Positions 1-64,000 of a stretch of 64,000 bases of DNA are shown piece after piece (positions within the stretch are counted from its first letter, which is position 1; the number at the start of each line of letters is the position of its first letter). The DNA lies in the NCBI GenBank assembly GCA_965204725.1, contig OZ242005.1, forward strand, positions 1,824,001 to 1,888,000. Direction: 5' to 3'. The position numbers and the translations under genes were made by a program. The DNA comes from Candidatus Latescibacterota bacterium. Its GTDB lineage: Bacteria; Latescibacterota; UBA2968; UBA8231. The notes beneath the pieces were generated by a model that worked only from the letters and a program-made list of their open reading frames with translations, was not told the origin of the DNA and made no database searches.

Positions 1-144
1 TTCAGCTCCGCTATCAGCACAAGAAATCGCTCGGCCAAGCCGCGGCGCGCCTCGGCCTTTCTCGCGCTGCACTATCTGCACTCGAACAGAGCGGGTTAGA
101 AAAACTGCGCCGAGGGCTCGAGGATTGGCACCGAGGCGTCTGAA

Positions 145-1659
145 TTGCAGCAGCGGCTCTTTCCCCTGCTCGCCTCGGCCCTCCTATCGGGCCTGCTCTT
201 CGTAGTTAGCGTCCCCAAATTCGATCTCTATTACCTCGCTTGGATTTGCCTGCTGCCGCTCTTTTTGGCTCGGCACTGGCTGCCCGCCCAAAGCCACTTC
301 GCCCTCGGGCTGGTCGCTGGCCTCGCTTGGGCTACTGGGCGCACGTATTGGATCACCGAGACTCTGCAATTGTACGGCGCGCTCTCTTTGGCCGCCGCCG
401 TGGCGACAAACGCGCTGCTCATCGCATACATGGCCTTGTATCTGGCCTGCTTTGTCGCGGTGTGCCGTCGTCTAAACTTTTCCTCGCCGCTCTTTGCTTG
501 GTCGGCCGCCGGCGTCTGGGTCCTTTTGGAGTGGGTGCAAAACTGGATGTTGAGCGGCTTCCCTTGGCAGCTTTTGGGCTACTCCCAGTACCTCAACCTA
601 CCTCTCTTACAATGGGCGGCCATAACCGGGGTCTATGGACTCAGTTTCCTCATCGTCCTATTCAACGCCGCGTTGGCCCAAGCCCTCTCGCACCGCGCCT
701 TCATTCCCTATCTGAGCCTGCCTCTTTTCCTGCTGGTCGCCGTTTATCTCTGGGGCCTGTATCGGCTGCACGACGAGCCGGACCCGCCGCCCGCGACCCT
801 GAAGGTCGGCGTCGTCCAAGGCAATATCCCCCAAGACCGCAAGTGGCAGGAGAATCGGCTGGCTTGGACGGCTCGGCACTACGCCGCGCTCACTCGGGAC
901 TTGGCGACCGCGGAAAAACCCGCGCTGATCATCTACCCCGAGACGGCCCTGCCGCTCTATTTTGGCGATCCTTTGTACGCGGCCTATGTCGATTCGATAA
1001 CAGCCCTAGCGCGGGAGTTGCATACGCCCATGTTGGTGGGCAGCCTTGAGGGGGATTCGCAAAACCGCACGGCTCCGGTCTATAACCGGGCCTTCCTGCT
1101 CAATGTTCAAGGGAAAGTTGTGGATTACGCCGACAAGGTCCACTTGGTGCCTTTTGGCGAGTTTCTGCCCTTCCCGTCCATCTTTCACTATTTGGGAGGG
1201 CTTACGGCCGAAAGCGGCCTATTCGCCCACGGCGCAAGGCACAAAGCCCTGCGGCTTCCGCGCAGCGACACTTCATTCGGGGTCTTTATTTGCTACGAGT
1301 CTATCTTCCCGGAAATCACCCGCGCCCTGATGGCCCAAGACCCTGACTTTCTGGTCAACACCACCAACGACGCTTGGTTTGGCACCACCGCGGCTCCTCA
1401 TCAGCACTTTGCCCAAGTCGTCCTGCGGGCCGTAGAAAGCGGGCGGGCCGTAGTCCGCGCCGCCAATACCGGCATTTCCGGCTTAATCGAACCAAGCGGG
1501 CGAATTGCCTATCGCACGCCGCTTTTTACCACCGAGGGCTTTGCCCTAGACGTGCCCTTGCATCAAGGACAGACGATGTACACGCGCTACGGAGACTGGC
1601 CGCTCATGCTCTGCGCCCTCGCCCTAACGCTGACCGCGGCTCGCAAAAATAGGGCGTAG
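145..1659 (+). CDS. lnt: Apolipoprotein N-acyltransferase
   Basis: N-terminal TM helices, GFPW motif, VQGNIPQ, and a nitrilase-fold triad: YPETA (E), KVHLVPFGE (K), ICYESIF (C); also TNDAWFG and RAANTGIS. Confidence 0.95.
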   Translation: MQQRLFPLLASALLSGLLFVVSVPKFDLYYLAWICLLPLFLARHWLPAQSHFALGLVAGLAWATGRTYWITETLQLYGALSLAAAVATNALLIAYMALYLACFVAVCRRLNFSSPLFAWSAAGVWVLLEWVQNWMLSGFPWQLLGYSQYLNLPLLQWAAITGVYGLSFLIVLFNAALAQALSHRAFIPYLSLPLFLLVAVYLWGLYRLHDEPDPPPATLKVGVVQGNIPQDRKWQENRLAWTARHYAALTRDLATAEKPALIIYPETALPLYFGDPLYAAYVDSITALARELHTPMLVGSLEGDSQNRTAPVYNRAFLLNVQGKVVDYADKVHLVPFGEFLPFPSIFHYLGGLTAESGLFAHGARHKALRLPRSDTSFGVFICYESIFPEITRALMAQDPDFLVNTTNDAWFGTTAAPHQHFAQVVLRAVESGRAVVRAANTGISGLIEPSGRIAYRTPLFTTEGFALDVPLHQGQTMYTRYGDWPLMLCALALTLTAARKNRA

Positions 1660-1724
1660 TCCCAACGCTACGCCCTATTACCACCCGTCGGCCTGTAGAA
1701 CTGCCCGGTTCAGTCTGCCGAGGG

Positions 1725-1920
1725 CTACGTCTTCCGCAATGAGATATCCGAACTCTCGAATATTTTTCCATATCCCTCTGTTTGGGCATCCGTGGAGTAG
1801 CGACAGTATAGCCGCCATATATCCTGCCACAGCGAATCGTCGTGGTCGAGGTGCTTGACGTTAAGGCCCAAAGCTTTCGCCTCATTTGAGTCGATTAACG
1901 CACGGACTCTGTAGCAAAAG
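1725..1920 (-). pseudogene. C-terminal remnant of an SDH/ClpP-like serine protease
   Basis: IDSNEAKALGLNVKHLDHDDSLWQDIWRLY...KIFES resembles the C-terminus of SDH_sah-family proteases. There is no catalytic N-terminal part; the upstream boundary is approximate. Confidence 0.55.
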
Positions 1921-1943
1921 ATCAGGATGCCTTCCCTAGCCCC

Positions 1944-1997
1944 TCCCAGCAGGGCGCATATCCGGGCCATCGCAGCCAGCTCTGCGCCCTGCTGGGA
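1944..1997. repeat. Perfect 15-bp inverted repeat with 24-nt loop
   Basis: tcccagcagggcgca (1944-1958) / tgcgccctgctggga (1983-1997). Confidence 0.85.
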
Positions 1998-2035
1998 CAC
2001 ACACGAACAGGCCGAGAGGCCGAAGGAGGAAGACG

Positions 2036-3055
2036 ATGGACAAGGATCAGATGTTCTACAAGTACTACAGCCTAGCACCGGAAAGTATCGAATACACGCT
2101 GGCCGCGATTGAGGGAAATTATGTTTGGGCGACCAAGCCTTCCGAGTTTTCCGATCCCTATGATAGTCCCCATGCTCTCAGTCGGCATTTTGGAGGAAAT
2201 CTATTCAAAGTGCATAACAGGAAGGTTACGAGGGAGGGGATCAACGCCATTTACCAAGAGATTCAAAAGAATCGCTCGGAATTAACATTGCCCAACGAAA
2301 TAGATGAAGCAACATGGGATCGCTATGCCGCTCTGTATGATGCTTTTGTTTCCAAATTTTGCGATTTGTGGTCTGGCAAAAAAAGTACGGGAAAGGATTT
2401 ATTCCAAGAATTGTCTGCGTACATTGAGCATCAGGTTGGCATCTGCTGCTTCACGACAAGTCCCCTAAATCTCTTCATGTGGGACAAGTATGCTTCGGGA
2501 TACAGCGGCATTTGCGCCAAGTACAAATTTGTTGAAGAGATTCCGTCTCCAGTAAAATACCCAGAAAACTACAGAGGCGGAGGTCTTAAATTGGATTTCT
2601 ACGAAACGCTCAGGAATCCTGAAATTTTATGGGAGAGCTTCTTTGTCAAGCTGCCCCATTACAAAGAAGAAAACGAATACCGAATCCTTTATTTCACAAG
2701 CGAGCCTGACAGGATTTGCGATCCCGACGGGAAGGGGCACAGAAAATTCAGAGGAGCGCAACTGCTCTCCCTGTATTTTGGAAACAAAACCCCACCCGAA
2801 CTTGTTAGGGTGTGTTGTCAATTAGCTCCCGGGCATGTGGCACTCGCTAGGCTTGCTGTGGATGACATACAAGGCAAGGCTCACATCCAAGGATTTGGGG
2901 ACAATGGAGTTCCTCTTACCGCCAAGGACTACAGGGACAACGAAAACCACCTAGAAAGCGGCATGAAGGAGCGCATAGCTGTCATTCCTCAATACGACAA
3001 CAAACATCGGGCCATCCCCGAGGCCGTTAGCCGGTTAATATCCGGTAATTCCTAG
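2036..3055 (+). CDS. DUF2971 domain-containing protein
   Basis: FYKY...PSEFSDPYD...ICCFT...LFMWDKYASGYSGIC...K...ENEYR motif series; AAGGAGG RBS; lower GC than flanks. Confidence 0.8.
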   Translation: MDKDQMFYKYYSLAPESIEYTLAAIEGNYVWATKPSEFSDPYDSPHALSRHFGGNLFKVHNRKVTREGINAIYQEIQKNRSELTLPNEIDEATWDRYAALYDAFVSKFCDLWSGKKSTGKDLFQELSAYIEHQVGICCFTTSPLNLFMWDKYASGYSGICAKYKFVEEIPSPVKYPENYRGGGLKLDFYETLRNPEILWESFFVKLPHYKEENEYRILYFTSEPDRICDPDGKGHRKFRGAQLLSLYFGNKTPPELVRVCCQLAPGHVALARLAVDDIQGKAHIQGFGDNGVPLTAKDYRDNENHLESGMKERIAVIPQYDNKHRAIPEAVSRLISGNS

Positions 3056-3150
3056 CCATAGAAGGAGGCGCAGTGCAATGAGGCTTTTGGACGAAGCAAA
3101 GGATCTCTTGGAGAGAGCTAAGAGCAATAGCGGATACATCACGGGGATGC

Positions 3151-3333
3151 TCATTTTAGGAACTTTGTTCCCGAAGGAACACTTCGCCGACTAGCAGGGG
3201 GTTTTTCAATGGATTCGGTGTATTGCTTGAAGCTCTCGAGGAACTGAGCGTACGAATCCCGAAGGCCGGGCCGCTCTTTCACGAGTCGCTCGCGCTCTTT
3301 GATAAGTGCCTTGCCGGTTTCCAGATTTCTCAT
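3151..3333 (-). CDS. Small hypothetical protein (60 aa)
   Basis: ATG preceded by GGGAG; charged helical sequence within the low-GC islet. Confidence 0.45.
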   Translation of the reverse strand: MRNLETGKALIKERERLVKERPGLRDSYAQFLESFKQYTESIEKPPASRRSVPSGTKFLK

Positions 3334-3455
3334 TGCGAATATCTCCCATCTCGGCTCGGACCAAGAACCAAAGAAAGGTCAAATTGTAATCCCTCAGAAT
3401 GGCTGAAGTTATTGAACGTCGTTCAAGTGGCTAACGCGGCCCGCAAAAGCTGGCA

Positions 3456-4238
3456 TTAGGCATGGCGACTGAACACTACCGGGCAGTGCGTCGGATCGTC
3501 GATAAAGGCCGTCAGGCCCGCTCGCTTGCCATCCACCGGGCGCGATCGCTCAGTGCGCAGGTGAACGGCCAAGCTGCGCCGCGGCCCCGCAGAGTAATTG
3601 GGGCCACTGCCGTGTAGCGTCAAGCAGTGGTGAAAACTCACGCCGCCTTTGGGCAGGGTCGCCGCCACTTCCACCCACTCGCCGTTAGCCAGCGCGACCA
3701 ACTCTTGCTTCTGTTGGGCGAGGTCTTGGCCAAAGAAATCGCTGCCCGGCAGCAATCCCCACTGATGCGAGCCGCGCACAAAGTGCATCGGCCCGTCCGC
3801 TGGGCCGACCTCGCTCAAGGCGATCCAAGCCGTAAACAGCTCGCTGCCCTCTTCCCAAGCCCCCCAGTAGTTGCGGTCCTGATGCCATCCCACGTTGACA
3901 TCGCCGATCCCCGGCGGCTTGTACAGCAACTGCACCCACCAGACTTGCACCCACTCGGCCCCACAGACTTCAGCGGCCAACGCCCCGAGGGCCGGGTGTT
4001 TGATCATATCCATAATCGCCCGATTGGCGATTTGGGGCTTTTCAATTTTGCACAACCGCTGCGGGTCGTCGCCCGGCTGCCAAGCCGAGGGCCGGGGCGG
4101 CACCCCGGTATCGTACTCGCCCCGCCGCACCGCATCCATGCCCTCAACGGCGCGATCGACGACAGCTACGGGCCATAAGGCTGCGTCGTGGATGTAAAAC
4201 CCATCCCGCGTATATGCCGCTTTGCGACTTTTGCTCAT
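3456..4238 (-). CDS. Phytanoyl-CoA dioxygenase (PhyH) family Fe(II)/2OG oxygenase
   Basis: KPP...WHQD...TAWIAL...GSH...HGSGPN...RR motifs. Confidence 0.9.
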   Translation of the reverse strand: MSKSRKAAYTRDGFYIHDAALWPVAVVDRAVEGMDAVRRGEYDTGVPPRPSAWQPGDDPQRLCKIEKPQIANRAIMDMIKHPALGALAAEVCGAEWVQVWWVQLLYKPPGIGDVNVGWHQDRNYWGAWEEGSELFTAWIALSEVGPADGPMHFVRGSHQWGLLPGSDFFGQDLAQQKQELVALANGEWVEVAATLPKGGVSFHHCLTLHGSGPNYSAGPRRSLAVHLRTERSRPVDGKRAGLTAFIDDPTHCPVVFSRHA

Positions 4239-4253
4239 CGGCCCCGGCCCTCC

Positions 4254-5360
4254 TCAAGCCGGACAAGCGGGAATATCGACCCACCGCCGCTCGGCCGCAG
4301 CCTGGAGAATGGAGTCGGCCACGGCCTGCGCCCGCATCCCGTGATAAAACGAAGGCACGCAATCGCGCCCTTCGCGGATGGCACTGACGAATTCCCACGC
4401 TTGGTCGTAGCGGAAGGTCTGCACGGGATCGCCGACCGCCGGATCGCGCGGCGCATTGGGGCGCGTGAGAAACTCCGCGGGCACGGGCCGGCTCTGATAG
4501 GGTTCGTCGCGGGGCGCGAAAAGCACCTCGTGGGGCGCGTGCAGGCGATAGACGACCGAGGCGTCTTCCCCGTTGAGCTCGGCCAAGTCGTGGTCGCCCT
4601 TCGGGCCGTAGCCCTTGCTCAACTTGCCCATCTCAAAGACGCCTGTGGCACCGTTGGCAAACTCGGCGATCCACGCAATCCAATCTTCCACGTCCTGCGG
4701 TGGGCACGGCTGGCCTTCGCGGGTTTGATCGCGCGGCACCACCTGCTTGGCCGCGCTGCACACCGCCTCTATCGGCCCCAGCAGATCCTCGGCAAAATCA
4801 ATGCGGTGAATGCCCATATCGGCCAGCTCGCCCGACCCGGCGTAGCGCTTGTATTGCCGCCAGCCAATGGCGCGCTCTCCCCAGTCTTGCAGGCGCTGGA
4901 AACGGGCGTGGCGAATCGGCCCGAGTGCCCCGGTCTGCACCAAGTGGCGGATGTAGTTCATGGCTGGCACAAAGCGATAGGTAAAAGCCGTCATGTGGCG
5001 ACGCCCCGACGCCTTGCCCCGGTCGTAGATCGCCCGAGTTTGGGCAAAATCCATGCCTAGGGGCTTCTCGCACAGCACGTGGCAGTTCGCGTCTAAGGCT
5101 TGGACGATCAGCTCGTAGTGATAGACATTGGGCACGGCGATGCAGACCGCATCCGGGGCCACCGCATCTAAGAGCGCGTCCAGCCGGTCAAAAGCGGCTG
5201 CAATGCCCCATTCCGCTTGCCGCTTTTGCCGCAGCGTCTCGTTTGGCTCGCAGATTCCAGCAATTTCGACCCCGGGGATCAGCCGCAACCCTGGGTAGTG
5301 TACCCCCGCACAGACGCCGCCAGTGCCCACCAGCCCCACGCGCAGGACCTCTGAGTTCAT
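4254..5360 (-). CDS. Gfo/Idh/MocA family oxidoreductase
   Basis: VGLVGTG Rossmann start, HVLCEKP, DMGIH. Confidence 0.9.
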   Translation of the reverse strand: MNSEVLRVGLVGTGGVCAGVHYPGLRLIPGVEIAGICEPNETLRQKRQAEWGIAAAFDRLDALLDAVAPDAVCIAVPNVYHYELIVQALDANCHVLCEKPLGMDFAQTRAIYDRGKASGRRHMTAFTYRFVPAMNYIRHLVQTGALGPIRHARFQRLQDWGERAIGWRQYKRYAGSGELADMGIHRIDFAEDLLGPIEAVCSAAKQVVPRDQTREGQPCPPQDVEDWIAWIAEFANGATGVFEMGKLSKGYGPKGDHDLAELNGEDASVVYRLHAPHEVLFAPRDEPYQSRPVPAEFLTRPNAPRDPAVGDPVQTFRYDQAWEFVSAIREGRDCVPSFYHGMRAQAVADSILQAAAERRWVDIPACPA

Positions 5361-6280
5361 ACGACCTCCTTCGCTTGCATTTGCCGCTCGGCCTCGGCCA
5401 GCGCATCGACGAGCGCGTGCAATCTCGGCAAGTCCTCAGCCGCCACGTCCTCGGCAAAGGGGATCACCGGCCCGCCGGCCAGCCCGACCCGCTCCATAGC
5501 CGCGTGCAGTGCCGAGCCGCTATAGCGCGCCATCCGCTCGCCGCGCAGATCCTCAAAGGGCACCATCTGCCGCCGAATCTCCTCCGCGCCGGCGCGATCG
5601 CCGGCTGCAAAACGCGCTAGGAGTGCTCGGCTCAGGCTGGGGACGAAGTTGGCCATCCCCGAGCTAAACCCCACCGCGCCAGCGGCCATGTAGTCGATAC
5701 AAGGGTCTTCGGCCATGCCGCAGACCATGGCCGCGTCCTCCCCAGCACCCGCGGCGATCGGCCGGAACGCTTCTAGGTCGTCAACGGCGTATTTAAGCCC
5801 CACCACTTCGTCTAGCCGACACAGCACCACTATTTGCTCGACCGGCATAATATCGAGCCGACGCTGATACAGTATCACGGGCAACTGGGTTTTCTCGGCA
5901 ATGGCGCGCAGGCCGACCGCAACGCCTCGGGCCGAGGCCGGCCCGACGATGGGCATGATCATCACCCCGGCGACTCCTACGGAGCGGGCGATTCCGCCCA
6001 TTTCCAGCGCTCGACCATACCCCGGCCCGATCCCCGGCACCACCAACGCCTCCCCGGCCGCCGCCTCCACAAAGGAGCCAACAACGGCCTCGTATTCGTC
6101 TAAGGTCATATCGTACACCAGCCCCGTGCCGCACGCCGGCATAATAAAATCGACGCCCCGTTCACAGAGAAAGCGCACGTTGCGACCAATCCCCGCCAAG
6201 TCAAGGCCCCGTTCTCGGTCGCGGGGCGCGATCGCGACGACCAACACATTGTGGCAATGTTCTTTTTGCAATGCTCTCAT
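5357..6280 (-). CDS. Dihydrodipicolinate synthase family protein (5-dehydro-4-deoxyglucarate dehydratase-like)
   Basis: CGTG, LPVILYQR, VVGLKYA (Schiff-base Lys), GFSSGMANF. Confidence 0.85.
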   Translation of the reverse strand: MRALQKEHCHNVLVVAIAPRDRERGLDLAGIGRNVRFLCERGVDFIMPACGTGLVYDMTLDEYEAVVGSFVEAAAGEALVVPGIGPGYGRALEMGGIARSVGVAGVMIMPIVGPASARGVAVGLRAIAEKTQLPVILYQRRLDIMPVEQIVVLCRLDEVVGLKYAVDDLEAFRPIAAGAGEDAAMVCGMAEDPCIDYMAAGAVGFSSGMANFVPSLSRALLARFAAGDRAGAEEIRRQMVPFEDLRGERMARYSGSALHAAMERVGLAGGPVIPFAEDVAAEDLPRLHALVDALAEAERQMQAKEVV

Positions 6281-6289
6281 TTCGTGCTC

Positions 6290-6661
6290 CTAAGCCCAGA
6301 CGGTTTTGGCCGAAGTTGTGGCGTGTTGGTTGTAGTGCTCCAGATAGTCCTCGCGCGGCGGGCTGAAGATGTCGAGGATTTTGGCCGGTCCCGCTTCGAC
6401 GATCCCCCAGTGGACCACGTTGGGCGGAATCAAGAAGGCGTCGCCCGGGCCGGTGACGCGCTCCTCGGCCCCAATGCGAAAGCGGAAACGCCCGGCGAGC
6501 ACCAAGCCCGCTTGCTCGTGCGGGTGGCTGTGCTCGGGCACTTCGCAGCCCTCTTCCATGTCCAAAAACGAGAGCATCAGCCGCTCGCCAGCCACCAAGC
6601 CGCTATTGATTTGGGGAAAAAGCTCTACGGCCGCAAGTTCTGCGGGATTGATAAAGGGCAT
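6290..6661 (-). CDS. Cupin domain protein
   Basis: HSHPHEQ...IPPNVVH...DIFSPPREDY. Confidence 0.9.
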   Translation of the reverse strand: MPFINPAELAAVELFPQINSGLVAGERLMLSFLDMEEGCEVPEHSHPHEQAGLVLAGRFRFRIGAEERVTGPGDAFLIPPNVVHWGIVEAGPAKILDIFSPPREDYLEHYNQHATTSAKTVWA

Positions 6662-6678
6662 CGTCTCCTCCTATTCTC

Positions 6679-8010
6679 CTATTCGACAAAGCTCCGCAAC
6701 CAAGCATCGCCGCGATAGCGCGGCCACAGCGTGACAAAGCGACCGACCATGAGGCCGCTATAGGCCATCCAAGCACCGGCCAACTCCCAATCCAACCAGT
6801 ATATAAAAACCAACGCCGCCGGCACAAACACCCCAAAGGTGGCCAGCGCCATCGCCTTGAATAGATACCCCATATCGCTCGCGCCAATAAAAATTCCGTC
6901 AAAGACAAAGACCACGGCGTTCAACGGCTGGATCAGGGCGATGAGTACATAGAGCGAGCCGACCTGTTCTACAACTTCCCGATGCGGAGTAAACAGCGCG
7001 GCAATAGGCTCCAAAGCCGCGAGGTACGCCAAGCCAAACCCCGCCCCGAGCCCCAAGCCCCAGCCGATGATCCGCCGCGCAAACTGCCGGGCCTCGGCAA
7101 AACGGCGTCCTCCCACACAGCGGCCGACCAGCGTCTCGGCGGCGTGTGCAAAGCCGTCAACGGCAAAGCTGGTCAGCCCCCAGATCTGCAAAATCACGGC
7201 GTTGGCGGCCAGCGGTGCTTCGCCCATCCGCGAGACCATGCCGAGCGTAAAAAAACCGGCAAATTGCAGACAGAGGGTGCGGCCAAAGAGGAAGGCATTG
7301 GTTTGCAGCAAGCGCTTCATCGCCGACAGGTCCCACAGCCTCGTCGGCCACGCCCGCAGATAGGGGCGGTAGCGGCGGAGCAACAAAAACCCCCCGGTGG
7401 CCAGCGCGGCCCCATTGCCCAGCACCGAAGCCCAAGCCGCCCCTTCGACGCCCAGCTTGGGCGCACCCCACTTGCCGTAGATAAGCGCGTAGTCCGCGCC
7501 GATATTGACCGCGTTGGCAACGGTCGTAACCCAAAGGGGGGCTATGGCATTGGCGGTCCCGAGGAAAAAACCGTTGATCGTCATAACGCTCAGCGCGAGG
7601 GGGGCTTCCCACACCCGGATGGCGAAGTAGCGCGTGCCCCAGTGCTGGACTTGGGCAGACCCGCCGGCCAGCTCAAACCCAACTCGGCTGATCCAGTCGC
7701 CGGCCGCCACAACGGCCATGCCGAGGCCAGCGGCCACGATGAGCGAGCGATAGAGCACCGCCGCGCTCTGGCGTCGATCCCCGGCCCCACAGTACTGGGC
7801 CACCAAGGCCGTGGTCCCCATCCGCAGAAAGGCCAAGCACCAGAATATGGCGTTGAAGATCAAACTCGCCGTAGAGACCGCGCCCATAAAGGCCACTTCC
7901 GGCAAATGGCCGATCAACGCCGTGTCGGCAATGCCGATCAGGGGCGTCGATAGGGCCGCGAGGATATTGGGAATGGCGAGGCGAAAGATCCGGCGGTCGA
8001 GAGCCTTCAA
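6679..8010 (-). CDS. MATE family efflux transporter (DinF-like)
   Basis: LAIPNI...DTALIGH...FLRMGTT...DGFAHAAE...DGIFIG; probable TTG start at 8010 behind GGAGGA. Confidence 0.9.
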   Translation of the reverse strand: MKALDRRIFRLAIPNILAALSTPLIGIADTALIGHLPEVAFMGAVSTASLIFNAIFWCLAFLRMGTTALVAQYCGAGDRRQSAAVLYRSLIVAAGLGMAVVAAGDWISRVGFELAGGSAQVQHWGTRYFAIRVWEAPLALSVMTINGFFLGTANAIAPLWVTTVANAVNIGADYALIYGKWGAPKLGVEGAAWASVLGNGAALATGGFLLLRRYRPYLRAWPTRLWDLSAMKRLLQTNAFLFGRTLCLQFAGFFTLGMVSRMGEAPLAANAVILQIWGLTSFAVDGFAHAAETLVGRCVGGRRFAEARQFARRIIGWGLGLGAGFGLAYLAALEPIAALFTPHREVVEQVGSLYVLIALIQPLNAVVFVFDGIFIGASDMGYLFKAMALATFGVFVPAALVFIYWLDWELAGAWMAYSGLMVGRFVTLWPRYRGDAWLRSFVE

Positions 8011-8312
8011 TCCTCCGCCTCGGGACGCCAGCCAAATTGGTTCAGGTCGATGCGTTGCGCGGTAAAGACGACGCCTTCGTTGGCTAAAAGCGCGTATTGC
8101 AACAGATGATTGTGGCCGCTGCGCGGCGAGACCTTGCCTTGGGCGTTGATGATGCGGTGCCAAGGCAGGTCCCATTCTTCGGGCATCCCGGCTAGCGCAA
8201 AACCGACTTGCCGCGCCCGCCCCGGATAGCCGGCTAGCGTCGCGATCTGCCCGTAGGTCGCCACCTTGCCGTAGGGTACGCCGGCGATGGTCTCGTAAAA
8301 GGCCCGGCGCAT
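8007..8312 (-). CDS. Alkyltransferase-like (MGMT family, Atl/YbaZ type) protein
   Basis: VPYGKVATYGQIA...ARQVG...PWHRI, with Trp in place of the active Cys. Confidence 0.9.
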   Translation of the reverse strand: MRRAFYETIAGVPYGKVATYGQIATLAGYPGRARQVGFALAGMPEEWDLPWHRIINAQGKVSPRSGHNHLLQYALLANEGVVFTAQRIDLNQFGWRPEAED

Positions 8313-8319
8313 GGGGCTC

Positions 8320-8544
8320 TCAGCCGTTGGGGGCTGCGGCCTCATCGCGCCCCTCCAAAAAGTCGAGGGCTTTCACATAGCTGCGCTTGGCCAAGAAGTG
8401 GCGCAACTCCGCCGGGACTTTTTCGCCCAGCGCGTGGTCGAGTTCGTCGAGCCGCTGCAGATGCGCGGCAATCGCCTCGCCCTCGCAGTTGTCAATGGCC
8501 GCCAGCAGCGCTTGCAGGGTGGCGTGCAATTGGTCCAGTGCCAT
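8320..8544 (-). CDS. Small hypothetical protein
   Basis: Fills the gap in a tightly packed operon; helical; LRHFLAKRSYVKAL motif. Confidence 0.7.
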   Translation of the reverse strand: MALDQLHATLQALLAAIDNCEGEAIAAHLQRLDELDHALGEKVPAELRHFLAKRSYVKALDFLEGRDEAAAPNG

Positions 8545-8545
8545 C

Positions 8546-9268
8546 TCAAGCCGCCATGATGAGGTAGGAAAGCCACTCGGCGTGCGGGTTGCGGATCGCG
8601 TAGCGCGTGCCCGGGGGCAGGTGGATCATGTCTCCCTCCCGAATCTCCTGCTCGTCGCCCTCGGCCTCCAAGACCCCGCTGTTTTCCAGCACGTAATAGA
8701 CCTGCTCCAGCGTTTGGCAGCATCGCTCGACCGCCCGTCCGCGGGGCTGTACGGCCTCGCGGTCAATGCAGCGCAGCCCCTGCGTACAGCCCCCGTCCTC
8801 CTCGCCGACCGGGCCGAGCTGGTGCCAGCGCACTGCGCCCGCGCCGTCGCCTAGCGCCGGTACATCGCGCCAGTTGCGGATGGCAAACTCCCCGCTGTTG
8901 GCGGCGATCCTTTGGCTGATCACGTGGTGTTCGAGCCAGTCCTCGCTGGTGTCGTTAAACATCTGGTGATGGACGCCCGACGGCAGGTACACCGCGTCGC
9001 CCTCCTGCACGGGGAACCGCTCCGTGTCAAAGAGCACGTGGCCCCGGCCCGAGAGCACGTAGTACACCTGTTCGAGGTTTTCGTGCTTGTGGTAATCCGA
9101 ATTCTTGCGGCCCTGTAGCGCGTGGCGGGCAAAGCCCTGTAGCCGCTTGAGGCAATGGCGCGGATCCGGGTCGTCGTCGCCATCGCGGTCGCGCAACCCG
9201 CCCCAATGCACCGCGCTCAGATGGGCTATATTGGGTTGGACATCGCGCCAATTGATGATATACACCAC
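8546..9268 (-). CDS. Bicupin protein
   Basis: Two internally homologous halves (NWRDV...LEQVYYVL...EGD..LP.G); His ligands kept only in the first. Confidence 0.85.
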   Translation of the reverse strand: MVYIINWRDVQPNIAHLSAVHWGGLRDRDGDDDPDPRHCLKRLQGFARHALQGRKNSDYHKHENLEQVYYVLSGRGHVLFDTERFPVQEGDAVYLPSGVHHQMFNDTSEDWLEHHVISQRIAANSGEFAIRNWRDVPALGDGAGAVRWHQLGPVGEEDGGCTQGLRCIDREAVQPRGRAVERCCQTLEQVYYVLENSGVLEAEGDEQEIREGDMIHLPPGTRYAIRNPHAEWLSYLIMAA

Positions 9269-9292
9269 GTCTTATTCCTCCTTAATGGATGG

Positions 9293-10084
9293 TTACAAAG
9301 CGGCGATTTGGCGCATGCGCGCACCTAAATCGATGAGTTCTTCGCGGCTGCCGCCCACCTCGTGAATCAGGGTGGAATCGTATCCCACCGCTCGCAGGGC
9401 GGCCATGACCGCCGACCAGTCTGTATCCCCTTCGAGCAGGTTGACGAAGCGGTGCTCGCTGCGGCAAAAATCCTTGAAATGGACCTTCTTGATGCGCGGC
9501 CCCAACTCGCGGATCCAGTGCTCGGGGTAGCCGTAGGCCATCATGTTGGCCGTGTCGAGGTAAATCCCGACCCACTCGCTGCCGACTTCATCGACGAAGA
9601 GCCGAGCTTCGCACGGGCTGAGCAGGAACTTGTTCCAGACGTTTTCCAAGCCAATGGCCGCCCCCATCTGCTCGGCTAAGGGGGCGGTGCTAATCAGCGC
9701 GTCCCGCAACCCATCCCAAGCCTGCTGATAGGTACCCTCGACCGCTAGCTGGCCCGGGTGCAACAGCACCCCATCAACCGACAGCGCACCGGCGATCTCG
9801 AGCGAGCGTCGCAAGCACTGGAGGCACTGCTCCCGCTCGCTGGCATCGCGGCTGAGCAGGTTGCCGCGCTCTTGGTACCAGACGATGACGCTGCCGATTT
9901 CAACGCCCGCGTCCGCGCACTGTCGCCCGACCTCGGCGATCGCGTTGGCGCTCAGGCTCGGATCGAGGTCCTTGCCCTCGGCAAAGACCAATTCCACGGC
10001 TTGGTAGCCCGCGTCCTCGCACAACCGCAACGTGTCCTCCAGCGGCATGTCTCCCAAGATGATCTGGGTAATCCCTATTTTCAT
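9293..10084 (-). CDS. Sugar phosphate isomerase/epimerase (xylose isomerase-like TIM barrel)
   Basis: LENVWNKFLLSP, DTAN, VHFKDF motifs. Confidence 0.9.
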   Translation of the reverse strand: MKIGITQIILGDMPLEDTLRLCEDAGYQAVELVFAEGKDLDPSLSANAIAEVGRQCADAGVEIGSVIVWYQERGNLLSRDASEREQCLQCLRRSLEIAGALSVDGVLLHPGQLAVEGTYQQAWDGLRDALISTAPLAEQMGAAIGLENVWNKFLLSPCEARLFVDEVGSEWVGIYLDTANMMAYGYPEHWIRELGPRIKKVHFKDFCRSEHRFVNLLEGDTDWSAVMAALRAVGYDSTLIHEVGGSREELIDLGARMRQIAAL

Positions 10085-10209
10085 CAATAGTTCCTCCTCT
10101 TAGACAGAAACTTGGCCTTCCCCACCCGTTTGAAGCCTATACTCAAAATCGCTACGTTTGTCCTCCTAACTTCAACGCAACGTATCGCATAACATATAAG
10201 GAGGCCATC

Positions 10210-11100
10210 ATGGCAGAAACAATCGGCTTTGTCGGCGTCGGGCGCATGGGGTCCAACATGGCCCGCCACCTCGCGGACCAAGGCTTCACCATCTCGGCGG
10301 TGTTCGACGCCCATGCCGAAGCGGCCCAAGCACTAGCCCAAGAGCTTGGCTGCGCCGCCCCCCAAACCCTAGCCGAGGTTACGGCCCAATCGGACGTGGT
10401 CATCACCGTGGTGACCGACGACGCAGCCATGCGCTCCATCTTCGCTACTTCCGGCGACTCCCTGCTCACCGCGGCCGAGGGGACGACCTTTATCAACTGC
10501 GCCACCATCTCGCCGGCCGTCCACGTAGAAGTCGAAGAGCGCGCCGGAGCAGTCGGTGCCGCCTCGCTCGAAGGCTGCATGGCCTCTAGTATCACCCAAG
10601 CCCGCGAGGGCACCCTATACTTAATGTGTGGCGGCCAGCGCAGCGTCTTCGACCAAGTGCAGCCCATCCTCAACGCCCTGAGCGTTGACTTGCAGTACAT
10701 CGGCCCGGCCGGCCAAGCGGCCCAAGTCAAGGCCCTCGTCAACATGGTCATGAACATCAACACCGCCGGGCTAGCCGAGGGATTGGGGCTAGGGCAAGCC
10801 CTCGGGCTGGACCTAGCCATGCTGATGAAGGTCTTTTCTCAGACCGGCGCGAACTCGCGGGTGCTGGAAACCGACGGCGAGGACATGACCATCCGCGACC
10901 ACGAGTGCTATTTCTCCGCCGACCACGCGGCCAAAGATTCCGGCATCGCCCTCGAACTGGCGCGACAGGCCGGGCTTAGCCTGCCGCTGGCGCGAGCGAC
11001 CAAGGAGCAGTACGAGAAAATGAAAGCACTGGGCTTGGGCGACCTCGACAAATCGGGCGTGGCCGAGCTGACCTTTCCCGGTCGCAAGGGCACGGCCTAG
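10210..11100 (+). CDS. 3-hydroxyisobutyrate dehydrogenase family NAD(P)-dependent oxidoreductase
   Basis: IGFVGVGRMG, KALVN, KDSGIA; AGGAGG RBS. Confidence 0.9.
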   Translation: MAETIGFVGVGRMGSNMARHLADQGFTISAVFDAHAEAAQALAQELGCAAPQTLAEVTAQSDVVITVVTDDAAMRSIFATSGDSLLTAAEGTTFINCATISPAVHVEVEERAGAVGAASLEGCMASSITQAREGTLYLMCGGQRSVFDQVQPILNALSVDLQYIGPAGQAAQVKALVNMVMNINTAGLAEGLGLGQALGLDLAMLMKVFSQTGANSRVLETDGEDMTIRDHECYFSADHAAKDSGIALELARQAGLSLPLARATKEQYEKMKALGLGDLDKSGVAELTFPGRKGTA

Positions 11101-11110
11101 CAGCCGCTTT

Positions 11111-11144
11111 GCGAGGGGCAGGTCGCCGCGGGCCTGCTCCTCGC
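11111..11144. terminator. Hairpin between convergent genes
   Basis: gcgaggggcagg / cctgctcctcgc stem; no clear U-tract. Confidence 0.5.
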
Positions 11145-11147
11145 CCG

Positions 11148-12155
11148 CTAGATTCGCCCGTGTCGGATGTCCACCATCCGCTCGGTCAGTTCAAACCGCA
11201 GCGCGTCCCCCGTAAAAAACCGCACGAATTCATCGACCATCACCGAGAAATAGCGGCCAAACGTCTCGGGCGCATACCAAGCGATATGGGGGCTGACAAA
11301 GACGTTGGGCAGATGGCGCAGGCGGCTGTCTTTGGGCAGCGGCTCGGGGTCGAAAACATCGAGTCCGGCGATGAGCTCGCCCCGGGCGAGCCGCTGCGTC
11401 AGTTCCTCGTAATCCACGACCGGCCCGCGACAGCAATTGATCAGGATGCGGCCGCGGCCCAACAAATCAAGCACCCGCGCATCGATCATTTTTTCGGTCT
11501 TGGGCGTGTGCGGCACTTGGACGACGAGGATGTCGGCGTGTTGCACCACCTCGTCGAGCGAGCCGCGCACAATGCCCAAGTCAGCGGCCACTTCCGCAGG
11601 CAAATACGGGTCGGCCACGCGCAGGTCCACCCGAAAGGGGCCGAGTAATTCGACCAACCGCTGTCCCACGTGCCCGCACCCGACCAACCCGACCTTCTTG
11701 CCGGTCAATTCGCCGTGGACAAAATCGTCGTTGCCCGCCCGCGCCCACTGTTCCTCCCCCGCCATCATAAGCCGATAGACCCCGGCCCCATTGCGCAGGC
11801 ACAAGAGCATCAGGGCCAAGTCCCACTCGGCCACCGGCGCGGCCGAAGCAATGTTGTCGGTATCTACGGCTAGCACCCCGCATTCCCGAGCGGCTACCAA
11901 GTCAATCCCCGTGCCAAAGCGATCGCCGCTGACGCCAGCGATCCGCAAGTCAGGTGCCCCTACAAACACAGCCCGCGTCAGCTCAGGCAACCGCCCCCCC
12001 AGACGGATCACGCCTTCGCAACCAGCCAACGCCTCAATAAGACCCTGCTCAGACAGCGATTCGGTCGTCTCAACGACCTCAACCACTTCCCCTAGACGCC
12101 CCAAATCCTCCGGCCTCGCATACCCAGACGGATCCACCAACACCTTAGACTTCAC
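11148..12155 (-). CDS. D-2-hydroxyacid dehydrogenase family protein
   Basis: VGLVGCGHVG, INCCRG, LDVFDPEP, SPHIA; GTG start at 12155 behind GGAGG. Confidence 0.9.
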   Translation of the reverse strand: MKSKVLVDPSGYARPEDLGRLGEVVEVVETTESLSEQGLIEALAGCEGVIRLGGRLPELTRAVFVGAPDLRIAGVSGDRFGTGIDLVAARECGVLAVDTDNIASAAPVAEWDLALMLLCLRNGAGVYRLMMAGEEQWARAGNDDFVHGELTGKKVGLVGCGHVGQRLVELLGPFRVDLRVADPYLPAEVAADLGIVRGSLDEVVQHADILVVQVPHTPKTEKMIDARVLDLLGRGRILINCCRGPVVDYEELTQRLARGELIAGLDVFDPEPLPKDSRLRHLPNVFVSPHIAWYAPETFGRYFSVMVDEFVRFFTGDALRFELTERMVDIRHGRI

Positions 12156-12169
12156 CCCCCACCTCCCAT

Positions 12170-12204
12170 CTTGTGTCTTTTGTGCCTCTTGTGCCTTTTG
12201 TGGC
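12170..12204. repeat. Short 9-bp-period tandem repeat (ttgtgYctY)
   Basis: cttgtgtcttttgtgcctcttgtgccttttgtggc in an intergenic gap. Confidence 0.7.
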
Positions 12205-12213
12205 CATCCCCCC

Positions 12214-13236
12214 TCATTCCCCCCGCCCCCCAAGCCATTCCACCGCAGCCTGCCGCCGCTCCTCCGGCGTCTGTGCGCTAGCCGGCAAGCGATACAATTC
12301 CCAAGCAATCGCGTGCGTCAAGGTCTCCCCCACCTGCAAATAGACCCAAGGACTCAACAGCTCTAGTTCCGTGTAATCCGGGCAGGTATAAACCTCCGCA
12401 CTCAGCCCCCCGTCCGGGTAGTGCTGCGTCGCATCGCGGCGAAAGAACTCGGCCATGACCACGTCGCCGACAATGCCGGCCAGCCAGCGATCCGAGTCGG
12501 CCCCGGTCTTCTGCGCCTCCACCGGATCGGGCACAAAAATGCCCAAGTCGCCCTCAATGGTAAAGTTGCCCCGGGCCGCGCTTTCGGCAAAGCCAAAGGG
12601 ATGATAGCGCTGCTCAAAGTGGCTGTGCGGATTGAGTGGATACAGGGTCTGTTCGGGCTGCTTGATCTGGGTGACGTTCCATATCGTGTAGCGCAGCGGC
12701 TCGACCTTAGCGTCGGCCAGCTTTTCGAGCCGCTGGTGAATTTCCACGCGCGTACCCCGCTCGGCCAAGCGGATCGCCCGCACGCTGCGCGCCCCGTTGT
12801 ACTCGCTCACCGGGCTGGTAATCACCACCCCCTCGGGCAACAACTCAGCCTCGTGTACCGCGCCGTCGAAAGCGTGGTCGGGCGGCCAAGCGTGCCCGTT
12901 GATTTCGACAAACTCGCTCTGCTGGTTGGGCCAGACCTTGTCGCCGCCGAAATTGGTCCACGTGTACTGGCCTTCCGCATCAACATTGGGTCGACCGTCG
13001 GGCAGCACTTGACCGTAGAGCGCCGGGTCGGACCAGAGGATGTTTTCGCCCCCGACGAATCCATAGTACATGATGCGACCGATGGCCGGCACCACGACTA
13101 CGCGCACCTCGGGATTTGCAATTTCAATCGAGTTTGCCCAGCCCTCGTATTCGATTTCCTCGACCGTGACTTGGGCCATAGCGGGCGCGGCCAGTGCCGT
13201 CAACATACCGCCCTGCAACCACTTCATTAACTTCAT
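12214..13236 (-). CDS. Secreted DUF4380/aldose-epimerase-like protein
   Basis: Signal peptide ending AMA; VVPAIGRIM, NFGGDKVWP, YPDGG..EVY, ELELLSP. Confidence 0.7.
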   Translation of the reverse strand: MKLMKWLQGGMLTALAAPAMAQVTVEEIEYEGWANSIEIANPEVRVVVVPAIGRIMYYGFVGGENILWSDPALYGQVLPDGRPNVDAEGQYTWTNFGGDKVWPNQQSEFVEINGHAWPPDHAFDGAVHEAELLPEGVVITSPVSEYNGARSVRAIRLAERGTRVEIHQRLEKLADAKVEPLRYTIWNVTQIKQPEQTLYPLNPHSHFEQRYHPFGFAESAARGNFTIEGDLGIFVPDPVEAQKTGADSDRWLAGIVGDVVMAEFFRRDATQHYPDGGLSAEVYTCPDYTELELLSPWVYLQVGETLTHAIAWELYRLPASAQTPEERRQAAVEWLGGRGE

Positions 13237-13246
13237 TTTCTCCTCC

Positions 13247-14377
13247 TCATCTGAGTGCTGAGACGCCGCCGCCTTTAACCGCACGTGCCACTTCTTTCTC
13301 GACGTCGTCTCGCGTGACCATGGTGGTATCGCCGATGCACTCCTGGACCAAGATGCCGTGGGCGGCTCCCCACTGCACCGCGTCGGCGGCCCCTCGGCCG
13401 TCGAGCAGCGCTGCGATCACGCCCGAGGCAAAGGAATCGCCGCCGCCGGTGCGATCGGCGATTTCGATGTTTTCGCGCACGGCCGCCTCGTAGATTCTGC
13501 CCTCCTCGACATCGAAGAGCACCGCGCCCCAGTTGATGCGATCGGCCGTCAGCGCCCCGCGCAACTGCGTGCCGATGTACTTGAGGTTTGGATAGTCGTT
13601 GGCGACTTGGTGCAGCATCTGGGTATAGATCGCCAACCACTGATCAAAGCCGGCGTCCTTGGGCACCTTTTCGGTTTCGTAGCCCAGCGCGTCGTCAAAG
13701 TCGTCTTGGTTGCCGACGAGGAACTCGACATGCGGCACAATAGCGCGATTGATCTGGCGGGCGCGCTCCTTGTTCGGCTCCACCTTGGAGCGGTAGTTGA
13801 GATCAAAGGAGCGACCAACGCCGTGCTCGCCGGCCCTCTGCATGGCTTCTAGCGCCAGTGCGGCCGTCTTTTCCGAGAGCAAGGTGTAAATCCCGCCGGT
13901 GCTAAACCACCGCGTTCCCAACGCGCCGAAAAGGTGGTCCCAGTCCACATCGCCCGGCCCGATCGCGCGCACCGGAGTATGGGCGCGATAGTATTCGGTC
14001 ACCGAAGGCAAAACGCCCTTGCCGGCCCAAGTGAAGTTGATCCCATTGTGCAAGGTCCCCTTGGCGTCGGTGCTGAATGGGCCGTTGCCGCTGTTGTCAA
14101 ACCAGATGATATGCTTGGTGTCTAGCCCGGCTTCGCGCAGTTGGTTTTCGATGTTGCGGCCCACCCCGTCGTCAACAAGAGCCGTGATAACGGCCGCTCG
14201 CAAGCCGAAGCAGTAGCTCAAGCCCTCGGCGACATTGGTCTCGCCGCCCCCGTGCCAGATCCGGGCGGTGTGCGCCCGGGCCGTGGGCACCGAGCCGGGA
14301 TCGACGCGCATGAGGACTTCGCCCAAGGCGATGGCGTCGTAGTGGGTTTGATCGGCTGATTTGAGTTGGATGCCCAT
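13247..14377 (-). CDS. PfkB family sugar kinase (2-keto-3-deoxygluconate kinase-like)
   Basis: LGEVLMR, GGGETNVA, FDLNYR, DRTGGGDSFASG. Confidence 0.9.
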   Translation of the reverse strand: MGIQLKSADQTHYDAIALGEVLMRVDPGSVPTARAHTARIWHGGGETNVAEGLSYCFGLRAAVITALVDDGVGRNIENQLREAGLDTKHIIWFDNSGNGPFSTDAKGTLHNGINFTWAGKGVLPSVTEYYRAHTPVRAIGPGDVDWDHLFGALGTRWFSTGGIYTLLSEKTAALALEAMQRAGEHGVGRSFDLNYRSKVEPNKERARQINRAIVPHVEFLVGNQDDFDDALGYETEKVPKDAGFDQWLAIYTQMLHQVANDYPNLKYIGTQLRGALTADRINWGAVLFDVEEGRIYEAAVRENIEIADRTGGGDSFASGVIAALLDGRGAADAVQWGAAHGILVQECIGDTTMVTRDDVEKEVARAVKGGGVSALR

Positions 14378-14626
14378 GTACCTTCTTCCTCCTTAGTGTA
14401 GTTGACGTTATGGTAGGTTGCCCAACGCACAGAGCCGTTCGACAAAGTAACGGGCACTGGGGCACTGGTCGTGTCGGGCCGCTCGTCTGACATCAACTGC
14501 TCTGTTTTGCTCTAAGCGACACAATACAGGCACCACTTCGATCTTCAATCTGCGAATGGTCTTCGCGGTCATAGCGACACCCGCACTCGGCTGTTTTCCG
14601 CCCCGACGATGCCGATGGTCAGCACC

Positions 14627-15451
14627 TTATGCCTCGCCAAACGGCCACAGCTTCAACACCGTCTTGCCCAGCACCCACTCCAGATCGTCCGGCGCGATGA
14701 ACTTCATCTCGTCGCGCACCACCGTCAGGGGCTGAGCGTATTCGGCCTTCGACAAGCACACCGGCCAATCCGTGCCCCACATAATGCGCTGCGGCCCGAA
14801 GGTCTGATACACCTCTTCGACCATCTCGTGCGTATCGGCCCAAGGATAGCTCTGCTTAGAAAGCGACCAAGTGTGGCTAATTTTGACATACACGCGGGGA
14901 TACCGGGCCATATCCATCAGCCAGCGCCGCTCCTGCGGGTTGTCGGGGTGGGCGCTGGCCATGTGGTCGATACAGCAATCCACCTGTGGGTAGCGGTCGA
15001 GAATCCGCGCCAAATCGGGCATCCGGCTCGACCCGGTCAGGATCAACATCGGGATCCCCAACTCCTCGGCGCGGGCGAAAATCGGGTCCATCCCCGGCCC
15101 CTTGAACCAATCGCCCCGCTCATCCTGTGACGGCGAGAGCCGCATCCCGTGCAGGCCGTGTTCCTCCGTCCACATCGAGATATGGTCGGGAGCGGCCGGG
15201 TCTTCGGGATTGATGCGTCCCACCGCCATGAAGCGGTCGGGATATTGCTTGATGACGTGGGCGACATAGCTGTTGTCCCAGCGGTAATGGATGACCTGCA
15301 CCAGCACGGTCTTTTCCACGCCGTTGGCGTCCATCAGCGCCAGCAGGTCTTCGGCGGTGTGGTCTTCGGCGGGCGGATTGGGGTTTTCCGCCGGCCAAGG
15401 AAAGGCCGGATCGTTGGTCCATACGTGGACATGAGGGTCGATAACGCGCAT
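14627..15451 (-). CDS. Amidohydrolase family (lactonase-like) protein
   Basis: IDPHVHVW, IDHM, VKIS, RIMWGTDWP. Confidence 0.9.
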   Translation of the reverse strand: MRVIDPHVHVWTNDPAFPWPAENPNPPAEDHTAEDLLALMDANGVEKTVLVQVIHYRWDNSYVAHVIKQYPDRFMAVGRINPEDPAAPDHISMWTEEHGLHGMRLSPSQDERGDWFKGPGMDPIFARAEELGIPMLILTGSSRMPDLARILDRYPQVDCCIDHMASAHPDNPQERRWLMDMARYPRVYVKISHTWSLSKQSYPWADTHEMVEEVYQTFGPQRIMWGTDWPVCLSKAEYAQPLTVVRDEMKFIAPDDLEWVLGKTVLKLWPFGEA

Positions 15452-15578
15452 TGGGCGTCCTTTCTGCGAAGGGTTGGCGATAACATGCGAAAAAAGGGGC
15501 CGTCCGTCCAGCGACGCGCCGCTTGCGAGGCGGCGGCCGGCCGCCTAGATTGACCGGCACCTTTCCTCCCTTCGCACT

Positions 15579-17168
15579 GTGGCCCACAGGAGCTTTGCTT
15601 TGTTCGACTTGACCATCCACAACGGCACCCTCATCGACGGCACCCGCGCCAACCGCTACCCCGCAGACATTGGCCTGCGCGCCGACCGCATCGCCGCGAT
15701 TGGCGACCTCGGCAACGCCGAATCCCAGCACCGCATTGACGCCCGCGGCAAAATCGTGGCCCCGGGCTTTGTCGATGTCCACAACCACTCCGACGGCTGG
15801 CTCTTGCAGCAGCCCAATTTCCGCCCCAAGACCCTCCAAGGCTTTACCACCGAAGTCCTCATGGCCGACGGAATTTCCTACGCCCCGCTCGACGCGGCCA
15901 CCCGCGCCCACTGGCTCTACTACATGCGCGCCCTCAACGGCCTGATGCAACATCACTACTCCGGCTGGGAGAGCCTCGCCGAATACATGCAGCTTCTCGA
16001 CGGCCGCACCGCGCAAAACACCATCACCCACCTCCCCTACGCCCACCTACGGGCCTCGGCCTGCGGCTGGAGCCGCTGCGTCCCCGACGACGTGCAGATG
16101 GAAGAGATACTCGCCGGGGTCGAGCGCGGCATGGCCGAAGGCGCGGTCGGTCTTTCGACCGGACTCGACTACATCGCCGAGTGCTTTGCCACCACCGACG
16201 AACTCGTCGAAGCCTGCACCGCAATGGCCGCGCAACAGGGCCTGTACGCCACCCACGTGCGCTACAAAAAGGGCACTCTCGCCGGGGTGCAGGAGGCCGT
16301 CGAAATCGGCCGCCGCGCCCAAGTCCCGGTACACATTTCCCACTTCAAGGGCACCTCGCCCCAGCAAATCGACGCCCTGCTGTCGTACGTAGATCAAGTC
16401 GCGGTCCACGAGGTGGATTTCAGCTTCGACGTGTACCCGTATCTGCCCGGTTCGACCATGCTCAACTTCATGTTGCCCTATGAGGTGTGGGAGGACGGCC
16501 CGCTGGGGGCCTTGCCCAAGCTCAACGGTCCCGCGCTCCGCCGCCGCTTTGCCCGCGTCCTCGACCGCTACGTCAACCCCCTCGACCAAATGACCATTGC
16601 GTGGCTGCCCGGGCGCGACAACGCCCGCTTTATCGGCCGCACCCTAGCCGAATACGTCCAACAGGCCGACGCCCCGCCGGCCGACGCGCTTTGCGACCTG
16701 CTCATCGAGGAAAACTTGGCGGTCCTCCTCGTGTTCCACCACGGCGACGATGCCTTGGTGCATCCCTTTCTGGCGCACGAAAAATACATGATGGGCAGCG
16801 ATGGGATTTACTTCCCCGACGGGGCGGTCCACCCGCGCGTGTACGGCTCGGCGGCCCGCCTGCTCGGGCCTTGCGTCCGCGACCACCAGCTCTTCTCGCT
16901 CGAAGACGCCGTCCGCAAGCTGAGCGCGTATCCAGCCGCGCGCTTCGGCCTAGCCCAACGGGGGCAAATCGCCGAGGGCTTCTACGCGGACTTGGTCGTC
17001 TTTGACGCGGCGACCATTGCGGACCGCGCCACCTACCAAGACCCCCATCAGCACTCGGTCGGCGTCGAGCACGTCCTCGTCAACGGGGTTCCCATCGTCC
17101 GCAACGGATGCGCGGTCGAGGGCTTGGGGCCGCGCTGGCCGGGCCGCTATCTCAAGTTCAGGGCCTGA
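15579..17168 (+). CDS. N-acyl-D-amino-acid deacylase (D-aminoacylase)
   Basis: APGFVDVHNHSD, GLSTGLDY, HISHFK, GSDG, HPRVYGS, ADLVVFD. Confidence 0.9.
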   Translation: MAHRSFALFDLTIHNGTLIDGTRANRYPADIGLRADRIAAIGDLGNAESQHRIDARGKIVAPGFVDVHNHSDGWLLQQPNFRPKTLQGFTTEVLMADGISYAPLDAATRAHWLYYMRALNGLMQHHYSGWESLAEYMQLLDGRTAQNTITHLPYAHLRASACGWSRCVPDDVQMEEILAGVERGMAEGAVGLSTGLDYIAECFATTDELVEACTAMAAQQGLYATHVRYKKGTLAGVQEAVEIGRRAQVPVHISHFKGTSPQQIDALLSYVDQVAVHEVDFSFDVYPYLPGSTMLNFMLPYEVWEDGPLGALPKLNGPALRRRFARVLDRYVNPLDQMTIAWLPGRDNARFIGRTLAEYVQQADAPPADALCDLLIEENLAVLLVFHHGDDALVHPFLAHEKYMMGSDGIYFPDGAVHPRVYGSAARLLGPCVRDHQLFSLEDAVRKLSAYPAARFGLAQRGQIAEGFYADLVVFDAATIADRATYQDPHQHSVGVEHVLVNGVPIVRNGCAVEGLGPRWPGRYLKFRA

Positions 17169-17172
17169 CCTG

Positions 17173-17538
17173 TTAGTACTCGCTCATCGGCCCGCCGTTC
17201 CAACATTCGGCCGTCTCGCCTTGGGGGTTGAGGAGCGTGGCCGAGCGCGTGTCCAGCTTGACCCACACCGTCTTACCCACATAGAGCCAACACCAAGAGC
17301 AATGCGCTTTGGGATCGAGCAACCAGACGGCCCCGTCCGGCAACCGCACCAACAAAAGCCCCTCGGCAAAGCGGCGCATCAGGCGCGCCTCCACATAGCC
17401 GCCGGTCGCCAAAAGCTGGGTTGCTTGGGGCGAGGGTGCCGGCGCTGGGACCGGCGCGGCGACCAGCGCGCATCCTCCGGCCAACAAGGCGCAGACGACC
17501 GCCCCGCGCACCCTCCATTTTGTCGGCGGGCGCGGCAT
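17173..17538 (-). CDS. Hypothetical (lipo)protein
   Basis: Hydrophobic N-terminus with LAGGC; ATG overlaps the upstream stop (TGATG). Confidence 0.6.
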   Translation of the reverse strand: MPRPPTKWRVRGAVVCALLAGGCALVAAPVPAPAPSPQATQLLATGGYVEARLMRRFAEGLLLVRLPDGAVWLLDPKAHCSWCWLYVGKTVWVKLDTRSATLLNPQGETAECWNGGPMSEY

Positions 17539-19586
17539 CACGGCTGCAAGAACCAATAGTGAAACGAAACAACCGGCCGCAAAGCGCCGCCAAAGTGCTG
17601 CGGCTGCGTCTCAATCTCGACGCGGCCGCTGACCTCCGAGGCCGCTATTTGACCGACGACCCGTTCGAGCCACTGGCGGCCCGGCCCGCCCGGCAGCTCC
17701 ACCGTGGCAATTTTCTTACCATTCGCTAGCACGGCAAAGTGCTGGGCAATGCCCGTAACCGTGCGCATGACGACCGCGGCCGGTTGGCCCGCGTTCAGCC
17801 TCACCTCCATCCGCTCGCCGCCCGTTACCGTCCGCCCCCCGTCCATGTATAACGCTTGGGGATCGTCGGCCGCGCTCAGCACCAGCAGCAAATTCGCCTC
17901 CCCGCTGCCGGGCACTCGCACCTTGGATTGGTAGCCGTGTCGGCGTTCGCTGTCCAGATCGGCCACATCCACTTTATCGACCACCCGCCAGCCCTCCGCT
18001 AAGAGCGTTGGGTTGCGGATGGCTTCGCCGCTGAGGTCGGCGGCCCAACGCGCCTGATACAACACCTTCTCCGCATCGATGATCGACGGCTCAAAGACGC
18101 GAATGCGGTGCAGCGGCTGCAAAAAGAGGCCCTCGGGAAAGTTGAACCAATTGGGGAAAATGGCGAAGTACTGGGGGCGCTGGTCCGGCGGCATGGCTTC
18201 GAGCCGCTCGAATAGTGACCCGCTCCCGTGCCGCCACGACGCGCTGGTCCCGGCCGTGGTCAACCCGACTAAATCGACGGTTGGGCGGCGACCTAAGTAG
18301 CGCAGGGCACCGGCGTCGTTGACGGCGATGCGGGCGGCGGGCGGTAACTCGGCGTCTATAAAGTGCGCCATCTCGACCTGCTGGTTGCGGATATCGCTGC
18401 AATTTTCCCCGTACGCAACTGCGAAAAACCCCACCGACATCAACCCCCACAAGCCGAAAAAGCAAGCCAAGCCCCGCGCCAGCTTGCTGCTCCACGCCTC
18501 CCCAACCGCCTCCAAGCGCCCCAAGCCCAAGGCGACAAAGAGAATGTAGAGCGGCAAGAAGGGCTGTTGGTAGCGGTTGAAGTGGGCGTCGTACTCGACG
18601 AGGGTGCAGGTGAGTAGGACGCCGCCGACAAACCACGCCCCGCCCAATGCCGCCACCCCGAGCTGCCTCTCGGCCAGCTCGCTCCAGAGCCGATTGCTTA
18701 ACTCGACCACAAAAACGAGCGCGACAAACGGGGCAAACACCATGCGGCGATAGTTGCCGTCGTACGCGTATAGATTGGCGCTGGTCTGATGCCCCAGCGA
18801 CCCGGCGAGAATGCCCTTGACAAATTCGGCAAAGTCGAAAAAAACGGCGCGGATTTGCTCGGGCAGCGAGCCATGCGGCTCGGCAAAACGCCATTTGGCC
18901 TCGATCCCAGACGCCCCGGCCTGCCCCGTCCACCAAGCGAGCAGCAGCGCTTGCAGCGCGTACGCCCCCAACGGCACACTCCACTGCCAGTTCAAGGCCC
19001 GGCGATAGGCGACTAGCGCCAGCAGCAGCAAGACCAAGGCGATCCCCTCGGGCCGCGCCAACGCCAGCAAGGCCGCGGCCAGCGGAGTGCGCCGGTCTTC
19101 CGCTAGGCACAGATACAGGGTCAGCAAGATGGCAAAGGCAAAGAGTCCGATGGCCATGCCGCTGTAATAGCCCCATACCAGCGGGCCGCACGCCAAAAAC
19201 AGGATCGAGGCCACCCAGCCGCTGAACGGCCCACTCAATCTGCGGCCCAAGAGCAGCAGCAGCCGGGCACTCAACCCGAGCCATACAACCCCTAAAGCCA
19301 GCGCGTACAGGGCCATGTCCATCCCCTCCAGCCCCAGCCAAAAACCCGGAACTAGCAGCAGGGTGTACAGCAAACTCGTCGCGCCGGCCGTTGGCTCAGC
19401 GCCGGTATTGTATTCGAGGAAATGCCCCTCGGCCGCTTGCCGCGCGTACTGGAAATAGATGAAGGAATCGTCCAGCGGCAGGGCCAAGCGGCCGCCCGTG
19501 TGATAGAGCATGGAGGCCAAAAAAACCCCGAGCCACAAAAGCACCAAGCCCCAAAGGATGGCCTCCTCTCGTCGAATTGCGTTCAT
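17538..19586 (-). CDS. GT-C-type multi-pass membrane glycosyltransferase-like protein
   Basis: LDDSFIYFQYAR acidic loop after TM1, GATSLLY, ARPEG, NDAGA...DLVGL; many TM helices and a C-terminal extracytoplasmic domain. Confidence 0.7.
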   Translation of the reverse strand: MNAIRREEAILWGLVLLWLGVFLASMLYHTGGRLALPLDDSFIYFQYARQAAEGHFLEYNTGAEPTAGATSLLYTLLLVPGFWLGLEGMDMALYALALGVVWLGLSARLLLLLGRRLSGPFSGWVASILFLACGPLVWGYYSGMAIGLFAFAILLTLYLCLAEDRRTPLAAALLALARPEGIALVLLLLALVAYRRALNWQWSVPLGAYALQALLLAWWTGQAGASGIEAKWRFAEPHGSLPEQIRAVFFDFAEFVKGILAGSLGHQTSANLYAYDGNYRRMVFAPFVALVFVVELSNRLWSELAERQLGVAALGGAWFVGGVLLTCTLVEYDAHFNRYQQPFLPLYILFVALGLGRLEAVGEAWSSKLARGLACFFGLWGLMSVGFFAVAYGENCSDIRNQQVEMAHFIDAELPPAARIAVNDAGALRYLGRRPTVDLVGLTTAGTSASWRHGSGSLFERLEAMPPDQRPQYFAIFPNWFNFPEGLFLQPLHRIRVFEPSIIDAEKVLYQARWAADLSGEAIRNPTLLAEGWRVVDKVDVADLDSERRHGYQSKVRVPGSGEANLLLVLSAADDPQALYMDGGRTVTGGERMEVRLNAGQPAAVVMRTVTGIAQHFAVLANGKKIATVELPGGPGRQWLERVVGQIAASEVSGRVEIETQPQHFGGALRPVVSFHYWFLQP

Positions 19587-19698
19587 CGCCCAACCTATTC
19601 TCCCGTCCAATATGCTGCGTACCGTCCGGTAGCAAAATAGGGCCTCTCTTAAACTAAAAGAGAGACCCCGTTTCACGAACTTGCTGTGCGGTGGATCC

Positions 19699-19818
19699 TT
19701 ATTTGAGCAGCATCTTGACCGCGTGGAACGCGCCGCCAGCCCAACTCGACGCCAAGCTAACGGCGAGTAGCCAAAAGCCGCCGGAAAAAAGCCGCGCGGA
19801 TGTCTTTACTGATTTCAT
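19699..19818 (-). CDS. Putative 39-aa hydrophobic peptide (not in ORF track)
   Basis: Reads MKSVKTSARLFSGGFWLLAVSLASSWAGGAFHAVKMLLK*. Confidence 0.35.
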   Translation of the reverse strand: MKSVKTSARLFSGGFWLLAVSLASSWAGGAFHAVKMLLK

Positions 19819-19896
19819 TGTTTTGCATCTTATTGGTTGGAAAAGGAAAAATAAGTTCCATCATTGATTTCAACTCCCCTTTTGCGAGAAAACGAA

Positions 19897-20397
19897 TCAA
19901 CTCCCTCTCGACAACACGTTAAATAAAAAGACAGCGGCGGCTATGATCAGCCCGGTCCACGTCAACTGAACCCCGATTAACCAGCGAAAACCTTTATCAA
20001 GGCGATCATTGACAGCATCGATGCGGTGGTTGGTTTCCTCACGGGCGGCGTCGATGCGATGGTTGGTTTCCTCACGGGCGGCGTCAATGCGGCGATTGGT
20101 TTCGTCGTGGCGGCGATTGGTTTCCTCACGGACAGCATCGATGCAGCGGTTGGTTTCGTCGTGGCGGCGGTTGGTTTCCTCACGGACAGCGTCGATGCGG
20201 CGATTGGTCTCGTCGCGAGCGGCGTCGATGCGACGGTTGGTCTCGTCGCGAGCGGCTGTAATCTCTTGTCGCAGTTCTTCAAGGCTGCGATCCACGGCAT
20301 CAAAACGCTTATCCAACTGTTTGGCGACCTCTTCCAGCCGCCCCACGCGGTGGTCCAAATCGCGGTCTTGATCTTGATCTAGCGTCGGAACACTCAT
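19897..20397 (-). CDS. Membrane-anchored coiled-coil protein (DUF1640/CCDC90-like) with 11/7-residue repeats
   Basis: RVGRLE head, tandem AAR(D/E)ETN(R/H)RID repeats, C-terminal FRWLIG... TM helix; AGGAG RBS. Confidence 0.8.
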   Translation of the reverse strand: MSVPTLDQDQDRDLDHRVGRLEEVAKQLDKRFDAVDRSLEELRQEITAARDETNRRIDAARDETNRRIDAVREETNRRHDETNRCIDAVREETNRRHDETNRRIDAAREETNHRIDAAREETNHRIDAVNDRLDKGFRWLIGVQLTWTGLIIAAAVFLFNVLSRGS

Positions 20398-20519
20398 TGC
20401 CCAAACTCCTTTCTTGGGGTGTGATATGGGGTAAAGTCAATGATAGTGTATTATAGTATAATACATAGATCGCCCCAATAGCGTAGGCATCCTCCTCCTC
20501 CTAACCCACGGGAAAAACC

Positions 20520-21317
20520 ATGCGCCCACTCTACTTCCTGCTCTTATGGCTGCTCCTCAGCGCGGCCGCTCCGTTTGACCACGGCCCGTTTGACCAAGTG
20601 CTGCAAGAATACGTCAACGACCAAGGCTTCGTCCGCTACGCCGCCTTAGCCAAAGACCGCGCCACACTCGACGCCTATGTCGATAGCCTCGGCCACTACA
20701 GCCCCGCAAGCCACCCCGACCGCTTCCCCGACCGCGCCCACGAGCTGGCCTACTGGATCAATGCGTACAATGCCTTCGTCTTGCGGGGCGTCATCGACGC
20801 CTATCCCATCGCCAGCGTCAAGGATGCCTTTGTATTCAGTGGCTTTTTTAACCGCCAGACCTTTGTCGCCGGGGGGCGCGAGATGACGCTAGACCACCTT
20901 GAAAACAAAATCATCCGCCCGACCTACCAAGAGCCGCGCATTCACTTTGCGGTCAACTGCGCGGCCCTTAGCTGCCCACAACTCGAAAACCGAGCCTTTA
21001 CCGGCCCCGACCTCGACGCTCGCTTGGAACGAGCACTAACGCGCTTTGCCCAAGACCCCAACCACGTGCGCTTGCAAGACAAGCGGCTCTACCTATCCAA
21101 AATCCTCAACTGGTACGGGGAAGACTTCACGGCGTGGTTCCCGCCCGACCGGCCCAATCCCGAGGCCGTGCCCACCATCGTCAACTACCTGCGCCCGTAT
21201 CTCCCCGCGGACTTAGCCGCTGAGCTGAGCGAGGACCTAACCATCGAATACAACGACTACGACTGGACGCTCAACGAGGACCGAGAAACCAAACGAAAGG
21301 AGAGCAATGACGGCTGA
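20520..21317 (+). CDS. DUF547 domain protein (secreted)
   Basis: LAYWINAYNA, EPRIHFAVNCAALSCP, SKILNWY..DF, YDWTLN. Confidence 0.92.
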   Translation: MRPLYFLLLWLLLSAAAPFDHGPFDQVLQEYVNDQGFVRYAALAKDRATLDAYVDSLGHYSPASHPDRFPDRAHELAYWINAYNAFVLRGVIDAYPIASVKDAFVFSGFFNRQTFVAGGREMTLDHLENKIIRPTYQEPRIHFAVNCAALSCPQLENRAFTGPDLDARLERALTRFAQDPNHVRLQDKRLYLSKILNWYGEDFTAWFPPDRPNPEAVPTIVNYLRPYLPADLAAELSEDLTIEYNDYDWTLNEDRETKRKESNDG

Positions 21318-21441
21318 AAGGGTCATTCTACTGGGGTTCTAAAGCGGCACTAGATTTTTCATTGACGCCGTTCTATCGCGTCCTGTATGTTCATAAGCAC
21401 ACCTCACCCCCATACATCCCAAACCCAACGAAAGGAGAGCA

Positions 21442-21786
21442 ATGACGATGGCTACCGTGCCCCCCACGATTGAAGAGCGTCTAGCAAGGCTTGAAGGCGT
21501 GTACGATCACCTCGCTTCCAAAGCAGACCTTGCTGAGTTGAGGGCTGTCTTAAAGGATGATATTGCGCGTTTACAGGCCGAGATTACGCGCGTCGAAAGC
21601 GGCCTCAAGGATGATATTACGCGATTGCAGGCCGAGATTACGCGCGTTGAGAGCGGTCTAAAGGATGATATTGCGCGATTACAGGCCGAGATGGCCGAAC
21701 TCAGGGGCAGCGTCAAAATTCTGGTTGTAGTAATGACTTCCGGCTTAGCTCTACTCAATATCGTTTTGCGGTTTTGGCCCTCGTAA
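21442..21786 (+). CDS. Membrane-anchored coiled-coil protein (DUF1640/CCDC90-like) with 18-aa repeats
   Basis: RLARLEG..HLASKADL neck, KDDI(A/T)RLQAE repeated three times, C-terminal TM; AAGGAG RBS. Confidence 0.8.
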   Translation: MTMATVPPTIEERLARLEGVYDHLASKADLAELRAVLKDDIARLQAEITRVESGLKDDITRLQAEITRVESGLKDDIARLQAEMAELRGSVKILVVVMTSGLALLNIVLRFWPS

Positions 21787-21834
21787 GCCCATGCCTACGC
21801 TAAAAGGGTAATGGTGCTGCGATGCGCTAAAAGG

Positions 21835-21875
21835 CAACAAGCCCCGCCGGGATAGGGTCTCGGCGGGGCTTGTTG
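21835..21875. terminator. Probable bidirectional terminator
   Basis: caacaagccccgccg / cggcggggcttgttg 15-bp stem between convergent genes. Confidence 0.7.
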
Positions 21876-21909
21876 GTGTACGGGGACGGACGCGGGCGAC
21901 TTAGGCGTT

Positions 21910-22746
21910 TCATAGAAAGAACGGATTGTGCTCCCGTTCTTCTCCAACCGTAGTAGCAGGCCCATGGCCGGGAAAAAGCGCGACGTTTGCGTCCAAGCCG
22001 AGCAGCTTCTCGGCCACTGCTTGGTGCTGCATCCGGTAGTTGGCCACGTTGCGAGTGCCCCCGAGGGAACCCGCAAAAAGCGCGTCCCCGACAAAGGCCA
22101 TTTCCTCATGGACCAAGCTAATGCCACCCGCCGTATGCCCGGGCGTGGCGCGAACCTCAAAGCGCAATTTGCCGATGGATACGACTTCGCCTTCAGCTAG
22201 CTCGCCGGCGATTGGGAGGCTGCCTATTAGGGCCAAGTCGCCGCGGTGGATCCGCGCCGGCGCGGCCGTGGAGCGAGCAATCTCGGCGAGGGCGCCGATG
22301 TGGTCTTGGTGTCCGTGCGTCAGCACGATCTGCTCAACCGTTAGCCCAGAAGCGGCCAACCGCTGGAGAATTTTATCCGCGTCGAACCCCGGGTCGATGA
22401 TCGCGGCTCGGCCCGTTGTTGCACAGCCGACGATGTAGCCGTTCATCAGAAAGCCCCGGCCGAGCACCATCATCTCCACCTGCGCTCCGGCAAGCGACCG
22501 GCCGGCCGGATTGCGCGGGAAAAAGGCCTGCGCGGCACTCGCCTGCAATTTGCCCGGGTGCAACCCAAGCGCACGGGCCAGCCGCTCGATGACCTCTGCG
22601 GTCGGGATCAGTTCGTAGGCTTCGATCTTGGCGATATTTCCGGCCGGCATCCCCACCCGATCGGCCAATGCGGCGGCCGCCATCTCCTGCCCGCGCCGGG
22701 CCTTGGCGATAACGTCGCCGAACTCGTCTTCTAATTGCGCGTACAT
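21910..22746 (-). CDS. MBL-fold metallo-hydrolase with N-terminal XRE-type HTH
   Basis: N-terminal KARRGQ...LADRVG...IAKIE HTH; THGHQDH, TPGHT, GDALFAGS, PGHG. Confidence 0.88.
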   Translation of the reverse strand: MYAQLEDEFGDVIAKARRGQEMAAAALADRVGMPAGNIAKIEAYELIPTAEVIERLARALGLHPGKLQASAAQAFFPRNPAGRSLAGAQVEMMVLGRGFLMNGYIVGCATTGRAAIIDPGFDADKILQRLAASGLTVEQIVLTHGHQDHIGALAEIARSTAAPARIHRGDLALIGSLPIAGELAEGEVVSIGKLRFEVRATPGHTAGGISLVHEEMAFVGDALFAGSLGGTRNVANYRMQHQAVAEKLLGLDANVALFPGHGPATTVGEEREHNPFFL

Positions 22747-22756
22747 GTCTCCTCGC

Positions 22757-23416
22757 TCAAGGATCGACCGAGCCGGCTTGCAAACTACCCAAGAACTCGT
22801 CAAAGCTGGCGGCCCACTGCTCAACGGTCTGGGCCGGTCCAGTCATCTTGAAAAACACCGTGCCCGAGGGGTGGACCGCTATGGCCCCGAGCATCCGGTA
22901 CCCGGGTTGGGGCGCGGCGTTCCCCATGCCCATGCCCATGCCCCCAGAAAAGGTGCCGCTTACATCGGCTCCGGTTATCGCTATATCTCCCACTTGCCGC
23001 GTCCAACGCCGCCCTTGGGCCGGCTGGCTGTCCTCCTGTTTGAACTGGCCGTACCAGCGCTCGATATTGGCCTCTACGCTCCCTCCTTGCCCCGGGCCAA
23101 AGAAAAATATGCCCAGTGTCGCTTCTCCGGCCGGGCCGGGGAGGCCGTATTGGGCCACCCGCATGGAGCTGGACGGCTGCTGCGCCACCCAGCCCTTAGG
23201 GGCCACCGCGCTGAGAGGCCCCAGCGTCTGGCGTCCGCTCGCCTGAGCGTACGTCGCAGGGGCTGATGTGGTGGAGCGGGCGGTGAATCCCCGCTCCGCC
23301 ATGGCCGCGGCCGGCTCTTGGTCGCTGAAATTTTGGCTGCATCCGATAAGCCCGAGGATCCCAGCGCAGATCCACAGAGGTCGAAGGGCGTCCTTTGGCA
23401 TCACAGGCTTCTCCAA
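22757..23416 (-). CDS. Hypothetical lipoprotein
   Basis: LIGC lipobox; SSMRVAQY, GGSVEANIERWYGQF, FFKMTGP. Confidence 0.75.
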   Translation of the reverse strand: MEKPVMPKDALRPLWICAGILGLIGCSQNFSDQEPAAAMAERGFTARSTTSAPATYAQASGRQTLGPLSAVAPKGWVAQQPSSSMRVAQYGLPGPAGEATLGIFFFGPGQGGSVEANIERWYGQFKQEDSQPAQGRRWTRQVGDIAITGADVSGTFSGGMGMGMGNAAPQPGYRMLGAIAVHPSGTVFFKMTGPAQTVEQWAASFDEFLGSLQAGSVDP

Positions 23417-23543
23417 GCGATGAGGGCGGCGAATAACTTAGCGCGCGAAAATAAGGCCGCTCGCATACCGGCTGTCAATTTTCTTCCGACTCGCTGGTCA
23501 ACAACGTCGGTGTTTCGCGCATTGTGCAACGCCCAATCCCAAT

Positions 23544-24731
23544 CTATATCACCCCTTCAGCCCGCAGCTCTTCCAACTCCCCGGCCGTCAGCCCCAAGAC
23601 GCCGCGCAAGACCTCCTCGGTGTGCTGCCCCAACAAGGGTGCTGGCTCGCGCAACTGGACCGGCGTCGCGGAAAAGCGCAGCGGCGAATTGGCCACCGCC
23701 TGTCGGCCAGCGACGGGATGCTCCAACTCGACGATCATCTCCCGCGCCGCCACCTGCTCGTCGTCAAAGACCTGTCCCACATCGCACAACGGCCCGCTCG
23801 GGACGCCGGACGCCGCTAGGATGGCGCACCATTCGTCAACGGTTTTCTCCGCTAGCACCCCTGCCAACACCGGCTCCAAAGCCGCGTGGTTGTCGGTGCG
23901 AAGCGCGTTGTTGGCAAAGCGCGGGTCGTCGGCCAACGCGCCGAGGCCCAAGGCATCGCAGAACTGGTGCCAGAGCCGGTCGTTGCCCGCGGCAATGACG
24001 ATGTACCCATCGCGGGCGGCGAAAAACTGGAACGGAGTAATGGCCGGATGCCGCGACCCCAGCGGCTTGGGCACTTCGCCAGATACGGCGTAGCGGGCGA
24101 GGGCGTTTTCCAAGAGGGCCACCTGACAGTCGAGCATGGAAATATCGACTTGCTGCCCCTCGCCGGTGCGCCGCGCCCGCTCTAAGGCCGCGAGGATGCC
24201 AATGGCCCCGAAGAGAGCCGCGCTCAAATCGGCAATCGACGAGCCGACCCGCACCGGCGGACCGTCGGGCTGCCCGGTGATGCTGGCCAGCCCCCCCATC
24301 GCCTGAATGAGTACGTCGTACGCGGGCCGCTGGGCGTATGGGCCGGTCTGGCCAAAACCCGAAATCGACGCATGCACCAAGCGCGGATATAGCGCGTGTA
24401 GGGCGGCGTACCCCAACCCAAAGCGATCCATGCGGCCGGGGCGAAAGTTTTCAATCAACACGTCGCACTCGCCGGCCAAACGCCGCGCCAAATCCTGGCC
24501 CCGCGCCTGTCGCAAGTCGATTGTCGCGCTCTTCTTGCCGCGATTGACGCTGGCAAAGTACGCGCTCTCGCCGTTTTGGAACGGCCCGAACCCCCGCGCC
24601 TCGTCGCCGGTGCCCGGCAGCTCGACCTTGATCACTTCCGCGCCCAAGTCGGCCAACACCATCGACGCGTACGGCCCGGCCAACACCCGCGTCAAGTCGA
24701 GCACCCGCACGCCATCAAGCAAGTGTTCCAT
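23544..24731 (-). CDS. CaiB/BaiF family III CoA-transferase
   Basis: VLDLTRVLAGP, DLGAEVIKVE, NRGKKS, ENFRPG, SGFGQTGP, P.LGQHT; ATG at 24731. Confidence 0.95.
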   Translation of the reverse strand: MEHLLDGVRVLDLTRVLAGPYASMVLADLGAEVIKVELPGTGDEARGFGPFQNGESAYFASVNRGKKSATIDLRQARGQDLARRLAGECDVLIENFRPGRMDRFGLGYAALHALYPRLVHASISGFGQTGPYAQRPAYDVLIQAMGGLASITGQPDGPPVRVGSSIADLSAALFGAIGILAALERARRTGEGQQVDISMLDCQVALLENALARYAVSGEVPKPLGSRHPAITPFQFFAARDGYIVIAAGNDRLWHQFCDALGLGALADDPRFANNALRTDNHAALEPVLAGVLAEKTVDEWCAILAASGVPSGPLCDVGQVFDDEQVAAREMIVELEHPVAGRQAVANSPLRFSATPVQLREPAPLLGQHTEEVLRGVLGLTAGELEELRAEGVI

Positions 24732-24732
24732 C

Positions 24733-26439
24733 TCAACCTCCGCGAGGGGCGACGAGCAAACCGGCCCCTTCGCCGGGCACGACCGCGGCCAACTCCGGCT
24801 CATACCCCAACTCCGCGTGTAGCATATCGGCAAACGCGGCGCGGCGTTCCCCATCGACGAACTTGCGATGGACCAACCCGCCGATGTTGCCGCCCCAGCC
24901 AGCACCCAGCCGCTGCACGGCCCCGGCCGTTGGGCCTGCGGCCGCGAGAAACCGATTGACCACCCGCACCCGCCGATCGTAGGCCGGCGTCATCCGGCCG
25001 TAGCCTCCCGGCAAAAAGCGCAGCTTGGTCCGCGCTTCTCCGCGCTCGGCCCGCGCTGCAAGCCGCGCCAACACCTCGTCTTCGACTTCTCGGTCTCGAT
25101 CGCCAGCATGCGAAATGCGGATCAGTTCCAAGGCCGTGGTCATATCGCCGGCGTTGAGGTACGCGAGCATCCCGGCCACCCGGTCCTGCTCGGCCAAGCC
25201 ATACACACAGCGCCGCCGCAGAAACAAGGGCGTGTCCGCGGCTAGGTGCTGGAACTTGCCGGCGACCTCGCGCTGGCAGAGGGCGTCGAAACACGCCCCA
25301 ACGCCGGCCGCCCGCGCTTGGGCAGCTAACTGCGCCAGACTGGTCTGCCGAGGGAACTGGCCCAAGACCCGGTATAACTCGGCCAGCGACAGGCCCAGCC
25401 GCTCGGGGGCGAGGTCGCGAATATAGCGGACGCGCTCGCACACGGCGTGGCTCTTGCCCAGCCGCGGCAAAATTAGCGCGCGGGCGACAAACGCACCGAG
25501 CGGATAGGCGATGACCGTCTCTTCCTTGACGGCTTCGTCGTATTCGCGGGCCACCCCGCTGTCGAGCACGATAGCGGCGTATTCGTCGGGCAATGCGGCC
25601 TCCCCTTGTACCCGGGCCGGAAAAACCCCAACGCCGACCAGCTTGCCCGCTCGGCCCAAGATCATCCCGCCGTGGTCGGCCGTGCCGCCGCGCGTGCCGC
25701 GCATCCACTCGGAGGTGCCCAGCCCATCGACCAAGGCCGCTTCAGGCATATCGCGGCGCGGCACCAATCCGTGAACCCCCATCGCCGCCAGCGCCGTCGC
25801 CACGACCAAGGCCGAGGATGAGCTCAGGCCCCCGCTGGGCGAGACATTGCTCCACACCAGCCCGTCGAAGCCGCCCAAGGCCACGCGGCCGCGGAAATAA
25901 CTCTCCAAGTACACGAGCTGCCCCTCGACCAGCACCGACCAGTTGTGGGCCAAGGCACTCCCGGTGCGCTCTAGGCGCTGACGGCACACTTGGCCCGCAT
26001 AGTCCATCAGCGCCGGCCGCTCGGCCACGCGGGCCTTTGGCAGAATCGTCCCCAAGTCGAGCTCAATGGGCGCGAAGCGATCTACCGGCGCGCCGCGGCT
26101 GCGCAGGAAGCTGGCGAGCCGCACCCGCCGGCTAGAGGCCGCCCGCGCCACCACCAACGTATCCGCGCCGCGCACGGCCATCCGCACCGAGGGCATGCCG
26201 CCGTAGTCAATGTGCATCCCCATGACATTGATCTGCCCGGGGCAGCGCACCACGACCAAGGGGCTGCCGTGGCCATACCGGTCGGCAAAGTGCCGCAGGG
26301 CCTCCAAGTAATTGGCCCGCCAAGCCGCCACCTGCTCCCGCCCGTAGAGCCGCTCGAACTCGCGGTCGAAGCGGCCCTGCTCAAGGGCGGCCTGCCACTG
26401 GCCTAGACTCGCTGTATAGGGATTGTTAGAGCGCACCAT
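24733..26439 (-). CDS. Divergent GHMP kinase (galactokinase-like)
   Basis: PGQINVMGMHIDY, PSGGLSSSSA ATP loop, GAGWGG. Confidence 0.8.
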   Translation of the reverse strand: MVRSNNPYTASLGQWQAALEQGRFDREFERLYGREQVAAWRANYLEALRHFADRYGHGSPLVVVRCPGQINVMGMHIDYGGMPSVRMAVRGADTLVVARAASSRRVRLASFLRSRGAPVDRFAPIELDLGTILPKARVAERPALMDYAGQVCRQRLERTGSALAHNWSVLVEGQLVYLESYFRGRVALGGFDGLVWSNVSPSGGLSSSSALVVATALAAMGVHGLVPRRDMPEAALVDGLGTSEWMRGTRGGTADHGGMILGRAGKLVGVGVFPARVQGEAALPDEYAAIVLDSGVAREYDEAVKEETVIAYPLGAFVARALILPRLGKSHAVCERVRYIRDLAPERLGLSLAELYRVLGQFPRQTSLAQLAAQARAAGVGACFDALCQREVAGKFQHLAADTPLFLRRRCVYGLAEQDRVAGMLAYLNAGDMTTALELIRISHAGDRDREVEDEVLARLAARAERGEARTKLRFLPGGYGRMTPAYDRRVRVVNRFLAAAGPTAGAVQRLGAGWGGNIGGLVHRKFVDGERRAAFADMLHAELGYEPELAAVVPGEGAGLLVAPRGG

Positions 26440-28675
26440 CCACGCTCAGAGAGATCCGACGCAAGGGGCGTATTTTGCGCTCGATCGTCGCGTAGTAATA
26501 CTGGAGTGCGTTATCTACGCGCAGGTTGAGCCGCACCGGGCCTAGCTGTCGGCTCAACTGCACATCGAGCAAGTAAATGGGCACATAGTCGCGCCCGCAC
26601 TCGGCAAAGAGGCCGGATACCCGTTCAAACCGGCTGAGGTATTGGAAATTTACCCGCCCACTCGTGGGGCCGCGCTTTCCCAAGAGGCCCAGATTGACGA
26701 CGTGGCGCGCCCGATAGGGAAGCGGTGCCCGATCCTTGTAGTCGCCGTGGCAGTACGGCGGCAGCACTTGGTCCGCATCGAGAAACTCCACGCCATCCAC
26801 CAAGGTATAAGCCGCCCTCGCCCCTAGGCCTAGCGGCAAGGCGACCAACAGCTCGCTTTCCAACCCGCCGACCCGCGCCCGCGCCAAATTCTGGAAGCGC
26901 GCCATGGGCACAACCCCGCCGGCAAAGGGGTCTGGCCGCGCCTCAATCAGCCCGCGGTATTCGTTCCAAAACAGGGCCATATCCAAGGCCAACCACGGGG
27001 CCAGCCCCTGCTTGATCCCGACCTCGCCCGACCAAGCCCGCTCGGGATTTAAGGCGGGATTGGGACAGACGCGGATACCCGAGGCCTCGGCTTGAGAAAA
27101 GACTTCGAGCACCGACGGTACGCGAAAGCCCCGGCCGAGCGAAGCCCGCAACGCGGTCGCCTCCGACGGCCGATAGGAAAAACCGACTTGGGGACTAAAC
27201 TCCCCGGTGTTTTTACTCTCGACCGGCGGCACCCCGCACGGACCAGCGGCCAACCGAGAGGCCGCCGAGAGCCGACTCCAGTCGTAGCGCAACCCGACCG
27301 TCCACTCGGCCAGCGGACTGATTTCATACACGCCTTGGGCATAGCCGGAGACGGTCGTCAGGGAGCGCGTCCCGAGGAAGTCGCTGGGCGAGCGCACCAA
27401 ATCGGCCACAGAGGCCAGCCCCAGCGTCCAATTCCAACCGCGCAACCCGGTGTAGTCGAACTGACCTTCGCCCGAAATTTTGTGCCCTTCCGAGGCCAAG
27501 CCCCCAGCCGCCGCGTTATTGGTAAAATCCGTGCGGTAATATCCCAGCTTGAGCCGGTAGCCCAACTCGCTGTGTACCAAGTGGTAGTACTCAGAATTGA
27601 GGTGCAGCTTCCACGAGGTGGAATGAGCCGAGGCGTCGCTTGCGGGCACGGCCAGCGGCTGGCTGCGGTCGCGCCACTGGACGAAGACCCCGAAGTCGTC
27701 GAGGGCCCAGTGGCTCATCACGCGCCAATAGCTCGTCGGCGAGAAGCGATGCACCGCCTTGGCGTAGAGGTGGTAGCGGCGGCCATCGCCGTTTTGGTGG
27801 TATCCCGTGCCCCGGTTGTGCCCTCCGCTCAGGGCCAAGCCGGTCTGGCCCCAGACCCGGTTGTGACTTGCGTCGAAGCCGACAAACTGCATCGGGGAAT
27901 CGGTCCAGCGCCACGGGCGGTGGGCTGGCGGGCTGTACAACCCGCTGAGCAGGCGGAAGCGAGTGCCCGGCGCCCGCGCCGGATCGCGCGTAAGCACGTT
28001 GATTACCCCGCCCAGAGCACCCGTGCCATAGAGGGCCGATCCCGCCCCTTTGACCACCTCCACGCGCTCGACTTGCTGCAAGGGCACGGCATCCCACTTG
28101 ATGTCACCCAGATCCGACGACAGCAGCGGGAATCCATCCACCAGCATGAGCAGCCGACTGCCCGTACCGCGGCTGTACCCGCTCGAGCCGCGGACGACGG
28201 GCTGGCTACCTACTTGGCTGACGCCCGAGACGTAGCGCAGAGGGCCGGTCAGGGAGAACACGTTGTGATCGGCGATGCGCTCGGCATCGGCCACTGAAAT
28301 GCTAATGGGAGCTTGGGCAAAAGTTTGGGAGCGGCGGGACGCAGAGACCACGAGCTCGGGCACTTCGACGGCCATAGGTTCGAGGGCGACGACGCGCTCC
28401 TCCCCGGGCGCGACCCCGGGCAGGGTGTGCGAGCGGTAGCCGATATGCGAACAAAGCAAATCGTAGCGGCCGGGGGGCAAGCCCTCAATCCGGCAGTAGC
28501 CCTCTTCGTTGGAGTAGCCCCCGAACTCCGTCCCCAGCACCGCCAACGTCGCCCCGGGTAGCGGGATTTGGTCGCTGGCGTCGCGGACGCGGACGACGAT
28601 ATCAGCGGCCGAGCTCGGCCAACAGTTCAGCAGGCAAAGCGCGCTCGCACAGAGCAACGCTAGGCTCGGTTTCAT
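26426..28675 (-). CDS. TonB-dependent receptor
   Basis: Signal peptide, carboxypeptidase-regulatory-like N domain, plug (VRGS...RVEVVKGAGSALYG..ALGGVIN), GRGFRVP, NPALNPE. Confidence 0.92.
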   Translation of the reverse strand: MKPSLALLCASALCLLNCWPSSAADIVVRVRDASDQIPLPGATLAVLGTEFGGYSNEEGYCRIEGLPPGRYDLLCSHIGYRSHTLPGVAPGEERVVALEPMAVEVPELVVSASRRSQTFAQAPISISVADAERIADHNVFSLTGPLRYVSGVSQVGSQPVVRGSSGYSRGTGSRLLMLVDGFPLLSSDLGDIKWDAVPLQQVERVEVVKGAGSALYGTGALGGVINVLTRDPARAPGTRFRLLSGLYSPPAHRPWRWTDSPMQFVGFDASHNRVWGQTGLALSGGHNRGTGYHQNGDGRRYHLYAKAVHRFSPTSYWRVMSHWALDDFGVFVQWRDRSQPLAVPASDASAHSTSWKLHLNSEYYHLVHSELGYRLKLGYYRTDFTNNAAAGGLASEGHKISGEGQFDYTGLRGWNWTLGLASVADLVRSPSDFLGTRSLTTVSGYAQGVYEISPLAEWTVGLRYDWSRLSAASRLAAGPCGVPPVESKNTGEFSPQVGFSYRPSEATALRASLGRGFRVPSVLEVFSQAEASGIRVCPNPALNPERAWSGEVGIKQGLAPWLALDMALFWNEYRGLIEARPDPFAGGVVPMARFQNLARARVGGLESELLVALPLGLGARAAYTLVDGVEFLDADQVLPPYCHGDYKDRAPLPYRARHVVNLGLLGKRGPTSGRVNFQYLSRFERVSGLFAECGRDYVPIYLLDVQLSRQLGPVRLNLRVDNALQYYYATIERKIRPLRRISLSVDGAL

Positions 28676-29114
28676 CGTCCAACCCAGCGAAATGGACCTC
28701 AATGTCGATATTGGGAGTGATCTGCCCGGGGTTGACTTCCACCGGCGCGGGGCGGTCGGCCCCGGGTAGGCGATAGCAGCCCAAAAGCGAGGTAAGGTCC
28801 CAAAATTGGCCCTCCTCGCGCCAAGCCACGATAATCCACTGATAGACGCCTTCCCCGTCTAAGGGAACGAAGTAGCTGTAGGACTCAACGCCGAGCTCGA
28901 CGTTGGTATCCCAGCCGTTGATGTTAAAAAAATCGGCCACTGAAGCCGGGGGTTCGCGATAGACGGCCACGGCCACCTGTCCCACCTTGGTCGGCCACTC
29001 GCCGACAAAGCGTAGCTGACCGGCAATCCCAGACTGCCCGGTGGCCTCGGCATCGAGACCGCGGTCGCAGCCCCAGCACAAGGCTAAGGCCGCGACCCAA
29101 CGCCAAAACGGCAC
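28602..29114 (-). CDS. Hypothetical lipoprotein
   Basis: Signal ending LCWGC; directly follows the upstream lipoprotein stop. Confidence 0.65.
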   Translation of the reverse strand: MPFWRWVAALALCWGCDRGLDAEATGQSGIAGQLRFVGEWPTKVGQVAVAVYREPPASVADFFNINGWDTNVELGVESYSYFVPLDGEGVYQWIIVAWREEGQFWDLTSLLGCYRLPGADRPAPVEVNPGQITPNIDIEVHFAGLDDETEPSVALCERALPAELLAELGR

Positions 29115-29642
29115 CTATCCAGCCGCCTCGGCCGCGGCAGCGGCAGCCGCTGCCGCTGCCGAGAGTTCGGCGACGTCAAACTCGACATCGTTGATGGTTA
29201 TCGTCCCGGTAGCCGAAAGGCCATCGGTCCCAACCGAAATATCCATATCGAGCACGAGTTCGGCGTCCTGTGATCCAGACAGGGTAATCGTCCCGGTCAA
29301 CGGAATGGGCGTCTCGGTCACGCCGACGTTCAAGACGCCGTTGATGATCAACGCGCCATCGGGCGAGAAATCCTGCAACGTCCATTGGTTGCCCTCGACC
29401 TCCACCGAGCCACCGCCCTCTCCGGCCACCGACGTCTGACCGACCGCCACTGCGAAAAAGACATTGGTAAAACTGGAAACCAGTGTGCCGTATAAGCCTA
29501 CGATCTCAGGCGTTATCTCGGCTGCCGGGGGCGGGTCAGGCTCCACTGGCGCGGAGGGTGTGGAGTCGTCGTCGCCACAGGCGACCAACACTAGGGCACT
29601 GCACAGGACTAGGGCCGTGGCTTTATCCAGCCATTTACGCAT
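29115..29642 (-). CDS. Hypothetical acidic lipoprotein
   Basis: LVACGDDD lipobox; Ala-run C-terminus. Confidence 0.75.
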   Translation of the reverse strand: MRKWLDKATALVLCSALVLVACGDDDSTPSAPVEPDPPPAAEITPEIVGLYGTLVSSFTNVFFAVAVGQTSVAGEGGGSVEVEGNQWTLQDFSPDGALIINGVLNVGVTETPIPLTGTITLSGSQDAELVLDMDISVGTDGLSATGTITINDVEFDVAELSAAAAAAAAAAEAAG

Positions 29643-29693
29643 GATATTATCCTTCCTAAAAAATTAAATGGGCTAAGCGGTTAGATACCCCGC

Positions 29694-30800
29694 TCAAGAG
29701 ACGGTTTCGCTTTTCCGAACATAGCGCACCAGTGCTTCTTCGTCCAGCACGCAACCCAATCCCGGCTGCATGGGCGTGGGCACGTACCCATCGACAAACG
29801 GGATCGGCTCGACGATTAGGTCGTCCTCGCGGGTCCAGCTCCCCACAAAATCCGAGGCCATCGTGCAGTTGGGCGCGGCCGCGGCCGCGTGGATATACGC
29901 GGTATCGACGATGCCCAAGTCGTTGCCCGAGCCGTGCCAGCAACGCAGGCCGGCTGCGGCCGCTAGGGCCGCATTCTTCTGAAAGCCCACGAGGCTACCG
30001 CCCAAGTTCAGGCAATCAACGACCTCGGCCTTGATGGCGCGGACGATAGCCGGCCCGTTCCCCAAGTGCATGGCCACCGGCAGGTCAATCGCCTCGTGGA
30101 TCTGGACGTAGCCGGCTAAGTCGGACTTGGGGATGGGATCCTCAAAGACCTCGACATTGCCCACCTCTGCGAGCTGCTGCGCGAGCGCGATGGTCTGCTC
30201 GGCCGTGTGGAAGCGCTCGTTGGGATCCACGGTCACCTTAAAATCCACGCCGCCCACCGCACGCATGGCCTCCAGCCGCTCGACCATCGGCTCTTCAATT
30301 TTGCACTTGATCTTGACGCCTTTGAACCCGTGCGCGAGCGCCCGCTCAACCGCCCGCTTGCCGTCTTCCGGCGTCTGGTGCCCCATCCAATAGTCGGCCC
30401 GCACCCGGTCGCGCACCGCGCCGCCCAGCAGCGCATGTACGGGCACGGCGCGTGCCTTGCCCACCAAGTCGAAGATCGCCATCTCAAAGGCTTCATACGC
30501 CGGTCCGGCCCCCACGGTTGGCAACTCCTCGGTGCCGTCGTGGCGAGCGGCGAAAATATCCTGTAAGGTCCGGCACTCGGGGTCTCGGCCCAGCAGGCGG
30601 GCCGCTCCTTCCCGAACCTGCGCGACCGGCATGCCGCGCCCGGTCTCGCCCAAGCCCACCAACTCGGTATCCGTATTCAGGCGCACGAGGTGCTTGGGCA
30701 CTTGGTCCCATCCGGTCTCGGGCACCCACTCCGGGCTGTGTACCCGCCCGGGAATCGTCGGCACCACTACGGTCCAAATATCGACAGACGTTATTTTCAT
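29694..30800 (-). CDS. Mandelate racemase/muconate lactonizing enzyme family protein
   Basis: EMAIFDLVGK..PVHALLGG, KIK, DPN, EDP, PGLG. Confidence 0.9.
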   Translation of the reverse strand: MKITSVDIWTVVVPTIPGRVHSPEWVPETGWDQVPKHLVRLNTDTELVGLGETGRGMPVAQVREGAARLLGRDPECRTLQDIFAARHDGTEELPTVGAGPAYEAFEMAIFDLVGKARAVPVHALLGGAVRDRVRADYWMGHQTPEDGKRAVERALAHGFKGVKIKCKIEEPMVERLEAMRAVGGVDFKVTVDPNERFHTAEQTIALAQQLAEVGNVEVFEDPIPKSDLAGYVQIHEAIDLPVAMHLGNGPAIVRAIKAEVVDCLNLGGSLVGFQKNAALAAAAGLRCWHGSGNDLGIVDTAYIHAAAAAPNCTMASDFVGSWTREDDLIVEPIPFVDGYVPTPMQPGLGCVLDEEALVRYVRKSETVS

Positions 30801-30802
30801 AA

Positions 30803-30928
30803 TATAGCCGTCCTAAATGACTCGAAAGCATGGAATGTTGATCGGCCCGGTCTTTTTTGCCTCTGAGGCGTCATTTGTATGTTGCGTATTCCTTTCAGAT
30901 CGGCCACTCCCGCGAAAGCGGGAATCCA
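30803..30928. repeat. Intergenic REP/MITE-like element
   Basis: Begins with tatagccgtcctaaatgact (identical at 43057) and includes a tcccgc-gaaa-gcggga hairpin (30908-30923). Confidence 0.65.
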
Positions 30929-30954
30929 GTCTTGATGGTATCAAACTCGTCCTT

Positions 30955-32019
30955 TCACGGGATGAAGCTGGTCTTTTCATCGACAGCCAGCGCGAACTCA
31001 GCCAACAACTGGGCGGTGTGGTCCAAGTCGGCCCAAGACGCGATTTCGACCGGCGTGTGCATATAGCGCTGCGGCACGCTGACCAAGCCGGTGGCCACCC
31101 CGGCCCGACTGAGCTGGATGGCGTTGGCGTCCGTGCCCGTGCCCCCGGGGTCGGCTTGGATCTGATAGGGAATTTTCTTCTTTGTCGCCACCTGCACCAG
31201 CCGCTCGGACACGATCGGGTTGGCGTTGGCCCCGCGCAAAATGACCGGCCCTCCGCCCAGCTTGCACTCCCCGACTTGGCGCTTGTCGATGTCGGGATGA
31301 TCGGTGGCCCAAGTGACATCCACGGCAATACCCACCAGCGGATCGACTCCGTAGGCACTGGTCTTGGCCCCGCGGATCCCCACTTCCTCCTGCGCGGTGG
31401 CCACGGCGTACACTGCGGCTCGACACGTGCGCTTGGCGCGGCTCACCCGCCGGAGTGCCTCGGCGACCACCCAAGCCCCGGCCTTATTGTCAATTCCCCG
31501 CGACACCACCAGCCCGTTGCGTAGCTCCTCAAAGTTGGCGTCGTAGGTCGCCGGGTCGCCAATGGCCACTAATTGCCGCGCCTCGGCCTCGCTGGCCGCG
31601 CCGATATCGATCCACAAGTCGTGTTTGTCCGGTACTTTGGTCCGATCGGCCTGCTTCATCAGGTGAATGGGCTTTTTGCCCAACACGCCTAAGACCGGGC
31701 CTTGTGCGGTGTGGATGCGCACCTTGCGGCCGGGCACGAGTTGCAAGTCAAAGCCGCCGATGGTGTCGAAGTAGAGATAACCTTTGTCGTCGATGTAAAC
31801 GATCTGGAAACCCAGCTCGTCGGCGTGCCCGGCGAACATGATCTTGGGGCGACCGGCCTCGTTGTAGCTGCCAATGGTATTGCCGTGGACATCGACCTCG
31901 ACTCGGTCGGCGTATTTTTCTACCTCGGCTTTCCACACTGCCCGCACCGGCCCCTCGTACCCCGAAGGGCTGGGGGCGTGGAGCAGATCGACGAGAAATC
32001 GCTTGGATGCTGAACGCAT
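30955..32019 (-). CDS. M42 family metallopeptidase
   Basis: SPSGYE, GHADELG, DNKAG, QEEVG, VDVT, GTDA, RYMHTP. Confidence 0.95.
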   Translation of the reverse strand: MRSASKRFLVDLLHAPSPSGYEGPVRAVWKAEVEKYADRVEVDVHGNTIGSYNEAGRPKIMFAGHADELGFQIVYIDDKGYLYFDTIGGFDLQLVPGRKVRIHTAQGPVLGVLGKKPIHLMKQADRTKVPDKHDLWIDIGAASEAEARQLVAIGDPATYDANFEELRNGLVVSRGIDNKAGAWVVAEALRRVSRAKRTCRAAVYAVATAQEEVGIRGAKTSAYGVDPLVGIAVDVTWATDHPDIDKRQVGECKLGGGPVILRGANANPIVSERLVQVATKKKIPYQIQADPGGTGTDANAIQLSRAGVATGLVSVPQRYMHTPVEIASWADLDHTAQLLAEFALAVDEKTSFIP

Positions 32020-32042
32020 ATATCTCCTTGTTAGGTTTTAGG

Positions 32043-33491
32043 CTATGATGTTGGTTTGCGGAAGGTGCCGATGGCGCAGACCGCCGCGTTGACTACCAAA
32101 CCAATGACCCCGGCGTGAAAGCCCCAGACCATCGGCTTGCCCCCCAAGGTCAACCCCAGTGCCACCGCCAGCCCGCAGACCATGCCGACCAGCGCGGTCT
32201 GCGCCGCAAGCCGCTTCCAATACAGGCCCAAAAAAAAGCACGGCACAACTTGGATCAAGACCTCGAACTTGAGTTCCAACAGCCGCACCAACGTCGCCTC
32301 GGTGCCAATAGCCACGGCGACCAGCAAAGCGACGATGACCCACGAGCAGAGCTTGCCCACCTTCGTCAACTCGGCCTCGGTGGCCTGCGGCCGGAAATAC
32401 GGCAGGTAAATGTCCTTGGTGAACATCGACGAAATCGACAACAGCGCCGAGTCGGCCGTGGACATCAGCGCCGCTAGCACCGCGGCAAAGATCGCCACCA
32501 CCAGCCAGTAGCCCAGCGCGGAGTCGCCCATCACCAGCGCACAGAGCCGGGCCAGCACTTGGTCGCTTTCGGCTTTGCTCAGATCGGGCAACACCACCGC
32601 GGCCGTCAAGCCGCAAATGAGGGCTATCAAGGTCGTCGTGAGCGGCATAAAGGCCATCAGGGCCAGCGAGCGCTTGAGCACCGCGACCGAGCGGCTGGCG
32701 TAGAGCCGTTGGATCGCTTGCGGGTAAATGGCCGCTCCGCATCCCAAAAGCAGGGCGTAGCTGATCCACTTGTTGGCCCCCTCCAAGCTCGGCGCTTGGA
32801 CCTTGGGCGGATCCATTTCGCTCAGTTGGGCTACGACCTGCCCCAAGCCCCCCCCCAGCTTCTGCGGGATGAGGAAGGCCAAGATGCCAAAGCCCAGCAG
32901 CAACACACCCCCCTGCATCACATCCGTCCACGCCACCGAGCGCATTCCTCCCAAGGTCTCATAGACGACCATGATCACCGCCAAGCCGATAATGCCGTAG
33001 CTGCCTGGGACCGCGCCGTCGGTGATCCCCTCGACGGCCGCGCCCATCGCCTTGAGCTGGGCCAGCGCGTAATTGCCCAGCGCGTAGATCATCAAGGCCG
33101 TGCTCAACAGGGTCAGTGCCGACGAGCGGAAGCGGTGCGTAATGTAGTCGCCCGGGGTGATAAACCCCTCCCGCCGCGCCAGCGCGACCAAGCGCGGGGC
33201 AAAGAGCATGTAGCCGACGATGACCGAGAACATAAAGAGCACCGACGCCGTCCACTCGAAGCCGATGCGGTAGGTCTTGCCCGTGTAGCCAAAGAGCGTG
33301 TTGCCGCTGTACTGGGTTGCATACAGCGTCAAAAAGAGCACCAGCAGGCCCATTGAGCGCCCGGCCAGATAGAAGTCGGCCATGCTGTTGGAGCGGCGGC
33401 GCGTGCGCGCAATCCACCCCACGCCGATCATCGAGACCAAGTACAGCCCCACTGCGATGAGTGCGCCCGGACCAAACACCATGCCGCCCAT
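32043..33491 (-). CDS. Sodium:solute symporter family protein
   Basis: DFYLAGRSMG, GGMRSVAWTD, AALMSTADS; many TM helices. Confidence 0.95.
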   Translation of the reverse strand: MGGMVFGPGALIAVGLYLVSMIGVGWIARTRRRSNSMADFYLAGRSMGLLVLFLTLYATQYSGNTLFGYTGKTYRIGFEWTASVLFMFSVIVGYMLFAPRLVALARREGFITPGDYITHRFRSSALTLLSTALMIYALGNYALAQLKAMGAAVEGITDGAVPGSYGIIGLAVIMVVYETLGGMRSVAWTDVMQGGVLLLGFGILAFLIPQKLGGGLGQVVAQLSEMDPPKVQAPSLEGANKWISYALLLGCGAAIYPQAIQRLYASRSVAVLKRSLALMAFMPLTTTLIALICGLTAAVVLPDLSKAESDQVLARLCALVMGDSALGYWLVVAIFAAVLAALMSTADSALLSISSMFTKDIYLPYFRPQATEAELTKVGKLCSWVIVALLVAVAIGTEATLVRLLELKFEVLIQVVPCFFLGLYWKRLAAQTALVGMVCGLAVALGLTLGGKPMVWGFHAGVIGLVVNAAVCAIGTFRKPTS

Positions 33492-33730
33492 CAGTCTTGC
33501 TCCTCTGCGTCAATCCAGTAGCGATGGATCACCCAGCCTGTCCAAGCGGCCAACAGCACCACCGCCCCCAGCGACACGGCCACCCACAGCGGAAAGCCCA
33601 ACACCAGCGGCCCCCGATACCCCTCGGGCCAGTACCAAGGCACGGCCAGCGCGTAGAGCAGCAAATAGACGATCCAGACGTAGCCGACTTTGCGCGGCTC
33701 CGAGATGAGTTGTTCTTGCGAGTCATTCAT
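33491..33730 (-). CDS. Small two-TM symporter accessory protein (DUF3311/DUF997-like)
   Basis: VPWYWP...LGFPLW, immediately upstream of the symporter (TGATG overlap). Confidence 0.75.
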   Translation of the reverse strand: MNDSQEQLISEPRKVGYVWIVYLLLYALAVPWYWPEGYRGPLVLGFPLWVAVSLGAVVLLAAWTGWVIHRYWIDAEEQD

Positions 33731-33740
33731 AATGAGCAAA

Positions 33741-34955
33741 TCAAAGCGCAGACACCGGAATTGACAAGGCCGCTTCCGCCAGCGGCAGCGATTGTGCAGC
33801 CAAACAGACCACGCCGCCGCATCCTACGGGTCGGTTTAATTTTTTCAGTGCTTGGAAGTGGCGGACGTGGTTTTTATTAGGCGAAGCGGTCTTTTTGAAC
33901 TCCAGCGGATAAATAGTGCCGTCCTGCAGCACGAGCAGATCAATTTCTTTGCCATCTCGGTCCCGATAATAATAGAATGGGGCTAGGCGACCGTTGTGCC
34001 GGTAGCTTTTCAGCAGTTCGCTCACGATCCAAGACTCCAAGATGGGGCCGGACAGGGCCCCGGCTTCTAGGGTCTCCGGGCTGGCCCACTCGGTCAGGTA
34101 GGCGCACAGCCCGGTATCGACAAAATAGAGCTTGGGGCTTCTCACCAGCCGCTTGGTGAGGTTGGTATAATACGGCTCCAAAAGATAGACCATTCCAGAA
34201 GCCTGTAAAATCGAAAGCCATGTTTTTGCGGTATTGGGAGCGACATCGGCATCGCGCGCCAAGTCCGAAAGGTTTAGCATTTGTCCGGTTCGGGCCGCCG
34301 CGGCCCTCAGAAAGCGGAGAAAGGCCAGCTCATCGCCCACTCGGGCGAGGTCGCGAATATCGCGCTGGAGGTAAGTCTGCACGTAGGCGCTATAAAAAAG
34401 GCCCCAATCCATTTGCTCATCCAGCGCAATGGCGGGAAAATCGCCGCGCCATATATGCCGGTAGAGTTCCTTTAAGCCGAGCGAGCCGCCCGTGCGGACC
34501 CTATCGCCCACAGCGTCGGGGGTCGGCAAAAACGGCGCAGCAGGCCCTCTGCCCATTCGCTCGCGCCTCGAAAGCCCCAAAAGCTGCACGATGCCCACTC
34601 GCCCGGCCAAGGATTCGGACACGCCTTGCATCAGGTGAAAGTGCTGGGAACCTGTAAGCCAAAACTGACCGGGCGTCCGCTGTCGATCTACGGCCATTTT
34701 GATATAGGGCAGCAGTTGTGGAGCGTATTGGATTTCGTCGATGAGGACCGGCGGCGCGAACCGCTGCATGAACAGGGCGGGGTCCTCCCTAGCCAAGCTC
34801 TGGACTAGGGGATCGTCTAAGGTGACGTAAGTGCGGTCTGATTGGCTTGCATGTTGCAACAGGGTCGTCTTGCCGACCTGTCTGGCCCCGCAGACCATGA
34901 GAACGGGAAATCGGCAAGACGCAACAAAGGCTTCGAGCGTTCGGGAGACGTACAT
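33741..34955 (-). CDS. AAA_14 ATPase with DUF4143 domain
   Basis: GARQVGKT, IDEIQ, LTGS, ESLAGR, SPKLYFVDTG, YYRDRDGKEID...EFK (PD-(D/E)xK-like tail); ATG at 34955. Confidence 0.92.
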   Translation of the reverse strand: MYVSRTLEAFVASCRFPVLMVCGARQVGKTTLLQHASQSDRTYVTLDDPLVQSLAREDPALFMQRFAPPVLIDEIQYAPQLLPYIKMAVDRQRTPGQFWLTGSQHFHLMQGVSESLAGRVGIVQLLGLSRRERMGRGPAAPFLPTPDAVGDRVRTGGSLGLKELYRHIWRGDFPAIALDEQMDWGLFYSAYVQTYLQRDIRDLARVGDELAFLRFLRAAAARTGQMLNLSDLARDADVAPNTAKTWLSILQASGMVYLLEPYYTNLTKRLVRSPKLYFVDTGLCAYLTEWASPETLEAGALSGPILESWIVSELLKSYRHNGRLAPFYYYRDRDGKEIDLLVLQDGTIYPLEFKKTASPNKNHVRHFQALKKLNRPVGCGGVVCLAAQSLPLAEAALSIPVSAL

Positions 34956-34966
34956 GCTGACCTCAA

Positions 34967-35019
34967 ATCGGCTAATTTGCAATCTCACTGCAAATTAGCC
35001 GATAATCGGGTGCTGTCAA
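34967..35019 (-). promoter_or_regulatory. Sigma70-like promoter overlapped by a perfect 15-bp palindromic operator
   Basis: Minus-strand TTGACA (35019-35014), 16 nt, TAATTT; inverted repeat atcggctaatttgca-N7-tgcaaattagccgat (34967-35003). Confidence 0.6.
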
Positions 35020-35060
35020 GGCGATGCTGTCGTGTACTTAGGGATTTCGCTCTGAAATGC

Positions 35061-36680
35061 TTATGGGGTAGTGCTCGTATAATTAAAATGCTCGGCAATG
35101 GCGTCCAATTTTTCGACTACTTCTGGGTGAATTTCCTCTTTTGTCATCTGTGCTGCAATCAGGTAATACTCGGTTTCTTTGACATCTAATCCCGCCTCAT
35201 TAAATATATTAGCAAGAACTTTTTTCGCCTTAGGCTCTAGTAGGTAAAGAGACGATTCAAAAGGGGCCTCGTAGAACACTGGGGGGAATTGTCTCTTCAT
35301 GTACACCCTTGCCTGATCTGCCGCTTGTTTTCCTCTGGTGCTCTCCACGAAACGAGAGATCGCTTCTGGGTGAATAAGATAACTTTCAATTTCGTACCGA
35401 TCCCAGTACAGGCGGCTCATGCCTTTGGGAAGCGTAGGTGTCTTGCTGTGATCTTTGCCATCACTATCGAGTAACTCCACTCCACGTAAGTCGGGAACCA
35501 TCAACTGCATAGCGGAAAAATGTTTTACAGCAGGCCATTCTTTTTCGGCAGTTTCCCGGCTAAACGGCTTTTCCAAAAATAGCAACAGAGAATGTCCCAA
35601 AATGCGCGCCCATTCCCTCAATATGGGAATGTCCGTAGGGCCTTCAACGTACAAAATTCTTGGCTTGGTCTCTGTCTCTGCAAGCATGATTTCTGTATTT
35701 TCCAGATATAAGGTATCCTTTAGTTTTTTATTCTTGACCTTCTTCAGTTCGTTGGCTAACAAGCGCAGGTTGTCTTGGTCGGCGGCGTTGATGAGTCGCT
35801 CTGAATGCGTGGCAATAATTAGTTGCGATCTGTTTTGGCGGGTATATTCACACAATTTGCAGTACATTTTGTCCTGCAACAAGATATGCAGATGTGCGTC
35901 CGGCTCATCAATGAGCACGATCGACGCTTCTTTGTACAGTATGGCAGCATAAACTAGCAACACCTGTAAGAAACCACTTGCTGCGCTACTCAGATCGTAA
36001 AATGGGCTTTGGGCTGAATGTCGGTAACGAGCAAGTATTTCCGCTGCGCCGCTTGGGGACCCCAATTCGTAATCAAAAAAAGAACGGACGACCTCCTGCA
36101 ATGCCTGCCACTTTTGGGGGTCTTGGCTGATGGCAAGTAGCAGATTGCGCAATACACTACCGGCTTGTGCCCGTGCAAGTTGTGCTGGAATCACTTCGGG
36201 ATTAAAAAATTTCTCTTTAATGTCTAGCCCTGAGAGGGGAGGGACATATATGGATATGAGAGGTTCACGAATGTATTGTTCTAGATCGTCCTCTTTCACC
36301 TTTTTCGCCGGACGGATAGCGGCTAACTCTTGTTCCTTATATAGGACTTCAAAACCGATGGTCCATTGGTCTGTATCCAGCCATAAGGAAGTAGGATGCT
36401 GAACATTTTTACTTGGCCACAAATGATCGAAATCCGCTAAGGGCACCGAGTGAAAATTTAACAAATTGAGGTTGATGCTTGGATAATTCTCGTCTTCCTC
36501 ACGTGCTAGGTCGGGCTTATTATTGGACCAATGGAAGGCGATCTCCGACCACGCGGCAATGGCTTGTAGAAGCGTCGTCTTACCGCAGTTGTTCGGCCCG
36601 GCAATGACGAGGTGATCTGGAAGTTCAAATTCCAAGTGCTCAAATTTCTTAAAATTTTTGATAACCACTTTGTTAATCAT
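35061..36680 (-). CDS. ABC-type ATPase + TOPRIM domain protein (OLD/AAA_15-like nuclease)
   Basis: IKNFK, Walker A GPNNCGKT, Walker B LIDEPDAHLH, ATHS; TOPRIM YVEGPTD, LDSD, EIESY; ATG at 36680. Confidence 0.85.
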   Translation of the reverse strand: MINKVVIKNFKKFEHLEFELPDHLVIAGPNNCGKTTLLQAIAAWSEIAFHWSNNKPDLAREEDENYPSINLNLLNFHSVPLADFDHLWPSKNVQHPTSLWLDTDQWTIGFEVLYKEQELAAIRPAKKVKEDDLEQYIREPLISIYVPPLSGLDIKEKFFNPEVIPAQLARAQAGSVLRNLLLAISQDPQKWQALQEVVRSFFDYELGSPSGAAEILARYRHSAQSPFYDLSSAASGFLQVLLVYAAILYKEASIVLIDEPDAHLHILLQDKMYCKLCEYTRQNRSQLIIATHSERLINAADQDNLRLLANELKKVKNKKLKDTLYLENTEIMLAETETKPRILYVEGPTDIPILREWARILGHSLLLFLEKPFSRETAEKEWPAVKHFSAMQLMVPDLRGVELLDSDGKDHSKTPTLPKGMSRLYWDRYEIESYLIHPEAISRFVESTRGKQAADQARVYMKRQFPPVFYEAPFESSLYLLEPKAKKVLANIFNEAGLDVKETEYYLIAAQMTKEEIHPEVVEKLDAIAEHFNYTSTTP

Positions 36681-37035
36681 GTTTGTTTGCCTCTGGTACA
36701 AAAAAGGGAGGGCTTTCACTCCAGACGATGCGCCCTTTTCGCAGCCAATAGTGGCAGCGGCAGGGCAAGCCGGTTACGTGAACTGAAGGTGATAGCGAAA
36801 TCTGTCCGTCCGCATGTTCTGTTATGCTCCACCGTTTGTCAACTTGGGGCGACACATCCAAGTGAACAACTTGTCGGCATGCCTTGCGAGGGCAGACAAT
36901 AGCCGCATAAAACGGGTGTTTGCGTCCGCCAATGATGTACACCGTATTTTTGTGGAGATCGTCCGGCAAATCTTCTACCCACTCAGTGCGGTAAGGACGG
37001 AAACGCGCCCATATATTGAAAATCCATCTAAACAT
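36673..37035 (-). CDS. DUF6527-like Cys/His protein
   Basis: VEDLPDDL...CPRKAC...W...SLSPSV...CRCHYWLRKGRIVW pattern. Confidence 0.75.
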   Translation of the reverse strand: MFRWIFNIWARFRPYRTEWVEDLPDDLHKNTVYIIGGRKHPFYAAIVCPRKACRQVVHLDVSPQVDKRWSITEHADGQISLSPSVHVTGLPCRCHYWLRKGRIVWSESPPFFVPEANKHD

Positions 37036-38419
37036 GGCTAGTGTTATTTTTTACGAGTAAACTCCTGTCTCCTGTTCCCATGTATCGTACCATCAATGGA
37101 TGTGGAACTCCCTCGTCCGCGGCGTTTTCATAGCATCCATGCACGAGGCGAAATCGTTGAGTCGAAAATTCGGCGTTGGCATCAAAGCGATAGGCATGAA
37201 TGCGGGCCATGAAATCGTTAAACGCCATACACGCCGCCTGCATGTTGACAGACATAACCGCCGGTTGTTCCTCGCCGACAGCGACTAAATAGCCGGCCAC
37301 GCGCTGTCGTTGGTAGTACGTCGGGTCTTCTCGCTGCCAAACTTCGGCCGTCACCTGTTCCATAGTGTACGCGCCGCGAGATAGCAGGCTTTCGCCTTCT
37401 GGATGAATGTAATGCGATACGGCATCGGCGGTGGTGATACCACCTTTACCGTCGGCTTCAAGATGGACTCCCACGTCAAAATAGGGAATCAGGTAAGCAC
37501 TTGCTAGGCAATCGAGGTGGTATCGTCCAAAGGCGGAATCCACGCAGCCGAAGATCACATCGCAATCTACTAAAGCGGCGACGACATCCGGTGAATCCGT
37601 CAATCCTTGGTACGCATCTACTTTGGTTCCCAAGCCGATCTTCTGAATAGCCCGTTCAATCGCCCCCACCTTTGGCTGCTGCTTGCGGGCGTCATCTATA
37701 GTACTGTTGATGAGGCGGTTCAGATTTTTCTCTTCTACTATATCATCGTCCACAAGGACCAACTCACGCACGCAATTACGCATGAGTAGTTCAATGATTA
37801 TGCTTCCCGTGCCTGAACAGCCCACAACCCCCACTCGCATAGTGTGCAATAAATCCAACGTGCCCTTGCCAAAGGTTTGCGCTAGCTTTTCTTGGTACGC
37901 TGTTTGGCTTCGGGATTTGTGGGCCTTCCAGATGTGGATATTATCGCCGACTGCGGCGACCGTTGGCATATCGGAGAACGTTCCACGTGCGTCCACTGTG
38001 CGGGCCGCGATCTGGCCATTCGACAACATAATGGCGGAGCCATTTGGTCGCCCGTCGTCAAACCAATTGCATACAGAAGAAAACAATTCTCGGTCGTTGC
38101 GGTCGTCAATTTTTGAAAACCGGCCACATCCTTTGGGATGGGAATGAATAGTGACTATAGACTGTTCGTCCCTGTCTATATTGCAGATTTTTCCTGGCGA
38201 CAGGCAGTCGCCAAAAGGCCAAGAGACAAAATTCTCTTTTCTCTCCGACAGATGATGTGGCGGACACAAAACATCCGCAACGATGAGGCGGCGATGCCTC
38301 TTCCCTGTCCCTTGGTTGCACAACAAAATGGCGGCGGCCTCCAGCCCGTCTCCAGGGAAAAGGTGGTTTTTAACCTCCTCATACCGACTCGCGGTCATAG
38401 TCAGGATAGTGGTTGTCAT
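37028..38419 (-). CDS. JAB/JAMM peptidase - ThiF/E1 adenylyltransferase fusion (BubCD-like)
   Basis: N-terminal E...HSHP...S..D JAMM motif; C-terminal VVGCSGTG, VDDD, NLNR, K, GCVDS..GR, DVG, GY...PAV. Confidence 0.9.
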   Translation of the reverse strand: MTTTILTMTASRYEEVKNHLFPGDGLEAAAILLCNQGTGKRHRRLIVADVLCPPHHLSERKENFVSWPFGDCLSPGKICNIDRDEQSIVTIHSHPKGCGRFSKIDDRNDRELFSSVCNWFDDGRPNGSAIMLSNGQIAARTVDARGTFSDMPTVAAVGDNIHIWKAHKSRSQTAYQEKLAQTFGKGTLDLLHTMRVGVVGCSGTGSIIIELLMRNCVRELVLVDDDIVEEKNLNRLINSTIDDARKQQPKVGAIERAIQKIGLGTKVDAYQGLTDSPDVVAALVDCDVIFGCVDSAFGRYHLDCLASAYLIPYFDVGVHLEADGKGGITTADAVSHYIHPEGESLLSRGAYTMEQVTAEVWQREDPTYYQRQRVAGYLVAVGEEQPAVMSVNMQAACMAFNDFMARIHAYRFDANAEFSTQRFRLVHGCYENAADEGVPHPLMVRYMGTGDRSLLVKNNTSHV

Positions 38420-38805
38420 CACTCGACTTCGGCTCTTAGCTCGTTTTTTACGTACTCAATATGACTGACGATGGAATCGACCCCCGGCTGCCATGAGTAA
38501 TGACGCGACCAACGCTGCCAAGTCTGACCAAAATGAGTCTCAGAGGCCAGAGTACCTATTGGTGATCCATTTGATTTGCCAAGCGGAGGCCAAAAGTAAA
38601 ACATGTCCAACATCGATCCGGGATAGCCGCTTGGAATGAGCACCATCAGCTTGGATTTTTCTACCGTGTAGCCTTTGGGAATGGGAAAGTCGTCAATGAG
38701 TAGGCCATACGTGCCGTTTCCCTCGGCGACCTTCTTCCATTTGGACGGATAACTCGCATCTAGATATTCGGTGTCCTCCGGCGGTAACTCGTAGAGATTA
38801 ACCAT
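38419..38805 (-). CDS. Prokaryotic E2/UBC-fold protein (family E, BubB-like)
   Basis: FPIPKGY...IPSGYP..MLDMFYFWP...WQRWSRH..W.PGVD; no Cys; ATG at 38805. Confidence 0.85.
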   Translation of the reverse strand: MVNLYELPPEDTEYLDASYPSKWKKVAEGNGTYGLLIDDFPIPKGYTVEKSKLMVLIPSGYPGSMLDMFYFWPPLGKSNGSPIGTLASETHFGQTWQRWSRHYSWQPGVDSIVSHIEYVKNELRAEVE

Positions 38806-39523
38806 GGCCTTGCTGTGCCTGTCGCCGAACGGTCTCAAAGCGTTCAATGCCGGGACGGGATAAATCAACCACGTCATTGGCTGCGATTCTTTCTCTTTTA
38901 CCACCGTGCAGCTTCTGGTTGAGAGACCATTCATCATCGCGCTTGTCGGCCAGTGCCAAAATATCGGCCCCGGTGATTTCAGCAGAGTCCACGGTGTACT
39001 TGTCGCCGTCTATGCGGATGCGATATTTGTGCCCTTTGGGTGGACGGCGGTCGTTCTTGCCGCACTCCTCAAGATCAATGGCTTCGCCCGAGGCGGGAGG
39101 GATAACAAAAAACGAGTCCTCATCTTGGACGACAATCGTCATGTCATCCGTAACTTCCACATCCACACCGCCTTCAATGTCGGCAAACAGACGCCCCTGC
39201 GGGAACTTGTCATCCCGCTCTTTGAGTGCTTTACCAGTAACTTTTGCTTGTGGAAGGGCGAGATTGCGCGATCCGTTGAATTCTGGCCGCACTTCATTTC
39301 GCAACGGCGGGTTCTCTTCGATGGAACTTTTCCCCACTACAAACCGTTCCCCACCTCGAATAAGGAGATACTCCTCTGACAGGAGGGGAACATCTATGCC
39401 ATCTTCGCGGCTCAGAAAAATTCGTCCCTCGCTGCAATCGGCGATTTCGTAGAGCTCGTCAACAGAAACAAGCCCCGAATGGATTGGCTTTTCCTGCCCG
39501 TTAATTTGGATAGTTGGTTTCAT
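38798..39523 (-). CDS. Multi-ubiquitin-domain protein (three beta-grasp repeats; BubA-like)
   Basis: Three ~70-aa units starting IQING / PEFNG / IRIDG and ending ERF / DSF / ERF; C-terminus QAQQGHG; GGAGG RBS before ATG 39523. Confidence 0.85.
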   Translation of the reverse strand: MKPTIQINGQEKPIHSGLVSVDELYEIADCSEGRIFLSREDGIDVPLLSEEYLLIRGGERFVVGKSSIEENPPLRNEVRPEFNGSRNLALPQAKVTGKALKERDDKFPQGRLFADIEGGVDVEVTDDMTIVVQDEDSFFVIPPASGEAIDLEECGKNDRRPPKGHKYRIRIDGDKYTVDSAEITGADILALADKRDDEWSLNQKLHGGKRERIAANDVVDLSRPGIERFETVRRQAQQGHG

Positions 39524-39616
39524 CTTGATTTCCTCCAATCTTGTGTTTAATGGGTCTCTTGTCTAGTGTACAAGAGAAGCTCGCAAGCGCAAGTGGCCAT
39601 CTGCGGTCTTATTAGC

Positions 39617-39645
39617 AAGATAGTATAATCATGCGTTAATGTCAA
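39617..39645 (-). promoter_or_regulatory. Sigma70-type promoter of the Ubl operon
   Basis: Minus-strand TTGACA (39645-39640), N17, TATCTT (39622-39617) in an AT-rich divergent spacer. Confidence 0.6.
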
Positions 39646-39776
39646 TGAAAAAAAGCATAAATTGCCTTTTATCACAAACATTAACATTAAAAATATTCCT
39701 CTTGCGATTATATAAGTATCTGCCCTTTGCTTTTTATTGCTTGACATTCTCCCTAAGATCCTATACCTATATATAG

Positions 39777-40157
39777 ATGCGACGGAAACCTGATTCAGAG
39801 AAGCTCTACGAACTCGTAGGGCAGAAGGTGGAACGGCAACGGCGCGAGGCGAAGCTCTCGCAGACCCAACTCGCGCAACGTTGTGGCCTCGCCCGAGGCT
39901 CGATTGCCAATATTGAGAGCGGAAATCAGCGACCGACTCTCCACACGCTCTGGTCGCTCGCCAATGCGCTCAAAGTTGACGTGCGTTCGTTTTTGCCCTC
40001 TCGGGACGAGTTCCTAATGAGCGAGGCAGATACCGCAACCCCTAAAATCACAGGTTGGCTGAAGGATGAGGCAGTAAAGAGCCAAAACCAAGTCAATTCC
40101 TTCATCGCCGAGAGTCTAGAGAAGGTCGGCCCTAATGTCGCTGGAGAGAAAAGCTGA
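39777..40157 (+). CDS. XRE/HTH_3 transcriptional regulator (CapH-like)
   Basis: LSQTQLAQRCGLARGSIANIESG..RPTL..L..LA.AL. Confidence 0.92.
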   Translation: MRRKPDSEKLYELVGQKVERQRREAKLSQTQLAQRCGLARGSIANIESGNQRPTLHTLWSLANALKVDVRSFLPSRDEFLMSEADTATPKITGWLKDEAVKSQNQVNSFIAESLEKVGPNVAGEKS

Positions 40158-40638
40158 ACAGTTGCTCGCAGAGGCGGGACTGGATACTGTTCCAATTCCT
40201 GTGGAGCAAATCGCTGCTTACCTAGGCATAAAGGTCGAGTTGGCAGAGCTCGGCGAAGATTGCTCAGGAGTGCTCGTCCGAAATGAAGGCCGCGCTGTCA
40301 TTGGTGTGAACCAAGACCACCACCCCAACCGGCGGCGTTTTAGTATTGCACACGAGATCGCCCATTTCGTTCTCCACAAAGGCGATACGTACATCGACAA
40401 GGGGTATCTCGTGCATTTCCGCGACCGGGAGTCTGGTTCCGGCACCAAGTGGGAAGAGATGGCGGCCAATGCGTTTGCGGCGGCACTCCTCATGCCGGCG
40501 AAGCAGGTCAGGGATGCTTTCAAGCAGCAGCCCTTCGACCTAACCGAAGACAATGTCCTAGAGATGCTTGCCAAGAAGTTCAAAGTGAGCACCCAAGCGA
40601 TGACCTACCGTCTGATGAAGCTAAGAATGATCTCTTAG
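40135..40638 (+). CDS. ImmA/IrrE family metallo-endopeptidase (CapP-like)
   Basis: RRRFSIAHEIAH (HExxH), E..ANAFAAALLMP, FKVS..A..YRL; overlaps the HTH gene. Confidence 0.92.
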   Translation: MSLERKAEQLLAEAGLDTVPIPVEQIAAYLGIKVELAELGEDCSGVLVRNEGRAVIGVNQDHHPNRRRFSIAHEIAHFVLHKGDTYIDKGYLVHFRDRESGSGTKWEEMAANAFAAALLMPAKQVRDAFKQQPFDLTEDNVLEMLAKKFKVSTQAMTYRLMKLRMIS

Positions 40639-40689
40639 CCGTTCGTCAACCTAAACGCCCCATTCCATCCGGCCTCTATCGCTTTACCT

Positions 40690-41526
40690 CTATAGATGAT
40701 GAACAGCGGCAGCGGCAAAGGCTTCGTGATATTCCTCTTTAGCGACGAGGTGCTGCTCTAGCCGATCAATCAGTCCCATAAGCTCATCAACCTTGGCGAC
40801 GATGCGGTGTTGCTCGGCGAGGGGTGGAGTCGGTATAGAAATGAGCGCGAAATCCTTGCCTGATATTTCCTTAAAGGTCGTTCCCGTGGCCTGAGCGTCG
40901 ATTCCAGGACCTGCTTGTCTGAGGAAGATATAAAGGAACTCGGACATGGCTGGAATATAGGGCACACAAGACTTGAAGCCTTGGTTGGTGCTGAGCGGGT
41001 TAGCAGCGACACCAACGTGTCCAATCGGTGCCCGGCACGAAAACAAGACCGAACCTATCGGCAGCATCTGAGCAGACGATCTATTGAGTCCCTCAACGGT
41101 AATGTCGCGAGCTCCCCGCGAGATGTAACGGGAGGGCTGATTTCGCATATCAGCGGGTGTTACCCAAGGAATATCTTGCTCATCGCTCCAAAAAGAAGAT
41201 TCACTACTTCTCGGAGTGCCGCCTCCCACTATCGCACTAACATCACCTAGACGAAGCCACTGCCACGTTTCGGGAGTTTCAAAGGGTTTTTGTTCAACAG
41301 AGATTCCGCAGGAATAACGGGGTTTGGTGATCACTTTTTCTGAAAGGAGCCGTTGCTTACCCTCCGCCAAATCGGCAATCAACCTGCCCACCGGCTCGTC
41401 ATCCGGCCTCTGTTCCACCAACCGCCCCCGCACCGCAAGCCGAAGCACCAACGCCCTGAGCCGCTCAACCCCTCCCGGTGCCTCGGCGATCACATCAAAC
41501 GCGGCGATGAACTCCCCCAGCGTCAT
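40690..41526 (-). CDS. hsdS: Type I R-M specificity subunit, half-size (single TRD)
   Basis: LAVRGRLVEQ.P.DEP, PFETPETWQWLRLGD, GGTP TRD, PPLAEQHRIVAKVDELM; 278 aa only. Confidence 0.85.
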   Translation of the reverse strand: MTLGEFIAAFDVIAEAPGGVERLRALVLRLAVRGRLVEQRPDDEPVGRLIADLAEGKQRLLSEKVITKPRYSCGISVEQKPFETPETWQWLRLGDVSAIVGGGTPRSSESSFWSDEQDIPWVTPADMRNQPSRYISRGARDITVEGLNRSSAQMLPIGSVLFSCRAPIGHVGVAANPLSTNQGFKSCVPYIPAMSEFLYIFLRQAGPGIDAQATGTTFKEISGKDFALISIPTPPLAEQHRIVAKVDELMGLIDRLEQHLVAKEEYHEAFAAAAVHHL

Positions 41527-43031
41527 GCCGTCCGCTCCAATGCCTCAGCCAACGCCCGCTTTAGCTGCGCCCGCACTTTTGCCGCTGCCGCTCGTTCCTG
41601 CTCATACAACGCCAGCAGTTCACCCGGGTCGCCGTGTCCGCCCGCAACCGCGTTGGGATTGGCCATGTCGAGGTTGAAGCCGCGCTCGCGGATTTCGTCG
41701 ATGCCCACCTTCCAAGCGAACTCGTTTTCAGCCCGATTGTCCCACCACGCCTTCTCCGGCGCAAACTCCTCAATCCGCATCGGCTTGGTCTTGGAGTACG
41801 ACTTGTAGCCCTCTGGGTAGGGATGCTCGTAATACCAAACCTCGGTGGTCGGCCTCCCCTTCTCGAAAAACAGCACATTGGTCTTGATCCCGGTGTACGG
41901 CGCGAACACCCCGTTGGGCAGGCGCACGATGGTGTGCAACTCGCACTCGGCAAGCAGGCGTTCTTTCAGGCGCGTCTTCACCCCTTCGCCAAACAACGTG
42001 CCATCCGGCAACACCACCGCAGCCCGCCCCCCGAGCTTGAGCAACTCAACGATCAGCACCAAGAACAGGTCCGCAGTCTCGCGGGTGCGGAACTCATGCG
42101 GGAAATTATGCTCAATGCCGTCCTCCTCCATGCCGCCAAACGGCGGATTGGTGAGCACCACATCGACTCGGTCGCCCATGCCGATGTCGCGCAGGGGCCG
42201 GGCGAGCGTATTATCGTGCCGAATGTCCGTCGGCACATCAAGGCCGTGGACGATCATGTTGGTGACACACAGCAGATGCGGCAGGGGCTTCTTCTCGACC
42301 CCTTGAATGCTCGCCTGAAGCTGCGCCTCTTGCGCTGGCGTCTTCACGTCCCGCCGCCGAATGTGCTCAATGGCGCACGTCAAAAAGCCGCCGGTGCCGC
42401 AGGCCGGGTCTAAAATGGTCTCCCCGAGGCGGGGATCAATCATGTCAACCGCGAATTGAGTCACCGCTCGTGGCGTGTAGTATTCGCCGGCGTTTCCGGC
42501 ACTCTGGAGGTCTTTGAGCAGTTGCTCGTAGATGTTGCCGAACAAGTGCCGGTTCGTAGCGTCGTTGAAGTCGATGTCAGCCTCGATCTTGTTGACCACC
42601 TGCCGCAGCAGGGTGCCGGACTTCATGTATTGGTAAGCGTCCTCAAAAACGCCGCGCACCAAGCGACGGCGGCTCATCCGCACCCCCTCTTCCGCACTCG
42701 GCGGCTCAACCTCCATGCCCTTGAGCGCGGGAAACAGCGTCTCGTTGACAAAGGCGAGCAGCCTATCGCCGGTGGCCCCTTCCCGGTCCGCAGCCCAAGC
42801 ACTCCAGCGCAAGTCCTCAGCGGTGCGGGTCTCGCCTTCCTCCATCCAAGTTACGTCAACCAACGGAGACGCAAAGCCCTCTTCAAGCAGTTCCAATTCC
42901 TGCTCGCGGTCATTCCATATCTTGAGAAACAGCAGCCAGACGAGTTGACCAATGCGCTGGGCATCGCCATCGACACCCACGTCCTTGCGCATGATGTCTT
43001 GGATAGACTTGATGGTAGTAGATAGAGACAC
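41523..43031 (-). CDS. hsdM: Type I R-M N6-adenine methyltransferase
   Basis: IMRKDVGVDGDAQRI, GEYYTPR, DPACGTGGFL, NPPFGG. Confidence 0.95.
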   Translation of the reverse strand: MSLSTTIKSIQDIMRKDVGVDGDAQRIGQLVWLLFLKIWNDREQELELLEEGFASPLVDVTWMEEGETRTAEDLRWSAWAADREGATGDRLLAFVNETLFPALKGMEVEPPSAEEGVRMSRRRLVRGVFEDAYQYMKSGTLLRQVVNKIEADIDFNDATNRHLFGNIYEQLLKDLQSAGNAGEYYTPRAVTQFAVDMIDPRLGETILDPACGTGGFLTCAIEHIRRRDVKTPAQEAQLQASIQGVEKKPLPHLLCVTNMIVHGLDVPTDIRHDNTLARPLRDIGMGDRVDVVLTNPPFGGMEEDGIEHNFPHEFRTRETADLFLVLIVELLKLGGRAAVVLPDGTLFGEGVKTRLKERLLAECELHTIVRLPNGVFAPYTGIKTNVLFFEKGRPTTEVWYYEHPYPEGYKSYSKTKPMRIEEFAPEKAWWDNRAENEFAWKVGIDEIRERGFNLDMANPNAVAGGHGDPGELLALYEQERAAAAKVRAQLKRALAEALERTA

Positions 43032-43056
43032 GGCTCAGGATCATCCTTTCGCTATG

Positions 43057-43182
43057 TATAGCCGTCCTAAATGACTTGCAAGTGTAGAGATGCTTCGACT
43101 GCGCTTCGCTTCGCTCAGCATGACACACAGACGGGCACTTCGTGCCCCAGATCCTGTCATACTGAGCGAAGCGAAGTATCTC
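43057..43182. repeat. Palindromic REP/MITE-like element between hsdR and hsdM
   Basis: Arms cttcgcttcgctcagcatgaca (43104-43125) / tgtcatactgagcgaagcgaag (43155-43176), inner gggcac-ttc-gtgccc hairpin; preceded by the 20-mer shared with 30803. Confidence 0.75.
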
Positions 43183-43232
43183 ATACCCAAAACGCCATGC
43201 AGAACAGCCCTTATGAATAATGAACTCAGGCA

Positions 43233-45545
43233 CTAGGCGGCGGTATCGTAGATGGCCGCTGCGAGCTCCTGCACGGCGGCGATGTACTCGTCTCTACCGC
43301 CGAAGTGCCGAACCAACTCCATCGGGGTCCCGAGGTCGGACAGCGGCTGCACACGCAGGACGCCCAAGTCTTCAACCGAGGCCAGTCCTTCGTCTGCATA
43401 CTTATCGAGCAGAGCATCGAGCACGGCGCGGGCCTGTGCGCCGTAGCGGGTAAATACATCCCGCTTCTTCACGTTCTCAGCCCGCTCGCGCCGAGTGAGC
43501 GGGGGCTGGCCATAGACCACGCGGCAGATCAGGTCAAAGGCGTCCAGGTCTTGGCCTCCCTGCTCGCGCAACTCCTCGAACAACACGCCCTGCTCGCGCA
43601 ACTCCTCGATCACCTCGGCCTTGCGGTCCGCCTCAGACCAGCGGCGCAAGAAGGCGTCTAAGGTGGCGTACTCTCGCTGCACGGTCTTGCGCGTGTAGTC
43701 GGTCAGGGACTCGGTGATGAGCCGACCGTCGCGGTCGAGATACTGGACGCGCTCGGCCATGACCTCGACCACGACATCGCTGACGACGTACCGCGTCGCA
43801 CCTTTGGGCGATGGGTCCGCCTCGCTGGCCTCCAAGATAACAGACTCGCCGCTGCCGCCGGGTGCATAAGCGATGACCGGCTCGCCATCAAAGTCCGGGT
43901 CGGCGAACAACTCGGTCGCCTTTTTGAAATCCATGATGGTGAACCAAAACTTGCCCGCGTCCTCGTGAATGCGGGTGCCGCGCCCGATGATCTGCTTGAA
44001 CTCAATAAGCGACTCAATGCGCTGGTCGAGCACAACCAGCTTGCAGGTCCTCACATCTACTCCGGTCGTCAAGAGCTTCGAGGTAGTAGCGATGACTGGA
44101 TAGCGTCGCTCGGGGTGAATGAAGTCGTCGAGCGCGAGCCGACCCTCCTCGCTGTCGCCGGTGATGCGGACCACGAACTTTGAAGCATTACCCGCTTCCT
44201 GCGGCAGACGCTCAGCGACCTCGTTGACGAATGCCGAACGCATTCGCTCGGCATGATCGACGTTCTCGCAGAAGACGATGGTCTTGCCGTAGGGGTCCGT
44301 CTCCAACAGATACGCGACGACCTTCTCAGCGACGCGCCGGGTGCGCTCGTTTAGGACCAGTTCCCGATCCATATCGCGCTGGTTATAGACGCGATCTGCG
44401 ATCTCCCGGCCGAGGTCGTCGGTCATGCCGGTCGGGGGCCGCCACCCCTGCAAGTCCTTGTCGAGGTCAACGCGCACGACCTTGAACGGCGCGAGAAAAC
44501 CGTCGTCAATGCCCTGCTTGAGACTATAGGTATAGATGGGATCGCCAAAATAACGGAGCGTACTAACCCCGGGGGTCTCCTTCGGCGTCGCCGTAAGCCC
44601 GAGTTGGACGGCCGGCTCGAAGTAATCGAGGATCTCTCGCCAAGCACTCGCCTCGCGGGCGCTGCCCCGGTGGCACTCGTCAATAACCACCAAGTCGAAA
44701 AATTCCCGGCTGAACTGCCGGTAAATGTTCTTCTCCTCCTCGTTGCCGCTGACTGCTTGGTAGAGCGCGATGTAAATCTCGTAACTCGGGTCCATATCGC
44801 GGTTGCGGACCTTGGTCATCACCGAGCCAAAAGGCTTGAAGTCGTTGGTGACGGTCTGGTCCGCGAGGATATTCCGGTCCACGAGGAACAGCACCCGCTT
44901 GACCTTCCCGGCCTTCCACAGCCGCCATATAATCTGAAAGACGGTGAACGTCTTGCCGGTGCCGGTGGCCATGACCATCAGCACCCGACGCTGTCCCCGT
45001 GCAATGGCCTCGACCGCCCGCTGAATGGCAACGCGCTGATAGTACCGAAGCTCCTTGTCGGCTAGGTCTGCATAGTAAGGCTGCCGTGCGAGCTTATCGG
45101 ATGCTTCGTCGAGTCCCTTCCAAGCCCGGTATCGCCGCCACAACTCGTCCGGGGACGGGAACTCGTCCAGACCGATTTGCTTTTCTATGGAGGCCGACTG
45201 GCCGGTGCGGTCGTGGAACAGGAAGGCGTCGCCATTGGACGAAAACACAAACGGCACGTCGAGAGCTTCGGCATAGCCAAGTGCCTGCTGCATCCCACCG
45301 CCGACCGGGTGGCTGTTGTCCTTGGCCTCAACTACGGCGAGCGGAAGGTTCGGCTGGCAGAATAGCAAATAGTCAGCGCGCTTCTTCTTGCCGCGTACTC
45401 CTAACTTGCCCCGGACAATGACCTGCCCAGCAGTAAAGGTGTATTCGCGGCGGACCTGTGTGCGCTGATCCCACCCTGATCGGACGATCGCCGGGGTGAT
45501 AAAGGCATCGCATATCTCTGCTTCGTTCAGGAGCTTCTTGTCCAT
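43233..45545 (-). CDS. hsdR: Type I R-M restriction subunit (EcoEI/EcoAI-like)
   Basis: ADYLL...VEAK nuclease, MATGTGKT, DECHR, LTATP, LTTGVD, QIIGRGTR, PPLTRRERA C-terminal domain. Confidence 0.95.
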   Translation of the reverse strand: MDKKLLNEAEICDAFITPAIVRSGWDQRTQVRREYTFTAGQVIVRGKLGVRGKKKRADYLLFCQPNLPLAVVEAKDNSHPVGGGMQQALGYAEALDVPFVFSSNGDAFLFHDRTGQSASIEKQIGLDEFPSPDELWRRYRAWKGLDEASDKLARQPYYADLADKELRYYQRVAIQRAVEAIARGQRRVLMVMATGTGKTFTVFQIIWRLWKAGKVKRVLFLVDRNILADQTVTNDFKPFGSVMTKVRNRDMDPSYEIYIALYQAVSGNEEEKNIYRQFSREFFDLVVIDECHRGSAREASAWREILDYFEPAVQLGLTATPKETPGVSTLRYFGDPIYTYSLKQGIDDGFLAPFKVVRVDLDKDLQGWRPPTGMTDDLGREIADRVYNQRDMDRELVLNERTRRVAEKVVAYLLETDPYGKTIVFCENVDHAERMRSAFVNEVAERLPQEAGNASKFVVRITGDSEEGRLALDDFIHPERRYPVIATTSKLLTTGVDVRTCKLVVLDQRIESLIEFKQIIGRGTRIHEDAGKFWFTIMDFKKATELFADPDFDGEPVIAYAPGGSGESVILEASEADPSPKGATRYVVSDVVVEVMAERVQYLDRDGRLITESLTDYTRKTVQREYATLDAFLRRWSEADRKAEVIEELREQGVLFEELREQGGQDLDAFDLICRVVYGQPPLTRRERAENVKKRDVFTRYGAQARAVLDALLDKYADEGLASVEDLGVLRVQPLSDLGTPMELVRHFGGRDEYIAAVQELAAAIYDTAA

Positions 45546-45569
45546 CGCTGGTCCTTCAACAAGCGTCCC

Positions 45570-46118
45570 TCAAAATACATCGTCGATCGTCAACGCGAAG
45601 CCCCCCAACGTCGGCGACTCCAACGTCTCCCCTTCCCCGTAAATACCCTCGACCGCAAAGCCGCGCTCGCCCAACAGCAGGACCGTTATGGTCTTTGCAT
45701 CCGTATCCACCATCCAGTACTCTCCCACGCCATGCTCGGCATACAGCGCATATTTGAACGTCTTGTCGCGTTCCGCTGTCGAGGGGGACAGGATTTCGAC
45801 GACTAAGTCCGGTCCCCCCTGAATGTTCGCCGGGGTGATGATGTGAGCACGCGCATTGGAGACGAAAATCAGATCGGGCTGCACCACGTCCCAGTCCGAC
45901 AGCACCACGTCAAAGGGCGCGGAATACACCTTCCCCAAGCGATTCTCCGCCACGAATTGAACCAGTTTCCATCCGAGCCGGATAGAAACGCTCTGGTGAC
46001 GTTCTCCCGGTGCAAGGGCCATAACCAACTCTCCGTCCAGAAGTTCGTAACGCTCGTCTTCCGGCGCATTTAGGTAATCTTCGTAGGTAAACTTGATTGC
46101 GGGATTGGGAATGGCCAT
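45570..46118 (-). CDS. Uma2 family endonuclease
   Basis: RYELLDG, VQPDL, PDLVVEILSPST, K..LY...GV.EYW.VD; ATG at 46118. Confidence 0.92.
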   Translation of the reverse strand: MAIPNPAIKFTYEDYLNAPEDERYELLDGELVMALAPGERHQSVSIRLGWKLVQFVAENRLGKVYSAPFDVVLSDWDVVQPDLIFVSNARAHIITPANIQGGPDLVVEILSPSTAERDKTFKYALYAEHGVGEYWMVDTDAKTITVLLLGERGFAVEGIYGEGETLESPTLGGFALTIDDVF

Positions 46119-46164
46119 GGTTGCTATCCTCTCTCGGGTCTCGGGTATAAGAGGCGGATCCCTA

Positions 46165-46297
46165 AGTACGCGACACTTACTTTGCTTAGACCTTTTTCGG
46201 TTCCCGCTACGTCCCCAGGATCGAGGGCGTCCCGCCCTCGACGAGGGCAAGATGCCCTCGATCCTTGGAAGGCTAGCGGCTAGTGTCGTGTAGTAAG
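46165..46297. mobile_element. MITE/REP-like element, longest copy
   Basis: Imperfect inverted ends agtacgcgacacttac ... gtgtcgtgtagtaag enclosing gagggc/gccctc palindromes; related copies at 58006 and 58414. Confidence 0.65.
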
Positions 46298-46455
46298 GGC
46301 GGAGCCTCCTCACCTATTCAGGTAAATCTGTCTATAAATTAAACAATCGGCAAAAATCCCCACGGTTCGCTCCGCTTTTTCTCCCCAACCTCTTTTTCTA
46401 ATTTACCAACTCATAAAAAAGTCGGCATGGCAACGCCTCGAGAAAGGATCACAGC

Positions 46456-47412
46456 GTGAAGGTCGTACTGACATTTGACATGGGAGCGGCCTACGTCGAA
46501 GAATTGCGGATGGCGTTTCCCGAGTTAGACTTTTGCCCGGCGTATCGCGAAGCCGAGCAGGTGCGGGAGGTCGTGGATGCGGAGGTTGTGTTTGGACTGA
46601 TTACGCGGCCGGTGTTTTTGGCCGCTCCCCAACTCAAGTGGTTTCACTTTGTGGGCATCGGCTTCGACCCGGTCGTGCGCGCGATACCGGAATTTCGCAC
46701 GAGTTCGGTGGTGATGACCAATGCGCGCGAGACGCACGTCATCCCCATGGCCGACCACGTCTTGGCCGCGATACTCGCCCACGCCCACCGAATTCCCGAG
46801 CTGCTCAAAGACCAGCGCAACCGCCAGTGGAACACCGAGCACTACCTGCGGCGCATCATCGAATTGGCCGGCACCAAGATGGGCGTACTGGCGATGGGAG
46901 ACATTGGCCGGGCCGTGGCCACGCGGGCCGCGGCCTTTGGGATCGAGGTGTACGCGGTGGATATCTTGCCGATGACGCCACCACCGGGAGTGTGCGCGGT
47001 GTGGCCGGTCGAGCGGTTGGACGAGATGCTGGAGCAAAGCGATTGGCTGGTGGTGACGGCCCCGCGGACCGCGGCGACAGCCGGTATGCTCAACCGGCAA
47101 CGGCTCGCCTTGCTCAAAGAAGGGGCGTTTGTGGTCGTCGTCTCGCGCGGAGGGATCGTCGATGAGGATGCGCTGGCCGAAGGTTTGCACGCCGGCCGGA
47201 TCGGCGGCGCCGCGCTCGACGCGACGGCAATCGAGCCGCTGCCGCCCGACAGCCCGCTGTGGGACGCGCCCAACATGCTGATCTCGCCGCATGTCTCGGC
47301 CGAGTCCGTGCAACTGATCGAACGCCGCAAGGCCATCTTCAAGGAAAATTTGCGCCGCTATGTAGCGGACGCAGCCCTGTTGAACGTATGCGATCTAGAG
47401 AAAGGGTACTAA
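46456..47412 (+). CDS. D-2-hydroxyacid dehydrogenase
   Basis: MGDIG, VSRGGIVDE, EPLP.DSPLW..PN..ISPH. Confidence 0.9.
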   Translation: MKVVLTFDMGAAYVEELRMAFPELDFCPAYREAEQVREVVDAEVVFGLITRPVFLAAPQLKWFHFVGIGFDPVVRAIPEFRTSSVVMTNARETHVIPMADHVLAAILAHAHRIPELLKDQRNRQWNTEHYLRRIIELAGTKMGVLAMGDIGRAVATRAAAFGIEVYAVDILPMTPPPGVCAVWPVERLDEMLEQSDWLVVTAPRTAATAGMLNRQRLALLKEGAFVVVVSRGGIVDEDALAEGLHAGRIGGAALDATAIEPLPPDSPLWDAPNMLISPHVSAESVQLIERRKAIFKENLRRYVADAALLNVCDLEKGY

Positions 47413-48662
47413 TGACGGCCAAACCCCACCTGCCCCCATCCCCCATAGACGCGGGCAAAGTCACCGTAACCGCGATTGAGTCGGTGCAGCCGCTCGATTT
47501 GTTCCCCGACTTGCTGCTGGTGCGCGTCCACACCGACGCCGGCCTCATCGGCCACGGCGAAACGTACTATTGCGCCGAGGCCGTGCAGGCCATGCTACAC
47601 GACTGGATGGCGCGTCGGCTGTTGGGCGAGGACGCGCTGGCCATTGAGTCTCACTGGCGCTTCCTCTACGAGCGGGCCGCAAATTTTGGCGTCCGCGGCA
47701 CCGAGCTCCGCGCCTTGTCGGCGCTGGACGTGGCGCTGTGGGACCTGCTCGGCCAAGTCTGCAACCAGCCCATATATCGCCTGCTCGGCGGGCCGGTGCG
47801 CGACAAAATTCTGGTGTACAACAGTTGCGGCAATCCCCAGTACGGGCCGAGTACCACCGGGCGCAGGGGGTGGCCGGGCTTTGGCACCATTGGCGAGCCG
47901 GGGCCGCTGGGCGATTCGTGGAAGCTGTTCCACGAGCCGGTCGCGCTGGCCGAGGAGTTGGTCGCGCTGGGCTATAGCGGGTTAAAGGTCTGGCCCTTTG
48001 ATCAAGCGGCCATCCAGTACGGGCCGGCGCGCATTCCGCACCGCGCCATTGAAGAAGGCGTCCAGCCCTTGCGTGCGATCCGCGACAAGGTGGGGATGGA
48101 CCTCGACATCTTCGTCGATGGCCACGCCCATTTCCAGCTCCCGGCGGCGCTGCGCATTGCCGAGGCGTTGCGCGAAGTGCAGCCGCTGTGGCTGGAGGAC
48201 GTGATCAAGATGGACAACCTCGACACCGTAGCCGACTTCCGCCGCCAGAGCCGGATGCCCATCTCCGTGAGCGAGATGCTGCTAAGCCGGGCCGATTACA
48301 ACTCCGTCCTCATGCACCAAGCCGCCGATTACGCGATGATCGACCCGACTTGGGTCGGCGGGATTTCCGAGACAGCGCGAATCGCCCATCTGGCCCAGAC
48401 CTATAACGTGCCGGTCAGTATGCACGACTGCACCGGCCCGCTGACGCTCTTTGCCGGCTTGCACGTGGGGGCCGCAGTGGCCAACTGCTGTTATCAGGAA
48501 ACCGTGCGGGCGCAAATCCAGACGGTGTATCGAGAATTGATCGACGTAGAGGTAGAAATCAAAGACGGATACGTGCGTCTGCCCCAAGGCAGCGGCTTGG
48601 GGGTCCGCCTAAACCCCGATTTGTTCAAGCCAGAACGACCGGGCTATCGGATTTCTCATTAG
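47412..48662 (+). CDS. Mandelate racemase/enolase superfamily dehydratase
   Basis: G.GET, SALDVALWD, KVWPFD, WLED, HDCTGP; ATG overlaps the upstream TAA. Confidence 0.9.
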   Translation: MTAKPHLPPSPIDAGKVTVTAIESVQPLDLFPDLLLVRVHTDAGLIGHGETYYCAEAVQAMLHDWMARRLLGEDALAIESHWRFLYERAANFGVRGTELRALSALDVALWDLLGQVCNQPIYRLLGGPVRDKILVYNSCGNPQYGPSTTGRRGWPGFGTIGEPGPLGDSWKLFHEPVALAEELVALGYSGLKVWPFDQAAIQYGPARIPHRAIEEGVQPLRAIRDKVGMDLDIFVDGHAHFQLPAALRIAEALREVQPLWLEDVIKMDNLDTVADFRRQSRMPISVSEMLLSRADYNSVLMHQAADYAMIDPTWVGGISETARIAHLAQTYNVPVSMHDCTGPLTLFAGLHVGAAVANCCYQETVRAQIQTVYRELIDVEVEIKDGYVRLPQGSGLGVRLNPDLFKPERPGYRISH

Positions 48663-48692
48663 CTTTTCACTTTCCACCGCAAGGAGCTTCCC

Positions 48693-49916
48693 ATGAAAAT
48701 CGCCCATATCGAGCAAATCCCCATCGCCATGCCCCTAGCCCAGCGCTACGACAATCACGCCGGCCGCATGCGCATGTACGACATGGACCAACACCTAGTG
48801 GTTAAAGTTCACGGCGACAACGGGTTGGTCGGCTACGGTGACTACGAGGACAATCCCAATCCCACCCCCCAAGCCGCGATTGACGCGCTCATCGGCACCA
48901 GTCCTTTCGACTATTTGCTCAACAATTTCCACCTCGCCTTGGGCATGGCACTCTACGACCTGATGGGCAAGTACTTGGGCGTCCCCGCGTACAAGCTAAT
49001 GGGGCAAAAAGTGCGCGACGTCGCCCCCTGCGCCGCTTGGACCCGCCCCTGTCCCCCCGACGTTTTCGCCGGCGAGATCCAGCGCGCCGTAGATCAGGGC
49101 TACCGCGTCTTCAAAATGCACTCGGACGCCCGCTACGACGTCATTGAGCAGACCCGAGCGGCGGAAAAAGTGGCACCGCCCGGCTTCAAATTGCACTGGG
49201 ATCTCAATCACAACCGCACCCTAGGCACGGTCCTGCCCATTGTCGCCGAGTTAGAAAAATCACCGATCGTCGGGTTTATCGAAGACCCGCTGGTGTGGAG
49301 TGACATTGATGGCTGGCGCACCCTGCGCGAGAAGACCAAAATCCCCCTCGTCATGCACGTCCCCCAGTTGGGCGGCATCCAAGAAGTGATCCGCGGCGTC
49401 GCCGATATCTACATGATTGGCGGACGCCTTGGCGACACCCTGACCTCGGGTTTTGCCTACGGCAAGGCCAACGTCCAGTGCCTAATCCAGCAATGCGGCA
49501 ATACCCTGATGAAGGCCCTCACCCTGCACCAAGCGGCCGTCCTGCCCACGGCTTCGGCCCATATCATCACCCTAGACGACCAGTTCGAGTCCGATATTGC
49601 CGAAAAAATTCCAGTCGTTGAGGGCTTTTCACCCGTACCCGAAGGCCCGGGGCTGGGCGTGGAAGTACGAGAAGAAGCGCTGGCTCAAGCCGCGGCCCGC
49701 GCCCATCTGCCTAGCGCCTCCTACATCGGCGTGCTGCATTTTGCCGGCGGCCATAAAGCCTACAGCTTGGGTAGCCCCAACATCAACCGCCTGACCGGCA
49801 CCGAAGAGGGCCGCCTTGCTGGCCTCAACTTTGAGTACTGGACCGACGACGGCTCGGCCGAATACGCCCGCGTCCTCAAGCGCTTGCAGGAGGAAGGGCC
49901 GTTTATCGAGGGCTAG
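48693..49916 (+). CDS. Mandelate racemase/enolase superfamily protein
   Basis: MALYDLMGK..PAYKL.G, KMH, D.N, EDP, GPGLG. Confidence 0.88.
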   Translation: MKIAHIEQIPIAMPLAQRYDNHAGRMRMYDMDQHLVVKVHGDNGLVGYGDYEDNPNPTPQAAIDALIGTSPFDYLLNNFHLALGMALYDLMGKYLGVPAYKLMGQKVRDVAPCAAWTRPCPPDVFAGEIQRAVDQGYRVFKMHSDARYDVIEQTRAAEKVAPPGFKLHWDLNHNRTLGTVLPIVAELEKSPIVGFIEDPLVWSDIDGWRTLREKTKIPLVMHVPQLGGIQEVIRGVADIYMIGGRLGDTLTSGFAYGKANVQCLIQQCGNTLMKALTLHQAAVLPTASAHIITLDDQFESDIAEKIPVVEGFSPVPEGPGLGVEVREEALAQAAARAHLPSASYIGVLHFAGGHKAYSLGSPNINRLTGTEEGRLAGLNFEYWTDDGSAEYARVLKRLQEEGPFIEG

Positions 49917-51376
49917 TCGTACCAGTCCCGCAACGCCGGATAAAGCGCCCGGTAGCGCTCAAAAGCCCGCCGGTACTCTGCGGCTCGCGCCCGGTCGCAG
50001 CGCACCGTCTCAGCCAACTTGACCGTGCGCTGGCAAGCGGTGGCAAAATCCGCATAGAGTCCGCCGCCGACGCCCGCTAACAACGCCGCCCCGATCGCCG
50101 ACAGATCGTCGGTGGCGATCCGCACCACGTCGCGCCCCAAAATATCGGCCTGAATCTGCCGCCACACCTCTGAGTGCGCTCCGCCCTCGCCTATCCGCAG
50201 TTCGTCGATGGGCAAGCCGATCTCGGCAAAGCAGTCGAGCGAGTGCCGCAAGTCGAAGACGACCCCCTCTAGCACGGCCCGCACCAAATGCCCCTTCGTG
50301 TGCCCCAGCGACAGCCCGACAAAGCCGCCGCGGGCGCGGGCGTCGGGCCGCGGCGTGGCCCTTCCTTCGAGCCAAGGCATGAAAAACACGCCCTCGGCCC
50401 CGGCCGGAACCGCCGCCGCCGCCGCGGTCAACTCTTCGTAACAGCCCCCGAACTCCTCCTTGAACCACTTGAGCGAGGCCCCCCCGGTAAATGAGCAGCC
50501 CAGCCAAGCGTATTTGCCGGGGATGGGATGGCACATCGGCCAGAGCTTGTCAAAGGCCCGCTGATCCAGCGTCTCGGCAAAAGCCGTGGCGTGTGCCGCC
50601 GTGCCAATGCCCAAGCCGATAATGCCCGGCTCAATGACCCCAGCCCCGAGGATCATGCAAGGCATGTCCCCGCCGCCCGCGACGACGGGCGTGCCCGCCG
50701 CCAGCCCGGTCTGCTCGGCAGCCGCTTGGGTTACGGCCCCGACCACGACCGGCGAATCGACCAAGCGCGGGAACAGCCTCATATCGACTTCCAAGGCCGC
50801 TAGAATTTCCCCGCACCACTGGCGCTCGTGTAGATCAAACGCCGCCGTTGTCGAGGCATCCGACACCTCGGCTGCTATCTGTCCGGTGAGCCGGTAGCGC
50901 AGCCAATCCTTGGGAAGCAGCACCCAGCGGCTCTGCTGGTAAACGTCGGCTGCATGGTCTTTTACCCATAGCACCTTCGCTAAGGTATTAACCGGCCCCA
51001 ACCGCATGAGCGTCCGCTCCCGCAGCAAGTCTCCCGCCCGCTGCTCGGCCCAATCGCACTCTGCTTGCGAGCGGTGATCGAGCCAGATCGGCACCCGCTG
51101 CAAGGGCTGCCCAGCGCGGTTGACAAATACCGCGCCGTTGATCTGCCCCGACAGGCCGACACAGGCGACCTGCGCTGGGTCCCTATCGGCGAGTGCCTGA
51201 CGCGCCGCCGCGCACAGCCCGCGCCACCAGTCCTCCGGGTCCTGCTCAACCCACCGCGGATGCGGCTTGTAGAGCGGATACTCGGCCTGCCCTCTAGCGA
51301 TGAGATCGCCCGCCTCGTCGAGGAGGACGGCCTTGGTGCTTCCCGTGCCCAAGTCAATGCCCAGTGCGTAGCGCAT
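49913..51376 (-). CDS. xylB: Xylulokinase (FGGY family)
   Basis: GIDLGT...K, EQDPEDWW, SGQ, LPKDW, GGGD, RAVLEGV, GGA.S.VW.QI.AD; exact substrate uncertain. Confidence 0.8.
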   Translation of the reverse strand: MRYALGIDLGTGSTKAVLLDEAGDLIARGQAEYPLYKPHPRWVEQDPEDWWRGLCAAARQALADRDPAQVACVGLSGQINGAVFVNRAGQPLQRVPIWLDHRSQAECDWAEQRAGDLLRERTLMRLGPVNTLAKVLWVKDHAADVYQQSRWVLLPKDWLRYRLTGQIAAEVSDASTTAAFDLHERQWCGEILAALEVDMRLFPRLVDSPVVVGAVTQAAAEQTGLAAGTPVVAGGGDMPCMILGAGVIEPGIIGLGIGTAAHATAFAETLDQRAFDKLWPMCHPIPGKYAWLGCSFTGGASLKWFKEEFGGCYEELTAAAAAVPAGAEGVFFMPWLEGRATPRPDARARGGFVGLSLGHTKGHLVRAVLEGVVFDLRHSLDCFAEIGLPIDELRIGEGGAHSEVWRQIQADILGRDVVRIATDDLSAIGAALLAGVGGGLYADFATACQRTVKLAETVRCDRARAAEYRRAFERYRALYPALRDWYD

Positions 51377-51385
51377 CTTCCCCTC

Positions 51386-52639
51386 CTATCCGAATCGATC
51401 GACGTTGCACAAACTCAGATTAAAACCCGGCTCCTCGCCCTGCACCACGCGCGCGGTCACCGCCCCAGTAACCGCCCCCAGCGAGACCCCAATCATGGCG
51501 TGCCCGGCGGCCACCGTGAGATTGTCGTAGGCGCGCGCCCGCCCTAAAAAGGGCAGGCCATCCGGCGTACAGGGCCGCAGGCCCCGCCACACTTCGATTA
51601 AGTCCAGCGCATCCGGCGTCCACGCCGGTACGTAGCGCGGCACCGCATTGACAATCGCGGCAACCCGCCGGCGGTTGATCGACATATCCATGCCCGCCAG
51701 TTCGAGCGTACCGGCAAAGCGCAGCTTGTCCCCCATGGGGGTCGCGCCAACGCGAGCCTCCACCAACATCAGGGGGACCGCCGGGCACGGATGCGGCTTG
51801 TGGAAGGTGACGCTGTAGCCCTTGGCCGGCTGCACCGGCAGGGACAAGCCCAGCGCGCGGGCCACGCCCGGCGACCACGCCCCACTGCACAGCACGACTT
51901 CGGCCGCGACAAAATCCCCGCGCGTCGTCTCGACCACTTGGACGCGACGCCCCTTTTTGCCAAACCCCAACACCTCGGTTTTTTCCCTGAACTGCACCCC
52001 GCGCTCGACGCAGCGCGCGGCTAACGCACGCACGAGACGCGCTGGATCCAAGTGGGCGTCTTGCGCGTAAAACGCCCCGCCCACGCAGTCCAATTCTACG
52101 GCCGCACTCTGCCGCGCCTGTTGGGCATTGACCATTTCCACCTCCAGCCCTATCTCCTGCATCAGCTCGGCTTCTTCGCGGACGTGCTGCAAGCCTTGTT
52201 CGTTCTTGCACAACAGGAGCCGACCCTCGTGCCCAAAGGCAAAATCCAATTCCGCGGCCAAGCCCTGATAAAGCCGCAAGCTCTCCAAGTGCATATCGCG
52301 CAACAGCGGCATGGCCTGCCGCACCCGCCGCAGGGTGCTGGCCTTGCGGAATTGCCACAGCCAAGCCATTAGCGCGCGCTCCCAGCGCCATTTGATGTAG
52401 AAGGGGCTGTCTGGGTCAAACATCCACCGCAGACCTTGGGCCATAACCCCCGGCTCGGCCAGCGGTACGCTGTGGCTGGGCACAATAAGCCCAGCGTTGC
52501 CATAGGAACTCCCCGCGCAGACCTCGTCCTTTTCGACCACCGTGACCTCGCGGCCCTGCTCCTGAAGAAAGTGCGCTGCGCAAATACCGACGACTCCGCC
52601 GCCGATGACCAGCACATCTACCTGTCGCGTCATAGCCAA
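51386..52639 (-). CDS. FAD-dependent D-amino acid dehydrogenase (DadA-like)
   Basis: IGGGVVG, SYGNAG, PAKGYS, WRGLRPCTPDGLP, GH...G. Confidence 0.9.
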   Translation of the reverse strand: MAMTRQVDVLVIGGGVVGICAAHFLQEQGREVTVVEKDEVCAGSSYGNAGLIVPSHSVPLAEPGVMAQGLRWMFDPDSPFYIKWRWERALMAWLWQFRKASTLRRVRQAMPLLRDMHLESLRLYQGLAAELDFAFGHEGRLLLCKNEQGLQHVREEAELMQEIGLEVEMVNAQQARQSAAVELDCVGGAFYAQDAHLDPARLVRALAARCVERGVQFREKTEVLGFGKKGRRVQVVETTRGDFVAAEVVLCSGAWSPGVARALGLSLPVQPAKGYSVTFHKPHPCPAVPLMLVEARVGATPMGDKLRFAGTLELAGMDMSINRRRVAAIVNAVPRYVPAWTPDALDLIEVWRGLRPCTPDGLPFLGRARAYDNLTVAAGHAMIGVSLGAVTGAVTARVVQGEEPGFNLSLCNVDRFG

Positions 52640-52753
52640 GCCTCGCGTTGGGTTGATCCGGCGTCTTGACGCCGGGCGCGTTTCGCGCTACGTATTCGAG
52701 GGAGATTATACGCCGAAAACCTGCGTTGAGCCACCAGCAGAAAGGAACTATCC

Positions 52754-53800
52754 ATGCTACATCGCGCCGTGCGCGTCGGAATGATTGGCTGCGGCACCCA
52801 AGCCAACGTTCACTTTGCCGGCATCGAGGCCCTCGGCGCAGCCCAAGCGACGGTTGCTGCGGTCTGCGACCTCGACGACGACCGCCTCAACGCCGCTTGC
52901 CAGCGCTGGCCCGAAGCCCGGGCCGCCCAAGACTATCGGGCCATGCTCGCCCCCGGCGACCTCGACTTGGTCATCGTCGCCACCATGCCCAACACGCACG
53001 AGGCCATATCGTTGGCCAGCCTCGACGCCGGGGCCTGCGTGTTGTGCGAAAAGCCTTTTATGATGAATGTCGCGCAGGCCGAAGCGGTCCTCGCCAAGGC
53101 CGCAAAAACCGGGCTGCAAGTCCAGCTCGGCACCAACATGCGCTATATGCCGAGTTCGCGGTATTTGCGCGATCTGGTCCAAACCGGCTCCATCGGCGAG
53201 CCCGTGTTCGCCAAGGCGTGGGGCTGCCACCACGACCCGCCCGTTTGGGGGCCGCACTATCACCTCGCGACCTCTGGCGGCGGCGTCCTCGCCTCGACCT
53301 TGGTCCACACGCTCGACTTGGCGATGTGGGTCGGCGGCTCGCCCAATCCGCTCACCGTTAGCGCGGCGACCCGACGCCTCTTCCCCGGCAAGCGCGGTCC
53401 CAAGGTCCATGCCGCCATCCACGCACGCTACGACGCCGAAGACCTCATCAGTGCCTTGGTGCGCTTTGACAACGGCACCTTTTACTCTTTGGAGGGCAAC
53501 TGGTGTAGCGAGGGGACCGACTTCCACAGCTTTGAGCTAACCACCACCCAAGGCACCATCACCGGCGCACCCTTTGCGGTCAAGGTGGATGTCCAAGGCG
53601 CGATCGTCGATCAAACGCCCCAACTCGACAGCGACGACGACTGGTTCCAAAGCGTCCACACCCAAGACGCCGCCCTCATCGCCCAACTCCGCGCCGGCGA
53701 GCCTTGGGCCATGCAGGACGCCCGCCAACTACTCAACCTGCAAAAGGTCGTCGATGCCTGCTACGAGTCGGCGCGTATAGGCCGAGAGGTTGTACTATAA
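52754..53800 (+). CDS. Gfo/Idh/MocA family oxidoreductase
   Basis: GMIGCG, VLCEKP, GGG...H..D. Confidence 0.9.
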   Translation: MLHRAVRVGMIGCGTQANVHFAGIEALGAAQATVAAVCDLDDDRLNAACQRWPEARAAQDYRAMLAPGDLDLVIVATMPNTHEAISLASLDAGACVLCEKPFMMNVAQAEAVLAKAAKTGLQVQLGTNMRYMPSSRYLRDLVQTGSIGEPVFAKAWGCHHDPPVWGPHYHLATSGGGVLASTLVHTLDLAMWVGGSPNPLTVSAATRRLFPGKRGPKVHAAIHARYDAEDLISALVRFDNGTFYSLEGNWCSEGTDFHSFELTTTQGTITGAPFAVKVDVQGAIVDQTPQLDSDDDWFQSVHTQDAALIAQLRAGEPWAMQDARQLLNLQKVVDACYESARIGREVVL

Positions 53801-53823
53801 CATACACGGCTGCAACGAGTTGA

Positions 53824-54882
53824 CTAAGGCCGCATGGCCTCGCCGCGCAACAGGATGGCGCGGATGTCGTAGCGGCCCGGGCGCTCGACCGGCAAATCCC
53901 CTGCCTCGATCATCACCTCCAGCGGCGAAGCCATCGTCCGCAGCGGCAGCGCGGTCACTTCGCGTAGCCGCGCCGACTCGTACGTGGCCATGATGATCTC
54001 CACCGCCGCCCGGCCGTTTTCCGCTTGACCGCGATGCTCAACCCGGCCTTCGATCCACTCCACGATCGCGCGCTGCTGCCCAACGCTGGGGTCCTCGCCC
54101 TCGCCCGGATGCTCTTCCCAAGTGCCGGTCTGGGGGTTGAGCAGCCGCACCTTGCGCTCGTCGAGTTCAATGATCCCCTCCGAGCCGTAGAAGACCCCGC
54201 CTTGGTAATTCGGGCCAGCCAACTCCTGCAAAAGCTGGCCGATGGCCCCGTTGTCGAACTGGACCACGCACAGACTGCGATCCTCAATGGGGATGTCGCG
54301 CTCAAAGCGCTCGGTTTTGCGCTCGATATTGCCCATGACCCACACGGCCTGCGGATCGCCCATCACGTAGCGCATCATGTCCAACAGGTGCGAGCAGTCG
54401 TTGAGCAAGCCCTGTCCGCCGCGGGCGTTGACCTGTCGCACCTCGCCAATGGCCCCGGCGGCCACCAGTTCCTTGGCCAAGGTCCACGCCGGATTGAAGC
54501 GGCGCTGATGGGCAATGGCCAGCTTGACGCGGTTGCGCTGGGCGGCGATGAGCATGGCGTCGCAATCGCCCAAATTTGTCGCCATGGGCTTTTCGCACAG
54601 CACGGCTTTGGGTTTGCGCGCACAGGCGGCAATCGTCTGCGGGGCGTGCAACTTGTGCCAAGTGCAAATCGAGACGATGTCGAGCACTTCCGCGTCAAGC
54701 ATTTGGCGAAAATCCTCGTAGCGTTGCGCGATCCCATGCCGCGCGCCGAACTCCTCCCGCGCCGCAGCCACCGGATCGGCCAGCGCCACCACCTCGACTT
54801 GGTCCACCCCGTTCCAGCCTTGGAGGTGATAGTTGGCAATGCTGCCACAGCCGATAATGCCCACTCGGTATTTTGCTGCCAT
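53824..54882 (-). CDS. Gfo/Idh/MocA family oxidoreductase
   Basis: GIIGCG, VLCEKP, HQRRF, H..D. Confidence 0.9.
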   Translation of the reverse strand: MAAKYRVGIIGCGSIANYHLQGWNGVDQVEVVALADPVAAAREEFGARHGIAQRYEDFRQMLDAEVLDIVSICTWHKLHAPQTIAACARKPKAVLCEKPMATNLGDCDAMLIAAQRNRVKLAIAHQRRFNPAWTLAKELVAAGAIGEVRQVNARGGQGLLNDCSHLLDMMRYVMGDPQAVWVMGNIERKTERFERDIPIEDRSLCVVQFDNGAIGQLLQELAGPNYQGGVFYGSEGIIELDERKVRLLNPQTGTWEEHPGEGEDPSVGQQRAIVEWIEGRVEHRGQAENGRAAVEIIMATYESARLREVTALPLRTMASPLEVMIEAGDLPVERPGRYDIRAILLRGEAMRP

Positions 54883-54903
54883 GTCGTCTTCCTTTGTTGG
54901 AGG

Positions 54904-56787
54904 TTAATTGATCCATTCGACAATCGCGTCCGCGCTCAGGCCCTCAGCCTCCACCACGAGTTGCGCTTCCGTGCCGGCCGCACGGTAGCATTGCCTAGCG
55001 ACGCGCTCTGGGAAGTGCGCCCCGGCCCCGTGTACCAACAGCCGCCCCGGCGCACACAACGATAGGGCCGTCCGCACGTCGCCCAAGGCGCGAATCCCCG
55101 GCGCGAAAAGTGCTCCGGTCCACGCTTCGTCGGCGCTGAGATCGCGGCCATCCCAATCTACCGCCGTGCGGTCGACGCCCTCAGCCAACGCCCGCGCAAA
55201 CAGGCACCAGATGCCGGCCTCGCCTTGGCCGACGAGGTGGCACTGGTCCACGCGCAGGTGCTGGTCCAAATAGGCCAGACCCGTGAGCAGGTCCTGCACC
55301 CGGCAAGCCATCGTCGCCTGATTGTACGTGTGGTACAGGGGATCCATCTCATCGTGCCCCACCCGCTCTGCACCATCGGTCAGGAAGGGGGCGACAATCA
55401 GCACGGCCCCACCCGCCTGCAACAGACCCTGCGCCAGCACCCCCGGCTCGTCGCCGCCCCAGTGTGCATCGGCCAGCAGCGTCGCTGGCATGTTGCCTTG
55501 GGGACCGCGCGGAATGAAAAACGCCGCCCGCACCCGCTCCCCTCGGCCCACGCGCCCCAGGACCAGATCTTCGACCACATAGCCCTCCTCCCGCCGAAAC
55601 CCCAAGCTCTCGACCGCCACTGGAGGCGCGGCATCCACCCCGAGCAGACTCGCCAACGCCGGGCGCGTCGGCTGCTCGAAGCGTCCCAACCGCTGCTCGC
55701 TGCGGGCAATCACGGCGGCAAAGACCCCTTGCGCGTCGAGCGCGTGGGCCGGTTTTGCGCGCCCGCTGAACACCAGCAAATCCTCGTCCCGCTCCACGGC
55801 AAACGCCTGTTCGGCGACCGGCCCTTGCCCGCCGAGCAGGTGGTGCTTAAAAAACGCGTACACCGCCTCGCGGCTCGGCTGGTTGTAATTGTGAGGGGCG
55901 TCTATTTGCACCTCGCTCACCTTGTTGTGCGCTCCGTAGAGGCCGTAGATCGCCTGCACTGCCGGGAACTCAACCTCCGGCGTGTTCGCCGTCCAGTCGC
56001 CGGTACACGACACCAGCAACAAGGGCCTCGGTGCCATGCAACTGGCGATTTCTACGTTGTTGATGTCCAGCCGCAAGTGGCCCTGATTCTCGCAGCGACA
56101 GCCGCCCTGCATAAAGGCCGAGACCATGTTGACCGGCGCCGCGGCCTTGATTCTCTCGTCAACCGCCATCAGCAAAAAGGTCTGCGTCCCCCCGCCGGAC
56201 GCGCCCGTGCAGCCTAGGCGCTCGGCCTGTACATCGGCCAGCGAGGAGAGAAAGTCAACCACCCGAATGCTGTTCCACAGTTGCAAGCTCAACGCGCCGA
56301 TCCCCCACAGGGCCTCGCGCCGCCCCCCAATCTCCCGATGCACGAATTGGTCGCTGTCGTTGTACCCGACCATGTCGTACGAAAAGGCGACCATGCCCTG
56401 CCGCGCAAAATTGATGCAGCGCCCGGCAATCGACCCCAACTCGGTGTTTTCGAGCCGCCCGCGCTGCCAGTGGCCGTGCGGACAAGCAAGCGCCGGAAAA
56501 GGCCCCTCCCCGAGCGGCCGGTACAGATTGCCGCAGACGAAAAAGCCGGGCAGGCTCTCAAAAAAGACCTTTTCCACCGCATAGCCCTCCCGCTCAATCC
56601 GCCCAAAAATCTGCGCCTTGAGCGGCGTCTTGGCCGGCAGCGGCCACAAGCCCGCGCAGACGAGAATGTGCCGGCGAATAGCCGCGGCCCGCTCTTCCCA
56701 CTCGGCCAGCGTCCGATAGCGGCGCAAGGCCCACGGCGTACTGACGTGTTTGACCTCGCCTAGCCGCTCATCCCGTACAACAGTCAT
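54904..56787 (-). CDS. Alpha/beta-hydrolase, acetylxylan esterase-like, two domains
   Basis: EKVFFESLPG, CPHGH, GASGGG nucleophile elbow, APRPLL, HNY; second degenerate hydrolase domain. Confidence 0.85.
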   Translation of the reverse strand: MTVVRDERLGEVKHVSTPWALRRYRTLAEWEERAAAIRRHILVCAGLWPLPAKTPLKAQIFGRIEREGYAVEKVFFESLPGFFVCGNLYRPLGEGPFPALACPHGHWQRGRLENTELGSIAGRCINFARQGMVAFSYDMVGYNDSDQFVHREIGGRREALWGIGALSLQLWNSIRVVDFLSSLADVQAERLGCTGASGGGTQTFLLMAVDERIKAAAPVNMVSAFMQGGCRCENQGHLRLDINNVEIASCMAPRPLLLVSCTGDWTANTPEVEFPAVQAIYGLYGAHNKVSEVQIDAPHNYNQPSREAVYAFFKHHLLGGQGPVAEQAFAVERDEDLLVFSGRAKPAHALDAQGVFAAVIARSEQRLGRFEQPTRPALASLLGVDAAPPVAVESLGFRREEGYVVEDLVLGRVGRGERVRAAFFIPRGPQGNMPATLLADAHWGGDEPGVLAQGLLQAGGAVLIVAPFLTDGAERVGHDEMDPLYHTYNQATMACRVQDLLTGLAYLDQHLRVDQCHLVGQGEAGIWCLFARALAEGVDRTAVDWDGRDLSADEAWTGALFAPGIRALGDVRTALSLCAPGRLLVHGAGAHFPERVARQCYRAAGTEAQLVVEAEGLSADAIVEWIN

Positions 56788-56813
56788 TACGTCCTCCTTT
56801 GATTGCTATTCGA

Positions 56814-57935
56814 CTACCAAGGAATGGCGTCGTACAAAAAGGCCGCTGCCTCGGCATGCGCCCGACTGTTGGGATGAAAATCCGTCGGGTGAACCCAGTA
56901 CTCCCGGGCGTCCTTGCCAGCGAATAGCGGGAGCAGGTCCACGTGGTGGATCCCCTCCTGCCGCGCCACGGCCTCGAGGATTTCGTGGACCTCTGTTAGG
57001 GGGTAGGCGTCCAGTTGGTAGAATACAGGCCAGACGACCAAAGAAAAGGCAATCCCCTTCGCCGAGCAGTACGTCTTCATCTGGCGGAGCAACTGCTGGG
57101 TCTGGGGCCAATGGGGGTTGTTGGTGTAGAGTTGTCGATACCACTCAATGGTTTCGCCAGCGATCTGCCGCCGCTGCAAGCGCCGGGCAAACCAACGCAG
57201 GGTATAGCTGTCCCGTCCCGCCAAAAATCGGACGGAGTCGGCATTGGACCGGAATTCTCCTTCCAACCTCACACGAGGCCCGTTCTTATTAAGAATACCT
57301 CTCAATTCCCACTCATCCATACGTCCTTTTCTTATTGGATCATTTAGGAAAAACGAATACACGACGCGATCAACCTGAGCAAGGGACTTGGCATAGCGCT
57401 CCATTCTCTGGGCGATCAGCTCGATATTCCAAGTCGGCTTACAGCCCCTGAAGAGTCGATAGCGCTCGGCTGGGTGCTCTCGATTCAATCGGAGCTCCAA
57501 GACATTCGAAAAGTGATCCACCACCCGCACCCCGACACCAAAGCAAAAGGAGTCGCCGACCAACAAGACGATTTTGTCCTGCTCCGCATCGAACGCAGCC
57601 ATGGGCCGCTCGCGCAGTCCCTCTTCGTTGCGGCGTATCTCAATGGCATTGGGCACTTTACGCGGCGATAGATTGGCGAGAGCGGGATCTTTGCTGGCAT
57701 TCCACCGATAGGTCAACTCCCCAAACGGGTGTGCCTGCCGTAGATCCCAGTCGGGCGTACCCGCAAAGTGGTCGTCGTAGCACGACAGGCTAAGGCTTGG
57801 ATCGTCCGTCTTGTAATAGACCATGGGATAGATCGGCTCGGCCTGAGCGAGGAGCCAAAAAGAGACTTCAACCACGAGCGCACTAACGGCCAAACTGGCA
57901 ACGGCCAACAGCAGCGTACCGCCGATCTTGCTCAT
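56814..57935 (-). CDS. SGNH/GDSL hydrolase family protein, copy 1
   Basis: N-terminal TM anchor, GLRE, VGDSF, LND, DFHPN; alternative GTG start at 57995. Confidence 0.85.
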   Translation of the reverse strand: MSKIGGTLLLAVASLAVSALVVEVSFWLLAQAEPIYPMVYYKTDDPSLSLSCYDDHFAGTPDWDLRQAHPFGELTYRWNASKDPALANLSPRKVPNAIEIRRNEEGLRERPMAAFDAEQDKIVLLVGDSFCFGVGVRVVDHFSNVLELRLNREHPAERYRLFRGCKPTWNIELIAQRMERYAKSLAQVDRVVYSFFLNDPIRKGRMDEWELRGILNKNGPRVRLEGEFRSNADSVRFLAGRDSYTLRWFARRLQRRQIAGETIEWYRQLYTNNPHWPQTQQLLRQMKTYCSAKGIAFSLVVWPVFYQLDAYPLTEVHEILEAVARQEGIHHVDLLPLFAGKDAREYWVHPTDFHPNSRAHAEAAAFLYDAIPW

Positions 57936-58005
57936 AAGGCGGCCGGCTCCTGCTGCCCACAGGCGACGACCACCGCCATGCCCCGTGCGCTCCACATCGA
58001 CAAAT

Positions 58006-58057
58006 GGGCAAGAGGCCCTCGATCCTTAGAAGGCTGGAGGCTGGTGTCGTGTAGTAA
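58006..58057. repeat. Partial copy (right part) of the 46165 element
   Basis: gggcaagaggccctcgatcctt...gtgtcgtgtagtaag. Confidence 0.65.
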
Positions 58058-58413
58058 GTGGGGTACTAAAAGAGGCGTGGCTAGCCCTAGGCCGCATGGC
58101 ACTGCGAGGGCCTTGAGGCCGTGCAGCAAGCCCCTCGCTACGCCAAACGGCCTCGCACGATCGGTGGGCCGATGCTGAGAAGCAGAGAATTTAGTGCTTA
58201 GTGATCGAGAAGAATTTGTGGGGGGTGGGGATAAATCGTTGTTATTAAATGACTTATGAACCATTAAATCGACGATAACTCCAAGCACCCAACAGGGCTC
58301 GGCACTCGCAGCAAGGCCCCCGTCTGATATGGAATGATCAAACATTATGTCTCGTTCGTCCTCTAACTGGCGGCACCAAATTTGCCGCCAAAAAAGGGGT
58401 TACAATGCACCTT

Positions 58414-58481
58414 AGTACGCGACACTTACGTTGAGTACCGCCCTCGATCCTTGGAGATTGGCCGCTGGTGTCGTGTAGTAA
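58414..58481. repeat. Internally shortened copy of the 46165 element
   Basis: agtacgcgacacttac...gccctcgatccttgga...gtgtcgtgtagtaa. Confidence 0.7.
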
Positions 58482-58660
58482 TGTAGTAAGGTTGGTGGTT
58501 AAAAGTAGGGGCTGAAAAAGCAAAAGTCCAATACCCGCTTTCCCCATTCCACAACGGGAACTCCGACCCGGGCATAGCGAGCATTCAAGACGCCCGCGGC
58601 CAGCGTAGTGCCCACGCCGCGTCAATCCTCGGGGGGCTGGCGCGCCCTTTAGCCCTCGCA

Positions 58661-59788
58661 CTACCAAGGAATGGCGTCGTACAAAAAGGCCGCGGCCGCG
58701 GCATGCGCCCGACTGTTGGGATGAAAATCCGTCGGGTGAACCCAATAGTCCCGAGCGTCCTTACCAGCGAATAGCGGGAGCAGGTCCACGTGGTGGATCC
58801 CCTCTTGCCGCGCCACGGCCCCGATGATTTCGTGTGCCTCTGTTAGCGGATAGGCATCAAGTTGGTGGAATACAGGCCAGACGACCAAAGAGAAGGCAAC
58901 CCCCTTCGCCGAGCAGTACTTCTTCATCCAGCGGAGTACCTGCTGGGTCTGGGGCCAATGGGGGTTGTTGGTGTAGAGTTGTCGATACCACTCAATGGTA
59001 TCGCCGGCGATCTGCTGCCGCTGCAAGCGTAGGGCAAACCAACGCAGGGTATAGCTGTCCCGTCCCGCCAAAAATCGGGCGGCGGCCTTGGACCGGGACC
59101 GCAAGATCATAAAATCGTTAAATTCACCTTCCAACTCCAGACGACGCCCGTTCTTTTTTGTAATACCTCTCAATTCTCTTTCCCACTTAGAAAGACGCCC
59201 CTTAAAAATTGGATCGTTTAGGACAAACGAATACACGACGCGATCAACCCGAGCAAAGTACTCGACATAATGCTCCATGAACTCGGCGACCTGCTCGATA
59301 TTCCTGCCCGACATACAGGCATTGAAGAGTCGATAGTGCTCGGCTGGGTACTCCCGATACAAGCGGGTCTCCAAGACATTCGAAAAGCGATCCACCACCC
59401 GCACCCCTTGACCAAAGCAGAAGGAGTCGCCGACTAACACGACGATTTTGTCCCGCTCCGCATCGAACGCAGCCATGGGCCGCTCGCGCAGTCCCTCTTC
59501 GTTGCGGCGTATCTCAATGGCATTGGGCACTTTACGCGGCGATAGATTGGCGCGGTTGGTCAACTCCCCAAACGGGTGTGCCCGTCGCAAATCCCAGTCG
59601 GGCGTACTCGCAAAGTGGTCGTCGTAGCACGACAGCCTAAGGCTTGGATCGTCCGTATCGTAACCGACCGAGGGATAGACCGGGTTGACCCGAGCGAGGA
59701 GCCAAAAAGAGACTTCAACCACGAGCGCACTAACGGCCAAACTCGCAACGACCAACAGCAGTTTACCGCCGATCTTGCCGCGCTCCAT
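58661..59788 (-). CDS. SGNH/GDSL hydrolase family protein, copy 2
   Basis: Same motifs as copy 1; AGGAGG RBS before ATG 59788. Confidence 0.88.
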   Translation of the reverse strand: MERGKIGGKLLLVVASLAVSALVVEVSFWLLARVNPVYPSVGYDTDDPSLRLSCYDDHFASTPDWDLRRAHPFGELTNRANLSPRKVPNAIEIRRNEEGLRERPMAAFDAERDKIVVLVGDSFCFGQGVRVVDRFSNVLETRLYREYPAEHYRLFNACMSGRNIEQVAEFMEHYVEYFARVDRVVYSFVLNDPIFKGRLSKWERELRGITKKNGRRLELEGEFNDFMILRSRSKAAARFLAGRDSYTLRWFALRLQRQQIAGDTIEWYRQLYTNNPHWPQTQQVLRWMKKYCSAKGVAFSLVVWPVFHQLDAYPLTEAHEIIGAVARQEGIHHVDLLPLFAGKDARDYWVHPTDFHPNSRAHAAAAAFLYDAIPW

Positions 59789-59902
59789 GTTCGGAATTTC
59801 CTCCTTTAACGCGAATAGTGAGCATTCAAGACGCCCGCGGCCAGCATAGCACCCCACGCCGCGTCAATCCTCGGGGGGCTGGCGCGCCCTTTAGCTCTCG
59901 CA

Positions 59903-61045
59903 CTACCAAGGAATGGCGTCGTACAAAAAGGCCGCTGCCTCGGCGTGCGCCCGACTGTTGGGATGAAAATCCGTCGGGTGAACCCAGTACTCCCGGGCGT
60001 CCTTGCCAGCGAATAGCGGGAGCAGGTCCACGTAGTGAATCCCCTCCTGCCGCGCCACGGCCTCGATGAGTTCGTGGACCTCTGTTAGGGGGTAGGCGTC
60101 CAGTTGGTAGAATACAGGCCAGACGACCAAAGAGAAGGCAATCCCCTTCGCCGAGCAGTACGTCTTCATCCGGCGGAGCACCTGCCGGGTCTGGGGCCAC
60201 TGGGGGTTGTTGGTGTAGAGTTGTCGATACCACTCCACGGTATCGCCGGCGATCTGCTGCCGCTGCAAGCGTAGGGCAAACCAACGCAGGGTATAGCTGT
60301 CCCGTCCCGCCAAAAATCGGGCGGGGCTGGTCCTGGTCCGTAAGTGCATAAAATCGTTAAATTCACCTTCCAACTCCAGACGACGCCCGTTCTTTGAAAT
60401 AATACCTCTGCTCAATTCTCTTTCCCACTTCGCCAGACGCCCCTTAAAAATTGGATCATTTAGGACAAACGAATACACGACGTGATCAACCCGATCAAAG
60501 TACTCGACATAATGCTCCATGACCTCGGCGATCCACTCGATACCCCGGTCCCGCTTACAGCCACTAAAGAGCCGATAGTGCTCGGCTGGGCACTCCCGCT
60601 TCAATCGGGCCTCCAAGACATTCGGAAAGCGATCCACCACCCGCACCCCCTGACCAAAGCAAAAGGAGTCGCCGACCAACACGACGATTTTGTCCCGCTC
60701 CGCATCGAATGCAGCCATGGGCCGCTCGCGCAGTCCCTCTTCGTTGAGGCGTATCTCAACGGCATTGGGCACTTTGCGCGGCGATAGATTGGCGAGGGCG
60801 GGATCTCTGTTGGCATTCCCCAGATAGGTCAACTCTCCAAACAGGTGTGCCCGCCGCAGATCCCAGTCGGGCGTACCTGCAAAGTGGTCGTCGTAGCATG
60901 ACAGCTCAAGGCTTGGATCGTCCGTCTTGTAATAGACCATGGGATAGATCGGCTCGGCCTGAGCGAGGAGCCAAAAAGAGATTTCAACGACGAGCGCACT
61001 AACGACCAAACTCGCAACGACCAACAGCAGCTTACCGCGATCCAT
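59903..61045 (-). CDS. SGNH/GDSL hydrolase family protein, copy 3
   Basis: Same motifs; AGGAGG RBS before ATG 61045. Confidence 0.88.
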   Translation of the reverse strand: MDRGKLLLVVASLVVSALVVEISFWLLAQAEPIYPMVYYKTDDPSLELSCYDDHFAGTPDWDLRRAHLFGELTYLGNANRDPALANLSPRKVPNAVEIRLNEEGLRERPMAAFDAERDKIVVLVGDSFCFGQGVRVVDRFPNVLEARLKRECPAEHYRLFSGCKRDRGIEWIAEVMEHYVEYFDRVDHVVYSFVLNDPIFKGRLAKWERELSRGIISKNGRRLELEGEFNDFMHLRTRTSPARFLAGRDSYTLRWFALRLQRQQIAGDTVEWYRQLYTNNPQWPQTRQVLRRMKTYCSAKGIAFSLVVWPVFYQLDAYPLTEVHELIEAVARQEGIHYVDLLPLFAGKDAREYWVHPTDFHPNSRAHAEAAAFLYDAIPW

Positions 61046-61097
61046 GTTCGGAATTTCCTCCTTTAACGTGAGTTCCGGTTCCGGGCATAGCGAGCAT

Positions 61098-62132
61098 TCA
61101 AGACGCCCGCGGCCAGAGCAGCGCCCGCTCTGGGTCAATGCGCGGATACACGGTCTCGCCCGGGGCAAAACGCCGCTCCTTAGACGCGGTGATGTGGATG
61201 GACGCCCCGGCCCAATCCACCCATAAAATCCATGCGGCCCCGGCGTCCTCCACCACGCGCACCACGCCCGGCACCCGCCCCCCGGTGGGCGCGATGTCCT
61301 CCGGCCGGACGCCGAGCAGCATCTCGCCCGCGCCGCTCTGGGCCGGCATCCGCTCGACCTCGTTGGGGCCAATCCACCAATCCCCGCGCCGCTCGACGCG
61401 CAGGATGTTGATCGCGGGTTGACCCAACTGGCGCGCCACTACCGGCGAGACCGGCCGACGATAAATGACCTCTGGGCGGCCCTGCTGCAAAATCCGCCCT
61501 TCGGCCAGCACGGCAATGGAATCGCCCATGGACAGGGCCTCGGCTTGGTCGTGGGTCACGTAGATCGCCGGAATGCCCAGTTCTTGCCGCAACAGGGCCA
61601 GCTCTAGGCGGAGGGACTCCCGCAGCTTGGCGTCCAAATTGGTCAGCGGCTCGTCGAACAGAAACAGCCGCGGCCGCCGCACAATCGCCTGCCCAATGGC
61701 CACCCGCTGCATCTCCCCTCCCGACAGGCGGGCCGCCGGCCGGTCGAGCAGGCGTTCGATCTTGAGCAGCTCGGCCGCCCAGCCGACGCGGCGGTCGATC
61801 TCGCCGCTCGCTAGCTGCCAACGCGGTGCCTTGAGCGGAAATTCCAAATTGCGCCGTACGCTCCAATCGGGATACAGGGCGAAGTGCTGAAAGACAAACG
61901 CAACGTCGCGGTCGGCCGGCGGCCAGTCCGTCACCGCTTCGCCGCCCATCTCGACCCGGCCCGCATCGGGCGCGTCCAACCCCGCGACGATCCGCAGCAG
62001 CGTAGTCTTACCCGCGCCGGTCGGCCCCAGCACCACCAGCATCTCGTCGGCCCCCAACGACAGGTCAATGCCCGACAGGACCTCGGCCCGGCCAAAGCAC
62101 CGCCGCACCCCTCGTAGCTGCAACCAAGCCAT
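61098..62132 (-). CDS. Sugar ABC transporter ATP-binding protein (MalK-like)
   Basis: GPTGAGKT, LSGGEMQR, FDEPLTNLD, YVTHDQ; ATG at 62132. Confidence 0.93.
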   Translation of the reverse strand: MAWLQLRGVRRCFGRAEVLSGIDLSLGADEMLVVLGPTGAGKTTLLRIVAGLDAPDAGRVEMGGEAVTDWPPADRDVAFVFQHFALYPDWSVRRNLEFPLKAPRWQLASGEIDRRVGWAAELLKIERLLDRPAARLSGGEMQRVAIGQAIVRRPRLFLFDEPLTNLDAKLRESLRLELALLRQELGIPAIYVTHDQAEALSMGDSIAVLAEGRILQQGRPEVIYRRPVSPVVARQLGQPAINILRVERRGDWWIGPNEVERMPAQSGAGEMLLGVRPEDIAPTGGRVPGVVRVVEDAGAAWILWVDWAGASIHITASKERRFAPGETVYPRIDPERALLWPRAS

Positions 62133-63172
62133 CAGAGCCGCTGGCCGCTCGTCGGGTCGAACAACAGCGCCCGGTCCAAGTCCAAACCCAAAGCCGCTCC
62201 CACATCCATCCGCTGCCGAGCGGGCACCCGCATGACCAGCCGACCGCACTCGGCCTGTAGGTGGATGTAGCGGCACGCGCCTTGGTATTCGTCGCGCACC
62301 ACCTCGGCCCGCAGCCGCGCTTTGGCGGCCGGCCGCACGAACTCCGGCCGCACCCCCAAGGTCGCCGGTCCCGACCGCACCGGCTCGGCCAGCGGCCAGT
62401 TCAACCCCGGTGCGACAAAGCAGCCCGCGCGAACTTCCCCGGTGATGAAGTTCATGCTGGGGCTGCCGATAAAACGCGCCACAAACAGGTCGGCTGGCTG
62501 GTCGTACACCCAAGCCGCGGCCCCGCGCTGGCGAATCCGGCCCTCGTCCATGACCACCACTTGATCGGCCAAGCTCAGGGCCTCCTCCTGATCGTGGGTC
62601 ACGTACAAGGTGGTAATTCCGGCGTCGAGCTGTTGGGCGCGGATCATCTCCCGCATCTCCAGCCGCAAATCCGCGTCAAGCGTGCCCAACGGCTCGTCCA
62701 TCAGGTAGAGCTGCGGCCGCCGCACCATGGCCCGCGCCAAGGCCACCCGCTGCTGATCGCCGCCGGCGAGCTGCCGGGGATAGCGCCCGACCAACGCGCC
62801 CAACCCCAACCGCTCGACGATGTCGGCCACCCGCTGCCGCCGTTCCCCCCGACTCAACCCCATGCTCTCCAGCGGAAAGCCGATGTTGTCCTCGACCTTT
62901 AGGTGCGGATAGAGCGCGTAAAACTGAAACGCGAACCCCACGTCGCGCTCGGCCGGCGAGCGGCCGGTGATGTCCGCGCCGGCCAGCACAATCTGCCCGG
63001 CCGTGGGCTTTTCGAGGCCAGCGACCATCCGCAGCGTCGTCGTCTTGCCGCACCCGGAAGGCCCCAACAGCACGGCGAACTCGCCCGCGCCGCAGCGCAA
63101 GTCAATGCCGCGCACGGCGTGTGTGCCGTCCGCGTAGGTCTTGGTCAAGCCCGCACAAGCGAGAAAGCTCAT
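62132..63172 (-). CDS. Sugar ABC transporter ATP-binding protein (MalK-like)
   Basis: GPSGCGKT, LAGGDQQR, MDEPLGTLD, YVTHDQ, FIGSP.MN. Confidence 0.93.
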   Translation of the reverse strand: MSFLACAGLTKTYADGTHAVRGIDLRCGAGEFAVLLGPSGCGKTTTLRMVAGLEKPTAGQIVLAGADITGRSPAERDVGFAFQFYALYPHLKVEDNIGFPLESMGLSRGERRQRVADIVERLGLGALVGRYPRQLAGGDQQRVALARAMVRRPQLYLMDEPLGTLDADLRLEMREMIRAQQLDAGITTLYVTHDQEEALSLADQVVVMDEGRIRQRGAAAWVYDQPADLFVARFIGSPSMNFITGEVRAGCFVAPGLNWPLAEPVRSGPATLGVRPEFVRPAAKARLRAEVVRDEYQGACRYIHLQAECGRLVMRVPARQRMDVGAALGLDLDRALLFDPTSGQRL

Positions 63173-63333
63173 CGCTCATCGCTCTGCCAGTGCGTAGTAA
63201 TGATGTGCAGGATGGTAAAGAGCGCGGTGGCAAAGAATCCGTAGCGCAGCCCCGCGCCCCAAAGCGGCTGCAACATCAATCCCACGCCGGCGACCATGCC
63301 CGCGAGGGCGCAGCGATCCAACCACCGGCTCAT
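63169..63333 (-). CDS. 54-aa two-TM protein in the ABC operon (not in ORF track)
   Basis: MSRWLDRCALAGMVAGVGLMLQPLWGAGLRYGFFATALFTILHIITTHWQSDER*, with ATGA overlaps at both ends. Confidence 0.75.
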   Translation of the reverse strand: MSRWLDRCALAGMVAGVGLMLQPLWGAGLRYGFFATALFTILHIITTHWQSDER

Positions 63334-64000
63334 CGCTTAATCGTCCCAAAGGTGACGCCGCGCAGCAGGTGCTGGCGCACCAAGACCGTAAAGACGATGA
63401 TCGGCGCGACAAAAACGAGCATCCCCGCGCTGATCTGGGCCCACGGCAAGCCCGACACATTGCCCTGCAACCCGGCGAAGTAAACCGGCACGGTAACGGC
63501 CTTTTGGTTGTTGAGCGTCATGGCAAACCCGTACTCGTTCCAAGCGGAGATCAGGCAGAACACCGCGGTGCCTGCCATCCCGGGCACGGCCCGCGGCAGG
63601 ACGACCAAGCGAAAGGCTTGGAAGCGCGTGTAACCGGCCACCAGCGCGGCCTCTTCGTACGCGGTGGGTATTTCGTCGATAAAGCCCTTCATCAGCCACA
63701 CGGCCAGCGACATATTGAACGCCGTGTACAGCAAGACCAAGCCCATGTAGCTGTTTTGGAGATCGAATTGGCGGTACATCATCAGCATCGGCACGACCAC
63801 GGCGAGGGGCGGCAAAAAGCGCGTCGAGAGGATGAAAAACAGCCAGTCGCGCCCCCCGGGGATGGCAAAGCGGCTAAAGCCATAGGCCGCGCAGGTGCCA
63901 ATCAGCACCGAGCACAAGGTGCTGCAAAGGCCAATGACCAAGCTGTTGCCCAAGTAGTGGAAAAAGGCGTGCTCCCCGCCGGCGTACACCGCGGCCAGTT
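63330..64000 (-). CDS. Carbohydrate ABC transporter permease (5' end outside window)
   Basis: NSLVI, AAYGFSRF, EEAALVAG EAA loop, SAWNEY, LLRGVTFG. Confidence 0.92.
   Translation of the reverse strand, partial: LAAVYAGGEHAFFHYLGNSLVIGLCSTLCSVLIGTCAAYGFSRFAIPGGRDWLFFILSTRFLPPLAVVVPMLMMYRQFDLQNSYMGLVLLYTAFNMSLAVWLMKGFIDEIPTAYEEAALVAGYTRFQAFRLVVLPRAVPGMAGTAVFCLISAWNEYGFAMTLNNQKAVTVPVYFAGLQGNVSGLPWAQISAGMLVFVAPIIVFTVLVRQHLLRGVTFGTIKR

Follow-up and report, generated by a model that had tools for sequence, protein, structure and literature searches.

A predicted OLD-like ATPase-TOPRIM nuclease as the conserved fifth gene of one sub-family of Type I Bub operons

The analyzed window, which is the whole stretch of 64,000 nucleotides from a contig of a Candidatus Latescibacterota bacterium, contained five overlapping minus-strand genes in the order Ubl, E2, JAB-E1, DUF6527, and ATPase-TOPRIM. 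The interval 35061–37035 corresponded to two of these minus-strand genes, namely bubE (37035–36673) and the ATPase-TOPRIM gene. The following features were assigned:

35061–36680, minus strand: putative OLD-like ABC ATPase-TOPRIM nuclease of 539 aa (P0001), the fifth gene of the operon, assigned by motifs and fold.
36673–37035, minus strand: bubE, DUF6527 Ser-His peptidase of 120 aa (PF20137, 58.7 bits; S84 and H95 by motif).
37028–38422, minus strand: bubCD, JAB peptidase-E1 fusion (PF14464 and PF00899; E28, H93, H95, D106, R236, and crossover Y378).
38419–38805, minus strand: bubB, Prok-E2_E of 128 aa from ATG 38805 (PF14462; D67, S100, and H102).
38798–39523, minus strand: bubA, multi-ubiquitin Ubl of 241 aa from ATG 39523 (PF14452).
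39617–39645, minus strand: sigma70-like sequence TTGACA-17-TATCTT upstream of bubA (10/12 match, by consensus only).
39777–40157, plus strand: divergent capH-like gene for an HTH repressor (profile matches).
40135–40638, plus strand: capP-like gene for an IrrE/M78 metallopeptidase (PADLOC capP, 128.6 bits).

The bubA ORF was open from TTG 39538, and its protein ended in QAQQG-HG; bubB was a gene separate from bubA, and its start overlapped the Ubl stop (ATGGTTAA). The promoter consensus scan found 9 sites versus 5.7 ± 2.7 expected by chance. A type I RM system lay beyond capH and capP in the window, and the GC content was 0.47–0.52 across the defense island versus about 0.62. A contig from run X1, possibly the very source of the window, matched positions 33500–41000 with 0 differences. 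The hsdS gene at window positions 40690–41526 encoded a half-size protein of 278 aa with one specificity domain, as did that of L001, and the specificity regions of the L007 and L008 hsdS genes were unrelated (about 40%). After the ATPase gene, on the same strand, an AAA_14/DUF4143 gene was located (33741–34988; PADLOC PDC-S01, 356 bits), with 22 tblastn matches in its own genome; since, among the cassettes, it was found at this place only in the window and in G027, it was considered to lie outside the system.

The window shared with Type I Bub operons, as set out in the available part of bioRxiv 10.1101/2024.11.21.623953 (Ye et al.), the Ubl, the Ser/His/Asp E2, the JAB-E1 with a catalytic Tyr, the BubE Ser-His peptidase, and capH with capP upstream. 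The preliminary description of this DNA had recognized a Bub-like core, and its Ubl, E2, JAB-E1, and DUF6527 components were indeed all present, with every catalytic residue in place. BubA G239, the third-last residue of the window protein, was invariant in 22/22 sequences; BubB S100 and H102 were invariant and D67 nearly invariant in 25 aligned rows, with the same spacing as D299/S333/H335; and BubCD E28, H93, H95, D106, R236, and Y378 were identical in 45/45. The PS..CxCH motif of BubE gave S84/H95, with a Cys spacing unlike that of the Citrobacter protein. Judging by these sequences, the first four genes make up a Type I Bub operon by the definition of Ye et al., with its catalytic residues intact, to which the window adds a conserved fifth gene, that of the OLD-like nuclease. 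Type I Bub is described there as conjugating proteins through oxyesters, and the accessible text describes a Ubl-E2 fusion, BubAB, in Type I (bioRxiv 10.1101/2024.11.21.623953). This fusion was absent from the window, where the two genes were separate and overlapping; of the remaining 21 cassettes, 10 also had separate genes and 11 had fused ones. Both states were scattered over the tree of the 22 cassettes, so gene fusion and fission have occurred repeatedly at the site of Gly cleavage. Because Table S1 of Ye et al. gives separate ids for some operons, the separate genes were not taken as excluding Type I; the split itself was rejected as a novelty, as the portion of that table at hand already has such Type I operons.

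The mechanically called ORF of the fifth gene began at GTG 36719 (552 aa) and the conserved start was ATG 36680 (539 aa), with M1 nearly invariant among 30 relatives. As the preliminary description had stated, this ATG overlapped the bubE stop, by 8 nt (ATGATTAA at 36680–36673), and the Walker A/B, H-switch, and TOPRIM acidic motifs reported in it were present and conserved across the aligned relatives. They comprised Walker A residues 28–35 (GPNNCGKT), the Walker B/D-loop D258-E259-P260, the H-switch H292, and TOPRIM residues E346 (VEGPTD), D350, D405-S-D407, E430/E432 (EIE), and K484, the TOPRIM catalytic residues being assigned by motif rather than by residue-level superposition. K34, D258, E259, H292, E346, D350, E430, E432, and K484 were invariant in 30/30 aligned relatives, D405 was nearly so, and D407 was replaced by N in part of the family. 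The full-length model had a pLDDT of 84.7, and its first Foldseek match was the T. scotoductus OLD protein. The ATPase domain was PtuA/SMC-like, with PtuA as the closest fold (Z = 20.7, rmsd = 4.0, 293 aligned). For the C-terminal half, Pfam offered no named family; when its last 210 residues were folded alone (pLDDT 89.8), only 2 of 48,161 chains reached a Z of at least 8, namely 6nk8, an OLD C-terminal region (Z = 9.4, rmsd = 4.3, 173 aligned), and 8v46_D, which is AriB (Z = 9.3, rmsd = 4.4, 176 aligned), and the best five Foldseek rows for this region were all OLD C-terminal regions. Motifs and models together indicate that the product is an OLD-like ABC ATPase fused to TOPRIM, with predicted nuclease activity. 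The family is large (2570 matches among 8000 candidates scored), and the window's own genome contained two more paralogues (34% and 28%), neither of which had a Bub gene within 15–16 kb.

Known OLD proteins, which act alone or with partners, are divided in the available part of PMC10568477 into classes 1 (P2 Old, 6p74), 2 (GajA, 6nk8), and 3 (retron effectors), and the window protein had 12–16% identity to known OLD structures in structural alignments. Class 1 OLD is a single gene without partners, whereas here 20 of the 25 members of the ATPase clade followed a Bub operon. The 12 proteins encoded between 33744 and 46313 included neither the UvrD-like GajB of Gabija (class 2) nor the RT of retrons (class 3); the GajA profiles matched only the ATPase motifs, and retron_eff_Eco8 scored 47 bits against a cut-off of 250 (NCBIfam). 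As for PARIS, the AriAB PADLOC profile gave a partial, low-score match (82 bits, best stretch 219–453), the TOPRIM fold was tied between AriB and OLD (Z 9.3 and 9.4), and there was no separate AriB gene. For Septu/retron I-A, the NCBIfam PtuA profile scored 55 bits against a cut-off of 500, and there was no separate PtuB gene. No named defense profile therefore described the protein, the NCBIfam scores being far below cut-off and the PADLOC matches partial. Since its partner is a Ubl conjugation operon rather than a UvrD helicase, an RT, or nothing, it fits no context-defined OLD class.

Loci were gathered by a genome scan (13) and a metagenome scan with BubCD (67), and genome searches covered 61 relatives, 168 genomes from the window's phylum, 201 from the order that includes G169, 115 from the G172 family, and 33 from the G168 class, each search scoring part of the first-look candidates. 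The ATPase quick tree contained 48 sequences, namely, all intact ones at a level of at least 42% and 23 more distant paralogues; 119 homologues from the family search, which came without genomic context, were left out of the linkage counts. The BubCD tree contained 45 full-length sequences, near-duplicates and fragments being left out. The ATPase tree revealed a clade of 25 (SH-aLRT 100, stem 0.81), with 20 Bub-linked and five stand-alone members (L003, L004, L005, L152, and L159). None of the 23 paralogues outside it had a JAB-E1 or bubE match in its flanks (mostly 1.5 kb or more), which indicates that the ATPase family works without Bub. Meanwhile, the BubCD tree revealed a clade of 22 (support 99) in which the ATPase or its remnant occupied the same position in 22/22 cassettes (20 intact and two broken, in G029, by an insert of about 99 bp, and in G027). 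The gene was found in 0/26 other Bub loci (23 with full-length BubCD, 4 of them with under 1 kb of sequence after E1, and 3 Nitrospira-family loci). Thus, the co-occurrence that the preliminary description had singled out for measurement was confirmed, the closest ATPase homologues being mostly those with Ubl genes, and because 20/25 clade members were Bub-linked, the ATPase was regarded as a lasting component of a single Bub sub-family rather than casual cargo.

The linked cassettes spanned Latescibacterota, Rhodothermota, and Nitrospirota. The related loci came from Latescibacterota, Rhodothermales, and Nitrospira MAGs, presumably sponge symbionts. In 20 cassettes, BubCD and ATPase distances were strongly correlated (Mantel r = 0.92; 0/2000 permutations as high), and the co-divergence held even where identity was as low as 54% for BubCD and 43% for the ATPase. 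The ATPase/bubE overlap was kept at all 16 junctions printed. The capH/capP-like genes were detected in 10/22 cassettes and not detected in another 10, with two at contig edges, and the flanks differed among the 22 cassettes while the bubE/ATPase junction persisted. Five cassettes with an intact ATPase had a decayed or absent bubE (L141, L142, L187, L188, and L189). The association thus goes back to a single ancient acquisition, which has survived changes of regulators and flanks and even, here and there, the loss of bubE. In the latter five cassettes, a gap of 263–356 bp separated E1 from the ATPase, and the catalytic residues of Ubl, E2, and JAB-E1 were kept. All Bub operons are said to possess bubE in the accessible part of bioRxiv 10.1101/2024.11.21.623953, the catalogue of which was built from DUF6527-containing operons. 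Viral contigs gave no ATPase relative (seven pattern matches, 0 confirmed); among plasmid records, BubCD had 112 matches, and 3 records showed a match to roughly half of the ATPase.

The near-reciprocal clades, the correlated distances, the preserved overlap with bubE, and the invariance of the Bub catalytic residues (near-invariance for BubB D67) speak for a possible, although doubtful, explanation, in which the OLD protein would be a dedicated effector of the Bub sub-family, with Ubl conjugation or binding switching the nuclease and BubE resetting it. The Ubl could be placed on the ATPase or on a phage protein that the ATPase reads, or the three-domain Ubl could be bound, and Bub would have a role like that of GajB, the retron RT, or AriA for other OLD/TOPRIM nucleases. 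The nearest BubCD lineages (L016/L017, L206, L207, and L208) carried a different ABC ATPase and a PIN-like ORF directly upstream of Ubl, which points in the same direction, as does the clade-specific lysine K486, invariant in 20/20 linked copies and found in 0/23 of the outgroup; however, K486 was also kept in 5/5 stand-alone copies. Furthermore, with one gain only, co-inheritance is expected from linkage, 0/26 other Bub loci have the gene, and loss and escape occurred both ways. Conjugation of the ATPase C-terminus in the manner of CBASS CD-NTase-like proteins was rejected, as this C-terminus is variable and has no conserved Gly. The complex prediction for Ubl, E2, and ATPase-TOPRIM, with the ATPase as the partner, scored 0.31 versus a mark of 0.32, a value obtained without folded controls and given no weight either way as to binding.

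The variation at D407 bears on the same explanation. All 14 linked copies with DxD had an intact bubE, whereas among the DxN copies, 10/11 lacked either bubE (five) or an adjacent Bub (five), and all five stand-alone copies had DxN instead of DxD; by sequence, their nuclease activity may be less than full. However, all DxN copies came from one order, and a single origin of DxN was not rejected (p-AU 0.31). The proposal that DxD changed to DxN twice, with bubE loss, was weakened accordingly. In its widest form, which we hold only tentatively and regard as improbable on balance, the effector explanation would make the OLD nuclease, under the control of the Bub Ubl pathway, a new OLD context class and the first cognate Bub output; Bub neighbors would swap ABC-ATPase/nuclease modules (TOPRIM downstream or PIN-like upstream), and a cassette could afford to lose BubE only if its nuclease were of the weakened DxN form.

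The five stand-alone ATPases were nested among the linked ones, and monophyly of the Bub-linked copies was rejected (p-AU = 3 × 10−36). The dN/dS values were 0.13–0.25 for L004, L005, and L152 and 0.07–0.28 for linked pairs; the three testable stand-alone copies are thus under purifying selection. The single chromosome of G169 had the ATPase and no BubCD match. The argument from stand-alone copies is weakened by G170 and G171, which account for three of the five and also hold a Bub cassette elsewhere; the L152 copy was 258 bp from a contig end. In G027, the closest Bub operon (94%), four ORFs were intact and the ATPase was reduced to 31 codons. The purifying selection on stand-alone copies, this nearest operon without the gene, and a sister clade without Bub tell against the earlier proposal that Ubl attachment or removal switches the nuclease. 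The synonymous distances were higher in the ATPase than in BubCD for several pairs (dS of 1.45 versus 0.42, 0.64 versus 0.20, and 1.82 versus 0.67), and DNA identity fell at the bubE/ATPase border, with a mosaic within the ATPase gene. Between L007 and L008, identity was 93–100% in Bub, 76–91% in the ATPase domain, and 99–100% in the TOPRIM part; in L123 and L010, it fell from 90–98% to 56–94%. The ATPase slot is refilled by recombination, a result that rests on dS and DNA identity since the protein trees showed no significant conflict for the window, L001, and L008 (p-AU 0.38). As read from these sequences, the pattern fits a phage-facing gene exchanged in place, with a loose or absent Bub interface.

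The alternative offered in the preliminary description, an independent gene using the same promoter, fared better in part: self-sufficiency fits somewhat better, whereas casual cargo does not agree with the old and conserved linkage. We see about an even chance that the gene encodes a self-sufficient sensor-nuclease co-expressed with Bub as a parallel arm of killing. In this reading, an OLD-family gene was captured once as the last cistron of a Type I Bub operon and has been kept since; the ABC ATPase domain would detect a phage cue and license the TOPRIM domain to cleave nucleic acid, either tRNA or DNA, and thereby halt the infected cell. The nuclease would stand under the operon promoter, in the window controlled by the CapH/CapP damage switch, and be translationally coupled to bubE, and owing to this shared promoter and coupling, it would fire alongside Ubl conjugation as a second arm, its own switching being independent of Ubl. 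Here, ATPase-regulated nuclease activity is carried over by analogy from OLD, GajA, and PARIS and damage induction from CapH/CapP; we infer the co-transcription, anti-phage role, substrate, and independence from Ubl. Against a parallel arm, retention of the ATPase was stronger than that of any other neighbor (22/22 cassettes), and the long stem (0.81) may reflect specialization on joining Bub.

The sister ATPase-TOPRIM clade (36–41% identity), which had no Bub, included ATPases inserted between type III mod and res, the start and stop codons of adjacent genes overlapping (L143:6917–8566 and L209:4272–5930), and the sister ATPases of L173–L176 had the same flanking ORF starts as this arrangement. 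As far as such gene order tells, the ATPase family habitually nests in other defense operons. In L017 and L206, the Bub block itself lay between type III mod and res, which suggests that this was the place where Bub and the ATPase first met. The presence of both sister groups inside type III mod..res, together with the position of the window in a lower-GC defense island beside type I RM, would agree with simple hitch-hiking, i.e., two defense modules that met in an RM hotspot and became one transferable block, the benefit being no more than a promoter. Such a course of events appears unlikely, as the other neighbors were shuffled while the bubE/ATPase junction persisted across three phyla, and bubE was lost more often (five cases) than the ATPase (two).

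Finally, the nuclease could act upstream of Bub rather than beside it, sensing phage and nicking DNA; the ssDNA would activate CapP, leading to cleavage of CapH and induction of the Bub genes. OLD would then be trigger and amplifier, and Bub the output. The divergent capH/capP upstream in the window, the response of CapH and CapP to DNA damage described in the accessible parts of bioRxiv 10.1101/2024.11.21.623953 and PMC13373217, and the nicking of DNA by some OLDs described in that of PMC10568477 are in line with this scheme. Nevertheless, we rate it as very unlikely, since capH/capP were not detected in 10/22 cassettes keeping the ATPase, the nuclease gene is itself within the repressed operon, and P2 OLD is reported, in the part of bioRxiv 10.64898/2026.07.10.737580 at hand, to be an ATPase-gated tRNase.

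The OLD nuclease and Type I Bub are each known; what appears new is their fixed combination, which was not found in the Bub papers and supplements consulted. Both supplements of Ye et al. contain no 'ATPase', 'TOPRIM', 'OLD', or 'nuclease', the main text of the companion Bub paper contains no 'ATPase', 'TOPRIM', or 'nuclease', and the available part of Iyer 2006 (PMC1779556) gives no ATPase or TOPRIM for the 6E operons. Among the works listed for DUF6527, Bub, and TOPRIM-ubiquitin, none described a Bub-OLD link, although the published version of Ye et al. or the ABC-ATPase classification of Krishnan 2020 could mention one. The biochemistry of Bub operons is solved, without a known target or phenotype: no Bub operon was found to protect E. 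coli from phage according to the part of bioRxiv 10.1101/2024.11.21.623953 at hand, and a 2026 paper (PMC13373217, accessible part) restates that phage protection by Bub is not demonstrated. A Bub sub-family with a fixed fifth gene of toxic type supplies a readout and a candidate substrate, by which the purpose of Bub becomes testable, and the natural variants (no bubE, no ATPase, or ATPase alone) are ready controls. If the nuclease is independent, this would be one more case of defense genes nesting in defense operons, of modest interest.

The interrupted cassettes and the neighboring slots had further features. In the G029 ATPase, the insert (L007:8646–8744, about 99 bp) carried a palindromic repeat, and 31 bp of it matched (94%) the window at about 30905–30935, just downstream of an M42 peptidase gene; it possibly belongs to a REP or MITE family. 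In G027 (L122:14634–19001), a sigma-like gene, an unknown ORF, and an IrrE-UvrD fusion replaced capH/capP and the type I RM block, of which a short hsdR remnant persisted. A profile scan for other ABC ATPases at 46 non-clade Bub loci was discarded as too narrow, having missed the L017 ATPase. The block upstream of Ubl was located at L017:3472–5308, L206:4334–6144, L207:3849–5650, and L208:3500–5301; its ABC ATPase was 426–435 aa in size (NsnB, PDC-M55A, HEC-03B-like), and the only named Atlas neighbor of its PIN-like ORF (173–189 aa) was PIN (rank 24, 0.93, 145 of 256 features). In a distant Bub lineage (L031, L032, L033, and L036), a gene of 524–526 aa with a similar N-terminus followed bubE and could be a further cargo or effector occupying this slot.
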